Program-made: the position numbers and the translations under genes | Virus record (IMG/VR): IMGVR_UViG_2140918008_000001 | Location: 3,491 to 67,490 of that record | Reading direction: 5' to 3' (one strand) | Length of the DNA: 64,000 nt | From: a virus | Lineage: Duplodnaviria; Caudoviricetes | Shown here: piece by piece, positions 1 to 64,000 of the stretch | Layout: every line of letters starts with the position of its first letter | How positions within the stretch are numbered: the stretch's first letter is position 1 | The notes under the pieces: generated by a model | What the model was told of the DNA's origin: nothing | The model's input: the letters and a program-made list of their open reading frames with translations, nothing else | Database searches by the model: none

Positions 1-1
1 T

Positions 2-172
2 GTTATCTTTACAATTGCTTTCTGGATTTGTTTTCTTATAGTCTCTGGTATGGCTCTATGGAGATTTCCTTTACAAACTGCATTGATCTGTACAGGATTA
101 GCCGTTGTTGTATTTATCGTTGGCTTAATTTCTGAGAAACATAGTAAGACACTCAATAATAAAAAACACTAA
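2..172 (+). CDS. partial small membrane protein (5' end outside window)
   Basis: Open frame VIFTIAFWICFLIVSGMALWRFPLQTALICTGLAVVVFIVGLISEKH...*, with two hydrophobic stretches. Confidence 0.5.
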   Translation, partial: VIFTIAFWICFLIVSGMALWRFPLQTALICTGLAVVVFIVGLISEKHSKTLNNKKH

Positions 173-188
173 ATAAAAGGAGAATAAG

Positions 189-560
189 ATGAAAAAATTT
201 AAGTACGATATATTTCTAATTTGTCCTGTTCGAGAAACTAGTGTATCTTATTTGGAAGGAATTGAAACTCAAGTATATTATCTTGAAGCACAGGGTAAGA
301 AAGTATATTGGCCCACCAGAGACACAAACCAAAACGATTCTTCTGGACTTAGAATTTGTAGAGATAATCGAGAAGCAATAAAAAATTCTAAATTTGTTTA
401 TGTGATTTGGGATGCGAAGTCTCAAGGATGTCTATTTGATTTGGGAATTGCTTTTGCTCTCAATAAGCCTATAAAAACAATTGTTGGATATATGCCTGCT
501 ATGACAAATGGAAAATCTTTTCAAAATATGATTTTTGATTGGGAGGAGAAAGATGTTTAA
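189..560 (+). CDS. nucleoside 2-deoxyribosyltransferase-like protein
   Basis: YDIFLICP start, 'DNREAIKNSKFVYVIWD..SQGCLFDLGIAFALNKPI' Rossmann-like motif; AAGGAG RBS. Confidence 0.65.
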   Translation: MKKFKYDIFLICPVRETSVSYLEGIETQVYYLEAQGKKVYWPTRDTNQNDSSGLRICRDNREAIKNSKFVYVIWDAKSQGCLFDLGIAFALNKPIKTIVGYMPAMTNGKSFQNMIFDWEEKDV

Positions 561-699
561 TAAAACAGGATATTTTGATGAGTAGGGAAATTATCATCGA
601 GGTGTTGGGGAAATAATTATGGAAACAGTTTTTTGGATTATTATTCCGGCAATTCCAATTGGATGTCTTATACTATTTCTAAACTGGATTGGAGGATAA
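553..699 (+). pseudogene. small membrane-protein ORF interrupted by in-frame TAG at 583-585
   Basis: ATG with GGAGG RBS overlaps the upstream stop; MFNKTGYFDE*GNYHRGVGEIIMETVFWIIIPAIPIGCLILFLNWIGG ends just before the next ATG (701). Confidence 0.4.
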
Positions 700-700
700 A

Positions 701-1036
701 ATGAGTAAAGATTACTGCTGGATGTTTGGAGAACACAAAAGCATTCCTTGTCCATGTGGTTATCCAACAAAAAAGGATACAGAAATTAATAATTTGAAAG
801 AGGCAGTTTATCTATCTAGTAAAAGATGGAATAGAGATCAGAAATATATTAAAGAACTCGAAGGGAAAATTACTGAGATGACTACGGAGCAAAATATAAC
901 AAATCAACGCATTATTTCAATGATGAATCAATTAGACATTTCTCAAAAAGAAAATGTGGTGTTGATTCAAAAATATAATAATTCTCGTGATGAACTTGAT
1001 AAGATAATTATCAATCAAGAAAACAATGATGGGTGA
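701..1036 (+). CDS. hypothetical coiled-coil protein
   Basis: ORF track 689..1036; ATG 701 follows GGAGG RBS. Confidence 0.6.
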   Translation: MSKDYCWMFGEHKSIPCPCGYPTKKDTEINNLKEAVYLSSKRWNRDQKYIKELEGKITEMTTEQNITNQRIISMMNQLDISQKENVVLIQKYNNSRDELDKIIINQENNDG

Positions 1037-2207
1037 AGATCATCTGTCTACATCTGAATTAGTCTCAGGACTTGTTCTAACTAATCGTGTCTCTAAAGAA
1101 TCAGTTAGACCTGAGATATTCTGTAGTCCCTATGATAACCTGATTAGATTGTGGAAGGCTGGAGATTATACAGATTACAGTGATCTTATCGGAAGCATTG
1201 GTCTTATGCCGATCCAATCGGCTGTCCAGGCTGCATCTTCTGTAAACCAGGATTCACGAGTGGATTGGGTACAAGTATTAGAGAAAGCATCAATAAGATC
1301 AGACTTGGCTTTTCAATTCGATAAACACGCAAAGAAACTTAGGCGGGGGGAAGATATTGATGCTCCTAATCTAATTTCTCAACTTAATAAACTAAGTAAA
1401 GTTGAATCAAAAGTTCAAACATTGTATTCTATCAAAGAAGAAACTGTGGCATTTTTACCTACGGGGTGGAGAGCCTTTGATGAGAATTTGGTGGGACTTC
1501 CAAAAGTAGGACTAGTCGTTATCGGTGCTCCACCAAAAACAGGCAAAACTACCAGTCTAATTAAAATCTCTGTTTCATTCATTCGTAAATATCCTGATAA
1601 GAAAGCCCTATTATTTTCTTTTGAAATGCCCGCAGGGGAATACAAGAAACGTATCCACGATCTTAATTTAGTACATCCTTTGACTGAAGAAGAAGAAAAT
1701 CGTATCCTAATATGTGAAGAAATAATGTCAGTTGATGCTATGGCAAATGTAACAGCAGGATTTGCTAAAGATAATATTGGGCTGGTTGGCATTGATTTTG
1801 TCGATTTTTTAGTACAAGATGTCATGGATGAACAGAAAATGACTCATTGTTATCTTACCTGCGCAACCTTAGCTAAACAACTATCCATCCCTGTGATATT
1901 GTTGTCTCAACTCAACGGCTATTACCAGGGTGGGCTTCCGAGACCAATTCATCTTCGTTTTACTCGTATGGCAGAGGCTTTATCATGGATGGTGCTCATG
2001 CTTTATAATCCGGCCCAAGATTATTTTGAGAAAAAAGATGCCGGTTTGCCTATTACAATAGGAAAGGCATACATAATTGCTTGGTTAATTCGTGGTGGAT
2101 TTCCAAACCATTTAGAAGATTCACCAGGTGCAATACAAATTTCATGGTCAGGAAAGACTGGCTGGATGGATCGTGGTAGTTGGCGTACTTTACAAAAAGG
2201 GGAATAA
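1026..2207 (+). CDS. dnaB: DnaB-like (SF4) replicative helicase
   Basis: Walker A GAPPKTGKT, FSFEM, IDFVD (Walker B/H2), ILLSQLN (H3). Confidence 0.75.
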   Translation: MMGEDHLSTSELVSGLVLTNRVSKESVRPEIFCSPYDNLIRLWKAGDYTDYSDLIGSIGLMPIQSAVQAASSVNQDSRVDWVQVLEKASIRSDLAFQFDKHAKKLRRGEDIDAPNLISQLNKLSKVESKVQTLYSIKEETVAFLPTGWRAFDENLVGLPKVGLVVIGAPPKTGKTTSLIKISVSFIRKYPDKKALLFSFEMPAGEYKKRIHDLNLVHPLTEEEENRILICEEIMSVDAMANVTAGFAKDNIGLVGIDFVDFLVQDVMDEQKMTHCYLTCATLAKQLSIPVILLSQLNGYYQGGLPRPIHLRFTRMAEALSWMVLMLYNPAQDYFEKKDAGLPITIGKAYIIAWLIRGGFPNHLEDSPGAIQISWSGKTGWMDRGSWRTLQKGE

Positions 2208-2217
2208 AAATTGGTAG

Positions 2218-2245
2218 TTGACATTGTGTCAAATAGCAGTATACT
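2218..2245 (+). promoter_or_regulatory. sigma70-like promoter whose -35 is one half of the 15-bp palindrome
   Basis: TTGACA-16nt-TATACT; nearly identical to the minus-strand promoter at 35966-35993 (both continue TATACTGTATGTAA). Confidence 0.7.
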
Positions 2246-2278
2246 GTATGTAACATATGATAAAAAAGGAGAATAAAA

Positions 2279-2821
2279 ATGAAACGTTACATGAATGAGT
2301 TCTTCAAACTGAAATGCGCTCCAGATTTACTTGCTTGGAAATTATTTCCTAATGCTAAAGAGATTACTGAAAGTTTTGGTGCTTTTAAGGGAGTAAGAGA
2401 TGTTATCTTGGAGCCAACTAATTTACGATTTGATGATCCAAGTATTGTTTTAGTTTCTGTTGGGGATGGAGTTACTCCAAGAACTGCTGCTTTATTTGCT
2501 GTTAGAACATCCTGGGAATGTTATAGCGTTGATCCACTGATGAGAGTAGATGTAAATTATCCCATTGATCGTTTATCAGTAATCAAAGCAAAAATTGAAG
2601 ATTTGAAACTTGATTTTCCAGAACGTTCTGTAATCATTGTTTCTGTTCATGGACATGCAAAACTTAATGATATTCTGGAGCATATTCATGGAAAAGTACG
2701 CCACTTTCTGACTATTCCTTGTTGTATTTCTCATAATATTCCTAATAAAGTATACTTAGGATATACAGATACAAATATTTGGTCAGATAAAAATGAAGTA
2801 AAAGTATGGTTAAATATCTAA
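2279..2821 (+). CDS. hypothetical protein, possibly SAM-dependent methyltransferase-like
   Basis: VSVGDGVTPRT...YSVDP resembles a SAM-binding motif I/II; weak. Confidence 0.35.
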   Translation: MKRYMNEFFKLKCAPDLLAWKLFPNAKEITESFGAFKGVRDVILEPTNLRFDDPSIVLVSVGDGVTPRTAALFAVRTSWECYSVDPLMRVDVNYPIDRLSVIKAKIEDLKLDFPERSVIIVSVHGHAKLNDILEHIHGKVRHFLTIPCCISHNIPNKVYLGYTDTNIWSDKNEVKVWLNI

Positions 2822-2822
2822 A

Positions 2823-4505
2823 ATGAGATACAAAATGGAAATCCCACCAGTAGCGAAGCCAGATGATATTGTAGCCCTGGATAGTGAATGGTTCGGTTTA
2901 AATGAACGTAAATTACATCGGCCACAAGGCATCCAAACTTTCGCTTGTTGCCAATTCTCTTTTGATGGCGAAACAGCATACATCGTGACTGCTCCAGATG
3001 CTATAATAAAAGCTTACGATCATATTCGTAAAGCAACCTTAGTTTTCTGTAATGCTGCTTTCGACTATGTTCATCTCAGACAACTTGCTGAATTTCCACC
3101 AAAGAAAAAGATGTGGGATATTCAACTTTTCGAGAAGATTTTGTTTGGGGGATATTATAGTAAATTCTCTCTAAAAGATATGGTTCGCAGGTACTTCCAA
3201 GTAGCAATGCCTAAAGAAGCTAGAGAAGAATTTGCTAAAGGATCAGCAATGACTGAAGAAATGCTTCAATACGCTGCTGACGATGTTTGTTACACATGGA
3301 GGATTTATCAAGAACAGAATAAGATTGCTAGAGATGAGGATGTAAATATCTGGTATAACGTAGAATTACCGGCATTTTGGCCGACCATAGAATTTGCGGG
3401 CTTCCCCCTGAACGCTACTAAGTGGACAAATCTGGCAAATTTCAACAATGAAAAAGCTCTTGAACTTGAAAAGACCTTTACTTTCAATCCTGGTTCTCAT
3501 GTCCAGGTCAAAAAGTTTATCAAAGAGAATTACAAGATTGATCTAGAAAGTTCAGATGAAGCCCACCTGTTGAAAATACAAAATAAATGTGAGATTGCTA
3601 AAACGATCTTGGATTATCGGCATTATAAGAAACGGGCTTCTACTTATGGATTATCTTGGTTAGAAGCGATTGAAGCAGACGGTCGTGTACATTCTCAGTT
3701 TAATCAATTGGGAGCCGAGACTGGCCGATATAGTTCTGATAACATCAATTTACAGAATGTGCCACATGATCCTGAGACAAGAGGCTGTTTTGAAGCGCCT
3801 GAAGGATATGTACTTTGTAAAGCCGATTTTGCTGGACAAGAACCTCGCATAATTTGTCATCTTTCTAAGGATAAAGAATTAACTAACATTTTTATGCAAG
3901 GAAGGGATGTTCACTCAGAAGTTGCTCAACGCGTCTATGATACTGAAGAAAAGATTATTAAAGGCGATCCTAGAAGGGCCGTAGGAAAACGTGTTGAACT
4001 AATGTTAAGCTATGGGGCAAAAGCCAAAGGACTAGTACGTGCCTTATTAGATGAAGATAATATGGTAGTAACTGAGGAAGAAGCTCAACGATTCATCAAT
4101 GAATTTTTTAGTAATTTCCCAGGTGTCGAACAATATATGCAAAAGCAAAAAAAGTTTGCGGACAAATGGGAATATGTACTCAGCGCATTAGGAAGAAAAA
4201 TTCACGTAAATAAATATAGCTATCAATCAGAGAATTGCTCATCTAATTCCCCCATTCAAAGTACGGGGGCAGAAATGATAAAACTTGCTTTGGCTTCTTT
4301 TTATCAAGCATGGAAACCTGAGTGGGGGCCATTCGGGGTTTGTGCCGTAGTTCATGATGAAATTGATGTGATCTGTAAATATTCTGATGCTGAAGAAATC
4401 TCTAAAGTATTGAAATTCTGTATGGAAGAATCGGGAAAATCAATAATTGATCCTCTACCTTGTATAGCTGAAGTTGACATTTCCCAATCATGGGCTGGTG
4501 GATGA
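2823..4505 (+). CDS. polA: family A DNA polymerase with 3'-5' exonuclease domain
   Basis: Exo LDSEW / NAAFD / YAADD; TGRYSSDNINLQN; motif A DFAGQEPRI; motif B RAVGKRVELMLSYG; motif C VHDEI. Confidence 0.95.
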   Translation: MRYKMEIPPVAKPDDIVALDSEWFGLNERKLHRPQGIQTFACCQFSFDGETAYIVTAPDAIIKAYDHIRKATLVFCNAAFDYVHLRQLAEFPPKKKMWDIQLFEKILFGGYYSKFSLKDMVRRYFQVAMPKEAREEFAKGSAMTEEMLQYAADDVCYTWRIYQEQNKIARDEDVNIWYNVELPAFWPTIEFAGFPLNATKWTNLANFNNEKALELEKTFTFNPGSHVQVKKFIKENYKIDLESSDEAHLLKIQNKCEIAKTILDYRHYKKRASTYGLSWLEAIEADGRVHSQFNQLGAETGRYSSDNINLQNVPHDPETRGCFEAPEGYVLCKADFAGQEPRIICHLSKDKELTNIFMQGRDVHSEVAQRVYDTEEKIIKGDPRRAVGKRVELMLSYGAKAKGLVRALLDEDNMVVTEEEAQRFINEFFSNFPGVEQYMQKQKKFADKWEYVLSALGRKIHVNKYSYQSENCSSNSPIQSTGAEMIKLALASFYQAWKPEWGPFGVCAVVHDEIDVICKYSDAEEISKVLKFCMEESGKSIIDPLPCIAEVDISQSWAGG

Positions 4506-4508
4506 AAG

Positions 4509-4642
4509 TGTGATATAATATGAACTGTCAAGGAGAACACGGCTTTTTATTTTCTCAACGGACAGTTGCTATCTACAAGAAGCCTGATCTCCTTGACAAG
4601 AATCGGAGAAATGTAGATAGCAACTTTCTGTATCGAGGAGAC
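4509..4642 (+). promoter_or_regulatory. extended -10 promoter plus structured HNH leader, copy 1
   Basis: TGTGATATAAT 4509-19; A 4526-36/4588-98 (11 bp), B 4541-45/4580-84, C 4564-77/4612-25 (14 bp); GAGGAG 4635-40. Confidence 0.75.
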
Positions 4643-5296
4643 ATGGGAAGATTTGTGGATTTATCCGGAAGAAAATTCGGAAAACTTTTGGTAATTAAAC
4701 GAATGGGGACAGGAAATGATGGTCATATTTTTTGGGAATGTGTTTGTGATTGTGGAAATACAAAGACTAAAGTAGTTTCAGGAACTTCTTTAGTACAAGG
4801 TAAAACAAGATCATGTGGGTGTTTATATGTAGGACATCCAACTCATCACTGTAGAAATACTGCAACATATGCTGCCTGGACAAATATCCAACAAAGATGT
4901 GAAAATCCTAATGATGCTTCGTTTAAATTTTATGGAGCAAGAGGGATAACTGTTTGTGACAGATGGAAAGAAGGTTTCCAAAACTTTCTTGACGATATGG
5001 GAATGAAGCCCGGAGGAGGAGAAATTTCCATAGAAAGAATTGACAATAGCAAAGGATACAGTCCAGAAAATTGTCGATGGGCAACTCATAAAGAACAAAT
5101 GAATAATACTAGAATGAATCATTATATAACATTTAATAATGAAACATTGACTATGATGCAATGGTCTGAAAAAACAAATATTCCTTATGACACACTACGG
5201 AATAGAATTAATTCCTATGGATGGGCAATAGAGAAAGCTTTATTTACACCAGTAAGAACAAAACTATCGAACAATAAAATATATGAAAAAGGATAA
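4643..5296 (+). CDS. free-standing HNH-type homing endonuclease
   Basis: DLSGRKFGKLLV, CVCDCG, TRSCGC, QRCENP..YGARGITVCDRW, SIERIDNSKGYSPENCRWAT; start moved to ATG 4643 after the RBS. Confidence 0.85.
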   Translation: MGRFVDLSGRKFGKLLVIKRMGTGNDGHIFWECVCDCGNTKTKVVSGTSLVQGKTRSCGCLYVGHPTHHCRNTATYAAWTNIQQRCENPNDASFKFYGARGITVCDRWKEGFQNFLDDMGMKPGGGEISIERIDNSKGYSPENCRWATHKEQMNNTRMNHYITFNNETLTMMQWSEKTNIPYDTLRNRINSYGWAIEKALFTPVRTKLSNNKIYEKG

Positions 5297-5302
5297 GATA
5301 AA

Positions 5303-5599
5303 ATGAATAAAATTATGGTACTAAAAGCACATAGTCCGGCTATACATAAACTTGGAGATATTGGACAATCAGATACAGATGAATATATCCGAGTTTGTGA
5401 AGAAACCAAAAAATTCTATATTGGACATTTTGAAGAGGGATTTGGATTTATTGGAGTTCATTTCGCTAAGACAGATGTAAGACCTCTAACTAAAGAAGAA
5501 ATTGATGATGTAAACAAATGCTGGTATGTATTAGCAGGAATACCTCGATATAAGTTATCCTTTGACTATGAAGGAAATGTTAAAGATGACATCAAATAG
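5303..5599 (+). CDS. hypothetical protein
   Basis: ORF with AAGGA RBS in operon. Confidence 0.6.
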   Translation: MNKIMVLKAHSPAIHKLGDIGQSDTDEYIRVCEETKKFYIGHFEEGFGFIGVHFAKTDVRPLTKEEIDDVNKCWYVLAGIPRYKLSFDYEGNVKDDIK

Positions 5600-6146
5600 G
5601 CAAGTCTGTCCTCACTGTGCCACATCAGTTTTTCCCTGGCGTGGCCCTTCTAATGCTAAGATTGCTGTTCTTATGGATGAACCATCTATGGCAGATAAAG
5701 AAAAAATGACTGCCTTTTCTGGCCCCGCTGGTTGGGTGTTGAGGAATGAGATGGATCGTGCCTCTATTGATCTTTTCTCCTGTCGAAGGGGATATTTTTT
5801 CTACCACACTATGCCGGTAGGAAAAGAAGGAGAGGCTTGTCGAACAACATCAATTGAAGAAGCAATTCGAGAACTCAATAATAATCGACAAGCTGTGCTA
5901 TTATTAGGATCAAAATGTGTCAAGTATTTTACAAATGGTATTGGAGTTGACACAGTGTCAAGTCTCCCTATATCCTCTCCGTATATACATTGTAATAACA
6001 TTATGGCAGGGATCAGCCCTTTGAATGTTCTTTCTGGTACGGTAGGTGAGTTAAGATTGACGTGTTTTAGGTTTAACCAAATGTTGAATGACATTGATGA
6101 ACAACGTAGACAATCTTTTATTAAAGCATATGATGTAAAGGAGTGA
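5586..6146 (+). CDS. uracil-DNA glycosylase family 4-like (SPO1 polymerase-associated type) protein, degenerate
   Basis: CPHC..VFPWRGPSNAKIAVLMDEPS..D...AFSGPAGWVL matches the family-4 N-terminus; GEAPG replaced by MDEPS. Confidence 0.65.
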   Translation: MTSNRQVCPHCATSVFPWRGPSNAKIAVLMDEPSMADKEKMTAFSGPAGWVLRNEMDRASIDLFSCRRGYFFYHTMPVGKEGEACRTTSIEEAIRELNNNRQAVLLLGSKCVKYFTNGIGVDTVSSLPISSPYIHCNNIMAGISPLNVLSGTVGELRLTCFRFNQMLNDIDEQRRQSFIKAYDVKE

Positions 6147-6823
6147 AAATGAAAGACAATGATTTATTAGAACTAAATTCAGGTTTGGATCAGCCAATTC
6201 GATTAGAACTGTCCCCTATTGATCGAGTTGATGAAATTGTTTCTAAAGCTGTTCAGGATGAGGACATTACATCAGCCATTTCTGAAGCTAAACAAGCATT
6301 ATCTCTAGCTAGAATTTCTGGTCTATTTTTGGCAAAACTTCTCTACAAACTAGAAAAGAACTGGAATAAATTCTACATAGATAATGACTCATTTGTGGAT
6401 TACATCCATGTGGAACTGGGAATCGCTCCCATAACAATCTTACGATATTGCCGTGTTTGGTCTATGTTTGAGTCAAAACTTGTTCCACCAGAGTTAGAAG
6501 ATCAATTGAAAATGCGCCCTCTTCGTGATCTTGTAGCAATTTCTACGGCAGTATCACAAGAATATGATATACCGCAAACTACCTGGGAAACTCTTACATC
6601 GGCTGAAAATTCCAGTGTTGTTAGTGAAACTTTACGACAAATTAAGGGAACCGAACCGCGTAGTGGATCGTTAGTTTTGAAACTAAAAAGAAATGGAGAC
6701 ATTCAATGTTGGTCTGGCGGAGAACAGCATTTTGTTGGATATGTCTCTCTGGAGGATGAAAATGAATCCGTTCAAGCTGCTATTGAACGTATCATAAATG
6801 GTGCAGGACTAATTAGGGAATAA
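6143..6823 (+). CDS. hypothetical protein
   Basis: 226-aa ORF overlapping neighbours in operon. Confidence 0.65.
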   Translation: MKMKDNDLLELNSGLDQPIRLELSPIDRVDEIVSKAVQDEDITSAISEAKQALSLARISGLFLAKLLYKLEKNWNKFYIDNDSFVDYIHVELGIAPITILRYCRVWSMFESKLVPPELEDQLKMRPLRDLVAISTAVSQEYDIPQTTWETLTSAENSSVVSETLRQIKGTEPRSGSLVLKLKRNGDIQCWSGGEQHFVGYVSLEDENESVQAAIERIINGAGLIRE

Positions 6824-6824
6824 C

Positions 6825-7781
6825 ATGTCACCTATAACTTTTAGTGGATCATCCCCGAATATCTTATCTCGTTTTATTACAGGATACAAATCTCTAGATT
6901 TAGCCCTATCAGATAAATCTGGAAATTTTGGTTTACCTGGCAGGACAATCCTTGAATTATATGGCTTCACAGGCAGTGGCAAAAGTACACTAGCCTGGAC
7001 TTTGGCTGCTAAGATTTCTAAGAAAATCGCTTTAGCTGACCTCGAAGGGTTTTCTCCAGAATATATGAAGGTCATCTTACAATCAGCCGGATTTGATGAA
7101 AATGGAGAAGTCATTTTCAGACAAGATGAATCAGATGAGAAAGTCCTCGATTTGTTTGAGAAGGATATTCTTACAGAGGAAGTACAAGCAGGAGTGGTTG
7201 ACAGCATTGGGGCGATCAACCCAATTTCTGAACTCGAAAGTACGATGGCTGAAGTTTCTATGGGACGTAGAGCAAGATTAGTCGCTAAACTAAGTCGCCG
7301 TTTAACACATGATCTAAGATTTAAGAAAAATCCTACTACTATTTTTCTGATTAATCACTGCCTCGCAATAATAGGTGGCAGGGGTACAGCCACTAGCGGT
7401 GGAGACGTGATGAAATATCTTGCCTCAATTCGCATTCGTGTCTCCAAACAAGAAATGACTGAAAATGGAGATTTCATCATAGAAGGAAAAGTCGAAAAGA
7501 ATCGCTATGGAATCCAAAATGCCAAATTCCAAGTGTATTATCTCAGTGGAAAAGGAATCCACCAGGGCTTGACCGCTGCAAACGATTGTATATACCTGAA
7601 TTTAGCATCTTCCGATAGAGTTGTAAAAATGGACGGGAAGTCCTACGGATTCTGGAAACGATTAGTTGCTGGAGCAGATGATCCTGAAATTTTCCAACCT
7701 TTCATTGATAAAATAAAGAATAATACAGGAGAAATTAAACATGTCAACAGTAACATACAAGAATCAACCGGCGATTCATAA
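6825..7781 (+). CDS. recA: RecA/UvsX-like recombinase
   Basis: GRTILELYGFTGSGKST Walker A, ALADLEG, VVDSIGA Walker B, FLINH, TSGGDVMKYLASIRIRV, VEKNR. Confidence 0.85.
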   Translation: MSPITFSGSSPNILSRFITGYKSLDLALSDKSGNFGLPGRTILELYGFTGSGKSTLAWTLAAKISKKIALADLEGFSPEYMKVILQSAGFDENGEVIFRQDESDEKVLDLFEKDILTEEVQAGVVDSIGAINPISELESTMAEVSMGRRARLVAKLSRRLTHDLRFKKNPTTIFLINHCLAIIGGRGTATSGGDVMKYLASIRIRVSKQEMTENGDFIIEGKVEKNRYGIQNAKFQVYYLSGKGIHQGLTAANDCIYLNLASSDRVVKMDGKSYGFWKRLVAGADDPEIFQPFIDKIKNNTGEIKHVNSNIQESTGDS

Positions 7782-8256
7782 AACAAGAGGATCAGTTCCA
7801 CCTGAAGGAACATCTCATCTCTATAAAGTCACAAAACTATTGTGGCCGAAAGAGATTGAGGCTTATTTGAACATGCTTCTTGTTGGGAAATCTTTGCATG
7901 TTTGTTGTGGAAAAAGTCAAATTGGGGATATTCGATTAGATTTATTTGAAAAAGATGCAGATGTTTTGGGAGATGCTAGCAGACTACCCTTTACAGATAA
8001 AAGTGTTGATACTATCTTAATTGATCCTCCTTATAATGGGAAATTTCAGTAGAATCACGATATGCTTTCTGAATTAAGCAGAGTATCAAAACAACGAATT
8101 ATTTTTCAACATTAGTTTAGTCCTGTAGACAAATTTGGATATTTTAAGAAAGATCATCAATTTGTTCTTACAGATTTGTATAATTGGATGCCCAAGAGTT
8201 ATTTTGGTAGAATGCAAATAATTAGTGTATTCGATAAAATAGGAGATACACTATGA
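7741..8256 (+). pseudogene. small DNA methyltransferase-like gene with two in-frame TAG codons (8050-52, 8113-15)
   Basis: LHVCCG, DLF..DASRLPF, DPPY; the frame continues past both TAGs to TGA 8254-56, which overlaps the next ATG (ATGA). Confidence 0.7.
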
Positions 8257-9626
8257 GTGATGATATTAATGAAATCCCTGAATCATATAGAGGACATAAA
8301 AACATGAACAATCTACAGAAACAGAATGACAAAGTAGAATTAATGTTGTCAGTAATGGAAGATTGGTTTAATTCAAAACCGATTAAACCATTCATTCCAG
8401 GTGAAACATACATCAAGGTTGCACAGATTAATCAGAACCTGGAAGATTACCTATTTATGCTTCGTGCCCTTATTGACGATCACTGGAATGAGGGAGGTAA
8501 ATGGACAGAAGAAGCACAGGAATTATTGAGTGAGATTACTAGACAAGACTATATAAGTTTTGTGAACTCAGGAAGTTCAGCCAACCTTGTAGCATTTTTA
8601 ACTTTGAATGAGAAGTTTGAAACAGATAAAATCATAACTACTGCTGTTGGATTTCCTACTACAATTACTGCACCATTACAAGCAGGGAAGGAAATTGTTT
8701 TCGTAGACACCAACCCTGAGACATTAGAACCTGATTATGACCAATTAAAAGAAGCATATTTTACAGGTTCAGAAAATCGTTATGGTGTTATCTTAGCACA
8801 TACCCTTGGTTTTCCATTTGATGAAGAGGAGGTTATTCTTCGTATTACAGAACGGGAATGTTGGTTTTTATTCGACTGTTGTGATGCTCTTGGAGCAGTA
8901 ACACATGAATATCCTGTTGGAACACAGGCTGATCTTTCAACTTATTCTTTCTATCCTGCTCATCATGTTTCTGCAATCGAGGGTGGGGCAGTCTGTAGTA
9001 GGAATAAAGAACTTACTCGTATTGTAGAATCTTATCGTAACTGGGGACGGGACTGCTATTGTTCTCCAAATGAAGATAATACCTGTGGGGCTAGATTTAA
9101 TCAAAAATGGGGACAGATGCCGAAGGGGTACGATCACAAATACATTTCAGCTAGATTAGGCTATAATTTGAAGATGACAGAGATTCAGGCGTCTTTGCTT
9201 TATAGTCAATTACAGCATGTTCAAGAAATTCAGGAAAGTCGTCTAAATCATTTCAAATATATGAAAGGTCTTTTGGCTGATCTTTCTGATTATTTCCAAT
9301 TTGTGTCGTATGATCCTGCTATCTCAACTCCTTCACCATTCGGATTTCCAATTTTGTGTCGGGAAGGAATTAGTCGTTTAAAACTAATCCGATACTTGGA
9401 AGATAAAAAAGTAGGAACGAGATTAATATTTGGTTCTGATCTTTCGAAACAACCAGCTTTCATTCCATATGTGAGATCAGGCCAAATACAATGTCCATTT
9501 CCCCTTACTGGTGCTGATAACATTACGGATAATGCCTTCTGGATAAGCTGTAATCAAAATCTTACATCTGAACAGATTACTTATATGGTTGAAATTCTAC
9601 ATCAAGCTGTAAAGGAGATAAAATAA
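8253..9626 (+). CDS. rfbH: DegT/DnrJ-family PLP/PMP enzyme, RfbH/DdhC-like (CDP-4-keto-6-deoxyglucose 3-dehydrase E1)
   Basis: VNSGSSANL, AHTLG, FDCCDALG, SFYPAHH (His at the Schiff-base Lys position), GRDCYC..DNTC, GYDHKY, GYNLKMTEIQA. Confidence 0.85.
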   Translation: MSDDINEIPESYRGHKNMNNLQKQNDKVELMLSVMEDWFNSKPIKPFIPGETYIKVAQINQNLEDYLFMLRALIDDHWNEGGKWTEEAQELLSEITRQDYISFVNSGSSANLVAFLTLNEKFETDKIITTAVGFPTTITAPLQAGKEIVFVDTNPETLEPDYDQLKEAYFTGSENRYGVILAHTLGFPFDEEEVILRITERECWFLFDCCDALGAVTHEYPVGTQADLSTYSFYPAHHVSAIEGGAVCSRNKELTRIVESYRNWGRDCYCSPNEDNTCGARFNQKWGQMPKGYDHKYISARLGYNLKMTEIQASLLYSQLQHVQEIQESRLNHFKYMKGLLADLSDYFQFVSYDPAISTPSPFGFPILCREGISRLKLIRYLEDKKVGTRLIFGSDLSKQPAFIPYVRSGQIQCPFPLTGADNITDNAFWISCNQNLTSEQITYMVEILHQAVKEIK

Positions 9627-9856
9627 TATGAACATTGAAGAAGTGGTAAAAGTAGCAGAGGATTCTTTTGCTTCTAGTTTTAAAGCCCAAAATATAGATA
9701 ATGCCACTCTCTATGCTATTCAAAGTATTGCAGCATCTTTATTAGCAATTACTAAAGTTGCAGTTTCAACTGGAGGAAACGGAAATTATTATCCTACGAT
9801 CCAGGTAACTCATTAGTTAGTTGAAATCCTACATAATGCTGTAAAGGAGATAAAAT
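9588..9856 (+). repeat. 37-bp direct repeat (9588-9624 and 9820-9856) flanking a 62-aa ORF
   Basis: GTTGAAATTCTACATCAAGCTGTAAAGGAGATAAAAT vs GTTGAAATCCTACATAATGCTGTAAAGGAGATAAAAT, 34/37 identical. Confidence 0.85.
9628..9816 (+). CDS. hypothetical protein
   Basis: ORF with AAGGAG RBS. Confidence 0.55.
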   Translation: MNIEEVVKVAEDSFASSFKAQNIDNATLYAIQSIAASLLAITKVAVSTGGNGNYYPTIQVTH

Positions 9857-10088
9857 GAACAAAACAATAATTTTTTCTGTCATAAATAAAGAAGATCATT
9901 TAGAAAATAGAGCAGTAGAATTAAGAACAAATGATCTTGCTCTAAATTCCTATGAATTGGGAATACTAGATTTCAATGAAGAAATACATATTACTCTAAC
10001 TAGAGACGAAGTGTTAGACCTTATAAAAGCCTTTGGTTCTTTTATAACACTTACAAGTTCAGTATTGAGTCGCAACCAGACATGCTAG
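9855..10088 (+). CDS. hypothetical protein
   Basis: ORF with AAGGAG RBS. Confidence 0.55.
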   Translation: MNKTIIFSVINKEDHLENRAVELRTNDLALNSYELGILDFNEEIHITLTRDEVLDLIKAFGSFITLTSSVLSRNQTC

Positions 10089-10091
10089 AAA

Positions 10092-10233
10092 TGTGGTATA
10101 ATATGGAGGTCTAGGAAATTTCGAGTGCTTTTTATTTTGTCAACGAAAGGCTGTCCATTTGTGGTAAGCACCGATTTCTTAGACAAAAATCGACAAAAAC
10201 ACAATGGACAGCCTTTTGTATTGAGGAGTGGAA
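10092..10233 (+). promoter_or_regulatory. extended -10 promoter plus structured HNH leader, copy 2
   Basis: TGTGGTATAAT 10092-102; A 10109-19/10174-84, B 10125-30/10166-71, C 10146-63/10200-16; GAGGAG 10223-28. Confidence 0.75.
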
Positions 10234-10863
10234 ATGGGAAGAAAAAATATTGATCGCACAGGTAAGAAATATAACAAACTTCTCGTTATAGAAGAAGCAG
10301 GTAAAGACACAAAAGGAAATTTTTTGTGGAAATGTCAGTGTGATTGCGGAAAAATAATTACAGTTTCGGGAAAAAACCTTAATAATGGGGACGTAAAATC
10401 TTGTGGGTGTTTACGTGATGGACATCCAAAACATGGTCTTGTGTATACTCCCACTTATGAAATATGGTGTGGCATGAAGAAACGGTGTACTAATCCAAAT
10501 TGTGTTGCATGGAAAAATTATGGTGGACGTGGAATTACCCTCTGTGAACGTTGGATGAAATTTGAAAACTTCTATGCCGATATGGGAGAACGTCCTGAAG
10601 GTCTTTCTATTGATCGCATAGATAATAATGGAAATTATGAGCCAGGAAACTGCCGGTGGGCAACCAACACTGAACAAGCAAATAATACTCGCCAAAATCA
10701 TTATCTTACTTACAAAGGGGAAACAAAAACTATCAAGCAATGGGCAAAAGAGTTCAATATGTTATATAGCACTCTATGTGGCAGAATAATAAATTATAAA
10801 TGGCCTATTGAGAAGGCATTAACAGAACCTCTTTATATAGGTGGTCAGTATCCAAAAGCCTAA
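10234..10863 (+). CDS. free-standing HNH-type homing endonuclease (paralog of 4643-5296)
   Basis: DRTGKKYNKLLV, CQCDCG, KSCGC, KRCTNP..YGGRGITLCERW, SIDRIDNNGNYEPGNCRWAT. Confidence 0.85.
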   Translation: MGRKNIDRTGKKYNKLLVIEEAGKDTKGNFLWKCQCDCGKIITVSGKNLNNGDVKSCGCLRDGHPKHGLVYTPTYEIWCGMKKRCTNPNCVAWKNYGGRGITLCERWMKFENFYADMGERPEGLSIDRIDNNGNYEPGNCRWATNTEQANNTRQNHYLTYKGETKTIKQWAKEFNMLYSTLCGRIINYKWPIEKALTEPLYIGGQYPKA

Positions 10864-11299
10864 CGGCGGCCAAACAACAAAGAAAAGATGCTAATGCATC
10901 ATGAGGAAAATCAAAAAATTTCTCTCCTTTTTCTTTTCCGTTACCTAATGCTAAGAAACGCACCTTTGTTGGAGGAATCTTGGTAACTTGGAATCCTAAA
11001 TTATTTAGAATTATCATTGCCGCAGCCCTTGACTCACTCAAAGAAACCTGTCCGAAGCGTTCCCCGTATGACGCTCCTTCAACTACTGCTAATGATGTCT
11101 CAATATCTCCCTTATGGGGCAATATGCAATCTTTTATCGATTCCATTATATTCAACATGCTTTGAACCGGATTTTTCTCTAGTCTAAAATCAATCTGATT
11201 GATAAATACCATATTTCCAACATAAACACTAACTCCCTGATGTCTACCCCCAGGATCAACTCCAACAAAAACTTGTTTAGTCTGTATATCAGTAGTCAT
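10805..11299 (-). CDS. ruvC: RuvC-like Holliday junction resolvase
   Basis: VFVGVDPGG, AVVEGASY, IPPTKVR...GNGKEK, HDALA acidic tetrad pattern. Confidence 0.65.
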   Translation of the reverse strand: MTTDIQTKQVFVGVDPGGRHQGVSVYVGNMVFINQIDFRLEKNPVQSMLNIMESIKDCILPHKGDIETSLAVVEGASYGERFGQVSLSESRAAAMIILNNLGFQVTKIPPTKVRFLALGNGKEKGEKFFDFPHDALASFLCCLAAVRLLDTDHLYKEVLLMPSQ

Positions 11300-11361
11300 T
11301 AAGATCAATGACTGTTTATATACAGAATGTACTATCTCTTTATAATCTATTATTGTCAGGT

Positions 11362-13029
11362 TCATAAATATGCACAAACTGCTCGAATAGATAGTTTACT
11401 TTGATCGTTCAAGTTGTAAATATTATTAATTGTACCAGTATTTTGGTTTGTAAGAAGATAATATGTAGTTTTAGTAGTCAACACTAAGATTTTATTTACA
11501 AAAAATTGGCTGGTTACAGAAGAGGAGTTTTGAACATCCTCTCTATATGTGAAGTCAGTATCAGTCTCACTATTATTTGTGGTAGATAAAGTTGTTTGGA
11601 TATCAATTGCTCCGTTACCTGTTTTATTTGCATAGGCCCTTCCCTTCAATATAATATTCCACACCCCAATAGGAATTGTAATTTGGGTTGTTCCTAAATT
11701 ATAATAAACACTTATTGTTGGATTAGATTGAGAATATTGAGTAACAGATGTTACTTCAACTGTCCACTTAGAGGGGCTAAGTGGAAATCCAAAAGGAGCT
11801 TTTGCTACTGAATAATAAGGAGATGTAATTGCTCCACCTGATAATGTATAATCCGTGCCTCCATAAAGAAGAATTGCAGTGCTAGATGTATAGGACACTG
11901 ACATAACAATAAAATATTTAATTACACTACTATCAATTAATTTTATCCGCATACCAGGAGAGATAACACCAGTTTGATCCCCCGTACAAGTTACAATATA
12001 ATTTGGAGCATCTGCTGATGAATAAGTTAATGTTGGCGCAGAAACCCATCCATCTGATGCTGTTCCTGCTGGAATCGCTCCTATATCTTTTATGTGGTAT
12101 CCATCAGTGTCAAACCCTGCCATGTGACCATTTGTTACTGATGGGCTTCCATAAACATTTCCTCCGCCAGAACTTCCAGTAATTTCACTCCAATGATGTC
12201 CATCTAATTTGTCTGAATTAACTACAATTCCAGTATGTCCAGGATCATAGGTAGATCGATACATATCTCCGTAAGTACCTGTCCCTGATCCATAAGACCC
12301 TGAAATACCAATAAACGGATTACCTCTCAAATCTAATATATCTGTGTATTCATAAATTCCTGTTTGCCCCGAATAAAGTTTTACTGCTGCTACAGGAGCA
12401 TTTCCATAAGGTAAACCTGGAATGTCTGTCAATGATAAAGACATTGAGACTGATCCCGTAGTAAAATCTGTTGTCAAACCATCTGTATCAACGGATACTA
12501 ACATATACCGACTTCCCGATGTTGGAACTAATCCTAAGAGATCAGTTATCCCTGTTGGATAAAACAAATTCCATTGATTATTTGTATAAATGTAATCCGG
12601 GGAAACAACAACTAAAAATCCATACGCATTCAATCGAAATGGCATGTATTGTCTTTTTGAGATAAATACCATATCAGCCCCACCATATTCATGTTGCTGA
12701 TGATGTCCCCCCAAACTAGGAACATTACTAACATTGAGGGAGGGAAAATAACTTAGTTGTCTGATAATCTGCAACTTTACTGGATTACTTGGATAGTAGC
12801 CAATTTCAACAGGCAAATTATCTGCATTAGGAACAACTGAGTTGAAAGCAATTTTTACTCCAGATTGCCCCATAATTCTTACATAAACTTCTGTTCCATT
12901 GGTGGAATTGGGAACAAGAACCACTCCTTGACCATTTCCTAACCAACCTGTATGCATATCAGTTGGATTATTGTTATTGGCAAGTCGATTGATGCTCTTT
13001 GAAAGATTGGCTTGATTTTTTATTTCCAT
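11362..13029 (-). CDS. tail fiber / receptor-binding protein
   Basis: Last gene of the tail block; G/S/T-rich, beta-rich 555 aa. Confidence 0.6.
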   Translation of the reverse strand: MEIKNQANLSKSINRLANNNNPTDMHTGWLGNGQGVVLVPNSTNGTEVYVRIMGQSGVKIAFNSVVPNADNLPVEIGYYPSNPVKLQIIRQLSYFPSLNVSNVPSLGGHHQQHEYGGADMVFISKRQYMPFRLNAYGFLVVVSPDYIYTNNQWNLFYPTGITDLLGLVPTSGSRYMLVSVDTDGLTTDFTTGSVSMSLSLTDIPGLPYGNAPVAAVKLYSGQTGIYEYTDILDLRGNPFIGISGSYGSGTGTYGDMYRSTYDPGHTGIVVNSDKLDGHHWSEITGSSGGGNVYGSPSVTNGHMAGFDTDGYHIKDIGAIPAGTASDGWVSAPTLTYSSADAPNYIVTCTGDQTGVISPGMRIKLIDSSVIKYFIVMSVSYTSSTAILLYGGTDYTLSGGAITSPYYSVAKAPFGFPLSPSKWTVEVTSVTQYSQSNPTISVYYNLGTTQITIPIGVWNIILKGRAYANKTGNGAIDIQTTLSTTNNSETDTDFTYREDVQNSSSVTSQFFVNKILVLTTKTTYYLLTNQNTGTINNIYNLNDQSKLSIRAVCAYL

Positions 13030-13616
13030 TATACATTTCTCCAGAATACATCATGTAGTGTATATTTTACATCAGCAATTCGATAATCATAATCAAAAGT
13101 AATAGAAAAATGCTTAGTTGAACTGCCAATTGGTGTAAATGAAGCAGGGTCATAACCAAGCAAAGTTCTTCTTGGGGTGGCTGTGTTCAGAAGAAGGTAT
13201 CCCCCGCTAGTAGTTGGGCCATATTGCAAAGCAGTTGTCCAATCAATTGGATTGCCAGATATATCTGAAATATTAAATCCTGGAAGAGCACCTTCGTAAC
13301 CAAACCATGTGGCATCTGCGGGATTCTGTATTTCAATATCCACTCCTACTAATCCAGGACAACCTAATGGAACACTTATATCAAAATAGAAAGAAGATGT
13401 AGTACCATAAGTGCCTATATGTTGTTCGGGGTCTGTCAATAATCCACCAGAATACGTTCCACCATAAACCGGAAATGGGCCAACACCATACTTTTTATAA
13501 TATTCTCCATAATAAGACACAAAGGATAATGAACTCATAATGGAATAATCCCCTGGTGTACAAGTTCCTGTTGCTCCTACATATTTCACATTTGAAAATA
13601 CTTGCCACATTCCCAT
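13029..13616 (-). CDS. minor tail protein
   Basis: Position in tail block; aromatic/Gly-rich. Confidence 0.5.
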   Translation of the reverse strand: MGMWQVFSNVKYVGATGTCTPGDYSIMSSLSFVSYYGEYYKKYGVGPFPVYGGTYSGGLLTDPEQHIGTYGTTSSFYFDISVPLGCPGLVGVDIEIQNPADATWFGYEGALPGFNISDISGNPIDWTTALQYGPTTSGGYLLLNTATPRRTLLGYDPASFTPIGSSTKHFSITFDYDYRIADVKYTLHDVFWRNV

Positions 13617-13617
13617 A

Positions 13618-15945
13618 TTACATTATCCTTATTCCAAATATTGCTAAGGTACATAAAGTTAGTCCTGATGCTCCCGAATAAGCAATTGATAAAATATCTC
13701 CAGGAAATAGTGTTGGCGTCCATCCATATAACGCAGTGTCTTGATATTTTTGTGCGGTTGCTAATGTAGCAGGTGTTACATTACAAATCGTATTTACTGC
13801 TGTTGATGGGAATAAGGAATAAGGTTGTTTCCAAATATCTACAACAATACTTCCAGTGGCATCTGCAACTAATGTAACTCTTTGTATTACACAGAGAAAT
13901 GGAACTTCAATATATCCAACAACAACATTTGATCCTCCTGCCCCTGGTACAAAAACAAATGACCAGCCAAATGTTTTAAATAAATCAGGAAGAGGATAGG
14001 CTGGAATAGGAAATGGGGGAATAGTAATAACTGGCGGAGGTGTAGGATAAGCCGGTGCGGGTGGGGGAATTACAGTCATTGCTAATCCATTCCAACCTGT
14101 ATCTACCTGTTTCATGATAATGTCAGAAATGAGTGAAAATCCTGTTGAATTGTATTTCCACTGTATGTCAGTTATCAAGAAAGGAACATTATTAATAAGA
14201 ATATTTCTCACTGTATCTGCTGGCTGAATAGTCGTATGCTCTATCATGGCCGGAGCAATATCCATATTCAAATACATTCCCTTTGGTGTCATATTTAAGG
14301 AATATCTAGAATTAGCATATCCATAATACTTTTGACATAATGTATTCAATTGAGATTGGTCAATAAGAGCTAATCCAGGAACAATTTCATGTTGTGCTTT
14401 TCCTCTTACTGTCGTGAACTCATTCGGAGCAACCGAAATCATTTGTTGCCATGTACCATCACTGTTATTATATGCCACACCATTTAATTCTAGAGAAGTT
14501 ACTACAGGAAGTTCTGTTTCTGTAATTTGTGGCTCATTGATCCAATTATGATTGTAAATAGACATATCCGACACAATATTTCTGGATGCTGGATCAGGAG
14601 CAAATGTGTTTTCACTGAGATACAGCACTCCCCGCCGATCACATATTGCTTCTCCTAATAATGTACCTTTCATGTACCCAGTAATGAAAGATAACATCGA
14701 AGTTTGTTCACTATCATTGATTTCTGTCGGTTGTCCTAGAATATTTGTGTTGTAATCAATCACAACATCATTACAGGTCAAATATGTTGAGTGCCATTTT
14801 AGATACTGCATCAAAAATTTGTATGCAGTTGGATGATACATATAGAACCAAGCAGATTCCCCATCATTTTTCTTGTCTCGATCATCCAAAATTCTAAGAC
14901 TTGGCCCTGTACAATTGTCTAGCATTTGAGTTGGGTTAACAATTGTAAATGTTACACTGGAACGATCATACGCATACTGAATTGAGTTTTGTTGAATATA
15001 CCCAACAAATAGATTGTCTATCCTGCTTTGTTCATAAGATAAATCCAAAGGATTATTATTTGGATTTAGAACAGTTGATCCATACTGAAAATCTCCAAAG
15101 ATACAAACTAATGCCCCAACAATAATAGATGGAATTTGTTCTCGAACTGTTATTGTTGCTGAATATCCATTGTTTCTACGACTTCCCGAAAGACTATCTA
15201 AAGTAAATTTCTGAATGGGGACATTTGACCCTTCCCCTGGTCGATCATAAATGGAAACCTGCCGATAAGATGATCCTGTTATCCCTCCCTGTACTACTGA
15301 TAATGTAGTTGTATAGTGTCCTGGTGTATTGTAAGTTACTGGAACTGTTCCTGTGCTGGTACTATGGGCGATACTACCCCCCTCAAAATCCCATATCAAC
15401 GTATTACTGGTTGGTTGTGGGTCTTTCATCCATACAATACCAGATTGATAATTGTTAACAACACCTTTGAAACCAGCCCAATGACTTCCCATTGTCCACA
15501 CAGGAAATTTGAATGCTGTATCATCTCCAGGCCAGGCAATGTCATAATCTTTCCAACACTGTGAATGTGTTCCCGTAGATACAATTACTCGTTGTACCAC
15601 TGGCCAAACTTCATTGAATTTGATAATAGTTAGATAAAGATTATCTTGCCAATTAATTTCATAGTTTTCTGCAACTGTAATCACTGTTGAAGTTATTGAC
15701 TTTACTCGGATTGTTCCAACATCATTGTTTCCAAGTGTCGTTCCAATATACATTGTCATTCCAGGCCACACTGTTCCATATGAACCTGTGGTAACGGTAT
15801 CATACGGAATTGCCATCGATCCCTTAGCCAATGATCCGCTGTTTATTTGTGCCTGAAGCATAATTGGCGGCTTATACACAGATAAATATAACTTTGCCTG
15901 TTGTGTCTGTTGAACTAATAATGATTCTCGCTGTACTTGAGTCAT
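13618..15945 (-). CDS. tail tip protein with PKD-like domain
   Basis: WDFEGG..VTYNTPGHYTTTLSV PKD-like motif; Pro-rich linker; two genes downstream of the tape measure. Confidence 0.65.
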   Translation of the reverse strand: MTQVQRESLLVQQTQQAKLYLSVYKPPIMLQAQINSGSLAKGSMAIPYDTVTTGSYGTVWPGMTMYIGTTLGNNDVGTIRVKSITSTVITVAENYEINWQDNLYLTIIKFNEVWPVVQRVIVSTGTHSQCWKDYDIAWPGDDTAFKFPVWTMGSHWAGFKGVVNNYQSGIVWMKDPQPTSNTLIWDFEGGSIAHSTSTGTVPVTYNTPGHYTTTLSVVQGGITGSSYRQVSIYDRPGEGSNVPIQKFTLDSLSGSRRNNGYSATITVREQIPSIIVGALVCIFGDFQYGSTVLNPNNNPLDLSYEQSRIDNLFVGYIQQNSIQYAYDRSSVTFTIVNPTQMLDNCTGPSLRILDDRDKKNDGESAWFYMYHPTAYKFLMQYLKWHSTYLTCNDVVIDYNTNILGQPTEINDSEQTSMLSFITGYMKGTLLGEAICDRRGVLYLSENTFAPDPASRNIVSDMSIYNHNWINEPQITETELPVVTSLELNGVAYNNSDGTWQQMISVAPNEFTTVRGKAQHEIVPGLALIDQSQLNTLCQKYYGYANSRYSLNMTPKGMYLNMDIAPAMIEHTTIQPADTVRNILINNVPFLITDIQWKYNSTGFSLISDIIMKQVDTGWNGLAMTVIPPPAPAYPTPPPVITIPPFPIPAYPLPDLFKTFGWSFVFVPGAGGSNVVVGYIEVPFLCVIQRVTLVADATGSIVVDIWKQPYSLFPSTAVNTICNVTPATLATAQKYQDTALYGWTPTLFPGDILSIAYSGASGLTLCTLAIFGIRIM

Positions 15946-15947
15946 AT

Positions 15948-16298
15948 CTACTCGGTTCTTATGTTATTTACAACTAATTTCAAAGTTTGTTCAAATTCAT
16001 TGAAATAGGTATCAAAGGTCGGTTCCTGTAAAACACATCCAGTATAGGATTTGAATACGTAACTTCCCGCTTGATAAGAGGGTAAATCTACAATAACTGA
16101 TCCTGATATAGAACAAAAATTATAAAATCCTTGTAGTTGGGCTGCTCCAGTAGAACTGATAAAATCCCAAGACATTTCATAAGATCGGACTGCAACATAC
16201 ATTGGATGCCCACCACCATCAAATCCTTGTGATGGCCTGGCAATCCAATGATGTGTTGAGGGTTGAACAATAAAAGGAATACCATTTACTGCATACAT
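15948..16298 (-). CDS. distal tail-like minor tail protein
   Basis: 116 aa directly after the tape measure. Confidence 0.55.
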   Translation of the reverse strand: MYAVNGIPFIVQPSTHHWIARPSQGFDGGGHPMYVAVRSYEMSWDFISSTGAAQLQGFYNFCSISGSVIVDLPSYQAGSYVFKSYTGCVLQEPTFDTYFNEFEQTLKLVVNNIRTE

Positions 16299-18853
16299 TA
16301 CGATAACTCCTTTGTGATTACATTGATAATTCCTGTCTGAGATTTATTAACAATCCTTGATTCAAGATCGGGAGACAGCCAAATTTCAACTACTGATTTT
16401 CCACCTGATCCACCACCTGAAATGTTGCTTCCAAATGACCCAAGATTTCCCATTTGTGACCCATTGAGAGGCATGAAGAAAGCAGCTTCTGGCCCAGCTT
16501 CTCCAAATGTAACATTGGTTGCACGATTAGCAATAAATGCTCCACCTTCAGCCATTTTTGGAGTACCTCCTCCACTTCCCCCACCTGTTCCAATTGATCC
16601 TATTGCAGCATAGAAATTATACATCATTGTCAATAATGAACCATTCGGGCCATAATATGAATCATACAAAGAGTAAAGTTGTGCTAAATCAGTTGCAGTT
16701 AGATTATATTGATCTGTCAAAGATGTAGTCAAATCCGCAACTAATTTTCCAGTAGCATTCAACAAGTCGATTTTATCTTGATTGAATTTAGTCAATCGAT
16801 CCGCTCTCTGTTGTGCCAAATTAGTATCAAGTGCCGATTCTTTATTTTGAAGATCAACAAGTGCTGCATCCTGTTCTTGTTTATTCTGTATCTCGATCTC
16901 TTTCATACGATCTTGATGAGACACTTCAAGTGCTAACTGTCGTTGATCCTCTTGTGCCTTTAGATCATTAAGTTCTTGAGTAAATGTTGTGTCTCTGGCT
17001 TTTTTCTCATTATCATATTGAGTTTTTGCTGATTGCTCTGCATCTTGTTCAGTACGAATAAGACGAGTAATTTGCCTTGCATCTCTTGTCGCTAATGCAT
17101 CTTCAAGATTATTTTCAAGATCAAATCTTAATTGTGCTATCTTCTCTTGATAAGTCTTTTCCGCTGCAAGAACTTGTTCTTGATTTTTCTCTTTAGCATC
17201 AGCAACACTTTGTTCATATTTGACTTCTTCAGCAAGAGATGATTCCTGTGCGCTACGATCTTCTTTAGCAAGATTATCCATAAGAGTAACAGATAATTTC
17301 TCCATCTGTTGATCGTAAGCAGTAACATCATCTGCCCGTTTTCTTTCACCATCTAATGTAATCTTGTCTAAATCTTCATAATAACTTTTCCAAAGATTTG
17401 CTAAATTTGTAGTTAAGTCCTCTTGTATTTTTTCAATTTTTGTTTTAGCATCTGCCATAGCAGTAGTAGTATTAGATGTATCTGGTGGTTTAGATGTTCC
17501 TATTGCAGCATCTGCAAGTGGGTCTTTTCCAAGTTGAAAAGCTGTATAATTTGCCCATTCATCTGATGCAGCAATTAAATCTTCCCAATCCTTTTTTATT
17601 GCATCAGAATCAATCGTACCATGTTTTGCAAACTCATCATAAGCATCTCCAACTATCTTGAAAGCATCAATAACTCTTCCGCCCCATTTCATTATCTCAT
17701 AATCTACTATTTGCAGACCAGATAAAAGTCCAAGAAGTCCCTCTTTAATATTCAATAAGACAGGAAGAGTATCTTTTCCGAGAACTGCTAAGAAATTTTG
17801 CCAGTCAGTAGTTACGGCCTTTGTCCTATTTCCTAAAACATCTTGGGCACTATTAACATCATCTGATGTTTTAGCCAAAAATTCATGAATAAGACCCAAA
17901 GCTGCCGCCGCTTTTTGTTCTAGTGTCAGTTTATTAGTTGTGTCATCCACAATAGCATTATATTTAGCATAAGCAAGTTCCAAATCACTATTTACAGCAA
18001 TACCCATTGTACGCAATGCTTGTTGAGCATGTGCACCTGAAGTAACAGCAGTCATTATTTTATTGACTGCTTCTTCCATTGTAATGCCTTGCATTGTAGC
18101 AATTTTCGCTGCATCACCATATAATTGGAATGCTTGTTCTGACGTAACTCCAAACTCTCTTGTACTATTTATTAATTTAGTCATTGCAGTATCCATATCT
18201 GTTACATTGAAATATGGATATAACTTTTGTATCTCTGCAATTTTATCGTGTACCTGTTGTAAAGAAACATCAAAACCATCTCGTTGATAAGCTCTTACAG
18301 CAACATCTAAACCAAATATAGCTATACTATAAGCATTTGCAGCAGTAATAGAATCTGCAAAAACTTGTTTAATGTCATTCAATGCAGTCATAAAGATTAA
18401 AAATGCAGATAATCTTACATACCGCATCATGTCGCCTAATCCGCCAACATTTACTTTGAAAACATCTTTCTTTGCCCCAGTTTGTTCAAAAGCTGTTCCA
18501 GTATCATCTATACTTTGAGTCATTTGTTGGAACTCTTCTGGACTAACCATATTACCCATATCTTTTCCAGCAGTTACAGCAGAATCATGCAAAGCCCCCA
18601 ACTCATCTCTAGCTTTAAATACAGCCGCATCAATAGATTGCCAATCTGCATCAGGAAACATTTGTTTTAAGACAGATGGAACAGAATAATTTTGTGTTCC
18701 AGCAGTAATTAACTCTTTTGCTTTCACAATTAAAGCATCAAGAGATGCAGAAGCAACTTCAGCTTGTTTACTAACATCCTTTAATCCATTAGCAAACTCT
18801 TCTGCATCACTACCAATTACCACATAAACAGAATTTTCTCCACCAGGTAACAT
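16298..18853 (-). CDS. tape measure protein
   Basis: 851 aa, Ala/Asp-rich helical with long coiled coil; C-terminal MAEGG..FGEAGPEA motif. Confidence 0.85.
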   Translation of the reverse strand: MLPGGENSVYVVIGSDAEEFANGLKDVSKQAEVASASLDALIVKAKELITAGTQNYSVPSVLKQMFPDADWQSIDAAVFKARDELGALHDSAVTAGKDMGNMVSPEEFQQMTQSIDDTGTAFEQTGAKKDVFKVNVGGLGDMMRYVRLSAFLIFMTALNDIKQVFADSITAANAYSIAIFGLDVAVRAYQRDGFDVSLQQVHDKIAEIQKLYPYFNVTDMDTAMTKLINSTREFGVTSEQAFQLYGDAAKIATMQGITMEEAVNKIMTAVTSGAHAQQALRTMGIAVNSDLELAYAKYNAIVDDTTNKLTLEQKAAAALGLIHEFLAKTSDDVNSAQDVLGNRTKAVTTDWQNFLAVLGKDTLPVLLNIKEGLLGLLSGLQIVDYEIMKWGGRVIDAFKIVGDAYDEFAKHGTIDSDAIKKDWEDLIAASDEWANYTAFQLGKDPLADAAIGTSKPPDTSNTTTAMADAKTKIEKIQEDLTTNLANLWKSYYEDLDKITLDGERKRADDVTAYDQQMEKLSVTLMDNLAKEDRSAQESSLAEEVKYEQSVADAKEKNQEQVLAAEKTYQEKIAQLRFDLENNLEDALATRDARQITRLIRTEQDAEQSAKTQYDNEKKARDTTFTQELNDLKAQEDQRQLALEVSHQDRMKEIEIQNKQEQDAALVDLQNKESALDTNLAQQRADRLTKFNQDKIDLLNATGKLVADLTTSLTDQYNLTATDLAQLYSLYDSYYGPNGSLLTMMYNFYAAIGSIGTGGGSGGGTPKMAEGGAFIANRATNVTFGEAGPEAAFFMPLNGSQMGNLGSFGSNISGGGSGGKSVVEIWLSPDLESRIVNKSQTGIINVITKELS

Positions 18854-18854
18854 A

Positions 18855-19145
18855 TCAATACCCCACCTTTTCCACCATCTGCATCAAAGAGATTATTTTG
18901 TTCTCAGACAATCCCTCAACAAATAATTGAAACCTCTGCTGAGTTGACACAGTGTCAACTATTTCCTGAATGTCTTTCCCTGTCATTATTGCTACTGCTT
19001 CGCAATAATCTTTCGGATTTCTTTGATTCATCTGATGGATCACCCCCTGTATAAAATCCAATGAGTTCAAATCCTTCTCAACTACGCCACTGACGTAAGA
19101 TTTCATAATGTCATACAATCTCAGAGCATTAATGAGATTTAGCAT
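18855..19145 (-). CDS. hypothetical protein, tail assembly region
   Basis: Lies between the putative chaperone and tape measure genes. Confidence 0.55.
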   Translation of the reverse strand: MLNLINALRLYDIMKSYVSGVVEKDLNSLDFIQGVIHQMNQRNPKDYCEAVAIMTGKDIQEIVDTVSTQQRFQLFVEGLSENKIISLMQMVEKVGY

Positions 19146-19761
19146 ATTCCGCTCCCAAATCTATAATTACTCCCTGGGGCATCATATCCTTGCGGATCAT
19201 AATTTTCTCTGGCATATTATCTTTGATAATAGTCATCCAATCTGGTCGTTTCAATGGTTTGAAAGATGAAGTCTTTGTATCTGAATTGTAAGGATATGCT
19301 AATTCTGTCAATGACCATTGCCATTCCCTTTGATGCTGTTCATCAATTAATCCTTCCTGTAATAATCCAAAAGCATCTTCTATCTGCAACTCTTGTACAT
19401 ATTCTATCAACCAATGATACTTTGAACACATAAAATGTAACCAAAAATACCACTCTTTTTCTGAGTAATCTCCTACAATCTGTTCGGTTTTCTCTTTGGA
19501 GTAAAATATGGGGAAATCTATTTTAGGGACACACAAATTTGTTATCTGCGCCATAGCATTTAAAACTTCTAACCAACTTACTTTCTCAAATTCTTGTTCT
19601 ATAAAAAAATTGAGATACTTATAGATTGCTCTGGCTACATCATCTGGATCATGTTTTTCTGTTGCTACTGTTATTTCTCGTTGTAACTTGACCTGCTGTA
19701 TCCAGCGTTGTAAATGAGGCCGGTCAATCTCAATCTCTTTTCCTTGTACAGAAATGTTCAT
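19129..19761 (-). CDS. probable tail assembly chaperone
   Basis: Synteny between major tail and tape measure genes. Confidence 0.5.
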   Translation of the reverse strand: MNISVQGKEIEIDRPHLQRWIQQVKLQREITVATEKHDPDDVARAIYKYLNFFIEQEFEKVSWLEVLNAMAQITNLCVPKIDFPIFYSKEKTEQIVGDYSEKEWYFWLHFMCSKYHWLIEYVQELQIEDAFGLLQEGLIDEQHQREWQWSLTELAYPYNSDTKTSSFKPLKRPDWMTIIKDNMPEKIMIRKDMMPQGVIIDLGAEYAKSH

Positions 19762-19789
19762 TTATTCTCATTTTATCTTTCTGTCCCCC

Positions 19790-19817
19790 TAGTGTAGAGT
19801 TTTTAAGCTCTACACTA
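19790..19817 (-). terminator. hairpin downstream of the major tail gene
   Basis: TAGTGTAGAG / CTCTACACTA 10-bp inverted repeat; no clear U tract. Confidence 0.5.
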
Positions 19818-19832
19818 AGGATTATTTATTGT

Positions 19833-20465
19833 CTATGGAATTGCGCTCTGATCCGATCTAATTAGAGTAGCGAACAACTGGGCCGCTGGTTTGCTGTCAT
19901 CAGCAAAAGCTCTGATCTTCAAACCATTCAGTTTCCAGTTGTCTCCCATCGTCATTGCCAGGGAGAACGCATCAACAAATTGCGCCCGATGTAATGTGAA
20001 TGCCAGATAATCTCCAGTTAGATCATCATACACTTTTGGCATATATATATGATAGAACTGGTTGTTATTGATTGCCCCAATTCCCATCTTCTGTAAGCCG
20101 CCAGATGAATAAGTCGTTTGTGGCGACTTAACCAAATCAGCCAGAACAGAGAACGGAAATAGAGTTTGAACAGATAAAGTAACTTCCAAGTAGTGCCTGC
20201 GTTGAACTGATGCTACATCACCAATGTTATCACAGCGAACATCATTTAAGGTAAGATTTTCAGACAAAGCAACTCCATTAACACACCCCAAAAGTTTTAC
20301 CGGATAAGTTGACGTACCAGACAATCCCCAATAGTACCCCTGAGTATCAGGATTGTTCAATTCATTCGCAGTTGCATCTTGGTAGTAAATATAAGGAGCA
20401 CCTTCCAAGTAAATTGATTCCTGGGAAAGGATACTGCCAATAGGCGTTCCTGTAATTAAACCCAT
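19833..20465 (-). CDS. major tail (tube) protein
   Basis: 210 aa, beta-rich, after connector genes and before chaperone/TMP. Confidence 0.7.
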   Translation of the reverse strand: MGLITGTPIGSILSQESIYLEGAPYIYYQDATANELNNPDTQGYYWGLSGTSTYPVKLLGCVNGVALSENLTLNDVRCDNIGDVASVQRRHYLEVTLSVQTLFPFSVLADLVKSPQTTYSSGGLQKMGIGAINNNQFYHIYMPKVYDDLTGDYLAFTLHRAQFVDAFSLAMTMGDNWKLNGLKIRAFADDSKPAAQLFATLIRSDQSAIP

Positions 20466-20692
20466 TATTTAACCTCCTCGAAATATTTGAACCTACTATT
20501 TGTCCCGCCACAGCAAGTAGGAGGTAATTCTCTTTGTAAGAAATCAGGAGCATCTCGTTCGTCAACCTTTACCACTGTTCCCGCACCATTCCAAAGATAA
20601 TGTCTCCCTGTTACTCTCCCACTTCCCTCAATAATAGAAGGATAAAGATTTCTCAGTTCAACCTCTTCGATCTGGTCAGTGTCGGTTATCAT
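20465..20692 (-). CDS. small CCG-motif virion-region protein
   Basis: ATG 20692 overlaps the upstream TGA (ATGA); PPTCCGG motif. Confidence 0.55.
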   Translation of the reverse strand: MITDTDQIEEVELRNLYPSIIEGSGRVTGRHYLWNGAGTVVKVDERDAPDFLQRELPPTCCGGTNSRFKYFEEVK

Positions 20693-21096
20693 GCTACCTG
20701 TACTCTTCCTGTAAACATTGTTTCTGCCATCCATGTATTAGGATCATTCCTTACTGCATCTAACATTCCAACACAATGTAAGGCATAAATCTTGATCCCA
20801 CTGTAAGAAATTGTTTTCTTGTCTAATAATTGCGTTACCGCTAATTCTATGTTCTCTGCTTCCATGCTACTGGCTATCTCTGAGTAACATTCTACTGATA
20901 CCTGTAAATCTGCCCAATCACAATTCGTATCAATGGAAGGTTTCTGGAAAATCATCCTAATACGAATATTAGGATAAATAAACTCTTTCCCTTGCCATTG
21001 TTTCTCACGAACTTCAACAGATGTTACTCCTATTATAGCACTATTGTTCTTTAAATAGTTAACTAAGACAGAACGAACAGCATAATTACTAAACAT
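20689..21096 (-). CDS. tail terminator/completion-like protein
   Basis: 135 aa, LQVSVECYS motif, synteny. Confidence 0.55.
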   Translation of the reverse strand: MFSNYAVRSVLVNYLKNNSAIIGVTSVEVREKQWQGKEFIYPNIRIRMIFQKPSIDTNCDWADLQVSVECYSEIASSMEAENIELAVTQLLDKKTISYSGIKIYALHCVGMLDAVRNDPNTWMAETMFTGRVQVA

Positions 21097-21586
21097 TATT
21101 AGCCTCCTGGATACCTTGTGCTATTCGTTGTCGTATTGCTTCTTGATTATCCAGCATTGGTTGTCTCAGGTAAGATCGCATTTTTATACCAGGATGACCA
21201 ATCGGCAATGCTTTTCCTTTGAACCACTTACCCCGATTTGACCACCAGAATGCCAACATAGGTTTATTTTTTGCAGCAATTGGAATAAGATGAGGTTGAA
21301 CTGGATCATGTAAACCTGAACCATATTCCCAAGCTGCTGCATCAGGAGCATCAGCAATATTTACAAAAACTTTCACTTCTCTATGAAATTCGCCTCCTGA
21401 TCCTTGTGTAACAGAACTGACTTGAAGATGTTGTCCAATGTGGTGAGGAGCAATCTGTACTGCTTCATTTTTTAATAAGATTGCCGACATCTGTAATCCC
21501 TGTTCCATACCAATAACAGTCTTTTTTGTTATGTTAGCAAAGACTAAACTCAACTGACTAGATAAACTAGGACTACTGGTTGGCAT
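21089..21586 (-). CDS. HK97 gp10-like neck protein
   Basis: AAAWEYGSG...HPG...YLRQPM pattern. Confidence 0.6.
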   Translation of the reverse strand: MPTSSPSLSSQLSLVFANITKKTVIGMEQGLQMSAILLKNEAVQIAPHHIGQHLQVSSVTQGSGGEFHREVKVFVNIADAPDAAAWEYGSGLHDPVQPHLIPIAAKNKPMLAFWWSNRGKWFKGKALPIGHPGIKMRSYLRQPMLDNQEAIRQRIAQGIQEANNV

Positions 21587-21950
21587 GAGAAATCTCCCGC
21601 CTAGTCACTCTCAACATCATATATCCTCGACTATCATCAGGATTTATTGAACTTTCCTCTACAGAAACGACACGAAATCTTTGATGATAATATCGATGAT
21701 TACTCGGCCACACAACTTCAATTTCATCTCGTTCATATACCTGTAAATTAGAGGGTTGACATAGAACATTCCAAACTTTGCTTACCTCTAACCCCTGTTG
21801 TAACAACAATAAATCAGCCTTAGATTGTTCCATCCTGGCATTAATATAAGGATATGAATACGTTCCACTGGATAATGCTCCACCCCCAACATCGTCTGAT
21901 GGAGTTGTATAATGCCATATCGCTATACCAATATTCAATCCTGCTGCCAC
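21573..21950 (-). CDS. head closure (stopper)-like protein
   Basis: ERDEIEV..FRVVSVEE pattern; synteny. Confidence 0.55.
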   Translation of the reverse strand: MAAGLNIGIAIWHYTTPSDDVGGGALSSGTYSYPYINARMEQSKADLLLLQQGLEVSKVWNVLCQPSNLQVYERDEIEVVWPSNHRYYHQRFRVVSVEESSINPDDSRGYMMLRVTRREISHANQ

Positions 21951-22633
21951 TAAAGCCTCGCTAACATTATTCCAGGTGTTCGAGTATATGGAGATAATAG
22001 TTTCTTGATCTTATTCGCTCTTGGAGATGAACCAAAATCAGTGCGAGTAAGTGGTGTCCGTTCTTCCATGTATGATTGTGCTGAGAATCGCTGTACACCA
22101 GGATCACCTGCCCCACCTTCCAAACTAGAGGGAGAAATCATATCTTTCAAGTTTATATCGGCTGCCCAGGTCAAAGCTTGCATCATATTTGGTTGCATCG
22201 AAGAACCTGTATTGAAGCCACATTGATAGACAACTTGAATTTGATATGGACTAAGTAGATAAACACTTGGAGCATAATTGATAATGCAAGCTGGATCAAG
22301 ATAACCAAAGGTATTATCTCGAATATATGCACAGGCTGCAATAGACGCTAAAGCACAAGTCCAGAATGAGTTTCTTGCCCACACTAAAACAGAATTGACT
22401 GATTGTACTTCTCCCCAATCTGTTACAACTGGATAACCAAATCTAGGTGTCATATAAGTTCCAGTAACAATTGTGGGAACTAACAATGCCCCAATATTGA
22501 ACGACACTTGAATTTCTGCCATCAAATAGGAATTAGTCCTCTGTAAAGCAGTAGACGTACCTGTAAAACCTCCATAACCTTCATAGATATAATCATTCAA
22601 AAGAACAGGAGCATTATATGGATAATTAATCAT
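21950..22633 (-). CDS. head-tail adaptor-like protein
   Basis: VVYQCGF, QALTWAA, SYMEER, IKKLLSPY pattern typical of gp15-like adaptors. Confidence 0.55.
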   Translation of the reverse strand: MINYPYNAPVLLNDYIYEGYGGFTGTSTALQRTNSYLMAEIQVSFNIGALLVPTIVTGTYMTPRFGYPVVTDWGEVQSVNSVLVWARNSFWTCALASIAACAYIRDNTFGYLDPACIINYAPSVYLLSPYQIQVVYQCGFNTGSSMQPNMMQALTWAADINLKDMISPSSLEGGAGDPGVQRFSAQSYMEERTPLTRTDFGSSPRANKIKKLLSPYTRTPGIMLARL

Positions 22634-22642
22634 TTTATACCC

Positions 22643-22873
22643 TTAATTTGGTCGATAAAGTTTCGGAGGTTCAACAATATCTGGCCCGACACTTGACATT
22701 GCTTCCATCATGATTTTCTTAGCTATCAATTCAAGCATCTGAGATGCTCCAATCATTTGAAGTTCATCAATATTATTCTGCTTGAAATCAATGATCTTCG
22801 TAGAACCTGGTGTAGCAAATCTTATCAAAATAAATGATTCACTGTCTAAAGATTTATTGTTATCTGCCATCAT
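22643..22873 (-). CDS. hypothetical protein
   Basis: GGAGG RBS, downstream of a promoter. Confidence 0.55.
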   Translation of the reverse strand: MMADNNKSLDSESFILIRFATPGSTKIIDFKQNNIDELQMIGASQMLELIAKKIMMEAMSSVGPDIVEPPKLYRPN

Positions 22874-22887
22874 TCCTCCTAAGTAAT

Positions 22888-22923
22888 ATTATAGCACATA
22901 TTTTCGACTTGACACAATGTCAA
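22888..22923 (-). promoter_or_regulatory. extended -10 promoter TGTGCTATAAT preceded by the 15-bp palindrome
   Basis: Minus strand: TTGACATTGTGTCAA-GTCGAAAATATGTGCTATAAT; same layout as 44826-44862. Confidence 0.7.
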
Positions 22924-22924
22924 C

Positions 22925-23779
22925 TCACAGAACCGCAAAATCCGACCAGACAAAACTACTGCCCCACCGAAGCCTAAACAACATTTCATTGCCTTTCAAG
23001 TCAAATCCTTCCTCGCTTTCTACTGCCGTAGCACCAACAAAATGTTCTCCTACTGCTAATGGCTCATAAATTACCTTTTGTTTAGCATATCTGATTGAGA
23101 AACATAAATCCATATCTTCATAGGTTCCCCTGCCATAACCAACGAAAAAACCGCCAACTTTGTTCCAAGTATCTCTACGAATAAGAAGCATAGCTCCTGT
23201 CAGTGCTAATGCTTCTCGTCTGATATTAACTTTAGGGTGATCTGCACTCCAGCCTGAGAAGATATGGTACAAATTAGAATTAATTCCCATTTCTAGTCCG
23301 GCGTGCTGGACTTTGCCAGCAGGTCGAGCAGGATCAGTTGAATCCTTTGGAAATAACAGTTTGGGGCCAATAACTCCTATCGTTTCATCTGCTTCCATCT
23401 CATCTATCATCAATTCGACTGATCCTGGTTGCATTACAACATCTGATGTAATAATTGCTATGTACTTTGCTTTACCTTGATTGGCTCCAAGATCACATCC
23501 ACCAGGATAACCTAATCTCGACCTTGTGTGAATAACCCTGAATTTACTGGGAAGATGAAGAGTATACTCCTGTAATTTCTCTTTATCACTCTGATCGTCA
23601 ACCAATGTTACTGTAGATTTCTGATAATATTTTCCTAATGCTTCAGGAATTGCTTCTAAAGTTGCATCAAAGAAGCCAAATCCATTGTGAAAAGGGGTTA
23701 CTACATCACAAATTGGAGGAATATATTTAACTAAGGACTGCGGTTTTTTCGTTGAGTAATTGCGCTTTTGTTTGCTCAT
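22925..23779 (-). CDS. glycosyltransferase family 2
   Basis: DVVTPFHN, LVDDQS, LGYPGGCDLG, TSD, YEDMDLC. Confidence 0.85.
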   Translation of the reverse strand: MSKQKRNYSTKKPQSLVKYIPPICDVVTPFHNGFGFFDATLEAIPEALGKYYQKSTVTLVDDQSDKEKLQEYTLHLPSKFRVIHTRSRLGYPGGCDLGANQGKAKYIAIITSDVVMQPGSVELMIDEMEADETIGVIGPKLLFPKDSTDPARPAGKVQHAGLEMGINSNLYHIFSGWSADHPKVNIRREALALTGAMLLIRRDTWNKVGGFFVGYGRGTYEDMDLCFSIRYAKQKVIYEPLAVGEHFVGATAVESEEGFDLKGNEMLFRLRWGSSFVWSDFAVL

Positions 23780-24902
23780 CTACAACCTTTCGTATCGTAT
23801 TATCTAATGTATCTATAGCAACTTCCCATAATCTTCCTTCTACATATTTTCGTGCTGCATCTCTGGTTGGGAAATTGCCTTTTTGCCAATCAAAGTACAC
23901 TTGTGAAAGTAGAAATGCACCTTTGTCCACATCTGCCATGTAACGTTTACTATTTCCCCAAGGATCACGCATTATGTATTCTGGATCAATTAAATATCCC
24001 TTATTGGGATACAAATGTTCATGAATTGCTGTACAATCAGTTCCAATCACAGGAAGACCAACTGACATTCCTTCAAGGATCGGCATACCAAGCCCCTCGG
24101 ATTTTGCCGAACTTAATAGACAATCTGCTCCAGCAAAGAATGACCAAAGTTGATTGAAAGGCATCCCACGCTCAAATATCCACACGTGGTCATTGATCCC
24201 AAGTTCTCCCGCATAATCTCTCAATTCATAACCGGATGAATTATGTTCCCTAGTTATCAACCAATATTTGAATTTCTTTCTCTTATCCTTTGCAAATCTT
24301 TGAATAATCTCGAATGTTCTGGATAAATTCTTACGTTCTTGATTATCTGCTACAGTAAGAATTACAAACTCATCTGGCTCAATTCCCATTGATTCTCGAA
24401 TAACTTTTCGTTCCTTTGCACTTGGCATTTTCCATGACACTGTGTCAACTCCAATTTGTAGATGCTGTGCCGGAACATTTACTTTATTGCATTCCTCAGT
24501 ACCAAATTTAGAGATGCATAACTGTGCTTGCATCCCCATCATCTGCATTGCCCAAGTCAAACATAAGGGATCACCTTCTACTGGAAATATTCCAACATAG
24601 GGAACTTTTACTTTATTGTTTTCCATAAACCGCATAATATTAATTTGGAGAGGAATATCAAGCGAAACACACAAAACATCTGGTTTCCAAAGATGAACAA
24701 GATTATATAACTGCGTATTTGATTCAGCAAAATTCTGTGCTGGTAGAATTGTAAAAGGATAAGGATGCTCCCTACCATCATACCCTAACCCAATTTCTTT
24801 TATCTCATATCCTCGTTTTACTAATCCTGTTAGTAAAGGAATGGATAAGTTTAGATAACCACTTCCTTTCAAATCTGCATCACTTAGAAATAGTAATTTC
24901 AT
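23727..24902 (-). CDS. glycosyltransferase family 4 (GT-B)
   Basis: NQERKN, EGLGMPILEGMSVGLPVIGTD. Confidence 0.85.
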   Translation of the reverse strand: MKLLFLSDADLKGSGYLNLSIPLLTGLVKRGYEIKEIGLGYDGREHPYPFTILPAQNFAESNTQLYNLVHLWKPDVLCVSLDIPLQINIMRFMENNKVKVPYVGIFPVEGDPLCLTWAMQMMGMQAQLCISKFGTEECNKVNVPAQHLQIGVDTVSWKMPSAKERKVIRESMGIEPDEFVILTVADNQERKNLSRTFEIIQRFAKDKRKKFKYWLITREHNSSGYELRDYAGELGINDHVWIFERGMPFNQLWSFFAGADCLLSSAKSEGLGMPILEGMSVGLPVIGTDCTAIHEHLYPNKGYLIDPEYIMRDPWGNSKRYMADVDKGAFLLSQVYFDWQKGNFPTRDAARKYVEGRLWEVAIDTLDNTIRKVVDEQTKAQLLNEKTAVLS

Positions 24903-24920
24903 CTTTTATCCTTTTACTCT

Positions 24921-25214
24921 TTAAATTAATTCTGTTTTTCCGAGCGTAAAAGCAACAGAATCTTGCTTATATTCCTTACGAATAATAAAAAGTCTATCTT
25001 TTAATTCTTCTATTTCTACATCTTCACATTCAAACACCCAAGCAGAATTTTGCCAATCTGCCCAACCAACAGACGGAGCTGAAAAATGAATACTGTCTAT
25101 AATATTATGTGTATGATAAACAATAGTCCTATGAACAGCATTACAAAAAGAAGCCCATTCTCTTTGGGATAATTTGTTATCACTATTCCCAATCTGCACA
25201 GTTATAGTTCTCAT
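24921..25214 (-). CDS. hypothetical protein
   Basis: ORF with AAGGA RBS inserted among GT genes. Confidence 0.6.
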   Translation of the reverse strand: MRTITVQIGNSDNKLSQREWASFCNAVHRTIVYHTHNIIDSIHFSAPSVGWADWQNSAWVFECEDVEIEELKDRLFIIRKEYKQDSVAFTLGKTELI

Positions 25215-25225
25215 ATTATTATCTC

Positions 25226-26269
25226 TTATCCTTTCTTGAATACTAATTCATTCCACTGCTTTAGAATATTCTCAAATGAGAAACGTTCTCTCGCCTTCTT
25301 CTGTACCTCAACCTGTCTTAGTTTCATCTCATCTGGATGCAATAGATTATACACGATTTCCTCTACAAACATATCCCTAAATCCTGTCCATCTTACATCT
25401 CCTGGAATTATGCTCCCCATATTCGTTGTTGGTAAACACGAAATATCATTCGTTACTGGATATGCCCCTGCTACCTGGGCTTCTGCCACTGAATAACAAA
25501 AAAGTTCAAAGTAGGTACACGGATAAATTAACATTTGTGCTTGTAATTGCTCTCTAATCAAATCCTTACGCCGGATTGCTCCTTTGAATGTAATATTTGG
25601 TACTCCAATCCATCTTGCCCTATATTGCTCATTCAGTGGAATTACGCTGTTCCATAATCGATAATCCGAAGTAATTACAAGCGAAACATATGGTACTCTA
25701 GCAACAATCTGATCCCATACATCTCTCAACTGATGTAATCCTCGATCTGGTACAGAACTGAATAAACAACGATTGGGAACTTTTTCAATGCTTGTATCGT
25801 CATATTCAGACATTCTTACAGGAAGATCAATTGAAACTACATTTTGTAGATTATAAGTTTTCTTAAGATAATCTGCATGATACGGACTAATCGCCACAAC
25901 TTTCTGACAGAAATTGTTCACATTATTGTAGGGATATTCCTCCATCGTCCATTGATCATGGGTATAAAAGACCTTATATCCTTTTGCTTTGGCTAAAGTA
26001 GAATTAGCCGTTCTAAAAATAATTAAAACATCTCTGTTTTCATCGGGATCGAAATCCTCTTGATCATGTTGGTCAAATTTTGCTGTTGAAGCAACTCTTG
26101 GATTATTGTAAAAACGTACTTCATGACCAGCATCATGGAAAATATTCATCAAATTGAAAATTCCCAATTCTGATCCACCTACACCAAGTCGATCAGGTAA
26201 CTCCCCCTGAATATCCTGTTGAACAATTCCGAGGGGGCTACCATCTGTAGCAAAAATGTCAATTTTCAT
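25226..26269 (-). CDS. glycosyltransferase family 4 (GT-B)
   Basis: GVGGSE, SSVPDRGL, ELFCYSVAEAQVAG. Confidence 0.85.
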   Translation of the reverse strand: MKIDIFATDGSPLGIVQQDIQGELPDRLGVGGSELGIFNLMNIFHDAGHEVRFYNNPRVASTAKFDQHDQEDFDPDENRDVLIIFRTANSTLAKAKGYKVFYTHDQWTMEEYPYNNVNNFCQKVVAISPYHADYLKKTYNLQNVVSIDLPVRMSEYDDTSIEKVPNRCLFSSVPDRGLHQLRDVWDQIVARVPYVSLVITSDYRLWNSVIPLNEQYRARWIGVPNITFKGAIRRKDLIREQLQAQMLIYPCTYFELFCYSVAEAQVAGAYPVTNDISCLPTTNMGSIIPGDVRWTGFRDMFVEEIVYNLLHPDEMKLRQVEVQKKARERFSFENILKQWNELVFKKG

Positions 26270-26465
26270 CTTGTTTTATCCTAGCATTCCATAAGCTAAT
26301 TGCTAATTCAATTTGTGATTCTGTGGGCAATCCCGAATAAATATATACTTTGGGGCCAGAAGCATCACAGGAAGGACATCTTACATATACACAACTAGGA
26401 GTAAAATCTCCCTGCATTTCAGAAATATTTCCACAAAAAGGACACTTATCAATATTATCTCTCAT
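26259..26465 (-). CDS. Lar restriction-alleviation-like zinc-finger protein
   Basis: KCPFCG..CPSCDASGP..AISLWNAR. Confidence 0.65.
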   Translation of the reverse strand: MRDNIDKCPFCGNISEMQGDFTPSCVYVRCPSCDASGPKVYIYSGLPTESQIELAISLWNARIKQDEN

Positions 26466-26468
26466 ATC

Positions 26469-26789
26469 TTATTTTCCCTTTGGCTTAATTACATCTAAAA
26501 CAGAAAGTAGACCTGAACGATAACCCCACTGCCAATTATCAATAGGATTGAAAATCATATTTGATTTCAAGGCATCTACAATAGCTTGTAATTGAGACTC
26601 AGCTTTCTCAGCACGATGTTGCCAATCTGCATAATTATCATGATCTTGCTCAATACGTTTTTCAAGTCCTGCAATCTTACTACGATAAATATCTCCCTCA
26701 CAACCAGTTTTGAGACATCGCATCTCAATAATAGTTCCATGAGATTCCTTTTTTATATATTCAGCATATGCTTCTTCAAGTGTAGTCAT
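26469..26789 (-). CDS. hypothetical coiled-coil protein
   Basis: ORF in operon. Confidence 0.55.
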   Translation of the reverse strand: MTTLEEAYAEYIKKESHGTIIEMRCLKTGCEGDIYRSKIAGLEKRIEQDHDNYADWQHRAEKAESQLQAIVDALKSNMIFNPIDNWQWGYRSGLLSVLDVIKPKGK

Positions 26790-27286
26790 TCTATTTTATC
26801 CTCATATTCTTTATCTCTATTGATCCACTCTTCAGGAAAATTGAGCCAAGCAAACTCCCCAAATAACTCTACGGCCCTCTTGTCGTAAACATGAGCAGCC
26901 TCTTCAGATGTTTTGAAACTTCCTAAATGCATTTCCTTAAAAAATAATTTTATTCTGGAAAACCACACATGATCTCTCATGCAATAAGTAATTCCTTTAA
27001 ATCCAGAGGTATTATTTTTAGAAAGAGGCCGATTTCGCTGATTTTCAGATTTATTACATAATCTTAAATTACTTCTGCAATTGTTAAAAGTATTTCTATC
27101 AATATGATCTACTTGTTTTCCTTCTGGAGTAGTCAAAACAAGATGATGTAAGTAAATATCTTCTCCTTTAGAAGTTCGTAAAGCATATCCGCCTTTACCA
27201 CAACGCCATTTCCACTGATTCAAATACTCAAACATATCGTCATCAACTAGAGTAACTTTTCCTTGTGTCAAAGGTATTTCTTTCAT
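26786..27286 (-). CDS. HNH endonuclease with C-terminal AP2 domain
   Basis: KEIPLTQGKVTLVDD, VDHIDRNTFNNCRSNLR, NNTSGFKG, AAHVYDKRAVELFGEFAWLNFP; ATG 27286 after AAGGA. Confidence 0.9.
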   Translation of the reverse strand: MKEIPLTQGKVTLVDDDMFEYLNQWKWRCGKGGYALRTSKGEDIYLHHLVLTTPEGKQVDHIDRNTFNNCRSNLRLCNKSENQRNRPLSKNNTSGFKGITYCMRDHVWFSRIKLFFKEMHLGSFKTSEEAAHVYDKRAVELFGEFAWLNFPEEWINRDKEYEDKIE

Positions 27287-27418
27287 TTTTCCTTTTAACA
27301 AAGACCTGCTATCTACCTTTTCCAGTTCTTGCTGATGGAACAGGGCGTATGTAGATAGCAGGTCTTTGTTGGAAAATAAAAACGCCTCACATCCCATCAG
27401 CAATCCTATTATACCACA
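27287..27418 (-). promoter_or_regulatory. extended -10 promoter plus structured HNH leader, copy 3
   Basis: TGTGGTATAAT 27418-408; A 27403-392/27340-329, B 27386-83/27347-44, C 27370-51/27316-297 (20 bp perfect). Confidence 0.75.
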
Positions 27419-27421
27419 TTT

Positions 27422-28186
27422 TCACACTTTCCACTCAATCCCTCCATAGGAATAATTCAGATATTCATAGACCTCTGGAGGCTTCATATGGTACTTTTCC
27501 CATACCCGCGTATTCATCTCCTCAGCAGCTTCTAAGTTATATGCCTCTCTACTTACATCTCTCCTACCCATAGCCCACCCTATTGATTCTGTTCTATGAC
27601 ACTGGCAACTATCTAAAATATATATTTCTTTTCCCATTTTTCTAGCTTGATAAGACCAATCCAACCCAACTGCCCACCCCTTAAGATACCGCCGGTCAAC
27701 TCCTCCAACTTCATCATAAAAATCTGTGCGTACCATTATTGACACATTGTCAACTGCATAAGTTCTTCTTGGTACATTTCCTCTAACTTTAAGATTAGGC
27801 CAGGCTGTATTTGATTCCTGATCCATTCCCTGATGACATATAACACAATTAGGATTTTGATCCATAAATGTTACCATCTGTGTAAGCGGATCATTTTTAG
27901 TCACTAAACTACAACAGGTGACAAGAAACCAAAAATAATCAAACTTAAAATTATCAATGATTTCTATCCCTTTCAAATACTCAACCGCCATTCGTTGTGC
28001 AGGAGCCAAATAAACATTCCTGGCTATCTTAATCTCTGCTGGACGATAATCTCTATATCCATTATCAATTTCTACAATCATGTGGGGAGTTATAGAAGTT
28101 TCAATAACTCTCCTAAGATTGTCCATAAGTTCAGGAGTTCGATAATTGGCACAAATAATTGCTACACGTGGGGTCATTTCATCCAC
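27422..28186 (-). CDS. glycosyltransferase family 2-like
   Basis: VAIICANY, EIDNG, VGGVD..YLKGWAVGLDW. Confidence 0.75.
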   Translation of the reverse strand: MDEMTPRVAIICANYRTPELMDNLRRVIETSITPHMIVEIDNGYRDYRPAEIKIARNVYLAPAQRMAVEYLKGIEIIDNFKFDYFWFLVTCCSLVTKNDPLTQMVTFMDQNPNCVICHQGMDQESNTAWPNLKVRGNVPRRTYAVDNVSIMVRTDFYDEVGGVDRRYLKGWAVGLDWSYQARKMGKEIYILDSCQCHRTESIGWAMGRRDVSREAYNLEAAEEMNTRVWEKYHMKPPEVYEYLNYSYGGIEWKV

Positions 28187-28878
28187 TCCAAAAGTGGAAC
28201 ATGTGGGCCACCCATTTGTAAGATCGGAACAATTCCTGTCATTCGATTACTGTCTTTGTAGAAACGATACTTTTTCTCAGCAATTTCTTCTGTTGGACAA
28301 AAATCATGGAGCAGAGCATAAGGTTCCCAAATTCGATACCGCCTATTAGGAGGGGGGACATTTTGCTGGATCACACCCCAATCCTCGTTCTCATCCCATG
28401 TAAGACCACAAGAGTATTTCCAAGCATAAAGGAAAGGGCCAGGCAAATTCATGGCAGGAAAATATTCTTTACTGCCCCACATATAAATATGAAATGCCTC
28501 AATTGCTAATGCATTTGCTTGTTCTGCTTGTTCAAATATTTTTCTGAAATCTTTTACCATTGCCTCAGTAGGATAAGAGTCTGCATCCTGCCACAAGCAC
28601 CACGTATCCTCATCTGCTCCTTCTTCTCTTGCCCAAGCATTGATAAATCGGAAGTGCTTTCCTTCGGGCTGACGCCATATCCCATTCTCGCCATGTACAA
28701 CTTGCATAAACGGCTTAAAATAAGTATTGGAAAATGTTTTGGCAATATCAATTGTCTTATCTTCGGAATACCCATCAGAAATCAGTATCTTGTCGACATT
28801 TTTTGGAGGATAGTGCTCGCAAAATCGGGTAATATTCCTCTCTTCATTTCTAGTTCTTAAGAGTACAAATATCTTCAT
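28174..28878 (-). CDS. glycosyltransferase family 2-like
   Basis: LLRTRNEERNI, ISDGYSEDKT, WQDADS (DxD). Confidence 0.75.
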   Translation of the reverse strand: MKIFVLLRTRNEERNITRFCEHYPPKNVDKILISDGYSEDKTIDIAKTFSNTYFKPFMQVVHGENGIWRQPEGKHFRFINAWAREEGADEDTWCLWQDADSYPTEAMVKDFRKIFEQAEQANALAIEAFHIYMWGSKEYFPAMNLPGPFLYAWKYSCGLTWDENEDWGVIQQNVPPPNRRYRIWEPYALLHDFCPTEEIAEKKYRFYKDSNRMTGIVPILQMGGPHVPLLEWMK

Positions 28879-28880
28879 CC

Positions 28881-29051
28881 TTATACTCCTACACACCGAT
28901 CACACAAAGGGTTCTCTACTGGATCACAGCCATCACATAAATCGGAAAATTCTTCTTTCTTTTGGATTATATAATCAGGAAAGAATTTCTTCATAAACTC
29001 TGTAAAGGTATATTTTTCTTCCCGTAATTTTATTTCAATCTCTGTTTTCAT
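28881..29051 (-). CDS. 56-aa protein with CxxC..CxxC
   Basis: MKTEIEIK...LCDGCDPVENPLCDRCVGV*; below the ORF-track length cutoff. Confidence 0.5.
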   Translation of the reverse strand: MKTEIEIKLREEKYTFTEFMKKFFPDYIIQKKEEFSDLCDGCDPVENPLCDRCVGV

Positions 29052-29060
29052 CTCACCATC

Positions 29061-29369
29061 CTATTTCGTACCGTCTGAATGACGACTAAATGTTGCATGA
29101 CAATGACACACAAATAAAGCACCAGAAGGTGATTGATCCTGAGCATAAGCATTACTTCCTATCACAACCGCCAAACTCCCACAAGTGCATAAGTAGCATG
29201 GCTGTCCCTTCTTTGTACTAGGATTGGCATAAATGAAATGATTGGAGTAACTGGCGCAAGGAATAAATGCTTGCATCTCTGGTACATACAGTTTTTCTTC
29301 TCGATGTACCTTTTTACCATCAAGAGTTGTTGCTTCTTTTGGTGTGTTTATATTTCTAACAATATGCAT
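29061..29369 (-). CDS. hypothetical Cys/His-containing protein
   Basis: ORF in operon. Confidence 0.55.
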   Translation of the reverse strand: MHIVRNINTPKEATTLDGKKVHREEKLYVPEMQAFIPCASYSNHFIYANPSTKKGQPCYLCTCGSLAVVIGSNAYAQDQSPSGALFVCHCHATFSRHSDGTK

Positions 29370-30295
29370 TAGAGTAATCCTGTATCTTTGAGAACCATCT
29401 CAACTCGATCTTCGTATGAATGTTTGGCCTCTGTTACTGTCTGATAAGCATGTTCAGCCATTTCTAATCGTTCTTTATCATGATTTAAAAGATAATCAAT
29501 ATTAAAAAGAGAATCATCCAAACTCTTAAAAGCAAAATAATCATCTCCTGTTTTGAAAAATAAATTGGCGTCAGGAACCCAAGAAGCAACCATTGGCACT
29601 TTCATTGCTGGTAATTCAAAGTGCCTCGCATTGAGATCATTCATAGTAGACCAGTTTAATCCAATCTTACTCCTTGTAAATATCTCTCGATACTCATTGA
29701 ATACGGGGCCGACTTCATAGTAAACCCGTAATCCTTTTGAACGAAGCCTTTGAATCTGTTCATTTCTATGCTGATATGGTGCTCCAATACAACAAACATC
29801 GAATTCATATTCATCATGCTGTACAGGATAGTGCCATTTCTTTGAATAAGCGTATGGCAAATATGTGTCTCCAGGAGCCAAATAACATTTCTGCATATTG
29901 TAAAATATATCACATTTTGTCCTACGATCAGCATAATTTAACACGTGAGGATCAGTCCCAATATAAATCACCTTACCGTCTTTCGGTTTCCTATTCCAAT
30001 AAAACCCTGCATCTACCCCGAACCACAAATCAGGCTTCCAAGGCAGTTTTGATTCTAATATCGTTGGATCAGCACTTCTTTGTGCTAAATCAATATTCAT
30101 TGGAAAATCAGGTACTTTTACATAACGTTGGGGTAAATTCATTCCCCCTAACCAGGGTATCCATGTTCCGCTAAACGGGCCTACTGTATATAGTTCTACA
30201 TCATCTCTTGCTTCTAATGCAGCAAGAAAATATGATCCCATTGTTAATGGGTAGAATATCTGTGTGAATACAATTTTTATCTTATCTTTTGGCAT
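29369..30295 (-). CDS. glycosyltransferase, CgeB/Glyco_trans_1_2-like
   Basis: YLPYAYS, FDVCCIG, SKIGLNWS..LNARHFE, GDDYFAF, HSYEDR. Confidence 0.8.
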   Translation of the reverse strand: MPKDKIKIVFTQIFYPLTMGSYFLAALEARDDVELYTVGPFSGTWIPWLGGMNLPQRYVKVPDFPMNIDLAQRSADPTILESKLPWKPDLWFGVDAGFYWNRKPKDGKVIYIGTDPHVLNYADRRTKCDIFYNMQKCYLAPGDTYLPYAYSKKWHYPVQHDEYEFDVCCIGAPYQHRNEQIQRLRSKGLRVYYEVGPVFNEYREIFTRSKIGLNWSTMNDLNARHFELPAMKVPMVASWVPDANLFFKTGDDYFAFKSLDDSLFNIDYLLNHDKERLEMAEHAYQTVTEAKHSYEDRVEMVLKDTGLL

Positions 30296-30440
30296 AATAT
30301 TTCTCCATTATATCTGGTATCTGATCTCCCCATTTTTCAATAAATAACTGTTGATTATGCTTCGTTAATGCCATTCGTGTCTCATCCATCTTCATTGTCT
30401 GTCCTACTAAATGTTGCAATTCGCTAGTATCGTTTATCAT
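30282..30440 (-). CDS. 52-aa peptide duplicating the C-terminus of GT2 32248-32973
   Basis: LQHLVGQTMKMDETRMALTKHNQQLFIEKW vs LQHLVGQTMKMDDKRMELTKHNQEIFIQKW; own GAGGAG RBS. Confidence 0.7.
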   Translation of the reverse strand: MINDTSELQHLVGQTMKMDETRMALTKHNQQLFIEKWGDQIPDIMEKYYAKR

Positions 30441-30452
30441 TTCTTCTCCTCT

Positions 30453-30653
30453 CTAATAAGGCCACCACCGAATATTACATTCCCAATATTCACTTGAATG
30501 CTCCTCATCTGGGCTATATTTTTCTGGAATGATAAAGAAAGATTCATAACCTTTAGTAAGTTCGCCATCATCATCATCTTGTAGTTCGCATTCAATATCA
30601 CCATAGGTATTCTTGATATTCTCAAGTTCTTTAATTACATCACTGATTTTCAT
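30453..30653 (-). CDS. hypothetical protein
   Basis: AAGGAG RBS. Confidence 0.55.
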   Translation of the reverse strand: MKISDVIKELENIKNTYGDIECELQDDDDGELTKGYESFFIIPEKYSPDEEHSSEYWECNIRWWPY

Positions 30654-30954
30654 TTTTTCTCCTTATCACAGTATCAGAATATCCATCAAAAAACTCTTTT
30701 TGTAAAAGCTGTACATAATTAACATTTGCTGTCTCAATTGCATCTGTAAGAGGAGATCGTTCAAAAGTAAACTCATCTTCTACTGTAATAGTAATCATCT
30801 TTTCAATCAAATATATAGACTGCTTAATTCCTGCAACAAACCATTCATGCTGTTCTGGTGTTAGCATATTGGGATTATCCTTACACCACTGAATTTCTGC
30901 TTTTAATACAGAAACGGCTTTCTTTAATCCTTGTATTTCCTTTTTATTTTTCAT
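30640..30954 (-). CDS. hypothetical protein sharing a domain with the C-terminus of 31266-32024
   Basis: EIQWCKDNP..EWFVAGIKQS vs EIQWYYHNP..HMFVKGLQQA. Confidence 0.6.
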   Translation of the reverse strand: MKNKKEIQGLKKAVSVLKAEIQWCKDNPNMLTPEQHEWFVAGIKQSIYLIEKMITITVEDEFTFERSPLTDAIETANVNYVQLLQKEFFDGYSDTVIRRKNENQ

Positions 30955-30973
30955 ATTATCTTATCCATCATTT

Positions 30974-31276
30974 TCAATCCCATTCTAAAGAATTTATCCA
31001 ATATTCCGCAGATTCGTATGCATCTGTAAAAAGTCTATCTAATAAATCAGTAAAATCAGTTCCACCAACTTCTTGTTATCCCACATCATGTGAATAATCC
31101 AAGATATTATCAGAAATATATTCGGCCATTGCCTCTTTATCATTAATAATATAAGAATCTTCCCTATTTTTTTGTGCAAACACGAGAAGATCAATGGGAA
31201 TTTTAATGATAATATTCTTACCAGAAACTTTTGTATTCATTAATTCCGATTTGTCTATGTTTATCTTATTTGGCAT
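30974..31276 (-). pseudogene. hypothetical gene with premature in-frame TAA (31076-78)
   Basis: Frame continues SHDVG*QEVGGTDFTDLLDRLFTDAYESAEYWINSLEWD* up to the next RBS. Confidence 0.55.
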
Positions 31277-32024
31277 TATGGTTTACCTTAACTCTTGCCA
31301 TTTCGACAAGAAATTGCCTTGCCTGTTGAAGTCCCTTAACAAACATATGCTTCTCGTGATCAGTGACTAGTTCTGGATTATGGTAATACCACTGAATTTC
31401 TTCGTCTATAATTCGAACCGCCACGTTATAAGAAATGGTAAGATCATTATCAGGGACTTCATCCGCTTCGTGCGCCTTAACTCTCAATCGGGCATTATCA
31501 TTCGTCAGCCTCGCCAATTCGTATTTAAAATTCATGATCTTATAATTCAAGTCGCGAACGGTATTCCGCGCCTCGTTCAGGTTTTCCATCTCGGCTTTTA
31601 GCTGTGCTTTCAGATCATTTGCGTAATCTATGGCGGCGGGAGGCCATTGCTCCATTTCGCCAATCGAGGCTTTCAGCGAGTTGATTTCTTTGAGCAACGC
31701 CGTTTCCCTGACTTCGTACTGGCTCTTAAACTCCATATCAGTTTCTATAAGTTTGTCAAACGATTGTTTCCAGGTACGAGCATCTGCTTCTGCTAGAGAC
31801 AATTTGTGTTTTATCGCAACAACCGCAGCGTCTGGTATGTACGCCTGCGCAGCTAAATATTCACTAAACCTAGCGTAATGATCTTCTAATGGGCGGTTAT
31901 TCCATTCGTTGATGAGTATCGATCTGGCGTGCATAAAACATTCTGCATTGGAACAAATGCAACTGATTTTATTTTGTTCGTACGGCAACGAACCGCAAAA
32001 TGGGCATAACTTTAGTGGGGTCAT
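31266..32024 (-). CDS. Lar-like zinc finger plus coiled-coil protein
   Basis: LKLCPFCGS..CSNAEC..EWNNR, then heptad-rich region. Confidence 0.6.
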   Translation of the reverse strand: MTPLKLCPFCGSLPYEQNKISCICSNAECFMHARSILINEWNNRPLEDHYARFSEYLAAQAYIPDAAVVAIKHKLSLAEADARTWKQSFDKLIETDMEFKSQYEVRETALLKEINSLKASIGEMEQWPPAAIDYANDLKAQLKAEMENLNEARNTVRDLNYKIMNFKYELARLTNDNARLRVKAHEADEVPDNDLTISYNVAVRIIDEEIQWYYHNPELVTDHEKHMFVKGLQQARQFLVEMARVKVNHNAK

Positions 32025-32251
32025 CTCTCCTCGCTTTCTGGCTGTGGTATTACTTTATAGATAACCGTCCGTTCGACCCCCAAATATTCACACACTTTTT
32101 CCCCAGGCTCGCGTCTACCTGTCAAAATATCATGTAGATATTGGGGCGAAATCCCGATATCTTTTGCAAGGTCTTTCTGGGAACCCATTCCGTAAGTCAG
32201 CGCTTGCAAATTCGAAACAAGATCGATAAGCGTCATAAATTGATCGTTCAT
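32021..32251 (-). CDS. Cro/C1-type helix-turn-helix protein
   Basis: SQKDLAKDIGISPQYLHDILTGRREPG. Confidence 0.85.
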   Translation of the reverse strand: MNDQFMTLIDLVSNLQALTYGMGSQKDLAKDIGISPQYLHDILTGRREPGEKVCEYLGVERTVIYKVIPQPESEER

Positions 32252-32973
32252 TTTATCTTCTCCTTATTATATTTCTCCATTATCTCAGGAAGTTTGTTTG
32301 CCCATTTCTGAATAAATATCTCCTGATTATGTTTTGTCAATTCCATTCGCTTGTCATCCATCTTCATTGTTTGCCCAACTAAATGCTGTAACTGGAATTG
32401 ACACTGTGTCAACTCAATCCCCTTGCTAATGGCTGTCAATGAAATGTCAATATCCTCATACGTTGCTTTTCCGTATCTTGGATCAAACCCACCTAACTCT
32501 TCCCAAATATCTTTTCGACATCCAAAGAAGTATCCGGCAATATACGGCACAATGTATTCTCCAAATTTATTCCAGCCTACATCAGTTGTATAAACTTCGT
32601 TACCAAGTAATCGTCTAGGATTTTCCGCTAATTTGACAAGTGCTTTTGTAACGAAATCTTCATGGATCAGAACATCATTGGAAATGAACAGGAATATATT
32701 TGATTGTGCTAATTCTGCTCCTATATTGTTCGCCCAACCAAATCCACGATTAAACTCGCCATAATAAACTTGAAATCCATGATGTTTAAATATGGTTGAT
32801 TTCCACCAATTCAATCCTCCTATTGTCTCATCACTTGATCCATCTGATACTACAATAACTTCTCCTTCGCTTAGGAAAGGAACTTGCTTATATAGATCAA
32901 ACAGGAAACGATTGGTCAACTGATATTCATTATACACAGGCAAGATAATTGAAAATTTAGGCAAGGGCAACAT
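32248..32973 (-). CDS. glycosyltransferase family 2 (WbbL/rhamnosyltransferase-like)
   Basis: SIILPVYN, VSDGSSD, NRGFGWANNIG, SND, LGGFD..YEDID. Confidence 0.85.
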   Translation of the reverse strand: MLPLPKFSIILPVYNEYQLTNRFLFDLYKQVPFLSEGEVIVVSDGSSDETIGGLNWWKSTIFKHHGFQVYYGEFNRGFGWANNIGAELAQSNIFLFISNDVLIHEDFVTKALVKLAENPRRLLGNEVYTTDVGWNKFGEYIVPYIAGYFFGCRKDIWEELGGFDPRYGKATYEDIDISLTAISKGIELTQCQFQLQHLVGQTMKMDDKRMELTKHNQEIFIQKWANKLPEIMEKYNKEKIK

Positions 32974-33775
32974 GAAAAGCCTCCAATCCTTCATCAAGCG
33001 AATGTAACGGAATGGACAATTTCTTTGCTAAAGTAAGATTAAACCCTGCCTTTGGAGGATATTTCATATTAGCATATAACTCAGGAGGACATCCTGATTT
33101 AATTAAGGATAAATTCTCTGGAACAAACTTTTGAGCAATCCTCAAAGCAAAAGTATGCCTACTAATCCAAGTTGTTCCTGCTAAATTGATCCTATGAACA
33201 AAATCAATTTTACGAGTAATCAAATCCTGTAAAGCTACAACTAAATGGGGAATATAAGTCGGATTTCCGCATAAGTCCGGTATAGAAAAAAACTCTTTAT
33301 CCTGTCCTAAATCTTTAATAACCTGGGTAACAAAATTAGTTGACACTGTGTCATATAAAGAAGTTACTCTTACAATCGTAGATGGACAGTCTGCATATGC
33401 AGATAACATTATCTCGGCCCCCCATTTACTCCATCCATAAGTATTTAGAGGGCAAGGTTTTGCTGTTTCTGAATACGGGCCAGAAGTACCGTCAAAAACC
33501 CAATCAGTAGAAATCTGAATAAGCCATTTTTTGAAAATTTTACGAATGTTTACTGCACCGTGATAATTTATGGCTAACGTTTCTTTTGGATGTTCTTCAC
33601 ACCATCTTGGCTTAGTTTTGGCTGCACAGTTTACAATAACGTCTGGGTTGATATGTTGGATTTCCTCATACAGTTCTTCATATTGGCAAATATCAGAAAT
33701 TATCGGAATTGCCCCCTGTCTTACAAGTTCTGATCCCAACCGCCCATGTGCTCCAGTAACAGCAATTTTTGTCAT
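32957..33775 (-). CDS. rfbD: dTDP-4-dehydrorhamnose reductase-like SDR
   Basis: TGAHGRLG, NCAAKT, ISTDWVFDG, YGWSK (YxxxK), GNPT. Confidence 0.85.
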   Translation of the reverse strand: MTKIAVTGAHGRLGSELVRQGAIPIISDICQYEELYEEIQHINPDVIVNCAAKTKPRWCEEHPKETLAINYHGAVNIRKIFKKWLIQISTDWVFDGTSGPYSETAKPCPLNTYGWSKWGAEIMLSAYADCPSTIVRVTSLYDTVSTNFVTQVIKDLGQDKEFFSIPDLCGNPTYIPHLVVALQDLITRKIDFVHRINLAGTTWISRHTFALRIAQKFVPENLSLIKSGCPPELYANMKYPPKAGFNLTLAKKLSIPLHSLDEGLEAFHVALA

Positions 33776-33835
33776 TTTATTTTATCCTTGTTTTAATAAC
33801 TATTATTTATTACCTTCTCATTGAAACTACTTGTT

Positions 33836-34213
33836 CTATTGAACAGGAGGAGTTACAGAATCTCCTACAACATATCCCAAACCTACATTCTGAACTGGAG
33901 GAATAACCAATGTTTGTACTTCTGGTTTATCAATCTTAGTAGTATTATGAAACGCCGTACCTAAGAAAATTGAAACAAATGTTGCATAAACCAAACCAAA
34001 ATAAGGGGCAATAGCATCTAATGTGACCTGGGGAACATAGGCAACTACTGCAAATCCTGCGACAGTTACCAATAAAGTAATCCCAAAAAACACAAGTTGT
34101 TTAGTTTTGGCTACCATATTTTGATACCAAGATAACTGTTCAAGTACCCAAGATACGACTACTGCACCACCACCTGAATTAGCCAACCAAAGTAAAAAAT
34201 CGTGAAGGGTCAT
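33836..34213 (-). CDS. holin-like membrane protein
   Basis: Three hydrophobic segments, near the endolysin. Confidence 0.55.
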   Translation of the reverse strand: MTLHDFLLWLANSGGGAVVVSWVLEQLSWYQNMVAKTKQLVFFGITLLVTVAGFAVVAYVPQVTLDAIAPYFGLVYATFVSIFLGTAFHNTTKIDKPEVQTLVIPPVQNVGLGYVVGDSVTPPVQ

Positions 34214-34214
34214 C

Positions 34215-34466
34215 TTAATTCTCCTTTTCTTGAACTTCTACATAATCAGGATCAATATCCATTGATTCTAATACTTTGCGTAATCGTTTATTTTCTTTCT
34301 TTAGTTTCTTATTTTTTCTCTCTACTTTGTCAAGTTGTTCCAGAAGAAAATCATTGTCTCCTTCCAATCCACTACATATTTCACAACACTCTTCTTGACT
34401 TTCTCCCTTACCTGCATTATACCAATCATCACAAACATCAATTAATTCAGTTACAGAAATTTTCAT
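34215..34466 (-). CDS. hypothetical coiled-coil protein
   Basis: ATG after AAGGAG. Confidence 0.5.
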   Translation of the reverse strand: MKISVTELIDVCDDWYNAGKGESQEECCEICSGLEGDNDFLLEQLDKVERKNKKLKKENKRLRKVLESMDIDPDYVEVQEKEN

Positions 34467-34480
34467 TATTTTCTCCTTTT

Positions 34481-34735
34481 CTAACGATCTGTTGTATGTG
34501 TCCAAAGTCCAACATCAGAAGCACTTGCAAGCCGTATAATCCGATTGACAGTATTCCCGCAACATCCGCCACGTACATCAAGCATCTGATCCAAGTCCTC
34601 CAAATTAATCCAAGCGAGACTAATGCTACGGTCTACTTTGAAAACATATTGATGCCCACTGGGTAACGTAATAAGTTTTTGGATAGGCATAAAATATACG
34701 ACTGCTGTTTGTCCATTTTCGTTTACTTCAGGCAT
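34481..34735 (-). CDS. small CCG-motif protein
   Basis: RGGCCGN; similar layout to 20465-20692. Confidence 0.55.
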   Translation of the reverse strand: MPEVNENGQTAVVYFMPIQKLITLPSGHQYVFKVDRSISLAWINLEDLDQMLDVRGGCCGNTVNRIIRLASASDVGLWTHTTDR

Positions 34736-34740
34736 CTTCT

Positions 34741-34989
34741 CTATCCTCTTATTTCATCTTTGCCTTCATGCAAAATCATTTTTACATTTTTAACACATCG
34801 GGAAAATTCACACAAATTTCCGATCAGTTCTCCTCGCATCCACTCCTGTTTAATTAAACCTATCCCATCCCCAAATATAGTGAAACGAAAATGCCTGGGA
34901 TCACTCGTGTCTAATGGTATTTTTATTTCCATCCCCAATGCTAAACAAGCAGCTACGAAATAAATATCACTCGTAATAATTTGCTCCAT
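34741..34989 (-). CDS. hypothetical protein (DUF5659-like)
   Basis: TSDIYFVAACLALG..FRFT..WMRGEL pattern. Confidence 0.45.
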   Translation of the reverse strand: MEQIITSDIYFVAACLALGMEIKIPLDTSDPRHFRFTIFGDGIGLIKQEWMRGELIGNLCEFSRCVKNVKMILHEGKDEIRG

Positions 34990-35023
34990 AATATTATTTT
35001 TCCTCTCTACCTCCTATTATACT

Positions 35024-35932
35024 CTATTTTATTTCTATCGCTCTGGATTTATCTACCCAACCCATTGCAACTTTCCACCATCCCGTTGTCTCTCCTAATA
35101 TAATTCCAGTTGAAAGATAGCCTCGCCACCCATTAGGAACATTGTATCCAGTGTTCCAAGAGGGAAGGGATCGAATATATGTTCCAGAGGGAAACTTAGT
35201 TACTCGATATTTGCGCACAGGGGCAGGAGTTGGTTTCGGGCCATTATTGAATAAATGATCGAACCACATACCATCACTTATCTTGGTATAATCTGCATTG
35301 ACTCCTAAAAATTTCATTCCATCTGAATTTGTAAACTGGTATGCCGGAATTACCGGATAACTCGTATACGATAATTGAGGAAGATTATTGAAGTTAGTTG
35401 AGAATTGTGCCCAATTAGTTGCAAGAATGGGAATTTTGCTCCAGAATGTATAACTAGAGAGCCACAACGGAAACTCAAATATCCATTCTTTTACTGTTGG
35501 AAATAATCCTTCTATACACCAGTTGCCAGAATACACCCCAACTGGAACAGATGAATGATCCCTAAGATAATAGCAATATGTTTTATAGTTTGCAGAAGCT
35601 TGGGCATCTGTCATGTTACCAAGTAATTCCAGATCAGGCCACAAATACTTAGGTTTGTATCCATTGGCAAATGCTAATTGTAGTGTTCGTTGTGCCTGAG
35701 CAATTGGATCACTCCAGGGATGAGGAGGATAGTAAAAAGCATAAGGTTTCTGTTGTCTATCACATGCAGCAACTTGTTTAGTTACATCATCTGTCTCTGC
35801 GGTTGAATACGGAGGTAATCCTTGACCTAATCTCCAAATAAATCCATCTGCCCCATTATCACATAATTGGTCAAATTTTGTGCCAAGATCATCTCCAAAA
35901 GCCGCATCAATTATCAAAAAATCGTTTGCCAT
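35024..35932 (-). CDS. GH25 muramidase endolysin with C-terminal SH3-like domain
   Basis: IIDAA, FIWRLGQG, AFYY, WPDLE, GVYSG, LWLSSY, AYQFT; C-terminal GWWKV..GWV. Confidence 0.8.
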   Translation of the reverse strand: MANDFLIIDAAFGDDLGTKFDQLCDNGADGFIWRLGQGLPPYSTAETDDVTKQVAACDRQQKPYAFYYPPHPWSDPIAQAQRTLQLAFANGYKPKYLWPDLELLGNMTDAQASANYKTYCYYLRDHSSVPVGVYSGNWCIEGLFPTVKEWIFEFPLWLSSYTFWSKIPILATNWAQFSTNFNNLPQLSYTSYPVIPAYQFTNSDGMKFLGVNADYTKISDGMWFDHLFNNGPKPTPAPVRKYRVTKFPSGTYIRSLPSWNTGYNVPNGWRGYLSTGIILGETTGWWKVAMGWVDKSRAIEIK

Positions 35933-35965
35933 TCAATCTCCTTTTCTTTTATCTTTATTACATAC

Positions 35966-35993
35966 AGTATACTCGTAATTGACACAATGTCAA
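35966..35993 (-). promoter_or_regulatory. promoter for the lysis cassette overlapping the 15-bp palindrome
   Basis: TTGACA-16nt-TATACT on the minus strand; twin of 2218-2245. Confidence 0.7.
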
Positions 35994-36289
35994 GTACCAA
36001 TTTTTCTCATTACCCAAGTTGACAATCCTCTATTTCCTATAACTTTTATAAATTCCCATCCAGGTGGGGGATCATTCTTCTTAATCCTCTTTCTCCAACA
36101 ATCCACACTTCCACGATTTAGTTTTTCTAAATCTCCCAATGTTAAATCTCCTGATTGTATTTGTGGAAGTGGATGATAATAAGCATCTAATTCTTCAAGT
36201 AACTCTTGTTCTGTAAAATTTAGAGATGGATTTACAGATGATTTATTTGGGGTGGTTGAATTTGATATATTATGTGTTTGATCTGACAT
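35990..36289 (-). CDS. hypothetical protein
   Basis: ORF; start uncertain because of overlap. Confidence 0.45.
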   Translation of the reverse strand: MSDQTHNISNSTTPNKSSVNPSLNFTEQELLEELDAYYHPLPQIQSGDLTLGDLEKLNRGSVDCWRKRIKKNDPPPGWEFIKVIGNRGLSTWVMRKIGT

Positions 36290-37047
36290 TCTTTTTCCTC
36301 ATTTAGATAAATTACTCCTCCTATGTGTGCAATTCGCATCCTATCAATCCTCTCGATATTAGGTGTACGTAATTGCCAAGCAGGAGTAATAACTGCTTTT
36401 ATTGATCCTTTGTAAGAAGGAATTTCTACAGATATATACCGATGTCGATGTGATCTGGTCACAACATCTGGCATTGGCGATCCCCATTGTGCTGCCTCAA
36501 CCAATCCAGCTACTAATTCTCTCATCGGAGCACTTGATTCATAAGTGGCTGAACTCGTTGTTCCTATGTGATGTGCGAATTGGTGAACAACTCCTTCAAT
36601 ATCAATCCATAATTGCCACCAGGATGAACTATCTATTGTTTCATCCTTCACACATCCTAATGCTTTGGCAATTCGTTCAGTAGATTGATTAGATTTCTCA
36701 CAATGTGCTTCTGTTCCCCTTATCATATAAAACTTATATCGATCTGCAATTGGTTTAAATAACTGGATTGCTGCGGCCTCTTGATCTGCTACATTAGGAA
36801 TAAGGTCTACGGCTTGATGATGATTTCCATCAATAATATCGCCATTATGCACCACAATAACTTCATCTGCTCCTTTTGTCACTTTTGGGACATATTCTTT
36901 CCAGAAATGGAGCCATACTTTCCACATTTCTTTTACAAATCGATTTGGTACAAACTGTGCTCCCCCATCAAGTCTAAAACCGTAATCAGGACATAATCCA
37001 CTAAGTGAACCAACATGAGTATCAGCTATACAAATTATCGCCTTCAT
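36232..37047 (-). CDS. calcineurin-like metallophosphoesterase
   Basis: IADTHVG, NGDIIDG, RGTEAH, AHH, SHRH. Confidence 0.8.
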   Translation of the reverse strand: MKAIICIADTHVGSLSGLCPDYGFRLDGGAQFVPNRFVKEMWKVWLHFWKEYVPKVTKGADEVIVVHNGDIIDGNHHQAVDLIPNVADQEAAAIQLFKPIADRYKFYMIRGTEAHCEKSNQSTERIAKALGCVKDETIDSSSWWQLWIDIEGVVHQFAHHIGTTSSATYESSAPMRELVAGLVEAAQWGSPMPDVVTRSHRHRYISVEIPSYKGSIKAVITPAWQLRTPNIERIDRMRIAHIGGVIYLNEEKECQIKHIIYQIQPPQINHL

Positions 37048-37128
37048 TATTCTCCATTAGACATGCTGAATAATTCTGATTTTACAGTTCAATATTTACT
37101 CAATTGTAACATACTTATACGAATATAT

Positions 37129-37281
37129 TTAGCCCGCTAAAAATGCTAAAGCAAAAAAGAATAACCCTAAATCAGTTAGATCAGCCCTACCAGTATTTCC
37201 ACCAAATGCTTTAACTAAGAAACTAACAGCAAAACAAATTACGGCAACCAAAAGTAAAATAAAATTCAATCCGAGTTTCAT
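37129..37281 (-). CDS. 50-aa two-TM membrane protein
   Basis: MKLGLNFILLLVAVICFAVSFLVKAFGGNTGRADLTDLGLFFFALAFLAG*; AAGGAG RBS. Confidence 0.65.
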   Translation of the reverse strand: MKLGLNFILLLVAVICFAVSFLVKAFGGNTGRADLTDLGLFFFALAFLAG

Positions 37282-37291
37282 GTATTTCTCC

Positions 37292-37819
37292 TTATTTAAT
37301 AAACTTTATAAATATTCCTGCGGTTCCAAGTATCCAACCAATAGCGGCCATAACATACCCAATTATAACCGATCCTTGTGTTGCTTTACCTTTTAATTCT
37401 GCTTCAGAAAGAAGCATACTGTCTACAGATAATTTTAATTCTTTGAATGAGTCTTTAGAGACATTATTAAGTCGTATCTCAACCAATAATTCTTCCAACC
37501 TCTCAACTGATTCTTTTCTCGCAAGGTCTTTACGATCATCATCAACAACATCTCGCCATTCGTTAGTATTGTCGAAACGTTTATTTATGGCATCCAAAGC
37601 AACTTTAATAGCCTCTCTATTGGCATTTTCTCGTAATACCGCAGCTTCATTAGCAGACTTATCACGTAATATTGCTGTACTTTCAGAATGAGTAAATCCC
37701 TGAGAAATAAAATCTCTTAAACCATTTACTACTGCTTCAAATTCTCTTCTAGATACAAAATCATCTGCCATATTGGATACCTTTGCTAATTTGGTTGCTT
37801 TGCTGGCTGCGGGAGACAT
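37292..37819 (-). CDS. coiled-coil protein with C-terminal TM helix
   Basis: Heptad-rich, ends VIIGYVMAAIGWILGTAGIFIKF. Confidence 0.6.
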   Translation of the reverse strand: MSPAASKATKLAKVSNMADDFVSRREFEAVVNGLRDFISQGFTHSESTAILRDKSANEAAVLRENANREAIKVALDAINKRFDNTNEWRDVVDDDRKDLARKESVERLEELLVEIRLNNVSKDSFKELKLSVDSMLLSEAELKGKATQGSVIIGYVMAAIGWILGTAGIFIKFIK

Positions 37820-37846
37820 AAGAGTTATGTTTTGTTCCGTATTGAT

Positions 37847-38347
37847 TTATTTACCTAATTCTTCATCAATCATTGCTAAATATGCAGCATCGGTTGATCC
37901 GTGTTGCAGTTCATTAATAATGTCTAAAATCTCTTTTTCACTGTCTACCTGTTCTGTTACAAACCATTGTAAAAAGACACAAGTAGCAATGTCATTTTCA
38001 TCATCAGCCAAAAGATAAAGATCATTTATCCTCTTGGTAGTAGCCTTTTCCAGTTCTAGTGCTGCAATAAATACTGGCATTGGATTAGTATAATCAACTG
38101 CTTCTGGAACAGGAATTTCATCTAAATCAGGAAAATAATTTCTGTCATCTAAATAATCAATGAACTTCTCTGAGTGCATTGTTTCATCATGACTGGATTT
38201 GTTTGCCCATTTCGCCATACCAAACCAGGCCATCTTACGAAACACAATGTCAAGTTGTGCATATACAGAAGCATTTGTTCTCTCTACTGTTATCTGCCCT
38301 GTAATTGCTTCTTGTAAAACTTCTGGTAATAGAGTTGATTCAGCCAT
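37847..38347 (-). CDS. ftn: non-heme ferritin
   Basis: VE..ASVY, DETMH, ELEKATTKRINDLY, FLQWFVTEQVDSE; length 166 aa. Confidence 0.85.
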   Translation of the reverse strand: MAESTLLPEVLQEAITGQITVERTNASVYAQLDIVFRKMAWFGMAKWANKSSHDETMHSEKFIDYLDDRNYFPDLDEIPVPEAVDYTNPMPVFIAALELEKATTKRINDLYLLADDENDIATCVFLQWFVTEQVDSEKEILDIINELQHGSTDAAYLAMIDEELGK

Positions 38348-38367
38348 ATTTTATCCTGAGTTCTGTA

Positions 38368-38399
38368 GGAGGATGGGACTTTTGTATCTCCCATCCTCC
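38368..38399 (-). terminator. hairpin downstream of the major capsid gene
   Basis: GGAGGATGGGA / TCCCATCCTCC 11-bp stem; no U tract, may be a stabiliser or processing site. Confidence 0.5.
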
Positions 38400-38421
38400 A
38401 TATTCCTAACTATTTCCTGAC

Positions 38422-39579
38422 CTAACCGATCAAGGTACAGGTTGTTACACTGGCAGTACCGTAGAAGAAACCTTTGTATACGCCATGTGCGCAGCAATGC
38501 TTGATTACTAACGCAGTCTTAGCCCATACTTCAAAGCTGATCGCAGTACAACCAGGAACCAGATCACGTAACGATAACGGAATCTGAGTTTCCTTGTATA
38601 CCAGCGGTTCACCATTATGGTTCAACCGTAAAGCATACAAATTGGTTTGATACCCAAGAGTAGTCGCAGTCTTAGTAAAATTAATATCAGCCACACATTG
38701 CAGACGGCCAATACCAGTATTTACGAAACTTGCGAAATTGAAACCAGGGATCATCCGATTACCATCCTGGTACATCAAGAGTTGTGACCCCTGGAAACCA
38801 AGTTGGAAATAAGCGGCTAACATTTCTTGAATCGCTTGAGGATGCCCAAAGATATGAGTCGGTTTGGCACAAGATTCCACCAGCCAACGATCAAAGGTAG
38901 TTGCGCTGAATGCTCCACTGGCCGAGTAATCATTACTGTGATATGCACCAGAGCAGGATGCCCGACTGAACCAGGGTTCAATACCATCGAACTGCAAGGC
39001 CGAAGTAGCAATATTACCGGCTACCAGATACTTGTCCCATCCGTTCATAACCAGGGTCATAGCCAAACGAACTTCTTTTTCCTTCAGATCACCAACTGCG
39101 GCACGATAGAAAGTGCCGTTCTGTGCAGCCCCAGGAAGTCCCTCACCAGCAGTCATCGGCCCAACAAGATTGTTGATACCGTTCCAATTGGCCGCTGAGA
39201 TCGCCATAGAGTGCATAATGTCAGAGATCGTCAAGGATTTCTTTGCACCAATGTTCTTCAGAGAAACAGTCGTGTTAGAACCATCATGCGTAAATTCCTC
39301 AGGGCAGGCCCCATCCGTGAAGAATAGGTATGCCGATCCAGAGGTAAACGCCAATGAATTCATTTCACGCCAAGTCTCCTGTTGGAGCATGGTGCGTTTT
39401 TCAGGTAATGCCTGCCACACTGAAATATCCTCACACAAGGCCAGGATTTCAGTAGTGTCAAGCGGAGTAGGAAACTGCCCAGCAAAATCCCCAGGTGTCG
39501 CCACATTAGAAATTGCAGGATCAGATGCCTTTTGAACAAACGGTTGTCCGGTTGTCACATCTAATACAACTTCAGCCAT
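38422..39579 (-). CDS. major capsid protein (HK97-fold expected)
   Basis: About 385 aa after protease/scaffold; FDGI motif; GC-richer codon usage; ATG after GGAGG. Confidence 0.75.
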   Translation of the reverse strand: MAEVVLDVTTGQPFVQKASDPAISNVATPGDFAGQFPTPLDTTEILALCEDISVWQALPEKRTMLQQETWREMNSLAFTSGSAYLFFTDGACPEEFTHDGSNTTVSLKNIGAKKSLTISDIMHSMAISAANWNGINNLVGPMTAGEGLPGAAQNGTFYRAAVGDLKEKEVRLAMTLVMNGWDKYLVAGNIATSALQFDGIEPWFSRASCSGAYHSNDYSASGAFSATTFDRWLVESCAKPTHIFGHPQAIQEMLAAYFQLGFQGSQLLMYQDGNRMIPGFNFASFVNTGIGRLQCVADINFTKTATTLGYQTNLYALRLNHNGEPLVYKETQIPLSLRDLVPGCTAISFEVWAKTALVIKHCCAHGVYKGFFYGTASVTTCTLIG

Positions 39580-39649
39580 TTTATAAACCTCCACTAAAAA
39601 TAATATTCCCCATCCCTGACGCTAAATAGCTTAACCAGAGGTTTATTCT

Positions 39650-41377
39650 TTACCCTAACGTTCTGTTTATGATCTCACGCAATTTGGGAGTTTCAGATTT
39701 AGGGTTTGCAACCTGAGACTGCTGTTGCTGTACCTGGATCGGATTAATGCTTCGGCGTTGCGGGATGCTGGCCGTTACACTTCTCGTTCCTTGTACAGTA
39801 CCCATCTGCTGAGTAATCAACGATACTTGATCGACTAACGGTTGCATTGCATTTGCAACCGCTTTTGTTACTGCATCAGCAATCATGGCCGAAGATTTTG
39901 CTTCGGTTGGAATTGCTGGTTGTGGATAATCTGGCAATTCAGCAATTTTCTTTTTGATGCCTTCTCCAAGTTTGCTGAACGCTTCCTGAATTGATTGTAA
40001 CTTCTGTGGTTTGTCCATCTGTGTATTTGCACAAGCACTGTCAAAAATACTCATCAAATCGTTGATGTAAAATCCAATCGGATGAATAGTCAAAAGTTCA
40101 TTCAACTTAGGATCATCTGTCTGAGTATAACTCTTTTGATAAATACCATTCTCAGGTGCTTTCTGTCCAGTAAGTTGTCGAAGCATGTTCAGAATATCCT
40201 CTGCCCATGAAGGAATAACAGTCTGTTGCTGCTCCTTGACTTTCTTAGCCATGTCCTTTGGCTCATCTCGCTGTGCATCGGGCATTCCAGCAGGATGCAG
40301 TACATCTCCAACAATTCCACCATCTGCATTAAGAGAAATGGATTCAGTTGTAACCTTACCATTACCATCACTGGCCGTAACAATCACAGTTTCAGTTTTT
40401 GGTGCTTCTACAACAGGAACTTCCTCAGATTTAATAACAAGAGCTTCAGACTTTCCCACCATCGTCTTTGACACTGTATCAACTTCCTTTGCTAAATCCT
40501 CACCTACAATACTGGCTGCATCATCCAATTGCGTTTTTATACCGTCCATAGATTTATTGACCTCCGCAAAAATTTCAGTTCTAGAATTAACCGGAACTCT
40601 CGTCAGAGCTTCATGTATGAGAAATCCTGATCGATATTCCTTATCCCCAACATTCGCTAAACACATGGGACAAACATCTGATAAACTCTGCCGTACAAAC
40701 TCTTTGTCTCCATGCACATGTCCCATGTCCAGAAATCCAATACTTAATCGTACCGGAGGCGTTGTCTTATCTGTAGTGTCATACAATGACTTGCAAACGG
40801 CTGTGAAGGCTGCCCTACCTAATGGTGAATCTTCAAAGGTTCCCTTTGCCTTCAACATTTTCCCATCTACATATAAGTCGGTCGTTTTCCCCAAAATCGC
40901 CTTACCATTAAGGTCAGGATAGTGGGCAAGGGACACATAGGGCATCCCACCTTTAAAATAATCCGTTTGATATGGAGCCGGAATTGGATCACCATGCGTT
41001 ATGTGATTAATAAAATCCGTAAATAATTGCAAAGACATTTTCTCATTATAGGTGTCTTTTTGTGTGTCTGATAACGTTCCAGACCACCTTCGTTCACCAC
41101 TTACTTTGTCATAACTGGCTTTAGTAATCTTAATCGCAAAATCTTCCACTAAAGACTTATTAGATGTCCAACTACCATCAGTATCTTTATGAAAATTCTT
41201 GTGAACAACTGCCCAAGCTTCTTTCGCTGCACATTGATCTTTATTCTCTGCATCTTTGCAAGAACCTGTCCATGCACTATTGAATACATCCCTGTACATG
41301 GTCTGTGCAGCATCCGGAAGATTATCTTTTACTCCTGGCGGTAATTCTGAATTATTTGCGTAAGGCATTTTATTCAC
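39650..41377 (-). CDS. ChaB-domain / prohead protease / scaffold fusion
   Basis: N-terminal MPYANNSELP..KDNLP..AQTMYRDVFNSAW (ChaB); SLAH, LSIGF, HEALT..PVN protease-like core; low-complexity C-terminus. Confidence 0.7.
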   Translation of the reverse strand: MNKMPYANNSELPPGVKDNLPDAAQTMYRDVFNSAWTGSCKDAENKDQCAAKEAWAVVHKNFHKDTDGSWTSNKSLVEDFAIKITKASYDKVSGERRWSGTLSDTQKDTYNEKMSLQLFTDFINHITHGDPIPAPYQTDYFKGGMPYVSLAHYPDLNGKAILGKTTDLYVDGKMLKAKGTFEDSPLGRAAFTAVCKSLYDTTDKTTPPVRLSIGFLDMGHVHGDKEFVRQSLSDVCPMCLANVGDKEYRSGFLIHEALTRVPVNSRTEIFAEVNKSMDGIKTQLDDAASIVGEDLAKEVDTVSKTMVGKSEALVIKSEEVPVVEAPKTETVIVTASDGNGKVTTESISLNADGGIVGDVLHPAGMPDAQRDEPKDMAKKVKEQQQTVIPSWAEDILNMLRQLTGQKAPENGIYQKSYTQTDDPKLNELLTIHPIGFYINDLMSIFDSACANTQMDKPQKLQSIQEAFSKLGEGIKKKIAELPDYPQPAIPTEAKSSAMIADAVTKAVANAMQPLVDQVSLITQQMGTVQGTRSVTASIPQRRSINPIQVQQQQSQVANPKSETPKLREIINRTLG

Positions 41378-41684
41378 TTCCCGTTATAACAATATTTCTA
41401 AATAAGGTGTCCCATCCTGCATGTAGTACATAGAAGAAAAATGCTGTAACTACTGCCGAAAGGAACTGGTTTACCACAATTAAGTAAAACTCTGTAAATA
41501 TGTTAATTTGCATTACAATTGCAAGGATGAAGTAGAACCAAAATCCTATGCAAAGGTTACAATCCTGTAATTCTTTTAGAAAGGTGCTTTTCTTACTCAA
41601 CCATCTGGAGTAGGGCGATTTTCTCCAAACAAAGATCAAAACCGCCCCTACTGCCAGATAAACGAACCATTGTTCTAAAATCAT
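41370..41684 (-). CDS. DUF1360-like membrane protein
   Basis: LKELQDCNLCIGFW plus TM helices. Confidence 0.6.
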   Translation of the reverse strand: MILEQWFVYLAVGAVLIFVWRKSPYSRWLSKKSTFLKELQDCNLCIGFWFYFILAIVMQINIFTEFYLIVVNQFLSAVVTAFFFYVLHAGWDTLFRNIVITGSE

Positions 41685-42107
41685 CTACTTCGTAAACACA
41701 TACAGCATTTCAATTGTCTTAGCAACTTCGTTCTTTCCATAACACGTTACATAAAACAACTGCCAACCGGAGGCAATCAATTGATTCAGATAAATCTCAG
41801 TTTCTGACATCGAAACTGCAACCAACTCACTCCGTTCATTATAAGTAGCCATATTTGATAAGGCAATCGTGCGTAAAACCTGTTTCATTTCTTTCATTTT
41901 AGTTTCTTCTCCTTGTAATTGATAATTTCCTAAATTCTCAAACTCAATGACTTTTCGATCATCATTTGATTCTTCTACCGTAGTTTGCCATGTAGTATCA
42001 TCAATAACTGGCTCTGGCTTCTGTTCCGGCTCACTCGGTAATAATTCCGCTGGTAACTGATCCTGTTGATAAGGATTTTTATTTTTTGATCCTGCGGGTC
42101 TACTCAT
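41685..42107 (-). CDS. hypothetical protein
   Basis: MSRPAGSKNK AT-hook-like start. Confidence 0.55.
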   Translation of the reverse strand: MSRPAGSKNKNPYQQDQLPAELLPSEPEQKPEPVIDDTTWQTTVEESNDDRKVIEFENLGNYQLQGEETKMKEMKQVLRTIALSNMATYNERSELVAVSMSETEIYLNQLIASGWQLFYVTCYGKNEVAKTIEMLYVFTK

Positions 42108-42110
42108 ATC

Positions 42111-42368
42111 CTACGCTTTCTCAATCCAATGCCAAGTTCCAGGCTCCTTGCTTTCACTATACACAATCTCTTGATGAAATTGAAGCCCAAAGTTTTTAAT
42201 GCCATTGACATTCCGCATATTAGTGAATACTGCCAAATCAGCCGTTACTGGATCAACTTGTACATCCTCAACTTTAGGGGGGATTTCATATCCAATAACA
42301 ATAGAAGCCAAATGACGATTGTTGTAAGCAACGTAATGAACCATTCTTCCTTCAGTCAAACCATCCAT
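42111..42368 (-). CDS. hypothetical protein
   Basis: TEGRMVHYV...EPGTWHW, a small-protein pattern common in phages. Confidence 0.6.
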   Translation of the reverse strand: MDGLTEGRMVHYVAYNNRHLASIVIGYEIPPKVEDVQVDPVTADLAVFTNMRNVNGIKNFGLQFHQEIVYSESKEPGTWHWIEKA

Positions 42369-42381
42369 CTTATTCTCCTTT

Positions 42382-44787
42382 TTAATCTCCTAACCATAAC
42401 TTGAAATTACCCTGATTATAAAGATCAGCCAATTCTGCTTTGTCAAAGATTAATCCACAATGCTCAACTTTTGGATGAGCCGGTGGCGCTTCTATCTCTT
42501 CATCAGGAAATACACTTCTATATTTGAAATCAACGGGGACAAAACCTTGTGCTTGATTGTCTAAACAAGTTGGGCATGGATCGTCCCCATAACATTGCCA
42601 TGCCTTCGTCTTTAGACCTGACCTCTTATACTCTTCTTGTACCGCTAATTTGTCAATCCTGTTCGTCTCATCATCTGCAATTACTTCTGCTCTACGATCA
42701 ACGAGACTTTCTAATTCTAACAACGATAACTGAACAATAGTTCTAACAACTCTATTATCCTTCAAAATCGTCTCTATGTCAATACCTTGCTTCACCTGCT
42801 CACTATAAGGAGGCTTTGACATTGTGTCACGAATAGACGACATAATAATTCTACGAATATAATAGGCCGTTCCATCGTTGATTTGTCCGGCCATTGCTCC
42901 AACCAATATCTGAAGTTTCTTCTGTACATCATCATTCGTTAATGAAACGAACTGTTGCGGAGGAGTCGGTTCATCCGTGAGGCCATCTGCATATAAAGCA
43001 CCCTGAAGATCAATCGCTGTATCTTGCACAGAACGGCTAAATTCCTCCATAACCAACGGCAAAAGTTTACTAGTAATGTCATCATCTGAAATTACCTGCC
43101 ACCATTTCTTTTGCTTGTCTAGATCAGTTTGAAGTTTATTTTCTACATCTGAATTGGCTTTTTGAATTAGAATAAGACTATTTGGATCAATATCTAATTC
43201 ATCAATGTCATCATCAAATAAGATTTTATCCTGGGTTGAATTCCAAAGTTCCATTTCAAGATCATCTAAATCTGCGGATTTCTTAATGCCAGGATACATT
43301 GCTTTAAGAGCAATCTTTACTAATCTGCTCATGCGGACATCAGTTGCAGCATGAGGAAGTTTTTCAAGTAGTGCTTTAATCGTTCCCTTGAATTTACTCT
43401 TCCCTACCATTGATTTTGAATTTGCTGTTCGAGCAGACGAACCAATATCTCCCTGCCCACCTTGACTTACTGGAACATTCTGTGTACCAACCTGCTTACT
43501 TCCACTTTCCTTGAAACCTGGTGTCGTTTGTAAAGGAACAGCATCTGGTGGAATTGATTCAGGAATAGGAACCGTAAACATCCCATCTGCAATTGATTGA
43601 AGTCGTACTTCTCCTGGAGAAATGTATCCATCAGTCAACATTGTATGAAATGCAGTTGAAGTTGCTAATCTGGCACGACCTGTCGCAATACTTTGTTCCT
43701 CATCGGTATCAACATATCGAAAAACTAGATAAGTTGGAAGTAAAGCGTCAAAAAATTCCTTGAACTTACGTTTAGCTACAGCTTTACCAGTCTGTTTAGT
43801 TTTTCGTTCATTTCGTACTGCACCAGATAAGGAATCTCCTCCACCACCAGCATTATGTTCCAAACCAATATCTGACAAGGTAATTCCATAAGCACTTGCA
43901 CAGATCGCTGCATATTTCAAAGAAATCCTGTCAAACATAACATCATTTGGACTATTTCCAAACTTTACAAAGTCTACCTTTGTGTTATGTTCATACAAAA
44001 CAGGAATTTTGAAAGCATCGATCCCATTCATCAAGTTCTTGAAACTATTAATCCATGCTAAAGCTGATTGCTTCTCCATATCTCCAAGATCAAGAATACC
44101 GGCTGGAGGCGTATCAAGCAAAAGATTAGCATAATATTGATCTCCCCGACTTAGCATTTCAATTGCTAAATAAATCTTCTCAGGCGGGGCCATGCCCCAA
44201 CCTTTTCGTAAGATTTCTGTTCTTGGAGATAAACGAACTCGATTAATTGAATGGGCGGGGAAAAATACAGGGCCAAAAGATAAGCCTTCCCATAATCTCT
44301 GCATCACCGGCCACTCTTCGTTCAACGTTGGAAATAACGTTGTTCCATCAAGAGGTTCTAGCCAGAGAACTTTCCCATTCGGGCTATCATCTTGCCGACC
44401 AATCTCAACCCCCGATCCAAACGGCAACTCATACAAATCTTGAGTTATCCATTCTACAAGATCAGTATAAGAAATTCCAAAATCTTTGAAAAGACCTTTG
44501 GTGTAATACGTGATGTCATCTTCGTATTGCTTTCGTTTCTCACTATCTCTGGTAATAATCTGCCAATCCATTGAAAGTAGCGTGTCACAGATAAAGTTTT
44601 CACAAATTACCAGAATTGGTTGAGATCGTACAATATTACGCCAAAGTCTGCCATCTAACCACTGTGGCACTCCCCAATAAGGAACATACCGACTAAAATA
44701 CGGCTCGATTTGAGAATATTGATCTTCATGTACCGTCTGAACTACGGCCACTGGCTGTACTGGCGGGATATTGATTGAGTTAAGCAC
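42382..44787 (-). CDS. portal protein fused to MuF-like minor head domain
   Basis: LEPLDGTT, GWGMAPPE, PPAGIL portal-like N-terminal part; C-terminal KAW..DDPCPTC..N...PPAHP..C MuF motif. Confidence 0.8.
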   Translation of the reverse strand: MLNSINIPPVQPVAVVQTVHEDQYSQIEPYFSRYVPYWGVPQWLDGRLWRNIVRSQPILVICENFICDTLLSMDWQIITRDSEKRKQYEDDITYYTKGLFKDFGISYTDLVEWITQDLYELPFGSGVEIGRQDDSPNGKVLWLEPLDGTTLFPTLNEEWPVMQRLWEGLSFGPVFFPAHSINRVRLSPRTEILRKGWGMAPPEKIYLAIEMLSRGDQYYANLLLDTPPAGILDLGDMEKQSALAWINSFKNLMNGIDAFKIPVLYEHNTKVDFVKFGNSPNDVMFDRISLKYAAICASAYGITLSDIGLEHNAGGGGDSLSGAVRNERKTKQTGKAVAKRKFKEFFDALLPTYLVFRYVDTDEEQSIATGRARLATSTAFHTMLTDGYISPGEVRLQSIADGMFTVPIPESIPPDAVPLQTTPGFKESGSKQVGTQNVPVSQGGQGDIGSSARTANSKSMVGKSKFKGTIKALLEKLPHAATDVRMSRLVKIALKAMYPGIKKSADLDDLEMELWNSTQDKILFDDDIDELDIDPNSLILIQKANSDVENKLQTDLDKQKKWWQVISDDDITSKLLPLVMEEFSRSVQDTAIDLQGALYADGLTDEPTPPQQFVSLTNDDVQKKLQILVGAMAGQINDGTAYYIRRIIMSSIRDTMSKPPYSEQVKQGIDIETILKDNRVVRTIVQLSLLELESLVDRRAEVIADDETNRIDKLAVQEEYKRSGLKTKAWQCYGDDPCPTCLDNQAQGFVPVDFKYRSVFPDEEIEAPPAHPKVEHCGLIFDKAELADLYNQGNFKLWLGD

Positions 44788-44825
44788 TAATCTCCCTCAC
44801 TGAACAATAAGAACTTCACAAGTAC

Positions 44826-44862
44826 ATTATAGCACATATATTCGGAATTGACACAGTGTCAA
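44826..44862 (-). promoter_or_regulatory. extended -10 promoter for the head operon, preceded by the 15-bp palindrome
   Basis: Minus strand: TTGACACTGTGTCAA-TTCCGAATATATGTGCTATAAT. Confidence 0.7.
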
Positions 44863-45533
44863 CCTTCCTGATACCACATTGTCTCCATTGTTCTATGTGC
44901 TACACCATCCAGTCTAATAAGATTTATTGAATCTATCCAAGTGTCACTAGAATTTCCACACACAATAACCTGACCTTTACGAGATTTACTCCACAAAGCC
45001 AATTTTGAATAATCAATCAATTTATTATTGAACTTATACTGATCTCCACCTTTTTGATATGGGGGGTCAATAAACCAAGTTGCAGATATGTTATCAATAC
45101 AATTATATTCCCCCAAAATAAATTTCCAGTGTTTTATTTTATATAAACTATCAGCGATTTCATTCTTTTTATATTCCTGAGAATGGGGACGTAAAGTTGT
45201 TCGCCATCGTGAAGCATGTTTTCTAGGTGAACTTACTCCAGCGGCAATTATAAAACCAATCAACCACTTTGCCTCATCACAATCCCAATGATACTCATCA
45301 ATACTTTTTCCTAATTCAATTTGAGGCAAAGACAGAATATCTTGCTTTGAACATTGTTGTAACCACTTCCAAAGACGAATAATAACCGCATATTTATCAA
45401 TTAAAATAACATTACGATCATAATATTTCAAACTATACTGTGCAGCACCAGCAAAAGGTTCAATAATTGTGTCCTGAAGGGGAACAGGATATTTTCCAAC
45501 AATTTTCAATTTTGTTCCATAATATGACCACAT
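44859..45533 (-). CDS. DNA adenine methyltransferase (Dam/D12-class-like)
   Basis: YYGTK, EPFAGAA, FIDPPY. Confidence 0.85.
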   Translation of the reverse strand: MWSYYGTKLKIVGKYPVPLQDTIIEPFAGAAQYSLKYYDRNVILIDKYAVIIRLWKWLQQCSKQDILSLPQIELGKSIDEYHWDCDEAKWLIGFIIAAGVSSPRKHASRWRTTLRPHSQEYKKNEIADSLYKIKHWKFILGEYNCIDNISATWFIDPPYQKGGDQYKFNNKLIDYSKLALWSKSRKGQVIVCGNSSDTWIDSINLIRLDGVAHRTMETMWYQEG

Positions 45534-45539
45534 CTTATT

Positions 45540-47063
45540 TTATCCTCTCAAAGCAAATGTCTGTGTCGGAACATCTTGATTAAGATGTGTAAAATCTACC
45601 GTTGCCCATTTCTTTACTGGAGCTAACTTTGCAAAACATCCTGATACACTATCTATTCGATCATCATGCATCTTAGAATTTGGAAATGAACCAACTTGTT
45701 GTAAAAATGCCTGGTTCCAATCACCTTCCAATAAATACACCATACCCATACTTGCCCTTGCAAACCAAGGTTGTGCTCTCATCACCTTATCTCCTAAATC
45801 TCGTGGATTATGAGGTCTTACCATATATCCAGCCAAAGCAATTTGAGAAGCAATTTCAGCAACCTGATTTTTACCTCCGGCTCCACCTTCCTGTTCAATG
45901 TAAATTGGAACTTCTGTCCCATCTATCATTGCTGTTTCAATAATAGTTATTTTTATCTCTGCCCATGCCATTTGTTTCGCTACTTGATCCTCAATTACAA
46001 ATCTTCCATTCATATCCAGAGATAATCGTGTTCCTACGGTACTATCAGGATCATCTGATTTCCTACCAGCCAATTTCTTCTCACTGGCGGCTAAATCCCA
46101 ATATCGACATCTTCCTTTTACTTCTGTTGGTAACTCATGTAGGATTTTCCCATAGAACCAGTTAGGATCACCTAATGCTGTTCCTTCATCAGAGAATTGT
46201 CCATATAATTCCTGATTCCTCAACCAACCTGTAGGATAATTTGCAAGCATAGAAGCATAATAACCTGGATCAAGATTGGCCTTATTATCCTCAATGGTCA
46301 TATACCGCAAATGGAATATTTCTCGCTTATGCCCCATTGCTTCTTCCATAAGTTTCAATGTCTCTGCATCAACCTCATTTTCAACAAAAACTTTATAGAG
46401 CCAATGTAATGTTCCTCTTGGGGTTGCCGTAACAAAAGATTGTGCATCAGGTGGAATACGCACAGCAGCATTAGCAATTCTCCACCCCATTCCACTATCA
46501 TCTCGACCTCCCTCATCATACCAAAGCCAATTAACATTCGGGCCTCTGGCTGAATCGGGATCACGTAATCCTTTACAATAAACTACTGCTTTATTCAAGA
46601 AATTCAACGCAAATGGCTGATGAGGCATCCATTCAGGATTAGAACGATACCGCTGTGAGGGGACAACCATGCGCCAAGGTATCCATTCTCTAAATTCAGG
46701 CCAGGTAGATAATCGAAAGTTCTCAAAATCTGGATTAATAACCATACCAGATAAACCTAAAGAGAGTTTTTGAAGTGCCTTCTGTGCTCCAGAGCAACTT
46801 TTTCCACTTCCACGGCCTGCCACTAATGCCAAAAATCTTGCATTACTGGTAAGAAAATCTAGTTGTGGAACACTAGGAATAAAGTGTTTCCCATCCAATT
46901 TAGAAAAATAACCATTTTCATCTAACGGCCATTCGCTTGCAGTTTGAAGTTGCTTTAGATAACCATCGACAGGTAAACCTCTTGATCGCATCTCTCCAAT
47001 TGCTAAGAGAAGATGCTGTCGTTCTGCATCACTTAGTTTACTCGTCTGTCTGGCTGTCGGCAT
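45540..47063 (-). CDS. terL: terminase large subunit
   Basis: AGRGSGKS Walker A, GPNVNWLWYDEG Walker B, TATP, YWDLA, EQEGG, HDDRIDS. Confidence 0.92.
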   Translation of the reverse strand: MPTARQTSKLSDAERQHLLLAIGEMRSRGLPVDGYLKQLQTASEWPLDENGYFSKLDGKHFIPSVPQLDFLTSNARFLALVAGRGSGKSCSGAQKALQKLSLGLSGMVINPDFENFRLSTWPEFREWIPWRMVVPSQRYRSNPEWMPHQPFALNFLNKAVVYCKGLRDPDSARGPNVNWLWYDEGGRDDSGMGWRIANAAVRIPPDAQSFVTATPRGTLHWLYKVFVENEVDAETLKLMEEAMGHKREIFHLRYMTIEDNKANLDPGYYASMLANYPTGWLRNQELYGQFSDEGTALGDPNWFYGKILHELPTEVKGRCRYWDLAASEKKLAGRKSDDPDSTVGTRLSLDMNGRFVIEDQVAKQMAWAEIKITIIETAMIDGTEVPIYIEQEGGAGGKNQVAEIASQIALAGYMVRPHNPRDLGDKVMRAQPWFARASMGMVYLLEGDWNQAFLQQVGSFPNSKMHDDRIDSVSGCFAKLAPVKKWATVDFTHLNQDVPTQTFALRG

Positions 47064-47664
47064 CTAATTCCTCTTTATTAGTATCAGAAAACTCTGCATC
47101 AACTGTTTCTTCTACATCTTTCTCAATAATTGATCCTGTCATTCGTAAAGCTTCATCAGGATTTATCTTTGCAAGTAATTTTCCTACAATATCCCCTAAT
47201 TCCTCATCTTTCAACTCAGCAATTTTCAATAATGCATCTGGTATACCTCTTGCATTTCGCTCAATCTCTACACCTGTTTTGATTGCTCCAAGAGCTACAC
47301 GATCACTATCAATTGGATGTGTGTCAAAATATTCAGCTCCAGCATCTTGTAACATCTTACCAAGATCAGCCTGTCTACGCAACATCTCAACTTTTTCATT
47401 GATTGCTTGTATTTCAATTTGTCTGGATACTTCAGCATCTAAAACATCCGCCCGTTCATTCCAAGCAAATTTCGTAGGCCATTTAGTTAACATCGCATAA
47501 TGAACAGTCTCACCTGATGCTTCATCTGCTGAAACATGCTTCATTAATTCCGTTGCAGATGGACGACCTAATTTATACCAGAGTAGAAAACACTTCTCAA
47601 CGTAATCCATTGAGTAAGCATTACTATTTGATATTTTTATTCCTAGATCATTGGCTGGTGCCAT
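47038..47664 (-). CDS. probable terminase small subunit
   Basis: Directly upstream of terL; N-terminal HTH-like segment, W..RAD..D, helical core, acidic tail. Confidence 0.6.
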   Translation of the reverse strand: MAPANDLGIKISNSNAYSMDYVEKCFLLWYKLGRPSATELMKHVSADEASGETVHYAMLTKWPTKFAWNERADVLDAEVSRQIEIQAINEKVEMLRRQADLGKMLQDAGAEYFDTHPIDSDRVALGAIKTGVEIERNARGIPDALLKIAELKDEELGDIVGKLLAKINPDEALRMTGSIIEKDVEETVDAEFSDTNKEELDADSQTDE

Positions 47665-47905
47665 ATTTTTCCAGAAATTCTCTGCGTAGTCGTAATAACT
47701 CTGTTACAAAATTGATTGCTCCATGCTGATGTATTTCTTCATGGCAAGCATGACACAGTGGAACACGATTTTCAAACTTCTCTGCTATTTTACCACAGGA
47801 TCGAGGAAGTATTTCATGAACGGTTACTGCTCTCTTATTACAACGAATACATCGTCCATGAAATAACCTCATGATCTCATTGTTTTGCTCTTTAGAGAAC
47901 TGCAC
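47648..47905 (-). CDS. small HNH nuclease (packaging-associated, HK97 gp74-like position)
   Basis: CIRC..VHEILPRS..NRVPLCHACHEEIH next to terminase. Confidence 0.75.
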   Translation of the reverse strand: MQFSKEQNNEIMRLFHGRCIRCNKRAVTVHEILPRSCGKIAEKFENRVPLCHACHEEIHQHGAINFVTELLRLRREFLEKYGTSQ

Positions 47906-47909
47906 AAGA

Positions 47910-48092
47910 CTATTTCTTAGCCTTTTTTAGTTTCTTCTGTAATTTCTTATTTTCTATTTTTAATTCATCAATCGTATCAAGAAGGTCGAGAAACCATTCT
48001 TCATAATCATCAACAACAACTTGATATTCAGAAACTTCTTTTCGAAGATGAGCGATTTCCATGACAACTGCTTTCCAATCATATTTCTTCAT
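47910..48092 (-). CDS. hypothetical coiled-coil protein
   Basis: AAGGAG RBS. Confidence 0.5.
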   Translation of the reverse strand: MKKYDWKAVVMEIAHLRKEVSEYQVVVDDYEEWFLDLLDTIDELKIENKKLQKKLKKAKK

Positions 48093-48102
48093 GTTTGTCT
48101 CC

Positions 48103-48573
48103 TTATTTTACTACAGGCATATTATTTAGACGTTTCAGAGCCTTCAAACGAGCATCCAATACCTTGATATGTTCAAGAACAATTGGAAGCCGTTCTACAA
48201 CACACTTCTCAGCCCAAGCAATCTCGTTTTCATCTGGTTCCTCACCTGGGACTTCATGAGTTACATCCCTACGATAACGAAATTTCAAAAACTCTGCCGA
48301 TCTTTCAGCAGATCGATATAATCCAGGTTGAGTAAAGGCTGAACCTGAATAGGGATTATAAATCCCATGTGTCATAAACCAAGCCACCGTTTTCCTCAAC
48401 GATGACGTAAGAACCATTACTGCAAAAACAAGATCATTATCAAGTACGGATTCGCGATTGCGAGCCGAGGGACTACGAATTGCACACATACTTATTGTCT
48501 CCTTTTCAAATATTATATTATCAACAACTAGTATACCATGAATTATTCTTATGTCAATATCCATAAAATACAC
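48103..48573 (-). CDS. hypothetical protein
   Basis: 156-aa ORF; start uncertain. Confidence 0.5.
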   Translation of the reverse strand: MYFMDIDIRIIHGILVVDNIIFEKETISMCAIRSPSARNRESVLDNDLVFAVMVLTSSLRKTVAWFMTHGIYNPYSGSAFTQPGLYRSAERSAEFLKFRYRRDVTHEVPGEEPDENEIAWAEKCVVERLPIVLEHIKVLDARLKALKRLNNMPVVK

Positions 48574-48582
48574 ATACTCCTC

Positions 48583-48754
48583 TTGACATAAACATAAAAA
48601 GGATGTATACTAAAAATGTTGAGGGTGTAGCATCCCAAGACAAGAAAGCCATACTGCATCTACCCAAACCACTATTTATCTTTGGTTTGTAGTCTCCTAT
48701 GTGGATGCAGGATGCTACAGACTACATACCAAAAATAAGGAGTGGTTTTTGTTT
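48583..48754 (+). promoter_or_regulatory. sigma70 promoter plus structured HNH leader, copy 4
   Basis: TTGACA-17-TATACT; A 48626-35/48710-19, B 48655-63/48701-09, C 48666-95/48719-48 containing RBS AAGGAG. Confidence 0.7.
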
Positions 48755-49315
48755 ATGCCCAATCACAATGCAAAACCAGAGAGAAATCAAGAAATTAGAG
48801 ATATGTGGAAAGATGGAAAAACATTAAAAACCATAGGAATAAAATTTGGGATTACAAAAAGACGAGTAAGTTTTTTAATTAAAGGAGTAGATAGAAAGAC
48901 AGCCCCCAAAACATATTCTTATTCATATGTTCGTCCAAGACACAACAAATATTATGGAATAAGGCATAGTGACACGGTAAAATTTTGGGAACATGTAAAA
49001 ATTGGAAATAAAGATGAATGTTGGGAATGGTTAGGGGGGAAATCACACGGATATGGCACAGTAATAATAAATACAGAGCATAAACAAGCCCATGATTTTG
49101 CCTATGAGTGGGTAAATGGGCCTATTCCCATAGGGTTAGAGGCATGTCATAAATGTAATAATAAAGGGTGCTGTAATCCAAATCATATCTACGCAGGAAC
49201 ACGACAACAAAATATGGATGATTTGCATGAACGGTATGTACGAGGAGAACTAGTTCGGATAGGTAAATATTACCCAAGACGACCAAAACAAGATAAAAAC
49301 ATAGCGACCCCATAA
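48755..49315 (+). CDS. HTH + HNH (HNH_3-like) endonuclease
   Basis: RNQEIRDMW..TLKTIGIKFGITKRRV HTH; ECWEW, AHDFAYE, ACHKCNNKGCCNPNHI..GTRQQN. Confidence 0.85.
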   Translation: MPNHNAKPERNQEIRDMWKDGKTLKTIGIKFGITKRRVSFLIKGVDRKTAPKTYSYSYVRPRHNKYYGIRHSDTVKFWEHVKIGNKDECWEWLGGKSHGYGTVIINTEHKQAHDFAYEWVNGPIPIGLEACHKCNNKGCCNPNHIYAGTRQQNMDDLHERYVRGELVRIGKYYPRRPKQDKNIATP

Positions 49316-49573
49316 AAGTATCCCCACTCGGACAGCAATTAGGGATCAATGTTGCAAAGAAAAACTCAGATAACACGTATGATCTGTTAGATGAATTGTC
49401 TAACAAGCGTGGACTGTACTAGGAAGGGAGTTTGTAGACGGGTAAAACTAGACCTGAGCCTCCAGTAAGAAATCAACTGGTTGTCTACATTCGAGGTAAC
49501 TATCCTACCGTAATGTTTGGATAGGGGTAAACCAAGAATATCCATGATACAGTCCGAGGCATCATTGTGGGGT
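49297..49573 (+). ncRNA. about 280-nt structured RNA with group-I-intron-like core elements
   Basis: Helices ACCCCATAA/TTGTGGGGT, GGACTGTA/TACAGTCC, TGTAGAC/GTCTACA, CCAGT/ACTGG, GTTAGA/TCTAAC, AAACATAGCG/CGTAATGTTT. Confidence 0.5.
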
Positions 49574-49777
49574 AAACCCTAATAACAATAAAACTTAACT
49601 TAATATAGTATATACAGAAAACAAAACTTTAAAAATTCTTTCTTCTCTATATATACCTATAGAACATATTTTCTACTTCTAATCCTAACATCTCTGAGAC
49701 ACATATTAGGTTATGTTAGGTTAATCCTTACATACAATTATCCTGTATAATTGGGTACAGGATAAATAAATTGGGTC

Positions 49778-49806
49778 TTGACATACAGTGAACATCGTAG
49801 TAAGAT
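49778..49806 (+). promoter_or_regulatory. sigma70 promoter of the ncRNA array
   Basis: TTGACA-17-TAAGAT; predicted +1 near 49813 coincides with the first closing stem. Confidence 0.7.
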
Positions 49807-49812
49807 ATATTC

Positions 49813-49934
49813 ATGTCCGATAGTGGCGAAGGGAAAGCCAAAGGAGCAGCACAACCTGTAGATCAATCAGTTCTGCCAAGTAAGATAAGAAAATCCAAGA
49901 TTGTGATAGGTTCGAGTCCTATCCTATCGGACAT
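49813..49934 (+). ncRNA. tRNA-like RNA (module A)
   Basis: 11-bp acceptor-like stem, D-like TGGC/GCCA hairpin, canonical T arm GATAGG-TTCGAGT-CCTATC; no canonical anticodon arm. Confidence 0.65.
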
Positions 49935-49940
49935 AGAAAC

Positions 49941-50031
49941 AGGTCAAGGGCATTTAGAGATCACGAAAGGAGAAACTTGGACTAGACAACCAAAGGAAAA
50001 TCTGATTAAGGAAATTTGAAGCCCTTGACCT
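49941..50031 (+). ncRNA. stem-closed RNA module
   Basis: AGGTCAAGGGC / GCCCTTGACCT 11-bp perfect closing stem. Confidence 0.5.
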
Positions 50032-50059
50032 AACTTTAACAAAATGAATATGAACAAGA

Positions 50060-50254
50060 GAGTGGCGGTGTTGACGTGAAACACAGCGTAGGTTTCAAAA
50101 GGGAACTGAAAGGCATCGGAATAACATAGGAAATGTAACAGTGATTAACTTGAAAAAAGTGGCCGTTATCTGTCCCACATTTCCGCCCAACAAAAACGTT
50201 TCCCTACTCCGTAATTTAGAAGCTGCTTTAAGCAAAGACTACTCGGAGCCACTC
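50060..50254 (+). ncRNA. 195-nt multibranched RNA module (B)
   Basis: GAGTGGC/GCCACTC closing stem; GGAAATGT/ACATTTCC, GTAGG/CCTAC, CTCCG/CGGAG, GTGTT/AACAC. Confidence 0.55.
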
Positions 50255-50262
50255 AAAAATAT

Positions 50263-50335
50263 GGACTTGTAGCGCAACGGATAGCGCAGTAGATTTCTAA
50301 TCTATTGGTTGATGGTTCAAATCCATCCAAGTCCA
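50263..50335 (+). tRNA. tRNA-Arg(UCU), CCA not encoded
   Basis: Acceptor GGACTTG/CAAGTCC, D arm, anticodon stem GTAGA/TCTAT with loop TT-TCT-AA, T arm GATGG-TTCAAAT-CCATC. Confidence 0.92.
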
Positions 50336-50336
50336 C

Positions 50337-50468
50337 TTGAGCGGCGATGTGGTGCAGAACGTATAGTGGACACTTATAAAGGCGCAAGTGTTTAGTTGCA
50401 GGCCAAACACGAGGCTATTTTAGTCAGGAAGCCCTCTGACACAGCAGGTTCAAATCCTGCCCGCTCAA
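50337..50468 (+). ncRNA. tRNA-like RNA with a 46-nt insert in place of the anticodon loop (module C)
   Basis: TTGAGCGG/CCGCTCAA, D stem ATGT/ACGT, ATAGT/GCTAT, variable arm GTCAG/CTGAC, T arm GCAGG-TTCAAAT-CCTGC. Confidence 0.7.
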
Positions 50469-50541
50469 CTACAAGGCGAGTTGAAAACTTGCAGCGATAG
50501 GACGTACAAAGGTCTGAGTTAAAAGTCTCGAATCCTTGTAG
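50469..50541 (+). ncRNA. 73-nt stem-closed module (D), degenerate tRNA-sized
   Basis: CTACAAGG/CCTTGTAG; CGAGTT/AACTTG hairpin. Confidence 0.45.
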
Positions 50542-50551
50542 TAAAAATCGT

Positions 50552-50643
50552 GGGCATCACCTTATTGTGGCTGTCATTAGCGTAATCTTGTACAGACTAG
50601 TCCATAAACGTAATGATGGTGTCGTGAAACACAGACCTTGCCC
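50552..50643 (+). ncRNA. stem-closed module (E)
   Basis: GGGCA/TGCCC; CATTA/TAATG; shares GGTGT..CGTGAAACACAG with module B. Confidence 0.45.
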
Positions 50644-50703
50644 TCCAAATATTTGACACAATGTCAACTCTGTACAACATTATACAAGAAAGGATAAGAT
50701 AAA

Positions 50704-50910
50704 ATGACAAACTCAAATCAAAATCGAGATTTCGGTAGTACATTTTTGGAGGACATTATTACTTGAGTAGGACAAAACATGAATCCAGATAATATATTTA
50801 GTATGGAGGAATTGAGAAGTTGGACTATGCAGAATTATCTGCCCGAAGAAGTTTATCCAACACCTGAATTAGAAGATTGGGCAAAAAGAGAAGGATGGGT
50901 AAAAAAATGA
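50704..50910 (+). pseudogene. 68-codon gene with in-frame TGA at 50764-66
   Basis: MTNSNQNRDFGSTFLEDIIT*VGQNMNPDNIFSMEEL...DWAKREGWVKK*; AAGGA RBS; terminal TGA overlaps the next ATG. Confidence 0.65.
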
Positions 50911-51329
50911 CAGTTTTATATCTCTCAGGTAAATATTCTGCTGATACCTTTGATGGAATTACCAAAAACATTATAGATGCACGTAAAATAGCTGTAAATC
51001 TATGGGAACAAGGTTTTACAGTACAGTGTCCGCAGATGAATACAGCTCATTTTGAAGTTGATACGAAGAAAGTCTCTTATGATGATTGGTTGAAGGGGGA
51101 TTTAGAGATGGAGATGCGTTGTGATGCTGTAATTATGTTACCTGGCTGGAAAGACAGTAAGGGAAGCAAATTAGAGCATGAATTAGCAGAGAAATATCAA
51201 ATACCGATCTATTACTGGCCGGATCATCCTGAGATAACATATCAAGAGTTATTTCATGTGGACAAATTACATGCTTTGATGAAAGCATTGATGATTTTGT
51301 ACAGATCATTCCTGAGAGGAGAGATATAA
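50907..51329 (+). CDS. DUF4406-like (nucleoside deoxyribosyltransferase-fold) protein
   Basis: VLYLSGKY, CPQMN, WLKGDLEM..RCDAVIMLPGWKDSKGSKLEHELA. Confidence 0.75.
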   Translation: MTVLYLSGKYSADTFDGITKNIIDARKIAVNLWEQGFTVQCPQMNTAHFEVDTKKVSYDDWLKGDLEMEMRCDAVIMLPGWKDSKGSKLEHELAEKYQIPIYYWPDHPEITYQELFHVDKLHALMKALMILYRSFLRGEI

Positions 51330-51330
51330 T

Positions 51331-51687
51331 ATGTCTAGAACACCTGCACCTTGGAAGTTGGAAATTGATTCTGATCCTGAGTGGGCATGGATATGGGATT
51401 CAGAAGAAAAGACGATTATTGCTAATAAAATTATTCTAAATAAAAATGACAAATCTAATTTGTTGTTAATGGTTGTTGCGCCAGAACTTCTTGAATTATG
51501 TGAAAAAGCATTATCCTGGTTTAAAGCACTTCCTTGGGAACATCAATCTTCAACTCTTATGGATGAATTAGATTTTGTTATTGATAAGGCCAAGGGAGGA
51601 GAACAAGAAACTTTTGTTATTCCTCCTCGGAATAAGGAAGAGGAAGAAGCTGCTACTTGTGAATTTCCTGTAGATGAGGAGGCATAA
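51331..51687 (+). CDS. hypothetical phage protein
   Basis: TPAPWK...LMVVAPELLELC pattern. Confidence 0.65.
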   Translation: MSRTPAPWKLEIDSDPEWAWIWDSEEKTIIANKIILNKNDKSNLLLMVVAPELLELCEKALSWFKALPWEHQSSTLMDELDFVIDKAKGGEQETFVIPPRNKEEEEAATCEFPVDEEA

Positions 51688-51688
51688 A

Positions 51689-51847
51689 ATGTTTGCTTGT
51701 CCATTCTGTAAAGAAAAAGCAGATAGGATCAAAGAATTGAACAAACTCTTAATCCTGATCGTAAATTCATATGATAACAAAACAGGAAAGATGCTAGAGA
51801 AATTAATTGAAAGGGCCAGGGAACTAACAGAGAATGCTGAAGTGTGA
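51689..51847 (+). CDS. 52-aa hypothetical protein
   Basis: GGAGG RBS; MFACPFCKEK... Confidence 0.5.
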   Translation: MFACPFCKEKADRIKELNKLLILIVNSYDNKTGKMLEKLIERARELTENAEV

Positions 51848-51848
51848 C

Positions 51849-52031
51849 ATGAATAACAGATTAAGAGCATTTGACACAGTGTCAACTCCGAATGGAAAAG
51901 GAATGCTAATCAGTCAGGATGGGCAGGGAAAGTTACTGGTAGTGATCAAGAAGAAAGATTTAGTTGGGAAGTCCTGTTCAGGGCCATGTATTAATGTGTG
52001 GATAGATAAGGAAGATGTAATAAAGGAATAA
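51849..52031 (+). CDS. hypothetical protein containing the palindrome (FDTVST)
   Basis: Paralog of the degenerate copy at 54114-54279. Confidence 0.55.
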   Translation: MNNRLRAFDTVSTPNGKGMLISQDGQGKLLVVIKKKDLVGKSCSGPCINVWIDKEDVIKE

Positions 52032-52059
52032 AAACGCCCCGGCATCATCGCCAGGGCGT
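52029..52059 (-). terminator. intrinsic terminator
   Basis: GC-rich hairpin ACGCCC(C/T)GGC...GCC(A/G)GGGCGT followed by a T run on the minus strand. Confidence 0.7.
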
Positions 52060-52079
52060 ATGTGCATGAATTTCGGATT

Positions 52080-53360
52080 TTATGTCAATGATGCAATTAC
52101 CGGCCCAACCACTTCTCCATAAACAGTATTGGTTGGCACATCGTTTTCATGGATTTTATCTGCTGCAAAATATGCGGTATTGGTCGCGTCTTGTAAACGT
52201 GCATCGCCACCCAAATCGGCATAACCGTCCACGAATGAATGATCGGCATCTGTTAATGCCCTCAGCGCGGGCCAAGTAGTACTATGCCAGGTTGAACATC
52301 CAGTACCTTGGGCGTCCACTTCGGAACACAAAATAACCTTATTCCATCCGGCTGCTTTTCTAGCTGCACAATATGTTTGCGTATCGGCATAGATTTGAGC
52401 AGCCGTACGCAATCCGCCTGTACAATCATTTAACCCAGCCCAAAGCACAAGTACATTATTTCCGGGTTTTAGCAGCGGGTCGATCTTAGTTGGGGCATCG
52501 GTAATCAGGTCATGCAGTTGCCTACCATTTGTTCCCATCGTGGCATATCCATATTGTTTTGTGGTATTCCCGAAGGCATAAGTCATCATTAAGCCCTGGG
52601 CATATTTTAGGTTCGACCTACTATCTCCGTCGAAAACTACCTGTCCTTGACTGCCCGCGACTGTCCACGCCTCTGCGGGTGTTATTTTGCGATTCCCAAA
52701 CAACACATCTGACCCGTATCCTGTAATTGACGTACCGGCGCTGCCGGAATAGGCAAATGCCAGGGCATACGCAAAATTGCCTACATATGTATCTGCCATT
52801 GGAGTCATGACTGACTGCGGCAAAACACCATTGATATAGATAGATGTCAGGTTGTCGGCAAGAGACCAAGACGCAATTATATTAATCCAGTTGTTGAGCG
52901 GCCAAAATCCACGGATTGTATTGGCATTAAAAGTACTGCCTGCGCGATAATTGACGTCTATCCCAAGTCCTCCTCCGCCATACCGAATTTCGAATATATT
53001 GGAGGAGTTATTTCCAAAACGAAAGATATAACCACCGGTTGCCGTAAACTTCACCCAGGCCGAGATAAATCCTTGTGTATGATCGGCAGCGGCGTAGAGA
53101 CTGTCGCTGCCGAGATTGATATAGCCAACGGGCGATCCTGGGAATAGAGGGCAAGGTTTACCTTTTTTGCTGGTCGCACTTGAGAGAGTGGAATTAACAT
53201 ACGCGGCGTTGCGATTATTCCCACTGATATCCGCTGCTACCGATCCGCTCGCCTCCCACAACGGCCAATAGCCGATCAAGGATGATCCAAACAATATCTT
53301 GACCTTCTGCCAGTATTGCACGCCCATCGCCGCAATCGCCAGTTCTAAAATTCGTCTCAT
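52080..53360 (-). CDS. LamG/ConA-like domain + SGNH/GDSL hydrolase
   Basis: GYWPLWEASG..ADISGNNR, ISAWVK (LamG); FDGDSR, WAGLND, DKIH (SGNH blocks I, III, V). Confidence 0.8.
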   Translation of the reverse strand: MRRILELAIAAMGVQYWQKVKILFGSSLIGYWPLWEASGSVAADISGNNRNAAYVNSTLSSATSKKGKPCPLFPGSPVGYINLGSDSLYAAADHTQGFISAWVKFTATGGYIFRFGNNSSNIFEIRYGGGGLGIDVNYRAGSTFNANTIRGFWPLNNWINIIASWSLADNLTSIYINGVLPQSVMTPMADTYVGNFAYALAFAYSGSAGTSITGYGSDVLFGNRKITPAEAWTVAGSQGQVVFDGDSRSNLKYAQGLMMTYAFGNTTKQYGYATMGTNGRQLHDLITDAPTKIDPLLKPGNNVLVLWAGLNDCTGGLRTAAQIYADTQTYCAARKAAGWNKVILCSEVDAQGTGCSTWHSTTWPALRALTDADHSFVDGYADLGGDARLQDATNTAYFAADKIHENDVPTNTVYGEVVGPVIASLT

Positions 53361-53394
53361 ACTCTCACCTCATAAAATAATATTTTCATGGGCA

Positions 53395-54024
53395 TTAATC
53401 AGGCCAGAATGTGAAGCGGAAGGTAGGAGCACCGGCGGATGGATTGTAAGTGCCTCTGGCAACATAACAAGCCCAAAGAGAGGTTTGTCCTGCGGCACAT
53501 TTGAATGGATAAAGAATTGATGGGCAAGGAGAGACTGATTTTGCAGCAGTAGCATACCAAGTTGAGAATGGAATTACGCCTCCGGCTCCAGGGAGAATGT
53601 GTGCTAAATCTGCTGAAGATAAAGCAAATGCAGCATGATCATTAGGAGGAACTACGGCAGCATCAAATATCCACAATTCTCCTGAAACGCCTACTGAAGC
53701 GGGGTCTTCTGCAATAACGGAGAAGAAACCTCCGCCTCCTGGATAATTAGCTGCTCCAGGGATAACCATTGCTACACCAGAAGCACCTACATATTGTCCA
53801 GTAGCATAAGAACCTGAAACAAGAGTTGGAGTAATATTTACCCCAACAGCGGGTTTAGATGTGCCTCCATTGCTTCCGGTTATACTAGAGTAACCAGGAG
53901 AAGGATTACCATAAGCATCAGTAGTACCAGCAATAACTACTAATGTAGCATCATTTGGATTAGCGATAACAGGGAATTGATTAACAGTCATAGGAAATTC
54001 CTTTCGAGGTATAAGCCCCCGCAT
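53395..54024 (-). CDS. hypothetical Gly/Ala/Pro-rich, possibly virion accessory protein
   Basis: 209-aa ORF, likely start at MTVNQ after AAAGGA. Confidence 0.55.
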   Translation of the reverse strand: MRGLIPRKEFPMTVNQFPVIANPNDATLVVIAGTTDAYGNPSPGYSSITGSNGGTSKPAVGVNITPTLVSGSYATGQYVGASGVAMVIPGAANYPGGGGFFSVIAEDPASVGVSGELWIFDAAVVPPNDHAAFALSSADLAHILPGAGGVIPFSTWYATAAKSVSPCPSILYPFKCAAGQTSLWACYVARGTYNPSAGAPTFRFTFWPD

Positions 54025-54036
54025 TTAGAAAATAAA

Positions 54037-54073
54037 ATAAGAGTGATTTCTGCATCACTCTTATTATAGCACA
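54037..54073 (-). promoter_or_regulatory. extended -10 promoter immediately followed by a terminator-like hairpin
   Basis: TGTGCTATAAT 54073-63; ATAAGAGTGAT/ATCACTCTTAT stem, then TTTATTTT. Confidence 0.55.
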
Positions 54074-54113
54074 ACTATTCTTGAAAAGATAGAACTAGAA
54101 CATTTGTTTTCTA

Positions 54114-54279
54114 GTTGACACAGTGTCAACTTCGAATGGAAAAGGAATATTAGTTGCTCAGGATAGTAACGGAAACTTTCTTGTAGCAATTAATAGGAAA
54201 GAACTGGTAAACAAGACCTGTGTAGGGCCCATGTTTACATCTTTGGTATAAAATAGAAGAAATTACAGCATCATTATAA
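54114..54279 (+). pseudogene. degenerate paralog of 51849-52031
   Basis: VDTVSTSNGKGILVAQD..LVAINRKELVNKTCVGP, then a +1 frameshift to CLHLWYKIEE; no start codon. Confidence 0.7.
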
Positions 54280-54300
54280 TAATCATGTTGTAGGCTTCAA

Positions 54301-54400
54301 AAAAGGAAATTACTACACATTGTTACGAAATGCAGTAATTTCCTTTTTATTATGATTGTAATTAATAAATCGCCACTATTTTGATTTAGTGGCGATTTAT
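54301..54400. terminator. two hairpins at a convergent junction
   Basis: AAAAGGAAATTAC/GTAATTTCCTTTT (54301-47) and ATAAATCGCCACTA/TAGTGGCGATTTAT (54365-400). Confidence 0.65.
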
Positions 54401-54434
54401 GATTTTAGGTCATTTAACCTATCGGTCGATCAAT

Positions 54435-54794
54435 CTAGGCACTTTCCTGGTTATGTAAAGTATCCAGGACAAGAAGTAGAGAAAGAGCAGAGTTGAAACC
54501 AAATCCTTGACGGTAGATATCTGGTTGATCTCGTTGTTTTTGTTCTTGTAATTCATGGATAAGGCGAACAACTTCTTTTGCTCTGGCCTTGACAATCTCT
54601 TTATTTTCAGGATCAAGAGAATTATATTTGAAAAGAGAATATTTATCAATATCAGCCTTACCTGAAGTCTTAGAATTAATAACGACACCGCTTTTAGTTA
54701 TTCCCATATCATTTTTCCTCATTATGTAATACAATTGGTTTATTGTTTCCATTTTTATTTGGAGTATTCCGGCGAACCTTCCAATTTCCACCAT
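54435..54794 (-). CDS. hypothetical protein
   Basis: ORF track; true start probably later (MGITK). Confidence 0.45.
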   Translation of the reverse strand: MVEIGRFAGILQIKMETINQLYYIMRKNDMGITKSGVVINSKTSGKADIDKYSLFKYNSLDPENKEIVKARAKEVVRLIHELQEQKQRDQPDIYRQGFGFNSALSLLLVLDTLHNQESA

Positions 54795-54876
54795 GTATAG
54801 CGCAGTATCCCACCAGTTCGGATTTCTTCACGGGGCCTATTGAGCATCCACAACCATGATATTCCTCTATCCACAT
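54709..54876 (-). CDS. 55-aa Cys/His protein
   Basis: MWIEEYHGCGCS..GYCAIHGG; GAGGTG RBS. Confidence 0.5.
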   Translation of the reverse strand: MWIEEYHGCGCSIGPVKKSELVGYCAIHGGNWKVRRNTPNKNGNNKPIVLHNEEK

Positions 54877-55032
54877 TTATTCACCTCTTTCCAGTAACCA
54901 GTTGATTAATTTGCCTAAATCGGGGCAATAATCTAAATTATTTTCCTCTTGAAATAGTTTATCCGCTTTTACAGTCTTGGTATGTTGCAAATCAAATAGT
55001 TGTTGTATTTCATCTCGTTCAGGTAATTTTGC

Positions 55033-55485
55033 TTACTTTTCCTCGATTTCCTTAACTAATTTGAAATAAGAAGGTTTGATCTCTTCCATAATACCTAATT
55101 CTACCAGTAGAGCCAATGTTTCTTCTCCAGCGGACATAAAGTCATGTGTAAAGAGAACATTATTTCCTTTACGAGCAGAATAAGCCAGATATTGATAAGA
55201 CATAGACATAAGAGCAGACAGTAACGTCTTATTTTTCTGTATTAGATTTTCATTTTCCTGAATCAATTGATTACGATGTCGGATAAAACTTCTAACTTCT
55301 CCATCGAAAATATATTCAAGAGAGTAATTCCCAGTACACATACCAGGATTGATTTCAATTCCAACTTGTTCAGCCATTTCATAAGCTTTATTAATCTTCT
55401 GTTCTAAAGCATCAATTCTGTCAGCAGCATTTTCTAATGCGTGATAACCATGTTCCCATTGTAGACCTTCTAGTGTTTTACTCAT
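55033..55485 (-). CDS. hypothetical protein (frame stays open past its TAA to 54877)
   Basis: AAGGAG RBS; FTHDFMSAGEE motif. Confidence 0.6.
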   Translation of the reverse strand: MSKTLEGLQWEHGYHALENAADRIDALEQKINKAYEMAEQVGIEINPGMCTGNYSLEYIFDGEVRSFIRHRNQLIQENENLIQKNKTLLSALMSMSYQYLAYSARKGNNVLFTHDFMSAGEETLALLVELGIMEEIKPSYFKLVKEIEEK

Positions 55486-55486
55486 T

Positions 55487-55711
55487 TTATCTCCTTAATT
55501 TTAAAATAATGTTAGCAATCTCAAATAATGGCAGATGGATAATGGGATATTCCACAACTCTCATCCACGGCAAGAGAGCATCGTATTGCCAATCACCTGG
55601 AGCGTAAAATATGGCAGGTGATGATTGAAGATCGTGGAATTCTGGGCCGGTGATACAGATTGCATTCCCGTCCATGAAGACCCGTAGCAATTCATAATCA
55701 TCGAGTTTCAT
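55487..55711 (-). CDS. hypothetical protein
   Basis: AAGGAG RBS. Confidence 0.55.
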   Translation of the reverse strand: MKLDDYELLRVFMDGNAICITGPEFHDLQSSPAIFYAPGDWQYDALLPWMRVVEYPIIHLPLFEIANIILKLRR

Positions 55712-55744
55712 CTTGTATTCTCCTTTTCTTATGTGGTTTCTAAT

Positions 55745-55773
55745 ATAGTATCATGAGTATGACAAATAGTCAA
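55745..55773 (-). promoter_or_regulatory. sigma70-like promoter
   Basis: TTGACT-17-TACTAT. Confidence 0.55.
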
Positions 55774-55810
55774 AGAGCAGTTTGTTACAAACTATAGACA
55801 AAGTATGTAT

Positions 55811-56851
55811 TTAGAATTTCATAAAGGAAAAGATATGAGCAATAACATCTACAGTCCAGCCATTACCGAGACATTTATATCTTTGGCTGTTACTAATCCC
55901 TTCAGTGAAGTTGTCCTCCAAAGTTTGTAATCTTTCACATTCAATAGGAGTAAATTTACGCCAAGTAATATTATCTTCAGAAACTTTTGGTTCTCGATGA
56001 TCTCCTTGCATTGTAGTTAGGGATGGTGATTTACCTTCAGGAGAGTAAACACGTTTTACAATATCAAATCCTTTTATGTCTGCTTCACCAACTTGAATAC
56101 ATACTCCATTTAGTTTATTTGGATAAGTTGGAACAACGCAATTACTTTTTTCATCTTTTCTAATATTTAATTGTTCCTCTATTCCTCGTTTAGTTACTTG
56201 ATTTCTTATTGCTGCACCTTGTATATAAACATTATCCCATTCTTGTTTAGAATTTGCGGGACTACTTCTTCCACCAACTCTTATTGACTTAGATTTATTT
56301 CTGATTTTGTTCGCTTCAATACTATTAGTATATTCCAAGATGTCTTTCAAGAAAATATGTTTATCTTCTGGTTGAGTAATATTAGGAATATTTGTCCAGT
56401 ATAATCTTTTTCTGTTTTGTGCAGAGACTAAAGAAGAATTAATCAAGATAGGTTGAACACCAACTTTTTCAGAGATAATGTCTTGCCACTCTTTTTTCAT
56501 CTTGACATTTTCAAGTAAGAAGAATTTAGGTTTTAGATATTTCAAGATGTTCACAAACTCAAAGAATAACTTGCTGCGAGGATCAGAGAAATTCAGGCCA
56601 TCACCGGCATTACTAAATCCCTGGCAAGGTGATCCTCCAATCAAAAGATCAATAGTAGGTAAATTCCAGTCTCTCCAAGAAATAATATCTCCTAATTGTA
56701 TAGTATCAGAATAATTCTTCTGAGCAACCTTAATAGCATATTTGTCAATCTCTGAAGCAAAGTAATTGGAATAAGAAACACCAGCACGATTCAAAGCTAC
56801 TCTACCACATGAAATCCCATCAAATAATGAAAGAACATTGATTTTATCCAT
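55811..56851 (-). CDS. DNA cytosine-5 methyltransferase
   Basis: LSLFDG (I), GGSPCQGFS (IV), ENV (VI), QNRKRLYW (VIII), PIECERLQ (IX), RYKCLGNGW (X). Confidence 0.92.
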   Translation of the reverse strand: MDKINVLSLFDGISCGRVALNRAGVSYSNYFASEIDKYAIKVAQKNYSDTIQLGDIISWRDWNLPTIDLLIGGSPCQGFSNAGDGLNFSDPRSKLFFEFVNILKYLKPKFFLLENVKMKKEWQDIISEKVGVQPILINSSLVSAQNRKRLYWTNIPNITQPEDKHIFLKDILEYTNSIEANKIRNKSKSIRVGGRSSPANSKQEWDNVYIQGAAIRNQVTKRGIEEQLNIRKDEKSNCVVPTYPNKLNGVCIQVGEADIKGFDIVKRVYSPEGKSPSLTTMQGDHREPKVSEDNITWRKFTPIECERLQTLEDNFTEGISNSQRYKCLGNGWTVDVIAHIFSFMKF

Positions 56852-57316
56852 AGAAGTCTCCTTAGAAACAGATTTCCATCATTATACCATAAATCTAATA
56901 TAACAAACAGTAAATAACCTGATATTCTTAAAATTGGTCGCCAGAATTACGGAGACTTGTGCGGGTCTGGAAATATTTTTCAATTTTTCTCATTCCGCTC
57001 CACTTCGTTAGAACAGATATTCTATTGTAATACAACACAAATATCATCATATTCAATGGTTTCGATAATTACTTATTATCACAAGCATGTTACAAGTTTA
57101 TAACTGGTATGCAACCGGGTTAGATCAGTTCACAATAGGCTAGAAGCATAGAATTATGAGAATACTCTAATATATGAGTTGATTATATGTAGTAAAATGA
57201 TTGCATGAACAAATCTTTAGGTTGCGAGATGAATATAGATGGTTCGGATAAGTGGAATAGACGTGTATTATCAATGTTGAATCCATGCTTTTAGTCTAAT
57301 CACAAAGGACAATAAA

Positions 57317-57493
57317 ATGAGCATTACACGGATAGTTGTTTATACTGCGCTCCCTATCAAAGAAGCATTAACCAGTTTACAGAAGCATTGGCATGTTAAG
57401 GTATTACTAACTGAAGTCCTCGATCTAGATGCAACCTATTTAATCACAGTCAAGGGCCTTCATTCTATGCCATGGTGGGTACAAATATTCTAA
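57317..57493 (+). CDS. 58-aa hypothetical protein
   Basis: AAAGGA RBS; MSITRIVVY...PWWVQIF*. Confidence 0.5.
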   Translation: MSITRIVVYTALPIKEALTSLQKHWHVKVLLTEVLDLDATYLITVKGLHSMPWWVQIF

Positions 57494-57506
57494 TCAATGA
57501 TACACT

Positions 57507-57536
57507 ATGGTAACGTTATCATGGTATCGATACCAT
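57507..57536. promoter_or_regulatory. tandem overlapping 16-bp palindromes (candidate operator)
   Basis: ATGGTAACGTTATCAT (1 mismatch) and ATGGTATCGATACCAT (perfect), upstream of TATAAT near 57573. Confidence 0.55.
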
Positions 57537-57601
57537 ATTACTTCTCTCACTGTACTAAACAAGCCAATAACGTATAATAACGATAAAAGGATAACAATAA
57601 C

Positions 57602-58189
57602 ATGTCTCTATACTCGAAATACTACGCACAAATTAACTCCTGGAATTGGAACAGCATTGTAATTAATGCTAAAAATAATCAATATCAAGATGATGATAAC
57701 GAAGATTGTATGATTGGGTCATGCTGCCTGGGGAGTATGATTAATCCCTCAGGCAAGTTTTATATGCCTTTTGCCTATTCTAATCTTGACTCTTGCAAGT
57801 CATGCAATGGAACTGGTATTAATTCTCGCAAGGTAGAATCATGTCATATATGCAATGGCACAGGCAAGCGGTATTTAAAAGACTGTGAGAAATTTCCTGC
57901 TATCTTAGAATGGATTAAGAAAGATAGCATTCCCGTTTATGATGATTTTATGGGCAAGTATTTTATCTGTAATCTATGTCAAGGTAAAAGATACAATTCA
58001 ACGACTTGTAAACAATGTGGGGGCTTAGGCAGCAACGAAGCTTATAACGATCAAGAGTTTTTTAGCGCATTAGATGACATTGCAGAAAAGCATGGCGGAT
58101 ATATTACCAGTGGGGAAGGTGATCCATGTGACACTTACTTTTGCATGTCGATTGATAAGGATGAATTAGAAAGTGAGACAATAGAATGA
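57602..58189 (+). CDS. DnaJ-type zinc-finger (CxxCxGxG repeat) protein
   Basis: CKSCNGTG, CHICNGTG, CNLCQGK, CKQCGGLG. Confidence 0.7.
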   Translation: MSLYSKYYAQINSWNWNSIVINAKNNQYQDDDNEDCMIGSCCLGSMINPSGKFYMPFAYSNLDSCKSCNGTGINSRKVESCHICNGTGKRYLKDCEKFPAILEWIKKDSIPVYDDFMGKYFICNLCQGKRYNSTTCKQCGGLGSNEAYNDQEFFSALDDIAEKHGGYITSGEGDPCDTYFCMSIDKDELESETIE

Positions 58190-58269
58190 TATACATAATT
58201 TTAGCGCTCATATTCATCTACTTTCTGTATAAAATCTTTTCAATTACTTTAAAAGGATAAGAGGACAAA

Positions 58270-58800
58270 ATGTTAAAATTCAAGTTTTTGACCGGTGATA
58301 TAAATTGGCAGACGTATGGGGGAAAGTTTATCTCAAAGAAATTAAACAATTCAGAATTTGACTATTGGCTTATTCTAGAAGTAATTAATCTCAAAGAAGC
58401 TTGCGGAGAAGATGAACCATTAACCTATAATGTTAGTGTTAGTGCTATCGCTCCCAGTCAATTATCAGATACAATAATTGATAATGCATTTTCATCTTGT
58501 GGATGGGACAATGACTTAAACAAAGATGATTTTATAAAAAAATATGATATTACCGGATTAGTTGAGGTAATATCAGATTATACGGGCGGAGCGGTAATAT
58601 ATCAAGAATCTGGTAATAATCTCTCAAAACTTCTCAAAGAAGCGCACAAAGAAGCTTATATCATGGGTGATTTTATGTTTGACTTTGCTATGGATAAAGT
58701 ACAAAACCAAATAGGTTCTAGCGGATGGGATATTTTACAAGGTAATATTTTAGCAGGCCTGGGAATCTATGATAACGAGGTAAAAAACGATGAAGAATAA
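58270..58800 (+). CDS. hypothetical protein
   Basis: 176-aa ORF with RBS. Confidence 0.65.
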   Translation: MLKFKFLTGDINWQTYGGKFISKKLNNSEFDYWLILEVINLKEACGEDEPLTYNVSVSAIAPSQLSDTIIDNAFSSCGWDNDLNKDDFIKKYDITGLVEVISDYTGGAVIYQESGNNLSKLLKEAHKEAYIMGDFMFDFAMDKVQNQIGSSGWDILQGNILAGLGIYDNEVKNDEE

Positions 58801-58948
58801 TAAAGGATGTACTCCAAAGATACAAGATAATAAAAAAGCTTGCTTAGTGTGTAAAGAAAAGTATCGTACTATTATACAAGCTTTTCTGGACAAAAAAATT
58901 GGCTATACTGAATTACGTCAAGCTATGCTAGAGATTAATAGTCAATAA
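58790..58948 (+). CDS. 52-aa hypothetical protein
   Basis: Overlaps the upstream stop; GAGG RBS. Confidence 0.4.
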   Translation: MKNNKGCTPKIQDNKKACLVCKEKYRTIIQAFLDKKIGYTELRQAMLEINSQ

Positions 58949-58987
58949 CCTGCCAGTGATATAAAATCGCTTAGGTAATTACGAATT

Positions 58988-59022
58988 ACCTGCTCCTGCT
59001 AATGAGGAGCAGGTATTTTTTT
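58988..59022 (+). terminator. intrinsic terminator
   Basis: ACCTGCTCCT/AGGAGCAGGT stem followed by A-T7. Confidence 0.75.
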
Positions 59023-59094
59023 GTTTATAGCCAGGAGCAGGTAATTGACAGGAGCAGGACTTGACACAGTGTTACGGTAAAAGGATAGCATAGA

Positions 59095-59361
59095 ATGAAG
59101 CATTATAATGAAGGACACTACGGAGCTTTTAGCACGATTTTACCCTATTCTTTATCACCCTTTGGGACAATTCGAGTATATCAGCACTACGCACAGGATA
59201 ATGATAGTACAAGTGTTCTATATCCAGGCATGACTTGTCCCTGGAACAAACTGATGGCTACTTCGGATTCAAACGTGCAAAGGTGCAAAAAGGAATTTTG
59301 CTATTTTCAAACCTGTGAGAGTGCAAAAAGGAATTATGAGAATATTCTTAATAATGTCTAA
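59095..59361 (+). CDS. hypothetical protein
   Basis: AAGGA RBS. Confidence 0.5.
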   Translation: MKHYNEGHYGAFSTILPYSLSPFGTIRVYQHYAQDNDSTSVLYPGMTCPWNKLMATSDSNVQRCKKEFCYFQTCESAKRNYENILNNV

Positions 59362-59448
59362 TCTAATTCTAATATATAATCACATTCTCGTGATATAGTA
59401 ATACTAACAAACAGTTTATTCATTCGGTCTAACAAAAAAGAGGATAAA

Positions 59449-59874
59449 ATGACAACAAAAAAGGCTCTGAAAGAACAAGAAAAGCAGGAAGCAATTGACC
59501 AGATTAAAAAATATGTAAAACCTGGTAATACACTTTACACGGTTTTACGCAATGTTTCTAGATCAGGTATGTATCGACATATCGACCTATACGCCATTGT
59601 TGACAATGAAATGGTGTATCTTTCGGGGTATGCTGCAACTGCCCTTGACTGGCCGCGTGGTAAAGATGGTGCAATCGGTGTATCTGGTTGTGGAATGGAT
59701 ATAGGTTTTCACCTCGTTTATAACTTGGGGTGGGCAGTGTTCGGGAAAGATGGTTATGAATGTGTAGGCCAGAACTGCCCGAATAACGATCATGTGAATG
59801 ATCGTAATGCTCCTCGTGGTGTAGGTGTGCATCACACTGAATCCGGTTATGCTCTGCGTCAACAATGGATATAA
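59449..59874 (+). CDS. conserved-looking hypothetical phage protein
   Basis: KPGNTLYTVLRNVSRSGMYR..GCGMDIGFHLVYNL. Confidence 0.7.
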   Translation: MTTKKALKEQEKQEAIDQIKKYVKPGNTLYTVLRNVSRSGMYRHIDLYAIVDNEMVYLSGYAATALDWPRGKDGAIGVSGCGMDIGFHLVYNLGWAVFGKDGYECVGQNCPNNDHVNDRNAPRGVGVHHTESGYALRQQWI

Positions 59875-59883
59875 GGTGCAATA

Positions 59884-60087
59884 ATGCAATTCTACGCATA
59901 TAATTCTCATGCTGAACTTGGAAATGAACCTCTCGGCACAGATGGAAAACTGCTTTTTGAATTGAAAACATATTCTGGAGCTGTTCGGAGAGTACAACAT
60001 TGTTTTAAAAATACGCCCTGGAACTTATATACTTATCTAAATTTTTATGACAATTCAACTTTTAAACTTGTACAACGTAGTAATTGA
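59884..60087 (+). CDS. hypothetical protein
   Basis: AAGGTGCA before ATG. Confidence 0.55.
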   Translation: MQFYAYNSHAELGNEPLGTDGKLLFELKTYSGAVRRVQHCFKNTPWNLYTYLNFYDNSTFKLVQRSN

Positions 60088-60173
60088 TACAGTGTTAACA
60101 TTGTACAAAATTCTGGCCTTGCAGGTTAGCGGTTAAACCTGCTTCAAACATCTATTGTGCAAAAGAGGATAAA

Positions 60174-60542
60174 ATGAGAAAAGTCAACGTAACATATCAA
60201 GTCTATTCATTCGATGAGCTTGCTAAAACGGTTCAGGATAAGGTAATTAATGATGAAATTGAAGCCTGGAGGGAAATTTATCAAGATGAAAAGGATATGC
60301 CAGAAGGTATGATGAAAGCTATTCAGGACGCAGACCGTATGCAAACACCCTGGTTTACTGGTTCTTATATATGGGACTATTGCAAAGATGAAGTATTGGC
60401 CTGTTGTAAAGAATATGACTATCTAGCTAGTGGTGAAGTATTTAATCCAGAATTTGATGGGGGAAAGGTGCAAGATGAAAATATGCAACTTATTAGGTAT
60501 TATCACCCTGGATGTGGTACTATGGAATTTAATGAACCTTGA
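60174..60542 (+). CDS. hypothetical protein
   Basis: GAGGA RBS. Confidence 0.6.
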   Translation: MRKVNVTYQVYSFDELAKTVQDKVINDEIEAWREIYQDEKDMPEGMMKAIQDADRMQTPWFTGSYIWDYCKDEVLACCKEYDYLASGEVFNPEFDGGKVQDENMQLIRYYHPGCGTMEFNEP

Positions 60543-60559
60543 GAAGGGGACGTAAAGAA

Positions 60560-60790
60560 ATGAAAACATATAGCGTTGCTATCTTATCTGCAAAAGGTTA
60601 CTGGCTTACAAATTGGAATGAGTATAACCAATTAGAAGATATTGATTTTAATAAAGTTGAAACTCATTGCATAGAACACGGTTGCAAGGGATATGGTTAT
60701 TATTACGGCCATCATTCTAGCGGCCTAACTAGTGCCCGTTGCCGGACAGTTTTGAAAATGCTGGATCAATTATGCGAGGGGCAAGAATGA
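60560..60790 (+). CDS. hypothetical protein
   Basis: ORF track 60539..60790; ATG 60560. Confidence 0.5.
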   Translation: MKTYSVAILSAKGYWLTNWNEYNQLEDIDFNKVETHCIEHGCKGYGYYYGHHSSGLTSARCRTVLKMLDQLCEGQE

Positions 60791-61023
60791 AACGTAAGGA
60801 CTTTGCTACACTACAAGCGGTTTATAGTATTCTTGGTATGCAGTTATCCAGAAAACCTGGTGGATTATTTATTGCCGGACGTTTTGCAAATATTCCTGGT
60901 AAGTGTTGTTATCAAACAGTTAAAACGACCAGTGAAGAATTAATTAAGGACGTTAGCGCAGTATATACGCAATTTCTATTTATGGAAAAAGATGAATTAG
61001 AAAAGGTGCAAAATGAAGCATAA
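60787..61023 (+). CDS. hypothetical protein
   Basis: ATGA overlap with upstream gene. Confidence 0.5.
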   Translation: MKRKDFATLQAVYSILGMQLSRKPGGLFIAGRFANIPGKCCYQTVKTTSEELIKDVSAVYTQFLFMEKDELEKVQNEA

Positions 61024-61186
61024 TTGGTCATTAATCAACAATAATAGTCACGAGATGTATTATTTTCCATCTGAAAAGTCCTTAAGACAATATGCCAGTA
61101 TAATGAATTGGAATATCAAACGATCTTATACTGACCATGATTGTTTTTATGTCGAAAGTTGCCAATATGTTCCAGGTTATAACTAA
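61013..61186 (+). CDS. 57-aa hypothetical protein
   Basis: AAGGTGCA before ATG. Confidence 0.5.
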   Translation: MKHNWSLINNNSHEMYYFPSEKSLRQYASIMNWNIKRSYTDHDCFYVESCQYVPGYN

Positions 61187-61195
61187 GGTGCAGGG

Positions 61196-61402
61196 ATGAA
61201 AAACAATAAAACTGAAATTCTTGATCGGATATTTGATACTCTTTTTGAAAATGCAGGAAAAGATGTATCTCACCCCTATTTACCCATCAATAAGATCGAA
61301 GATGCGATTATTGACGATGATCAAAATTTTATCTTTTTTAGAATTGGTAAAAAGGGATATATTCTTACGATCAAAAATGCTGGTGCAGAATTTGTATTCT
61401 AA
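61196..61402 (+). CDS. hypothetical protein
   Basis: AAGGTGCA before ATG. Confidence 0.55.
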   Translation: MKNNKTEILDRIFDTLFENAGKDVSHPYLPINKIEDAIIDDDQNFIFFRIGKKGYILTIKNAGAEFVF

Positions 61403-61413
61403 AAGGTGCAAAG

Positions 61414-61740
61414 ATGAAAAAACAAATTATCAATATCCGACTATATCAAGATGAAGTAGGTGTAAAAGGTGCGCTATTTTCTATTCAGGCTGTAGAATGG
61501 TCTAACTCTTATGGGGCACGTATTTTCATTGATAAACGTGCAAAGGATAGTTTATGGTACTCCACTGAATTTTCAAGCGGTATGAATCTTACTCATGCTA
61601 AAACCAGAACAGAAATGCTTATGAGAATCCAGGTAGTGTTAGATCAACCTGATAAACTGATAGAATTTCATAGACAGGTTGAAGTTAATATCCAGAAATA
61701 TGGATATGCCAATAAAAATGAACTATGTGGAGTGCAATAA
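61414..61740 (+). CDS. hypothetical protein
   Basis: AAGGTGCA before ATG. Confidence 0.6.
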   Translation: MKKQIINIRLYQDEVGVKGALFSIQAVEWSNSYGARIFIDKRAKDSLWYSTEFSSGMNLTHAKTRTEMLMRIQVVLDQPDKLIEFHRQVEVNIQKYGYANKNELCGVQ

Positions 61741-62027
61741 TGATTAACTATCTTGATTATAAACACTTATCCAGAAAACAGGCTCATGCTATCTTAAAGG
61801 AACTGATAAAAATAGGCAAAATTAATCCTAACCTGAAACACTTCAAAACCACTTATGAGCATAATGAACGAGGGGATTATGGAATAGATGAACTATATTA
61901 CTATTCAGATCGTATCTTCTTTGTTATCTCTGTAGATGGTGCAAGGCAAAGTATAGAATATTTTGCTCCTGCTGACTATGAGATTATTTTAGAAATCGCT
62001 AAAAACGATGCAAAAAAGGAAATGTAA
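61740..62027 (+). CDS. hypothetical protein
   Basis: ATG 61740 after GGAGTGCA. Confidence 0.55.
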   Translation: MINYLDYKHLSRKQAHAILKELIKIGKINPNLKHFKTTYEHNERGDYGIDELYYYSDRIFFVISVDGARQSIEYFAPADYEIILEIAKNDAKKEM

Positions 62028-62029
62028 AG

Positions 62030-62242
62030 ATGAAAACACATAAGTTTAATTATCCTGCTGTAGTACGTAAAATTGGATATAATCCTGCTCTTGGTGGGCC
62101 AGAATATTCAGGTTATTATCTATGTGCTGATGGTAATATCTGGTATGTTCCAGGAGTTAGTATATCTCGCAGTAATTGTGGAACATACGAGGAAATGATT
62201 AAGTCTTTTCGAATCACTTTATTAGATCAAAAGGAAGTGTAA
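62030..62242 (+). CDS. hypothetical protein
   Basis: AAGGA RBS. Confidence 0.5.
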   Translation: MKTHKFNYPAVVRKIGYNPALGGPEYSGYYLCADGNIWYVPGVSISRSNCGTYEEMIKSFRITLLDQKEV

Positions 62243-62244
62243 CC

Positions 62245-62394
62245 ATGTGTAAAATTGTTTTTACTAAACAAGGCCGTATCTGCCCGTCCTGCTTAGGTAG
62301 GAAGTATAAACTGTACTATCGACACGGAAACGAGAAAGCTTATCGGCGAGCTTGCCCCACTTGTCGTGGAACTGGTGTAATTTCTAACGTATAA
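62245..62394 (+). CDS. 49-aa zinc-ribbon protein
   Basis: CPSCLG...CPTCRGTG. Confidence 0.55.
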   Translation: MCKIVFTKQGRICPSCLGRKYKLYYRHGNEKAYRRACPTCRGTGVISNV

Positions 62395-62423
62395 TGTGCA
62401 AAATAGAAAAGGAGATAAAGAAT

Positions 62424-62603
62424 ATGGCAAGAACATATAGTATGACATTCAAGTTTTTTAACACAGAAGAACAAGCAAAAGCATTTTGTGCCAATGAAAA
62501 CTTAATAAAATACATCAGAAAAAACCATCCTGCTCATTACACATCTTGGAGCAGTCAAAATGGAACAGAAAATTTATTTGTAGCCTGGTATGCAACAAGA
62601 TGA
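62424..62603 (+). CDS. hypothetical protein
   Basis: AAGGAG RBS; MARTYS start. Confidence 0.5.
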   Translation: MARTYSMTFKFFNTEEQAKAFCANENLIKYIRKNHPAHYTSWSSQNGTENLFVAWYATR

Positions 62604-62632
62604 AAGATTTAAAACACAAAGGAGATGACACA

Positions 62633-62821
62633 ATGTCAACTAATCAACATCTATCTAAAGGTAAGTGGGTTAGTACACCTGCTGGAGTACATCATGTGTC
62701 TACTAAGCCAATAACATCAAGCTGCTGTCTCTGGCAAGTTTTATTCTACCTGGCCTGTATAGTGGCGATATACCTGTTTATTGTGATCGCTCATGCTGAC
62801 CTGGTTTACTATTTTCGTTAA
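62633..62821 (+). CDS. small membrane protein
   Basis: AAGGAG RBS; C-terminal TM helix. Confidence 0.5.
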   Translation: MSTNQHLSKGKWVSTPAGVHHVSTKPITSSCCLWQVLFYLACIVAIYLFIVIAHADLVYYFR

Positions 62822-62842
62822 TTCAATCGAAAGGAGTGCAAA

Positions 62843-63049
62843 ATGAAAACAGATTATGAAACAATGATTCAAATATTGGATAATACTAACATAGCATATG
62901 CTACTGAAGTAGATATGTTATGTTACATAGAAGTGAAATATATACAAAATGCAAAACTCATTTCTATTGAGCATGGGTATAGTGGTTTTTACACTAATTT
63001 CACTTTTGATGAATTAGGTAAATTATTAGATGTTTCTGCATACGAATAA
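62843..63049 (+). CDS. hypothetical protein
   Basis: AAGGAGTGCA before ATG. Confidence 0.55.
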   Translation: MKTDYETMIQILDNTNIAYATEVDMLCYIEVKYIQNAKLISIEHGYSGFYTNFTFDELGKLLDVSAYE

Positions 63050-63060
63050 GGAGCACAAAA

Positions 63061-63270
63061 ATGAAAATTGATATTATTTGGAATAAAGAGGAAGTTGAGT
63101 TGGATAAGAGAAGTGATCGGCCTGGGAATAACCTATACTTGGATAGTGTCCTGTGGGGTGTTGCTATCAATAATATGTGTAATCCTACCCTGCTGGTACT
63201 ATTAATGGAAATCAATAAAGAGTTGAATCAAAAGAAAACAAAGAAAGGAATTAAACATGAATATAAATAA
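63061..63270 (+). CDS. hypothetical protein
   Basis: AAGGAG RBS. Confidence 0.5.
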   Translation: MKIDIIWNKEEVELDKRSDRPGNNLYLDSVLWGVAINNMCNPTLLVLLMEINKELNQKKTKKGIKHEYK

Positions 63271-63544
63271 GGACGTATCTAACGCTATTGATGATCTTAT
63301 CCAGGCCGCTAAAGAAGTTGGCAAACTGTCAGAACAAAATGTAGCTGGTCAACCCTGGGCGACAATGGCCGAAAGAAACTTGAAATTGTGTGTCTGGTGC
63401 TTAGAAGAGATGATCGAGCGGCAACTGGATAGTGCAAATGCGTTGGGTGCAAAGGAACAATTAGAAAAACTAAATACTATGGCAACTAGTCCTGATCGAG
63501 ATTTTTCAATTGGGTGGAAACTTCTTGATAAAACTGGTGCTTGA
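63257..63544 (+). CDS. hypothetical protein
   Basis: AAGGA RBS. Confidence 0.55.
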   Translation: MNINKDVSNAIDDLIQAAKEVGKLSEQNVAGQPWATMAERNLKLCVWCLEEMIERQLDSANALGAKEQLEKLNTMATSPDRDFSIGWKLLDKTGA

Positions 63545-63569
63545 CATACAGTAAACAATGATTTATAAT
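63541..63569 (+). promoter_or_regulatory. consensus sigma70 promoter
   Basis: TTGACA-17-TATAAT; shares TTGACATACAGTRAACA with the 49778 promoter. Confidence 0.8.
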
Positions 63570-63599
63570 CTACTATAACAAAAGAAAGGATACCATAAT

Positions 63600-64000
63600 A
63601 TGTGTAACTTTTTCTCAATTGTAACTGATCCCGAAAACTGCGCCGGAAAGCGTTTTTATTTTGACTGGGAATGGCGCAAGGCGCACATCGACGCCGAGAA
63701 CGATAGCCATTCGACCATCTGCAAGCATTTTGGACTGGCAGAGGACGTATGTAATAAATTTGAGTACAACCCACTGACCAAAGAATTTGTCGTCGACCAG
63801 ATCAACAGCCCTACGAATGATCGGGCGCAGGTCGAGGAGTGGTTCAGTAACCTGGACTACAAGCGGATCGTTGAGCCGTTAATTATCAAGTCGATAACCC
63901 GCCCGTTTGATCTACTGGAGGTGACGGTTACGGACGAGCATATTCAACTATTAAAAGATTGGGCCAGCGTGGGGGACAGCGTGTGGGCCAGCGTGTGGGC
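63600..64000 (+). CDS. partial CDS running into a tetrapeptide (12-nt) repeat region
   Basis: MCNFFSIVTDP..DSHSTI..NKFEYNPLT...KDWASVGDSVWASVW; GC-richer than flanks; truncated by window end. Confidence 0.7.
   Translation, partial: MCNFFSIVTDPENCAGKRFYFDWEWRKAHIDAENDSHSTICKHFGLAEDVCNKFEYNPLTKEFVVDQINSPTNDRAQVEEWFSNLDYKRIVEPLIIKSITRPFDLLEVTVTDEHIQLLKDWASVGDSVWASVW

Follow-up and report, generated by a model that had tools for sequence, protein, structure and literature searches.

A family of leader RNAs with crossing, covarying helices in front of HNH endonuclease and other accessory genes of uncultured phages

In the genome of an uncultured phage, three free-standing HNH endonuclease genes are preceded by a homologous leader whose helices cross each other and covary, and we found the same leader on further contigs. 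We consider it near certain that this leader is a real, selected structure of the sense-strand RNA and that its family lies outside Rfam. As for its function, we propose a translational gate that would act in cis by competing or pseudoknotted folds and possibly also as a stabiliser of the 5' end; we estimate the probability of this reading at about 0.5. The DNA that we analysed (the window, 64,000 nt) comprises positions 3491–67490 of a 67,490-bp IMG/VR virus record, and our analysis followed up an earlier, sequence-only reading of it. The sequencing runs listed as containing it in full are all of soil-metagenome DNA, from which it may derive, and no RNA run is listed among them.

The first copy of the leader (copy 1, all features on the plus strand) lies directly after the stop codon of polA, which ends at 4505. 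It begins with an extended -10 promoter of the TRTGnTATAAT type, TGTGATATAAT (4509–4519). Six nucleotides after the hexamer, at about +1, helix A starts (4526–4536, pairing with A' at 4588–4598 over 11 bp), so that its 5' strand forms the extreme 5' end of the predicted transcript. Helix B follows (4541–4545, with B' at 4580–4584), and then the U-rich tract TTTTATTTT plus CAAC (4544–4559), which occupies invariant alignment columns. The core of helix C has 14 bp (4564–4577, with C' at 4612–4625), and folding extends it at the base, where ACGGA (4558–4562) pairs with the TCTGT after C' (3' strand 4612–4631). B' and A' (4580–4598) are thereby placed within the apical loop of hairpin C and are followed by an A-rich linker (4599–4611). 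The Shine-Dalgarno (SD) sequence GAGGAG (4635–4640) and the start codon ATG (4643–4645) belong to HNH1 (4643–5296), an endonuclease gene of the phrog_374 type. The sequence-only reading had placed the order A, B, C, B', A', C', ribosome-binding site, ATG at 4509–4645, and direct reading of the promoter, of helix B and of the other elements found each of them there. It had treated the U-rich stretch as a loop. The stretch is indeed invariant, but it pairs with the linker in a further helix, E (4551–4556, TTTCTC, with E' at the 3' end of the linker, 4606–4611, GAGAAA), for which a count of pairs shows covariation, and it can also pair with the start region.

The same order had been claimed in front of the HNH genes at 10234, 27286 and 48755. 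We found that copies 2 and 3 are homologous to copy 1, whereas copy 4 follows the same logic with no sequence homology. Copy 2 (10092–10236, plus strand, 120.7 bits) precedes HNH2 (10234–10863, plus strand) and contains the helices A (10110–10119/10174–10183), B (10125–10130/10166–10171), E (10135–10141/10192–10198) and C (10149–10163/10200–10213). Copy 3 (27418–27284, minus strand, 133.4 bits) precedes HNH3 (27286–26786, minus strand), a gene of the HNH_3/AP2 type, with A at 27401–27392/27340–27331, B at 27386–27383/27347–27344, E at 27376–27371/27323–27318 and C at 27364–27351/27316–27303. The three copies have an identical order of elements and different stem sequences, and they keep TTTTATTTT..CAAC, as the earlier reading had noticed. 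The motif of TATAAT, 15–45 nt, TTTTATTTT, 1–4 nt and CAAC occurs three times in the window, compared to 0.00 times expected from shuffles. Furthermore, pairing between the 5' tail and the apical loop of the copies amounts to -23 to -31 kcal/mol (z = -4.6 to -6.8), and none of 500 shuffles was as good. A covariance model built from the three copies with the long hairpin alone as structure (R1) matched only these three copies in the window, with the bit scores given above for copies 2 and 3.

Copy 4 (48584–48757, also delimited as 48601–48757, plus strand) precedes HNH4 (48755–49315, plus strand). It has a TTGACA-17-TATACT promoter and a long hairpin that covers AAGGAG, which is contained in its 3' arm. 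With cut-offs of E <= 10 or E <= 1, neither R1 nor a second model (R2) listed it on its own strand. Of the 24 bases in the apical loop of the hairpin, 19 pair with the 5' tail (-26.7 kcal/mol, z of about -5, 0 of 1000 shuffles), and in predicted folding the A/B fold is optimal at 120–130 nt and the hairpin at full length. Copy 4 is analogous and not homologous: a second, apparently independent instance of the same design, known from one sequence. At two loci with relatives of HNH4 we found nothing comparable to it.

The four HNH genes fall into three groups, as had been proposed: two paralogues of phrog_374, one gene of the HNH_3/AP2 type (phrog_99) and one of the phrog_1872/826 type. Genome-wide scans for HNH_3, HNH and phrog_374 detected no further clear HNH genes and only one weak hit below the threshold.

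With R1 and pattern scans of IMG/VR and JGI metagenomes, we found four more members: L046 (5428–5563), L213 (185–320, minus strand), L191 (109–238) and L199 (181–313). An eighth and divergent member, L269 (1080–1211), was found with R2 among loci with homologues of the HNH_3/AP2 protein. The homologous leaders thus number eight, three in this genome and five on other uncultured-phage or metagenome contigs. The gene behind the leader encodes a classic CxxC..HH HNH protein in L213 and an HNH_3/AP2 protein in L199 and L269. In L046, the leader precedes the gene of a T5orf172/MUG113 protein, with no SD or AUG directly after helix C, and in L191 it precedes the gene of a replication-initiation-type protein with HTH_36 and DnaB_2 domains. 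Because T5orf172 and HTH_36/DnaB_2 genes also carry the leader, it is not specific to HNH genes, of which it had been thought to be an element; we conclude that it is a portable module of accessory or selfish genes. Four further proteins (P0007, P0010, P0106 and P0014) have N-terminal over-extensions that resemble translated leaders, and their loci are likely further members.

The family is small, and several searches yielded no additional members. When two leaders were compared by blastn with 50,697 phage records, there was no real match to similar leader DNA in cultured phages, and a scan of 185,579 species genomes found no members. Looser DNA patterns in IMG/VR returned almost only chance matches, and the leader is absent from 36 loci that encode relatives of HNH2. 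The phage itself has no close relatives in a megablast comparison of 2800–6200 with phages; its polA has no relatives in IMG/VR and at most 28% identity to cultured phages (tblastn).

Evidence for an RNA structure comes from covariation. The earlier reading held that the stems differ while their pairing is retained, and an alignment of seven sequences (A4, MAFFT) bears this out. Helix A has double changes at 9 of its 12 pairs, with 96% of cells paired, and the extended helix C at 16 of 21 pairs, with 92% of cells paired. Taken together, compensatory double changes affect 25 of the 33 pairs, and 93.7% of cells are paired. When the partner strand was slid by one to three columns, pairing dropped to 35–45% (about 40%), and no shuffle reached the observed score. 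Helix B is paired in all seven members with differing sequences (GGCUU, GUGCUU, GGCG, GGUGCU, CCUGGG, GUC and UCGA). The divergent member L269 has a perfect A of 13 bp and a C of 19 bp, again of different sequence. In addition, the bases that directly precede its C are perfectly complementary, over 10 bp, to those that directly precede C'.

This complement of L269 led us to helix E, the fourth covarying helix, as a second look at the other members revealed the same interaction. In helix E, the U tract contributes its 3' half (UUUU-NN-C before AAC) and the linker its 3' end (G-NN-AAAA before C'). A script that anchors on the C-G pair and counts positions -6 to -1 found 48 of 48 cells paired over eight sequences. 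Four positions covary (UA, CG, GC, GU and AU), and 0 of 5000 column shuffles were as good, although such shuffle statistics overstate independence since the family is small and some of the eight sequences are related. G.U combinations outnumber A.C combinations by 14 to 1, which points to a structure of the sense-strand RNA and not of DNA or an antisense RNA. The structures of the search models did not contain A, B or E, so that the retrieved members test the pairing of these helices independently; C was included, and its pairing in these members is partly given by construction.

The helices follow the order A-B-E-C-B'-A'-E'-C' and form three mutually crossing sets: A/B crosses C, and E crosses both. 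Each set is supported by covariation, as expected of a pseudoknotted RNA. A/B has 16–20 bp, E 6–10 bp and C 14–21 bp. A/B joins the 5' terminus to the apical-loop sequence of hairpin C, and helix C ends 0–3 nt before the SD sequence.

Several other candidate elements were discarded. An apical hairpin D, formed by B'/A' and the linker, is weak and no better than shuffles, and a small terminator hairpin before the U tract is inconsistent between members. An internal sigma-70 promoter in the loop was suggested by a TTGACA, which occurs in copy 1 only; we rejected it because its -10-like part falls in the covarying C'.

The leader RNA family matches no known RNA family, which agrees with the earlier statement that it is not a named one. 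Rfam 15 at the gathering threshold gave only a tRNA at 50263–50335 and no leader match, and at E <= 5 the search of the four leader loci gave only two chance-level hits elsewhere. These results bear on the suggestion that the RNA is a trans-acting partner of the nucleases, or else a riboswitch-like aptamer that binds a ligand or a protein. HNH proteins with dedicated RNAs do exist, as in the HEARO RNA (now omega RNA) of the HNH nuclease IscB, and the leader combines a compact multi-helix fold with the invariant single-stranded bases UUUUA, CAAC and an A-rich linker. However, no single protein partner fits three unrelated HNH types together with T5orf172 and HTH_36/DnaB_2 proteins, the gene set suggests no metabolite, and Rfam gave no match to a riboswitch, a small ribozyme or HEARO/omega RNA at the leaders. 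The idea of an RNA partner, raised in the sequence-only reading, is thus weakened by a leader that is not HNH-specific, and we regard both versions of it as highly improbable.

All eight members share the same promoter, with a spacing of 5–6 nt between TATAAT and helix A, where most members were found by patterns that require the promoter and the U tract and L269 without the promoter requirement. The promoter begins 0–5 nt after the upstream stop codon; in the window copies, the stop codon is followed by AAR and TGTG. Such a placement would be expected of a cassette that had landed between phage genes, within reach of read-through transcription. TRTGnTATAAT is the "-16 region" promoter type of Gram-positive bacteria, and the SD sequences of the leader-borne genes are strong. 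From their sequence, both features hint at a Bacillota-like host.

In such a host, a transcription attenuator or a stand-alone small RNA might be considered, since attenuation is common in Gram-positive bacteria. Hairpin C and the subsequent UUUCUGU, UUUUGU or UUUGUU would be an intrinsic terminator, and A/B would be an antiterminator that locks the 5' arm of C in its loop. A U-rich run after C' and an A-rich run before C are present in all members, and in L046 no start site follows C. A competition of A/B with a weak apical hairpin that would aid nucleation of C would also fit. On the other hand, the loop of C has 31–36 nt, far outside the norms of terminators, a scan for terminators called nothing at the leaders, the predicted fold pairs the U run with the A run, and the SD sequence follows within 0–3 nt. 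The placement of the cassettes right after the upstream stop codon further argues against a strong terminator in the leader, as it would cut off the downstream phage genes. We therefore consider attenuation unlikely.

The reading as a gate was derived from predicted alternative folds. In nested folding of the growing transcript, A/B is optimal at 80–100 nt, with -25 to -34 kcal/mol and an unobstructed start site. At full length, the nested optimum is a hairpin of ~30 bp at -41 to -53 kcal/mol, which consists of C extended by AACGRA:UYUGUU and then of the U tract paired with the SD sequence and the AUG. The SD sequence and AUG are predicted to be paired in this minimum-energy fold in six of the seven alignment members and in copy 4. 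In copy 1, both are predicted to pair with the U tract, and their mean unpaired probability is 0.28 in the free fold compared to 0.57 when the 5' part is engaged elsewhere. When the 5' part was blocked, the unpaired probability of the region from -15 to +5 rose from 0.21–0.34 to 0.57–0.73 in five of six members, whereas that of L213 hardly changed (0.52 to 0.55).

The pairing between the U tract and the start region is weak (-6 to -12 kcal/mol) and contains many G.U pairs. As the U tract is invariant, this pairing cannot covary, and it follows from base composition. In our own reading of the folds, the U of the AUG in copies 1–3 can lie opposite the single A of UUUUAUUUU. A run of U that also forms G.U pairs can pair with any purine-rich start region, which would explain how one invariant U tract can serve different genes. 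E' and the start region compete for this same tract. The sequence-only reading had suggested a two-state switch, which nested folding does predict, with A/B first and the long hairpin as the final fold. That reading had missed helix E, as well as the ability of the U tract to pair with the start region. In our model, these two additions make the competition between folds explicit.

We propose that transcription would start from the host-type extended -10 promoter at the first base of a leader RNA of ~115 nt. During synthesis, the very stable A/B hairpin would be the first to close and would enclose the U tract and C in its loop. The U tract would then be captured by E' and the start site would stay open (ON). 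Alternatively, C would zip into the hairpin of ~30 bp, whose base holds the U tract on the SD sequence and the AUG (OFF). The balance or timing of these folds would limit the yield of nuclease, or of a few other accessory proteins, per transcript. The ON fold has a paired 5' terminus and for this reason would probably also shield the mRNA from 5'-end-dependent decay. No signal that flips such a gate was identified.

Long duplexes of this kind also raise the question of cleavage by RNase III or another double-strand nuclease. A cut in the hairpin of ~30 bp, or in the A/B duplex of ~20 bp, would separate the strand that covers the start site or would trigger decay. The duplexes are long (20–30 bp) and nearly perfect, and activation by RNase III has precedents in phages (lambda N and T7 0.3). 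Yet no candidate cut site is surrounded by conserved helix sequence, and helix E and the crossing topology would have no explanation, which makes this a very unlikely reading.

The helices could also be present at the same time. A rough pseudoknot estimate, obtained from duplex energies and a penalty of 9.6 kcal/mol, gives -43 to -59 kcal/mol for A/B together with C, which equals or beats the long hairpin (-40 to -51 kcal/mol in this comparison). By geometric reasoning, A/B and C can coexist if the U tract (12–18 nt) and the linker (13–14 nt) span the helices, and the start site would then be open. Since the estimate for A/B and C together is at least level with the long hairpin, the RNA may sit permanently in one knotted fold with an open start site, that is, in a static structure and not a switch. 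By contrast, a full-length E cannot be compatible with the full extended C. A nested fold in which helix E was enforced reached no more than -18 to -31 kcal/mol and fell far short of the alternatives; we thus set aside a stand-alone E, which makes sense only together with A/B. The junctions between helices have 0–1 nt in L269 and copy 4, and this argues against simultaneous helices of full length.

In the static case, A/B, C and perhaps E would form a knotted 5' cap that blocks 5'-end-dependent decay by RNase J or RNase E, with an open start site and no switching. The pseudoknot energy is consistent with such a cap, as are the position of helix A at about +1 in all members, which pairs the 5' terminus, the selection on all helices, and the loops B-C (12–18 nt) and A'-C' (13–14 nt), which by a geometric estimate are long enough to span the helices. 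L046 keeps the fold with no adjacent start site. In addition, 5' stabilisers matter in Gram-positive hosts, and the promoter type and the strong SD sequences suggest such a host. However, stabilisation would need merely a simple 5' hairpin, and the cap leaves the dual complementarity of the U tract (to E' and to the start region) unexplained. It also does not account for the abutment of helices at 0–1 nt in L269 and copy 4, where not all of them can have their full length together. We therefore hold a purely static cap to be rather unlikely, and prefer the translational gate.

An even more elaborate arrangement would unite all four helices in one molecule, in a threaded, knot-like fold around a three-way junction that needs helix A at a free 5' terminus. 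The leader would then be a counterpart of exonuclease-resistant RNAs, with a mechanical block to RNase J-type enzymes, and at the same time a topological sensor that leaves the start site open on transcripts from its own promoter and keeps read-through transcripts silent. We mention this as an improbable variant.

When comparing the translational gate to known systems, we find that its logic would by analogy be closest to the maturation-gene leader of MS2 and to the hairpins of T4 homing endonuclease genes. In MS2 (Levivirus), translation of the maturation gene is confined to the time in which a transient hairpin keeps an upstream complementary sequence off the SD sequence (PMC4615214). In both cases, an upstream complement pairs with the SD sequence in the final fold and a structure that forms earlier withholds it, which for our leader is an in silico result. 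The differences are that the MS2 element is a nested cloverleaf in the genome of an RNA phage, whereas we describe an mRNA leader of DNA phages with crossing helices, and that the early A/B structure, at -25 to -34 kcal/mol, by far exceeds a typical transient hairpin in stability.

Homing endonuclease genes of the T4 type (I-TevI, I-TevII, I-TevIII, segB and mobE) are silenced by hairpins that sequester the ribosome-binding site (PMC2988022). As in these genes, a phage homing-type nuclease gene lies behind a very stable hairpin that is able (here by prediction) to bury the SD sequence and the AUG, and the cassette lies between phage genes, where read-through transcription can reach it. In T4, however, the promoter lies inside the hairpin and late transcripts lack the 5' arm, whereas the promoter of our leader is upstream of everything; the only conserved promoter is upstream of A, and no conserved -10 sequence lies within C/C', as both covary. 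The alternative to the hairpin is here provided by the extra covarying helices A/B and E that cross it, and there is no sequence similarity. A further case is seg43(25) of Aeromonas phage 25, in which a very stable hairpin of untested function adjoins the ribosome-binding site (PMC2988022). As there, helix C ends immediately 5' of the ribosome-binding site without covering it, in front of a free-standing endonuclease gene; unlike here, a single hairpin with no crossing helices was described.

Type I toxin mRNAs (hok, tisB and aapA3) contain metastable hairpins that sequester the SD sequence (PMC6733600). The likeness to our leader is that the mRNA restrains a harmful product by its folding, in which the 5' end takes part and one SD-sequestering structure succeeds another (here predicted). 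In contrast to these toxins, the products are nucleases and not membrane peptides, and we found no antisense RNA gene or 3' processing signal here. A flaviviral xrRNA blocks the bacterial RNase J1 in vitro (PMC5760640). The leader resembles xrRNAs in its size of ~70–110 nt, its several crossing helices and the engagement of its 5' end with an internal loop. It differs in that there is no sequence or proven structural likeness, that threading of its 5' end is a possibility only, and that xrRNAs are located in the 3' UTRs of eukaryotic viruses, unlike a phage leader.

A phage that carries free-standing homing endonuclease genes has to express them without harm to itself. To our knowledge, the only well-studied solution is that of T4, which combines a hairpin at the ribosome-binding site with an internal late promoter. 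The leader family presents a different and portable solution, in which one module of promoter and leader serves at least four types of nuclease and two other accessory genes in unrelated uncultured phages. If the helices coexist, the leader would represent a triple-crossing RNA fold (abcABC type), of which natural examples are rare. If the translational gate is true, it would be a new design of cis-regulatory RNA, in which the start site meets competition, via a pseudoknot, from a linker and a segment at the 5' terminus, and it would offer a compact, sequence-programmable part for the control of toxic genes.

In all three copies of the leader within the window, only three bases separate the cassette promoter from the stop codon of the gene ahead of it. 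These junctions (4503-4519 for copy 1, 10086-10102 for copy 2 and 27424-27408 on the minus strand for copy 3) share the layout stop, AAR, TGTGRTATAAT. On two further contigs, L046 and L191, the promoter is overlapped or abutted by a stop codon. Judging from these sequences, gene ends look like a preferred insertion point of the cassette.

Among the members, L046 alone lacks a start site directly after helix C. On this contig, which belongs to a second phage, about 170 nt of pentanucleotide repeats with GGCAA and CACGG units (5568-5748) separate the leader from the T5orf172 gene. In the divergent member L269, we found no convincing B helix. Its apical loop carries, at the position of B', the sequence GCGCUCC, which is a perfect complement of the Shine-Dalgarno (SD) region GGAGCGC (1138-1145; 1190-1197). 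L269 may be a variant whose apical loop itself serves as the anti-SD.

Elsewhere in the window, a 92-codon open frame has a weak, sub-threshold match to the HNH family PF01844 (15.8 bits; 47726-47851, minus strand) and possibly encodes a small packaging-associated HNH protein; no leader is present at this frame. The sole Rfam match in the window is one tRNA gene (50263-50335, 73.2 bits).

By chance, the leaders of copies 1 and 3 contain no stop codon in frame with the HNH ORF (4520-5296; 26786-27403, minus strand), and ORF callers therefore extend the gene through them. N-terminal extensions resembling a translated leader also occur in database homologues of the HNH_3/AP2 protein (proteins P0005, P0007, P0010, P0106 and P0014). 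In these extensions, the peptide YYN corresponds to translated TATAAT, and EAFFICQQ, EALLFSKQ and DFLFQNK correspond to the translated U tract and CAAC. The extended N-termini are mis-called starts and hint at additional members of the leader family.

Follow-up and report, generated by a model that had tools for sequence, protein, structure and literature searches.

The nuclease genes and their leaders

The window analysed here, a stretch of 64,000 nucleotides, covers most of a soil-derived virus record of 67.5 kb in IMG/VR and has a GC content of 37%. Three of its genes follow copies of one and the same leader (Table 1), and the proteins encoded behind these leaders are small homing-type nucleases of 166-217 amino acids without a RuvC domain. 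The gene behind leader copy 2, on which this analysis is centred, codes for a product matching PHROG 374 with an E value of 9e-76. A Pfam search with the same product gave no match, and the motif of its family reads DR-IDN, not DH. The gene behind copy 1 is a paralogue of the copy 2 gene with 51% identity, and the gene behind copy 3 is from another nuclease family, giving two families of nucleases that carry this leader. Tight co-directional operons surround copies 1 and 3, where the next gene either starts 7 nt past the stop codon of the nuclease gene or overlaps with it by an ATGA sequence. Among sequencing runs, this phage stretch was only recovered from two DNA runs of one soil sample, and no RNA run was listed.

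Table 1. Positions of the leader elements of copy 2, of the associated nuclease gene and of the other two leader copies in the window.
Feature	Position	Strand	Remarks
Predicted extended -10 promoter, TGGTATAAT	10094..10102	+	Within TGTGGTATAAT (10092-10102); TGnTATAAT
Helix A, 5' arm, GTCTAGGAAAT	10109..10119	+	Begins at the predicted transcription start, 7 nt past the -10 hexamer
Helix B, 5' arm, GTGCTT	10125..10130	+	
Loop L1, TTTATTTTGTCAACG	10131..10145	+	U-rich; nearly identical in copies 1-3
Candidate helix F	10135-41 (L1) / 10192-98 (linker)	+	3' half of L1 with 3' half of the linker; UUUUGUC/GACAAAA in copy 2
Helix C, 5' arm	10146..10163	+	Pairing continues down to 10140 via TCAACG
Helix B, 3' arm, AAGCAC	10166..10171	+	2 nt after the 5' arm of C
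Hairpin E (small alternative), CGATTT/AAATCG	10172-77 / 10187-92	+	5' arm overlaps the 3' arm of A, 3' arm in the linker
Helix A, 3' arm, ATTTCTTAGAC	10174..10184	+	Sits in the apical loop of helix C
A-rich linker, AAAAATCGACAAAAA	10185..10199	+	Loop 3 of the pseudoknot; contains AATCG, also present in copy 1
Helix C, 3' arm	10200..10224	+	Core 10200-16, then U-rich tract TTTTGTATT (10214-22)
Shine-Dalgarno sequence, spacer and start codon	10223..10236	+	GAGGAG 10223-28, ATG 10234-36; in the nested fold, these form the 3' strand of helix D
Regulated nuclease gene	10234..10863	+	209 aa, homing-type; PHROG 374 "HNH endonuclease"
Leader copy 1	4508..4645	+	Precedes the paralogous nuclease gene 4643-5296
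Leader copy 3	27284..27421	-	Precedes the HNH_3-type gene 26786-27286 (minus strand)

Architecture of the copy 2 leader

All motifs which the original prediction had listed for the copy 2 leader (10092-10236) were found again at the same coordinates. The putative promoter begins 5 bases past the TAG stop codon (10086-88) of the upstream open reading frame. No -35 box was recognisable upstream of it, and the TGnTATAAT element is present at equal spacing in copies 1 and 3 and in an outside member of the family, L309 (see below). We infer from this sequence pattern that the site acts as a promoter. Helix A, which in copy 2 consists of 11 pairs including one G-U pair, starts 6-8 nt past the -10 hexamer and 0-2 nt from the predicted transcription start in all four members. 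The core of helix C in copy 2 contains 17 pairs and one bulged T and may be extended to positions 10140 and 10224, with the U-rich tract at its 3' end pairing back to TCAACGAAA. The 3' strand of C (C') ends 6 nt before the Shine-Dalgarno sequence, which starts at the seventh base after it.

The elements follow each other in the order A5', B5', L1, C5', B3', A3', linker and C3', which represents the topology of an H-type pseudoknot without any bases shared between the helices. Helices A and B together provide about 17 pairs and helix C 17-20 pairs, and both stems are kept by compensatory changes. Loop L1 has a length of 12-16 nt and the linker of 11-15 nt, compared to about 9 nt needed for crossing 17-20 pairs according to our own A-form calculation. 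Judged by this model, both are long enough to span the stems, so that A/B and C could coexist in the same molecule.

Fold stability and crossing helices

The copy 2 leader folds with a z-score of -4.1, and none of 200 shuffled sequences folded as well. The crossing arrangement was evaluated by an unanchored scan for two uninterrupted, interleaved helices within 135 nt, one comprising 10 or more Watson-Crick pairs and the other 14 or more. When applied to both strands of the window, the scan returned exactly the three leaders and nothing else. Other phage and metagenome DNA amounting to 4.92 Mb contained only two hits, corresponding to 0.05 expected hits in the window versus the three observed; in background DNA the arrangement is about 60 times rarer. 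One of these two background hits (L176:11465-11548) consists of a promoter and a crossing-helix leader directly before an unassigned open reading frame of 210 amino acids. Crossing helices before HNH genes in general showed only a modest enrichment: loose thresholds gave 5 loci where about 1.6 were expected.

Covariation and selection on the RNA

Covariation was analysed in a set of four sequences, consisting of copies 1-3 and L309. Helix A was paired in all 48 cells of the alignment, with changes on both sides at 9 of 14 positions. For helix B, all 17 cells were paired and both-side changes occurred at 3 of 6 positions. Helix C forms 19-20 canonical pairs in each copy, and in a comparison of any two copies, 8-12 of the pairs show both-side changes and 0-1 a change on a single side. 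The strongest covariation was contributed by copy 3 and the outside member L309. For copies 1 and 2, it had been claimed that the stem sequences differ almost completely, which turned out to be overstated: they share 8 of 10 aligned pairs in helix A and 4 of 5 in helix B. In helix C, 11 of 19 pairs were changed on both sides and 8 were identical.

The compensatory changes support the view that selection acts on structure in the stems, as originally proposed from the sequence. This view needs to be qualified in one respect, since unpaired blocks are also under sequence selection. These conserved unpaired blocks comprise the promoter, loop L1 (GCnTTTTTATTTTnnCAAC), a TGTAT-GAGGAG block and the start codon. 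The G-U pairs and the score gap between sense and antisense strands in the model searches described below show that the selected molecule is the RNA in the direction of the gene. The 125 bases before the second HNH-type nuclease gene are a real folded RNA leader.

Two additional pairings were considered as potential targets of selection. Candidate helix F changes in step across the copies and yielded shuffle P values of 0.08-0.23 in copies 1-3 and of 1e-4 in L309; as a selected pairing, it is therefore significant in L309 only. Helix D, which connects L1 with the Shine-Dalgarno region, is unproven as a selected pairing, with shuffle P values of 0.08-0.98 in the four members, for which composition suffices. 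The match of the U-rich L1 to the purine-rich Shine-Dalgarno/start region is no better than composition predicts. Two look-alike leaders from other loci, which differ in composition from the true members, have a loop separating A5' from C5' that can pair with the spacer and the start codon, involving 9 Watson-Crick pairs in L176 (P = 0.008) and 11 pairs in L355 (P = 0.005).

Search for further family members

A covariance model (R1) was built from leader copies 1-3 and first of all matched its own three copies as the only hits in the whole virus record, with 140-164 bits in the sense and 25-35 bits in the antisense direction. All three matches are located directly upstream of HNH-type genes. 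One member was found outside of this record at L309:1063-1217 (E = 1.4e-6), on a 19-kb contig of an unrelated uncultured phage. The L309 leader carries its own TGnTATAAT element and is placed directly before a gene with HNH_3 and AP2 domains, which is 44% identical to the copy 3 gene. In addition, three metagenomic proteins (P0003, P0006 and P0102) are 50-52% identical to the copy 3 protein, and their open reading frame calls run further upstream. The extra upstream peptide resembles the translated leader.

Several other searches yielded no further members. The leader was present in none of about 60 IMG/VR loci containing relatives of the copy 1 and copy 2 nucleases. Four exact patterns derived from the conserved blocks gave only chance matches in IMG/VR, as checked with a helix descriptor, and one pattern scan of a metagenome gave 17 chance hits and no match to the covariance model. 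No relatives of the phage were found via its DNA polymerase, and a tblastn search of GenBank phages with the open reading frame reading through leader 3 gave no match reaching into the leader. Among 80 bacterial and archaeal HNH loci, we obtained one weak model match (L366, E = 0.6) and three look-alikes by topology. A candidate within the window itself (53990-54074, minus strand; model E = 0.08) only shows a promoter with a hairpin and a U-run, and was therefore not accepted as a fourth copy. The leader family is real but, within the searches made, rare.

Searching the whole window against Rfam 15 at gathering score only returned a tRNA, and lowering the threshold to E values up to 10 for the region 10050-10300 only added chance matches of the microRNA type with 13-19 bits. 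The int-alpA RNA was detected in locus L015 as a positive control of this search. The leader is a new RNA family and represents a new variant of leader control of nuclease genes.

Predicted folds and a proposed model for gating the ribosome-binding site

Helix D arises in the nested minimum-energy fold from pairing between L1 and the Shine-Dalgarno region, and hairpin E occupies the loop of helix C. The minimum for C and D, with or without E, was calculated at -42 to -46 kcal/mol, compared to -21 to -24 kcal/mol for A/B alone. Helix D adds about 8-12 kcal/mol to the nested fold, and the best nested fold drops A/B. According to a crude energy sum, the pseudoknot of A/B and C is at least as low in energy as the nested fold. 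The two folds differ in the exposure of the ribosome-binding site: in the nested ensemble, the Shine-Dalgarno sequence is unpaired with a mean probability of 0.15-0.44 (0.15 in copy 2), compared to 0.74-0.94 if A/B is closed and L1 is unavailable.

We propose that A/B(+C) and C+D+E may be alternative states distinguished by what happens at the ribosome site. The OFF fold would have helix C running down into helix D with L1 placed on the Shine-Dalgarno sequence, and the resulting hairpin of about 30 pairs would hide the ribosome site. The 5' helix A/B would be made first and would pair into the apical loop of C. Once A/B is closed, the loop of about 35 nt containing L1 and C5' could not be helical from end to end, according to our own steric estimate. 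Helix C would then only form if L1 served as the return strap, which would exclude helix D and leave the Shine-Dalgarno sequence open. A/B would oppose the sequestering fold by geometry and not by competition for bases, and the balance between the two folds would keep the selfish nuclease scarce as transcription continues into the neighbouring phage genes. Against this model, helix D is no better supported than by composition in the four members, and hairpin E, which overlaps the 3' arm of A, and candidate helix F complicate a picture of two states.

The leader probably limits the amount of nuclease made. Regarding the way in which this may be achieved, our preferred reading, to which we assign a little less than an even chance, is that the copy 2 leader is a cis-acting 5' RNA of about 125 nt, which is co-transcribed with the nuclease gene and gates its ribosome-binding site. 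A more far-reaching version seems rather improbable to us, namely that the leaders represent a new kind of riboregulator, in which the helix at the 5' end of the mRNA enters the apical loop of the hairpin hiding the ribosome site and steric strain decides on its opening. Translation would then report on the integrity of the 5' end or on the binding of a factor, and L1 could allow the three leaders to cross-regulate in trans. This design appears to recur with unrelated sequences before phage HNH genes, as in L176, L355 and the putative copy 4 of the window.

Alternative functions of the leader

Several features of the leader are also expected from a transcription attenuator, which we regard as unlikely. 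In such a case, helix C together with the A-tract and the U-rich tract would constitute an intrinsic terminator with the 5' end of the transcript pairing into its loop; most transcripts would stop at about 115 nt and synthesis of the nuclease would need read-through. The base of C' is indeed GC-rich and followed by U-rich tracts in all members (UUUUGUAU, UUCUGUAU, UUUGUUAA and UUUUUGUA for copies 2, 1 and 3 and for L309, respectively), all of them matched by an A-rich run upstream. Moreover, the related HNH gene of locus L366 from a Bacteroidota assembly has a simple but strong terminator that includes nine U and lies immediately before the Shine-Dalgarno sequence, and premature termination in 5' untranslated regions yields short RNAs in Pseudomonas phages (PMC10914365). 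However, the loop of helix C is as large as 36 nt and the U-tracts are interrupted, with 5-6 U in 8 bases. In copy 2, GGACAGCC is followed by UUUUGUAUU with 6 U among the first 8 bases, and a simple terminator scan makes no call there. A/B and C share no bases and so do not provide a classical antiterminator, and an efficient terminator at copies 1 and 3 would starve the downstream genes of their tight co-directional runs. Because both of these copies lie inside tight operons, translational control as assumed in our preferred reading fits them better than strong termination.

Stem-loops at the 5' terminus are known to stabilise mRNA, as in the ompA leader, and RNase III sites occur between phage genes, as in the processing sites of T7. 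The leader might accordingly be regarded as an element for mRNA stability or processing, in which the 5'-terminal A/B helix protects from 5'-end-dependent decay and the duplex of C, with or without D, is a site for a double-strand-specific RNase such as RNase III. Cleavage would separate the nuclease message from that of the operon upstream and could take L1 away from the ribosome site. The position of helix A within 0-2 nt of the predicted transcription start in 4 of 4 members is consistent with protection, and C is a nearly perfect duplex of 17-20 pairs, or of about 30 pairs if D is included. Neither of the two roles requires the crossing topology, though, and a simple 5' hairpin would be enough for protection. 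We consider this function improbable.

A third possibility is that the terminated leader acts in trans as a small RNA, which either pairs via L1 with the start regions of the three nuclease mRNAs or binds a protein, while the nuclease gene merely rides behind it. This would agree with the observation that copies 1-3 have almost the same L1 and Shine-Dalgarno/start block despite their differing stems, so any leader could address any of the mRNAs, and a terminated product would have its two ends enclosed in helices. Yet the element never occurs apart from an HNH-type gene in this genome (3 of 3 model matches are directly upstream of one), and the complementarity between L1 and the start region is no better than predicted from composition. 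We consider this explanation very unlikely.

There is hardly any chance that the region is a coding N-terminal extension of the nuclease or a DNA element (a cruciform or an operator to which the nuclease binds): the nuclease frame stays open through copies 1 and 3, a public gene call runs through copy 3 (203 versus 166 aa) and I-TevI represses its own promoter via an operator resembling its homing site (PMC2988022), but a protein-coding reading is rejected because of an in-frame TGA within GTATTGAGG in copy 2 and an in-frame TAG just before the start codon in L309, the true starts are marked by well-spaced Shine-Dalgarno sequences and N-termini aligning with those of homologues, RNA is favoured over a DNA element by the G-U pairs and by the unequal model scores of the two strands, and a cruciform is impossible for interleaved inverted repeats.

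Comparison with known systems and significance

Homing endonucleases of phages are selfish and potentially harmful to their carrier, and to our knowledge barely anything is known about their restraint in phages outside of the T4 group. The leader described here is an RNA family uncatalogued in Rfam with unusually clear compensatory evolution, and its two crossing helices of 17-20 pairs represent a rare fold among known regulatory RNAs. If the proposed geometric gate is true, it would constitute a new mode of mRNA switching and a compact part for the synthetic control of expression. If the leader is only an attenuator or a stabiliser, it would still be a new family of Rfam grade marking mobile nuclease cassettes in uncultured soil phages.

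The closest functional parallel is found in the T4 family, where the homing endonuclease genes for I-TevI, for I-TevII and for I-TevIII as well as segB and mobE of Aeh1 are repressed by hairpins sequestering the ribosome site (PMC2988022). As in these cases, an RNA structure is located directly before a phage gene for a homing-type nuclease and its most stable nested fold is predicted to cover the Shine-Dalgarno sequence, with the same presumed purpose of keeping the selfish nuclease low while leaving the neighbouring genes undisturbed. In contrast, each T4 element is one hairpin whose late or middle promoter is placed inside of or past the 5' arm, which allows late transcripts to escape, whereas in all copies of the leader the only promoter-like site (10094-10102 in copy 2) comes before A, B, L1 and C. 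The leaders also differ by their two long crossing helices with alternative pairings and show no sequence similarity to the T4 elements. The logic of T4, which relies on late transcripts lacking the inhibitory arm, is inapplicable here because the promoter lies upstream of every helix arm.

Pseudoknotted operators with stems of 4-8 pairs are known from the leaders of T4 gene 32 and of the E. coli rpsO gene and alpha operon, which are bound by the repressors gp32, S15 and S4, respectively. These share with our leader a pseudoknot in the 5' leader beside or including the ribosome site, as well as the role in setting translation initiation that is predicted here. They differ from it by their stem lengths, since the stems of our leader contain 17-20 pairs, and by working through a known repressor protein.

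The short RNAs from premature termination in virulent Pseudomonas phages (PMC10914365) resemble the leader in combining a promoter, a short structured leader and a terminator-like helix with a phage gene. They are defined by their transcript ends, and neither a common fold nor a link to nucleases has been reported for them, whereas our leader was defined from sequence and its operon context argues against strong termination. HEARO, the omega-RNA of IscB (Rfam RF02033), is likewise a structured RNA beside a gene with an HNH domain. Our leader shows no match to Rfam, however, and its nucleases lack the RuvC domain. Because the RNA carries the ribosome site of its own gene, we regard it as a leader and not as a guide RNA.

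Finally, an int-alpA RNA (Rfam RF02996) was identified directly upstream of a relative of the copy 1/2-type nucleases in another phage at L015:1380-1448, with 42.7 bits. Int-alpA resembles the leader family in being associated with phages and in having an outer helix similar to a terminator, together with a U-run and a loop able to pair just downstream. It differs in forming a nested three-way junction of 71 nt without a pseudoknot of the 5' arm into the loop, and it gave no match to the leader at E values up to 10. Structured leaders thus seem to be a recurring companion of these nuclease genes.

Precise insertion of leader-nuclease cassettes between phage genes

Each cassette consists of a crossing-helix leader and the HNH-type nuclease gene behind it, and starts 3–5 nt past the preceding gene's stop codon. 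At their 3' ends, the copy-3 nuclease gene and the start of the next gene overlap via an ATGA motif (26786-26789, − strand), and the gene following the copy-1 nuclease begins 7 nt further 3' (5296-5303, + strand). As judged from these junctions, the cassettes have been inserted very precisely between phage genes. A gene just 5' of the copy-2 cassette codes for a DegT/DnrJ/EryC1-type sugar aminotransferase (8253-9626, + strand; Pfam E = 4e-54).

The genes behind copies 1 and 2 (4643-5296 and 10234-10863) are paralogues assigned to PHROG 374, "HNH endonucleases", and their products are regarded as putative nucleases. No Pfam model matched either paralogue or their relatives, all of which carry an invariant Arg where the HNH motif would be expected to have its first His (S-I-D-R-I-D-N). 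The copy-3 nuclease has a public gene call, protein P0001, that starts within the leader (27286-27397, − strand), resulting in 203 aa vs. the real 166 aa. Such extended ORF calls can reveal further leaders from protein data, with the proteins P0003, P0006 and P0102 as candidates.

Leaders of similar design at other sites

Further sites in the window and at other DNA loci (L numbers) are compiled in the table.

Promoter, leader and hairpin sites in the window and at other loci
Feature	Location	Strand	Context
"Copy 4" of the original prediction	window 48583-48757	+	TTGACA/TATACT promoter and leader of differing sequence
Promoter with hairpin	window 53990-54074	−	extended -10 promoter TGTGCTATAAT, immediately followed by a 9-pair hairpin and ATTTTATTTT
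L176 leader	11465-11548	+	gene behind: 11564-12196
L355 crossing-helix leader	393-489		directly 5' of HNH_3/AP2 gene
L356 crossing-helix leader	357-470		directly 5' of HNH_3/AP2 gene
L379 crossing-helix leader	335-439		directly 5' of HNH_3/AP2 gene
L318 crossing-helix leader	1057-1150		directly 5' of HNH_3/AP2 gene

The leader at L176 has the design of the studied family and is unrelated in sequence. It comprises a promoter and two helices: the 5' one has 11 pairs, and the other has 18 pairs and places its 5' arm within the loop of the 11-pair helix. The linker is only 4 nt. At the start codon, AAUUUUUAU is an exact complement of the loop sequence AUAAAAAUU (P = 0.008), and the 210-aa ORF behind the leader matched no Pfam family. 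Copy 4 likewise contains crossing helices, GTAGCATCC/GGATGCTAC and TGTAGTCT/AGACTACA, with no linker between them, and escapes the covariance model built from copies 1–3.

The four leaders preceding HNH_3/AP2 genes derive from genome assemblies and one viral contig. Two features of the studied family recur in L355, which may be a distant member: the C-arm sequence CTTATCTG and a GAATC/GATTC hairpin. At L366 (371-517, Bacteroidota assembly), which gave a weak match to the covariance model (E = 0.6), a canonical strong terminator, with a GC-rich stem of 10 pairs and a run of nine U, lies only a few bases 5' of the GGAGG and TTG start of an HNH_3/AP2 gene.

The hairpin at the second window site looks like a terminator of upstream transcripts that overlaps a promoter, because its 5' arm would fall 5' of the transcript start. 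A tRNA gene is located at 50263-50335 of the window.

Rfam RNAs near a relative of the copy-2 nuclease

In a contig of another phage, a gene related to the copy-2 nuclease is directly preceded by an Rfam match to int-alpA (RF02996; L015:1380-1448, + strand; 42.7 bits). Locus L016 contains a covarying int-alpA version, GGATAGGGTnGCTCCCGA, whose loop pairs just 3' of itself. A RAGATH-31 RNA is also present in L015 (3558-3612, − strand), 2 kb from int-alpA.

Follow-up and report, generated by a model that had tools for sequence, protein, structure and literature searches.

A candidate two-fold leader RNA ahead of an HNH-AP2 endonuclease gene of a tailed phage, and its occurrence before unrelated genes

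Free-standing homing endonuclease genes need quiet expression in order to spare the phage that carries them. To our knowledge, the only solutions described so far are the hairpins of T-even phages, each of which is private to its gene. The window analyzed here, a stretch of 64,000 nucleotides from a phage genome of 67.5 kb, contains an endonuclease gene inside a glycosyltransferase cluster, preceded by what had been predicted to be the third copy of a leader that is shuffled between endonuclease genes. This locus raises the question of whether one and the same leader is indeed passed between unrelated genes, and how such a leader might act on the gene behind it.

Every element that the original prediction had placed at 27418-27284 was present when the minus strand was read. 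The parts of leader copy 3 are the following, as taken from the sequence:

27424-27422, minus strand: stop codon TGA of the upstream ORF
27418-27408, minus strand: extended -10 promoter-like element TGTGGTATAAT, 3 nt past the upstream stop codon
27403-27392, minus strand: 5' arm of helix A (A5'), TTGCTGATGGGA
27386-27383, minus strand: 5' arm of helix B (B5'), GGCG
27382-27371, minus strand: U-rich linker TTTTTATTTTCC, which includes arm d
27376-27371, minus strand: arm d of helix D, UUUUCC, the 3' portion of the U-rich linker
27370-27351, minus strand: 5' arm of helix C (C5'), AACAAAGACCTGCTATCTAC, with an A-rich beginning (AACAAAG)
27347-27344, minus strand: 3' arm of helix B (B3'), CGCC, within the loop of helix C
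27340-27329, minus strand: 3' arm of helix A (A3'), TTCCATCAGCAA, within the loop of helix C
27328-27317, minus strand: 12-nt A-rich linker GAACTGGAAAAG, which includes arm d'
27323-27318, minus strand: arm d' of helix D, GGAAAA, within the A-rich linker
27316-27297, minus strand: 3' arm of helix C (C3'), GTAGATAGCAGGTCTTTGTT, a GC-rich core GCAGGTC followed by the U-tract TTTGTT
27294-27290, minus strand: ribosome-binding site (RBS) AAGGA, preceded by AA after C3'
27286-27284, minus strand: start codon ATG, its frame confirmed by Pfam and PHROG matches

Helix A comprises 12 pairs, one of them G-U. Helix C is perfect over 20/20 pairs, as had been claimed, and its repeat is the longest inverted repeat within the window. 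The 1-nt gap proposed between helix C and the RBS holds as an adjacency, the distance being 2 nt to AAGGA and 0-1 nt if the whole A-run is counted as the site. The leader folds with -49.9 kcal/mol (z = -5.9 vs. shuffles), and A5' begins 4 nt past the -10 element, approximately at the predicted transcript start.

A search with nhmmer over the 67.5-kb genome revealed exactly three leader copies, which are homologous. They and the ORFs behind them are listed here, with scores from the covariance model R1 (see below):

4509-4645, plus strand: leader copy 1 (131.6 bits), immediately past polA
4643-5296, plus strand: phrog_374-type HNH ORF behind copy 1 (PHROG profile)
10092-10236, plus strand: leader copy 2 (107.2 bits)
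10234-10863, plus strand: phrog_374-type HNH ORF behind copy 2 (PHROG profile)
27418-27284, minus strand: leader copy 3 (128.9 bits, E ~1e-23), with the element order of the family
27286-26786, minus strand: HNH_3 + AP2-like endonuclease ORF behind copy 3, 166 aa (Pfam, PHROG)

The distance from the upstream stop codon to the -10 element is exactly 3 nt in all three copies. The ORF behind copy 3 matches Pfam HNH_3 (E 6.8e-9) and phrog_99. Its assignment to the HNH_3+AP2 type is thus direct for the HNH_3 part; the AP2 part is below the Pfam threshold in this ORF and is seen in its homologues (41-55% identity), which carry PF00847 and PF13392. The closest HNH-AP2 homologues are 50-55% identical. 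Copies 1 and 2 precede ORFs with 51% identity to each other. That the copy 3 ORF belongs to a different family is borne out by BLASTP, which detects no similarity to the copy 1 ORF (E 0.13), but both match the phrog_374 profile and thus have a distant HNH core in common.

The setting in a glycosyltransferase cluster proved correct: GT2, GT1/GT4, Glyco_trans_1_2, and RmlD-like genes flank the copy 3 locus on both sides. The ATG of the ORF that comes next overlaps the stop codon of the copy 3 ORF. The HNH-AP2 gene is immediately followed by a weak DUF7760-like ORF of 106 aa (window 26469-26789, minus strand), and a Lar-type restriction-alleviation ORF of 68 aa (26259-26465, minus strand; E 2e-8) is also placed between glycosyltransferase genes. 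Gene callers lengthen the copy 3 ORF into the leader (27286-27403, minus strand), so that the database protein P0001 has 203 aa; counted from the ATG that is preceded by a Shine-Dalgarno sequence (SD), the real length is 166 aa. The copy 1 ORF is likewise lengthened into its leader (4520-4642, plus strand; 258 aa in the ORF list vs. 217 aa). Awareness of the leader is of practical use in correcting such over-extension.

A fourth copy, suggested at 48583-48757, has no R1 match at E values up to 1 and is at most an analogue. This leader-like region precedes one of two further HNH-type ORFs in the window (48701-49315, plus strand, 204 aa); the other is at 47648-47905 (minus strand, 85 aa). Megablast of 20 kb against phage records returned no close relatives of this phage, and protein-pattern scans of IMG/VR with polA and the upstream ORF returned no phage relatives.

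The leader occurs well beyond this genome. Ten additional leaders were found outside the window, which brings the family to 13 members from nine phage records. A pattern from the three copies yielded two real leaders, L278 and L280, in metagenome contigs, which precede an HNH-AP2 ORF 41% identical to the copy 3 ORF and a small HNH ORF, respectively. Leader L152, ahead of an HNH_3+AP2 ORF, came from a helix scan of regions upstream of HNH homologues. These six leaders (copies 1-3, L278, L280, and L152) served to build the covariance model R1, which, together with one more pattern scan, led to L294, L304, L309, L299, and L297. Whole-record searches then added second copies, L320 and L318, in two of the records, so that L294/L320 and L299/L318 are pairs from the same record. 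The 13 members score 37-132 bits with R1. A three-copy nhmmer profile missed every distant member, for which the helix scan and R1 were required. A stricter DNA pattern found nothing real in viral or genome contigs and two members in metagenomes, and two loose DNA patterns gave, among the matches listed, only chance matches as scored by the helix script. The patterns that led to several of the members had the -10 element, the U-run, CAAC, or the TGTCACA arms fixed, so that the conservation of these motifs is partly built in.

All 13 leaders are directly 5' of an ORF on the same strand, their 3' end abutting its SD. The ORFs are of the following types, among them four HNH families:

HNH_3+AP2: four leaders, plus one before a 25-aa remnant
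phrog_374 HNH: two leaders
small HNH: one leader
phrog_2340 endonuclease: one leader
GIY-YIG: one leader
T5orf172: one leader
replication initiator: one leader
phrog_4652, function unknown: one leader

The GC content of the leaders and of the two metagenome contigs (L278 and L280) is 36-47%, and these two contigs have nothing further in common with this phage. No Rfam 15 family matches the leaders, which may have been listed before in the IMG/VR structured-RNA catalogue (PMC10690425). At the gathering threshold, Rfam reports only tRNA in the whole window, and copies 2 and 3 as well as L152, when scanned permissively, gave matches at chance level only.

In L304 (7731-7941, equal to L317:1501-1711), the ORF behind an intact leader (67 bits) has only 25 aa, namely approximately the first 13 and the last 10 residues of an HNH-AP2 protein; here the nuclease has decayed and its leader is preserved. 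About 100 nt beyond this remnant are an ERF-like ORF of 203 aa and an SSB-like ORF of 137 aa. In L278 (84-293 and 738-1310), a short ORF start (MLEKTCYSCKSTKP...) is found on one side of the cassette and a long CxxC...KP-repeat ORF on the other, and the leader with its HNH-AP2 gene may have split a gene.

The comparison of leader and ORF phylogenies that had been proposed as a check of shuffling resulted in incongruence. The 13 leaders were aligned in three ways; these alignments are short (~120-140 columns) and their paired columns are non-independent. In every tree the three leaders of the window form one clade (ultrafast bootstrap 88-97, SH-aLRT 94-96), in which copies 1 and 2 are sisters (83-91) and copy 3 is sister to both. 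A forced clade of HNH-AP2 leaders (copy 3, L278, L152, L294, and L304) is rejected (p-AU 0.010-0.032), and smaller leader data sets gave the same result. For the other genomes that hold a pair of copies (L294/L320 and L299/L318), the tree tests gave p values of 0.3-0.5.

Irrespective of the trees, a homologous leader precedes at least seven mutually unalignable ORF types, which joint descent of leader and ORF fails to explain. The leaders of this genome group by genome rather than by ORF family, which points, within this phage lineage, to exchange or conversion of either the module of about 135 bp or its ORF. Shuffling as originally proposed therefore stands as far as exchange is concerned, but it is not confined to endonuclease genes, a replication-initiator gene and a gene of unknown function being served as well. 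Given at least seven unrelated gene types, the leader behaves like a control module that is portable and serves, for the most part, selfish nuclease genes.

The helix C sequence said to be shared by copies 1 and 3 does exist, as the exact 11-mer TGCTATCTACA, which occurs in copy 1 at 4567-4577, but it is a weak clue to exchange. L278, L152, and L320 have CTATCT-like cores too, and a tree that groups copies 1 and 3 as a clade is rejected (p 0.03), so that the 11-mer looks ancestral and copy 2 divergent.

The arms of the leader pair far better than expected by chance. In copy 3, the duplex energies are -27.0 kcal/mol for helix A/B and -32.5 kcal/mol for helix C, each equalled by 0 of 500 shuffles, and in six leaders both helices beat 500/500 shuffles. 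With 11 leaders in a plain MAFFT alignment, 91% of the cells pair, as compared to 41-51% with slid partners; the former figure is inflated because the column pairs were chosen by scanning the same alignment for good pairing. Counts of two-sided changes are less affected by that choice. Such changes are seen in 19/27 pairs of the 11 leaders (reached by 0/500 shuffles), with 7/11 pairs in helix A and 10 of the 12 counted pairs in helix C, and the count from five leaders is similar. Across the family, helix A/B spans 16-19 bp. Helix C spans 19-22 bp in 11/13 members; it has ~15 bp in L304 and 13 bp in L297.

A further helix, D, is formed by the pyrimidines that immediately precede C5' and the purines that immediately precede C3'. 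Its pairing is leader-specific, the mean energy being -6.4 kcal/mol with the own partner vs. -2.3 kcal/mol with those of other leaders (0/5000 permutations). Arms d and d' co-vary: UUUUCC/GGAAAA in copy 3 corresponds to UUUCUC/GAGAAA, UUUUGUC/GACAAAA, AUUCCGA/UCGGAAU, UUCGCC/GGCGAA, UUAUUCC/GGAAUAA, and GUUUCU/GGAAAC in other members.

The helices contain 11 G-U pairs, in both orientations, and in 6/6 leaders the sense strand gives a more stable fold than the antisense strand. We thus assign the structure to the RNA of the sense transcript. These two observations also make a purely DNA-level element, that is, a cruciform, homing, or recombination site that borders the cassette and involves no RNA structure, hardly credible. 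Such an element would account for the long inverted repeats and for the exact border position, 3 nt past the upstream stop codon in copies 1-3. On the other strand, however, the G-U pairs would become A-C mismatches, and the wholesale replacement of arms with complementarity kept is a mark of RNA pairing rather than of a protein-binding site.

The -10 element is of the TGnTATAAT type in most of the 13 leaders and a variant in four, two of which also deviate from TATAAT; it probably acts as a promoter, to judge by its sequence. A5' starts 4-7 nt past it in every member, so the 5' end of the transcript would be buried in helix A, which could stabilize the RNA too. The invariant columns of the 13 leaders are chiefly the -10 element and the ends of helix A, plus one U-tract position.

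Helix C has the look of a terminator, with an A-rich start, a GC-rich core, and a U-tract. At least five T are found among the 8 nt after the GC core in 13/13 leaders (three of the rows counted by eye), as compared to 8% of background 8-mers. The basal pairs of C hold the orientation A 5'/U 3', whereas the other pairs flip freely. A GC stem followed by a U-tract is what intrinsic terminators have; their loop, on the other hand, measures 3-8 nt, that of helix C 30-45 nt. A simple terminator scan did not call helix C, and copies 1 and 3 have modest U-tracts.

The arms follow one another as a, d, c, a', d', c', which makes all three helices cross. A/B and D, which cross and both co-vary, qualify as an H-type pseudoknot. 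Helices D and C have no nucleotides in common, but the linkers d-c and d'-c' measure 0-2 nt, and a 6-bp D and a 20-bp C should therefore not be complete at the same time; this exclusivity is a geometric argument from the lengths of the linkers. In folding calculations, prefixes of 80-100 nt adopt A/B and full-length leaders adopt C, and the two constrained states (A/B vs. C) differ by only 3-13 kcal/mol. Findpath barriers of 27-45 kcal/mol from a nested model are not meaningful for a pseudoknotted pathway and were set aside. As D and C would be mutually exclusive, the RNA most likely switches between the A/B+D pseudoknot and hairpin C. It may instead form a single large A/B+C pseudoknot in place of two folds.

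We consider it probable that copy 3 is a member of a family of self-promoted, structured cis leaders with two folds, which are modular and have been recombined onto unrelated ORFs. The helices, their covariation, the crossing order, and the modular distribution are direct observations; from these we infer the use of the promoter, the transcript ends, which fold is the on-state, the choice between termination and translation, and what tips the balance. The leaders, ~115-125 nt in length, would be transcribed from their own promoter and act in cis on the following gene. Fold 1 would form first during transcription: the 5'-terminal helix A/B closes its loop and d pairs with d' past A3', which would complete the H-type pseudoknot before c' is made. 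Fold 2 would be hairpin C, whose arms are directly 3' of d and d'. Because C looks like a terminator and its base abuts the RBS, fold 2 would silence the gene, as an off-state that ends transcription, hinders the ribosome, or both, and fold 1 would let expression through. Such a gate might hold a potentially harmful nuclease to low or brief expression. The best reading, we infer, is an attenuator or a translation gate that acts in cis. Of the two, the attenuator is favored by the conserved terminator-like build of C, given that specificity of pairing to the RBS found no support. A leader peptide was considered and rejected: there is no conserved frame, and in copy 2 a stop codon interrupts the frame after three codons.

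That missing specificity bears on the alternative of a purely translational control of the T4 type, in which C plus a pairing of the U-rich stretch with SD and AUG hides the RBS, A/B+D frees it, and termination plays no role. The minimum-energy folds of copies 1-3 indeed pair a pyrimidine stretch with SD and AUG, the mean unpaired probability of the initiation region is 0.21-0.49 in the C state vs. 0.40-0.88 in the A state, and I-TevI, I-TevII, I-TevIII, segB, and mobE provide a precedent (PMC2988022). Yet the specific part of the RBS masking that these folds suggest finds no support: as a dedicated anti-SD, the U-tract performs no better than shuffles, partners from other leaders pair just as well as the own one (p 0.22), and the U-rich/SD pairing lacks covariation. 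C itself ends 0-5 nt before the SD, the promoter is upstream of all arms, which is not the T4 arrangement, and the orientation-locked A-tract/U-tract at the base of C is left unexplained. We therefore regard this alternative as possible, with the balance of evidence against it.

Two other explanations give helix C a different role. The leader could be a small-RNA gene, in which the promoter and terminator C delimit a structured RNA of ~120 nt that acts in trans or is the RNA partner of a mobile cassette, the ORF being expressed by read-through. Its own promoter-like element, a terminator-like 3' end, U-rich and A-rich single-stranded stretches, and the persistence of an intact leader ahead of an HNH-AP2 ORF reduced to 25 aa (L304/L317) are all compatible with this; but its 3' end abuts the SD of a same-strand ORF in 13/13 cases, and the leaders have no conserved unpaired seed candidate, their variable parts being in helices, which makes a small-RNA gene improbable. 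About two helical turns are the minimal length of an RNase III substrate. Helix C, with 19-22 bp in 11/13 members, reaches this length, and A5' starts at the predicted +1 (4-7 nt past the -10 element) in all members, so one might think of a processing or stability element in which C is an RNase III site, a flush 5' helix A protects the end, and mRNA lifetime is controlled. We consider this very unlikely, because it explains neither helix D and its exclusion by C nor the conserved U-tract, and because C has merely 13 bp in L297.

The two-fold cis leader that we prefer resembles several known systems in part. Homing endonuclease genes of T-even phages are restrained by hairpins at their ribosome-binding sites, with I-TevI, I-TevII, I-TevIII, segB, and mobE of Aeh1 as examples, and seg43(25) of Aeromonas phage 25 has a stable hairpin that ends just upstream of the RBS (PMC2988022). 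As in those phages, a very stable hairpin, thought to be restraining, is found here at or just before the RBS of a free-standing nuclease gene, and copy 3 is directly upstream of an ORF of the homing type; as in seg43(25), the stem stops just upstream of the RBS and does not cover it. T-even hairpins typically contain the SD, whereas C ends 2 nt before AAGGA. In addition, the promoter is here upstream of the whole structure rather than inside it (a T4-like internal promoter was looked for and discarded, as the region between the two C arms has no conserved -10 element), the hairpin is crossed by A/B and D and has a U-tract, and one leader family, with members in nine phage records, serves seven or more unrelated ORF types.

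With bacterial attenuators and riboswitch platforms, the leader has in common that it is self-promoted and has two exclusive folds, the 3' one being terminator-like and in front of the gene. It differs from the attenuators in its loop of 30-45 nt and in an exclusion that stems from pseudoknot geometry and not from common nucleotides. The 13-leader alignment has no conserved unpaired positions of the kind that form a ligand pocket, and thus nothing points to a small-molecule ligand. The leaders of T4 gene 32 and of E. coli rpsO/S15 likewise have a 5'-leader pseudoknot that adjoins the initiation region. Both are bound by the proteins they encode; autoregulation by the product is unlikely here, because the leader serves unrelated proteins. 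The only S15-leader match was a single weak one in an Rfam scan (E 3.5), elsewhere in the locus.

The int-alpA RNA (RF02996) is another promoter-proximal structured RNA, found immediately 5' of a phrog_374-like HNH homologue in another phage contig (L128:1380-1448, 42.7 bits, above the gathering score). Sequence and fold are unrelated to our leaders, however: R1 has no match there, and Rfam has none to the leaders. A RAGATH-31 RNA is nearby at L128:3558-3612. In L129, a similar motif, GGATAGGGT.GCTCCCGA, is placed behind a TGATATAAT element.

What distinguishes the family is that a single RNA design, absent from Rfam, is reused across phage contigs from soil, freshwater, and other sources. If the two-fold model is true, the leader would be a compact and transferable expression gate, a case of a pseudoknot that blocks a terminator by geometry, and a marker for selfish cassettes and their borders in phage genomes. 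A more far-reaching idea, which we put forward only tentatively, is that promoter and leader together form a mobile "safety catch" that moves between unrelated selfish genes and phages, a bistable three-helix RNA in which a pseudoknot competes by geometry with a long-loop terminator and the state is set by a phage or host factor or by the timing of folding. An RNA switch of this kind would represent a new class, with a new exclusion principle.

Some other features of the window deserve mention. At 54073-53990 (minus strand), TGTGCTATAAT is immediately followed by a 9-bp hairpin (AAGAGTGAT/ATCACTCTT) and TTATTTTATTTTCT; this hairpin is promoter-proximal, terminator-like, and upstream of the ORF at 54024-53395, and R1 matches the region weakly (22 bits, E 0.065). 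At 22898-22935 and 44836-44870 (both minus strand), the palindrome TTGACAyTGTGTCAA, which looks like an operator by its sequence, precedes TGTGCTATAAT promoters. Finally, GC-rich short tandem repeats (GGGCCAGCGTGTGGGACAGCGTG...) are found at both ends of this genome of 37.5% GC (G000:C1:1-60 and 67430-67490), the right end corresponding to window positions 63940-64000.

Follow-up and report, generated by a model that had tools for sequence, protein, structure and literature searches.

The HNH_3 gene and its leader

The DNA analysed here (the window; 64,000 nt) spans positions 3491-67490 of an IMG/VR virus record of 67.5 kb, from a phage with a G+C content of 37%. A leader of about 137 nt lies between a consensus promoter (48583-48611) and an HNH_3 homing-type endonuclease gene (Table 1). 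The leader is referred to as copy 4, following an initial annotation made from the sequence, and the leaders of the other three HNH genes as copies 1-3. The full TTGACA-17-TATACT promoter that the annotation had described is present, and the usual promoter distance of about 7 nt would place the transcription start of the leader near 48618. The divergent leftward promoter, read from 48557 to 48530, drives a leftward gene block that includes the large terminase. No rightward gene therefore lies upstream, and the leader is probably always transcribed whole.

Two in-frame start codons follow the Shine-Dalgarno sequence (SD): a UUG at 48749-48751, 6 nt past it, and the AUG at 48755, 12 nt past it. 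The UUG has the more usual spacing from the SD, and both codons lie at the foot of the helix C:C' described below; the UUG may be an alternative start, possibly the true one. A 42-codon ORF at 48699 was considered as a leader peptide and rejected, as it lacks an SD and is out of frame. In the nuclease, P0001, the HNH_3 core comes after an N-terminal region that resembles an HTH (about residues 10-45); its nearest relatives show the reverse order, beginning with the HNH core and carrying an HTH at the C-terminus.

Table 1. Positions of the leader strands, the flanking promoters, the nuclease gene and the leaders used for comparison (window coordinates, except for L006).
Feature	Position	Strand	Remarks
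Leftward promoter, TTGACA-16-(TG)TATACT	48530..48557	-	Divergent; serves gene starting near 48489
Rightward sigma-70-type promoter, TTGACA-17-TATACT	48583..48611	+	11/12 consensus matches
Strand A	48626..48635	+	10 Watson-Crick pairs with A'; in the C:C' fold, part of a small 5' hairpin
A-rich bulge	48636..48654	+	19 nt separating A and B; zero nt opposite, as B' directly joins A'
Strand B	48655..48663	+	9 pairs with B' (8 Watson-Crick and 1 G-U)
Strand C	48666..48695	+	Pairs with C'; four segments, 48666-73, 48675-79 (U-rich), 48681-86 and 48688-95
Strand B'	48701..48709	+	Pairs with B
Strand A'	48710..48719	+	Last base, 48719, shared with the 5' end of C'
Strand C'	48719..48748	+	Contains the SD, AAGGAG, at 48737-42
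U-tract UUUUUGUUU	48746..48754	+	At and after the foot of C:C'; resembles a terminator tail
HNH_3 homing-type endonuclease gene	48755..49315	+	186 aa; PF13392 6.8e-10, phrog_1872 4e-25, phrog_826 1e-24
Leaders of the other three HNH genes (copies 1-3)	4509-4645, 10092-10236, 27284-27418		
Outside family member	L006:5424-5560		

Two predicted alternative folds of the leader

The leader holds two interleaved helix systems, which are joined almost without linkers: 2 nt separate B from C, and A' and C' abut and share one nucleotide. The A and B pairings that the initial annotation had proposed were found where it had placed them or a few bases away, with 10 and 9 pairs (19 bp in total). Its third pairing, of C with a strand that contains AAGGAG, was likewise borne out. 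C:C' consists of 27 pairs (8 G-C, 18 A-U and 1 G-U) with three 1x1 mismatches, and the SD lies inside C'.

Fold energies were computed on the RNA from 48618 to 48790. The A and B helices alone gave -23.5 kcal/mol and the C:C' helix alone -28.9 kcal/mol; the best structure containing A/B reached -39.2 kcal/mol, and the minimum-energy fold, which contains C:C', reached -45.6 kcal/mol. In the minimum-energy fold, the GCAU of strand B pairs with the AUGC of the start codon, and B' pairs with A'. Five of the six SD bases and the AUG are predicted to be paired in the C:C' fold. The unpaired probabilities of the successive SD bases in the free ensemble were 0.01, 0.02, 0.34, 1.0 (the mismatched G), 0.05 and 0.00, and that of the AUG was at most 0.08. 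When A/B was enforced, the probabilities for the SD went up to 0.37-0.99; in the A/B fold a small hairpin (48730-36 / 48745-51) presents the SD in its 8-nt loop. Nearly all nucleotides are predicted to be paired in either state, as is typical of evolved switches. Folding of the growing transcript indicated that A/B was the best structure for 3' ends from 48710 to 48742, and C:C' from 48746 on.

The energy required to open the ribosome site was calculated over a fixed window from -18 to +3. It was 12.5 kcal/mol for copy 4 and 11.0, 12.9 and 14.8 kcal/mol for copies 1, 2 and 3, respectively, so that all four sites are strongly closed; the median over 85 genes of the window was 6.1 kcal/mol (sd 3.4). 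Opening the site of copy 4 still cost 8.0 kcal/mol with A/B enforced, and an ON state would therefore be ON in a relative sense.

We also observed that a part of the U-rich region of C, 48679-48688, has a 10-bp complement (1 G-U) within the coding region at 48773-48782, in codons 7-10. This complement is a possible third partner for the U-rich part of C.

Comparison with shuffled sequences

Shuffle tests gave a z-score of -3.5 for the full leader, which folds at -46.3 kcal/mol, and of -2.65 for the portion ending after A', which folds into A/B at -32.7 kcal/mol. Among 1000 dinucleotide shuffles, 23 matched the energy of the early fold, two that of the final fold and one both. In the real sequence, none of the 27 pairs of the early fold persists in the final one.

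We scanned the window for pairs of crossing, non-overlapping helices in which both scores were at least 25 and one was at least 38. Five sites were obtained. Each of the four homing-type HNH genes has one of them immediately upstream, and the same scan of 14 block-shuffled windows found no comparable site. This scored scan replaced a scan for crossing perfect stems, which gave too many chance matches at 9 bp. The fifth site, 23325-23491 (scores 38 and 27), lies within a minus-strand glycosyltransferase-like ORF (22925-23779).

The reverse complement of the leader folds at least as well as the leader itself (-51.5 versus -45.6 kcal/mol), and energy therefore does not assign the strand. The context favours the plus strand: the promoter, the position of the SD and start at C', and the 3' U-tract. 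No promoter-like site on the minus strand was found within the leader or to its right.

Relation to the other HNH leaders of the phage

Copies 1-3 belong to a family with one member outside this phage. A pattern search for the family yielded 40 viral and 120 metagenome stretches, among which the covariance model identified L006 as the sole true member, with compensatory changes. The covariance model, R1, was built from copies 1-3 and L006:5424-5560, and its own members score 130-138 bits. Downstream of the L006 leader come some 230 nt of short, GGC-rich repeats (L006:5545-5775), and the first ORF after them begins only near 5776.

Folding predictions were alike for the five leaders, copies 1-4 and L006. 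Cut after A', the transcript folds into A/B; the complete leader adopts C:C', to which a U-rich stretch 5' of C adds pairs with the SD/AUG region. The initial annotation had noted the same topology in copy 4, and this agrees with our results: the strand order is A-B-C-B'-A'-C', with A/B first and C:C' plus the anti-SD pairing as the final fold. Copies 1-3 and L006 likewise have the order A, B, anti-SD plus C, B', A', C' and SD, and each has its own promoter. The annotation had also stated that copy 4 lacks the U-rich loop. The U-rich element is in fact present; it is fused into strand C (48674-87) and pairs with the SD. Because the U-rich stretch pairs with the SD/AUG region in all five leaders, the U-rich loop of copies 1-3 can be read as an anti-SD, and copy 4 as a compressed version of the same arrangement, in which the outer half of strand C would act as the anti-SD.

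At the level of sequence, copy 4 stands apart from the family, and the view that it is a copy of the other three was not upheld. A search of the window with R1 did not report copy 4 at E<=10, and the model restricted to the copy 4 locus scored at best 7.2 bits, aligning the -10 box region only. Blastn and tblastn searches of the window with the copy 4 leader and gene revealed no other copy. The promoter of copy 4 is of the -35/-10 type, whereas copies 1-3 and L006 have an extended -10 promoter, TGTGnTATAAT. The loop UUUUAUUUUnnCAAC and the linker AAGAAYYGG are conserved in copies 1-3 and L006. These three unpaired motifs of R1 were sought in 48583-48757 and were all absent, the region 48674-87 being only loosely U-rich. 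The bulge between A and B measures 19 nt in copy 4 and 4 nt in copies 1-3 and L006; C' of copy 4 includes the SD, which in the others lies 3-7 nt beyond C'. Copy 4 is thus a functional analogue, very diverged or convergent, and not a demonstrable member of the family.

The four homing-type HNH genes therefore have leaders of two classes without detectable sequence similarity, which points to strong selection for the design. One could go further and propose that copy 4 arose independently, so that the design evolved twice in one phage, with a helix that shares no bases with the SD-masking helix but cages one of its arms in a closed loop, as a topological lock or folding timer that would allow a short burst of translation per transcript. 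We regard this stronger version as speculative and rather doubtful.

Relatives of the copy 4 leader were sought widely. Searches of GenBank phages by DNA, of IMG/VR with an exact 20-mer of the leader and of bacterial genomes with the HNH protein gave no usable relative. The HNH protein had two distant matches in IMG/VR, both without leaders, and its best match in a set of 5.8 billion proteins was 49% identical over the HNH core only. Terminase identity was at most 31% in IMG/VR and at most 25% in GenBank phages. By these comparisons the phage is one without close relatives. Crossing helices directly 5' of the gene occurred at none of the 80 HNH_3 loci of IMG/VR that were scanned, and leaders of this kind are therefore not a general trait of HNH_3 genes. 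The only match to Rfam in the window at the gathering threshold was a tRNA; at E<=10, the leader gave only sub-threshold matches of the miRNA-precursor hairpin type.

A proposed two-state switch in the leader

The combined results suggest that the leader is a self-contained two-state mRNA switch that restricts the HNH nuclease to a low level or a short time of expression. We give this reading, which is based on structure prediction, a probability of about 0.5. Transcription as far as nucleotide 48719 completes the strands of A:A' and B:B', which would fold first and close strand C into a 37-nt loop. The SD would then sit in a hairpin loop within the A/B fold, where ribosomes could bind (ON). 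Once C' has been made, the 27-bp C:C' helix would become the most stable structure, extended by the pairing of B with the start codon, and the SD and AUG would be buried (OFF). The two folds would exclude each other, since a C:C' helix of 2.5 turns with an outside strand would need A/B to be opened. The amount of nuclease would be set either by how the molecules divide between the two folds or by the time of passage from ON to OFF.

Mutual exclusion is what we infer from helix geometry, because only 2 nt lie between B and C and no spacer separates A' from C'. The assignment of ON and OFF and the idea of a timer would follow from the predicted folds and their order. The best path from A/B to C:C' had a barrier of about 28 kcal/mol on a pseudoknot-free landscape, which would make spontaneous refolding from ON to OFF too slow unless pseudoknotted intermediates or helpers take part. 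The 19-nt bulge, which may act as a hinge or a binding site, could count against a switch if, as a hinge, it lets both helix systems partly coexist. The collections searched yielded no homologue of the leader, of its gene at close range or of the phage, and so no covariation to draw on; the case rests on one sequence and nearest-neighbour energies. For a single sequence without relatives, it is suggestive rather than compelling.

The initial annotation had read the C:C' state as translation-OFF. This is partly supported: the folding prediction masks the SD and AUG, but UUUUUGUUU follows C', and the OFF state may affect transcription, translation or both. In one alternative the leader would be mainly a transcription attenuator. 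C:C' and the U-tract would form an intrinsic terminator that stops the polymerase at about 48750-56, A/B would be the antiterminator that cages C, and masking of the SD would be secondary. Such an attenuator is conceivable, though in our view rather unlikely. The U-tract has U at eight of its nine positions and follows a GUGG at the foot of the stem, and an AAA lies 5' of the stem. With a tail score of 5.38 and a d of about +16.5, the latter to be read with caution, C:C' would rank fourth in the window among sites that resemble terminators. A conserved U-rich run likewise closes C' in copies 1-3 and L006, with the SD after it, and intrinsic terminators are found at the 5' ends of mobE and segF (PMC2988022). 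However, the hairpin is atypical, as it is 77 nt long, has G-C pairs at 8 of 27 positions, three mismatches and a 23-nt top, and three U's of the tract pair with the AAA. The two clear terminators of this phage are G-C-rich hairpins of 24-29 nt with d values of 54-57, and the terminator scan made no call on C:C'.

Attenuators and riboswitch platforms have two exclusive folds in a 5' leader, as proposed for copy 4, and one hairpin with a U-tract before the gene. The competing helices of copy 4 differ from those of such leaders, since they share a single nucleotide and would exclude each other by the enclosing of an arm rather than by competition for bases. Copy 4 matched neither an aptamer nor an Rfam family.

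A role in processing or stability would leave the second, interleaved helix of 19 bp without a reason, and we consider it improbable. According to this explanation, an RNase III-like cut of C:C' would free the SD or start decay, or the helix would protect the 5' region of the mRNA. RNase III cleavage in phage leaders can activate translation, and C:C' is a near-continuous duplex of more than two helical turns. Among homing endonuclease transcripts, those of segB, segG and mobE are processed by a host enzyme, RNase E (PMC2988022). Processing would also be compatible with the switch.

A static knotted fold is similarly improbable. The 19-nt bulge, with zero nucleotides opposite, would form a hinge that lets A/B and a part of C:C' coexist, and the long linkers of copies 1-3 could permit a true pseudoknot. 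The knot would be bound by a protein, possibly the nuclease itself, which has the HTH-like N-terminal region, and would block or trap the ribosome; autoregulation of I-TevI is known at the DNA level (PMC2988022). In copy 4, however, the A'-C' spacer is absent and the B-C spacer is only 2 nt, and we found no evidence for such a protein or for a motif that it would bind.

That the repeats have no function as RNA, and instead matter as a DNA-level protein-binding site, as a recombination or insertion scar of the nuclease cassette or through an antisense RNA, would fit the folding of the minus strand and the hint of a duplication in UGUAG and CUACA, each present twice, but is made improbable by the failure to find a promoter-like site on that strand within the leader or to its right, by the SD, start codon and U-tract sitting exactly at C' on the plus strand, and by the same logic at all four HNH genes.

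Relation to known systems

Homing endonucleases are selfish elements that may harm the phage that carries them, and to our knowledge little is known about the control of their expression outside the T4 group. In T-even phages, I-TevI, I-TevII, I-TevIII, segB and mobE have hairpins that sequester the ribosome-binding site (PMC2988022). In T4, relief is provided by a late promoter situated within the hairpin or beside it, and the late transcripts lack the 5' arm of the hairpin. Copy 4 resembles these hairpins in having a stable helix that includes the SD directly 5' of a homing endonuclease ORF, and it would serve the same purpose, that of limiting the amount of a selfish nuclease that could do harm (PMC2988022). 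Unlike in T4, the sole promoter of copy 4 lies upstream of everything, and relief would have to come from the interleaved A/B helix on the same transcript; the helix, at 27 bp, is also much longer than the T-even hairpins. No promoter-like site was found in 48612-48754 by a scan that cannot recognise phage-specific late promoters.

As proposed for copy 4, the SD in the leader of the MS2 maturation gene and in the hok mRNA of hok/sok is not equally accessible in the early, co-transcriptional fold and in the more stable one that replaces it, which limits translation to a window of time. Both systems are experimentally established, and the trigger in hok is 3' processing. Copy 4 is unrelated to them in sequence, and its kinetics are surmised here from predicted folds.

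Masking of the ribosome-binding site before homing nuclease genes is therefore already known in phages, and the built-in alternative fold is the new part of the present proposal. If the two-state reading is true, such control needs no second promoter and fits wholly within one transcript. The interleaved helices would then exclude each other by geometry rather than through shared bases, a folding-timer design that could be reused.

Other features of the region

The stretch from the HNH stop codon to a tRNA-Arg(TCT) gene (50263-50336), 49316-50262, comprises about 950 nt without a convincing ORF. It contains a promoter-like site at 49778-49806. No Rfam family, group I introns included, matched this stretch at E<=10, and a search of 48400-50400 revealed no group I intron.

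On the other side of the leader, a small minus-strand ORF (47648-47905) adjoins the terminase genes. It has a weak PF01844 HNH match at 47726-47851 (E 0.0013, below the cut-off) and could encode a packaging-type HNH protein. This ORF is not preceded by its own leader.

A palindromic motif, TTGACACAGTGTCAA, is present six times in the window, at 2214-2243, 5943-5972, 18940-18969, 35975-36004, 44844-44873 and 51867-51896. Within the motif is a TTGACA that resembles a -35 box, and a TATA-like box follows in some cases; the motif is a candidate promoter or operator specific to the phage.
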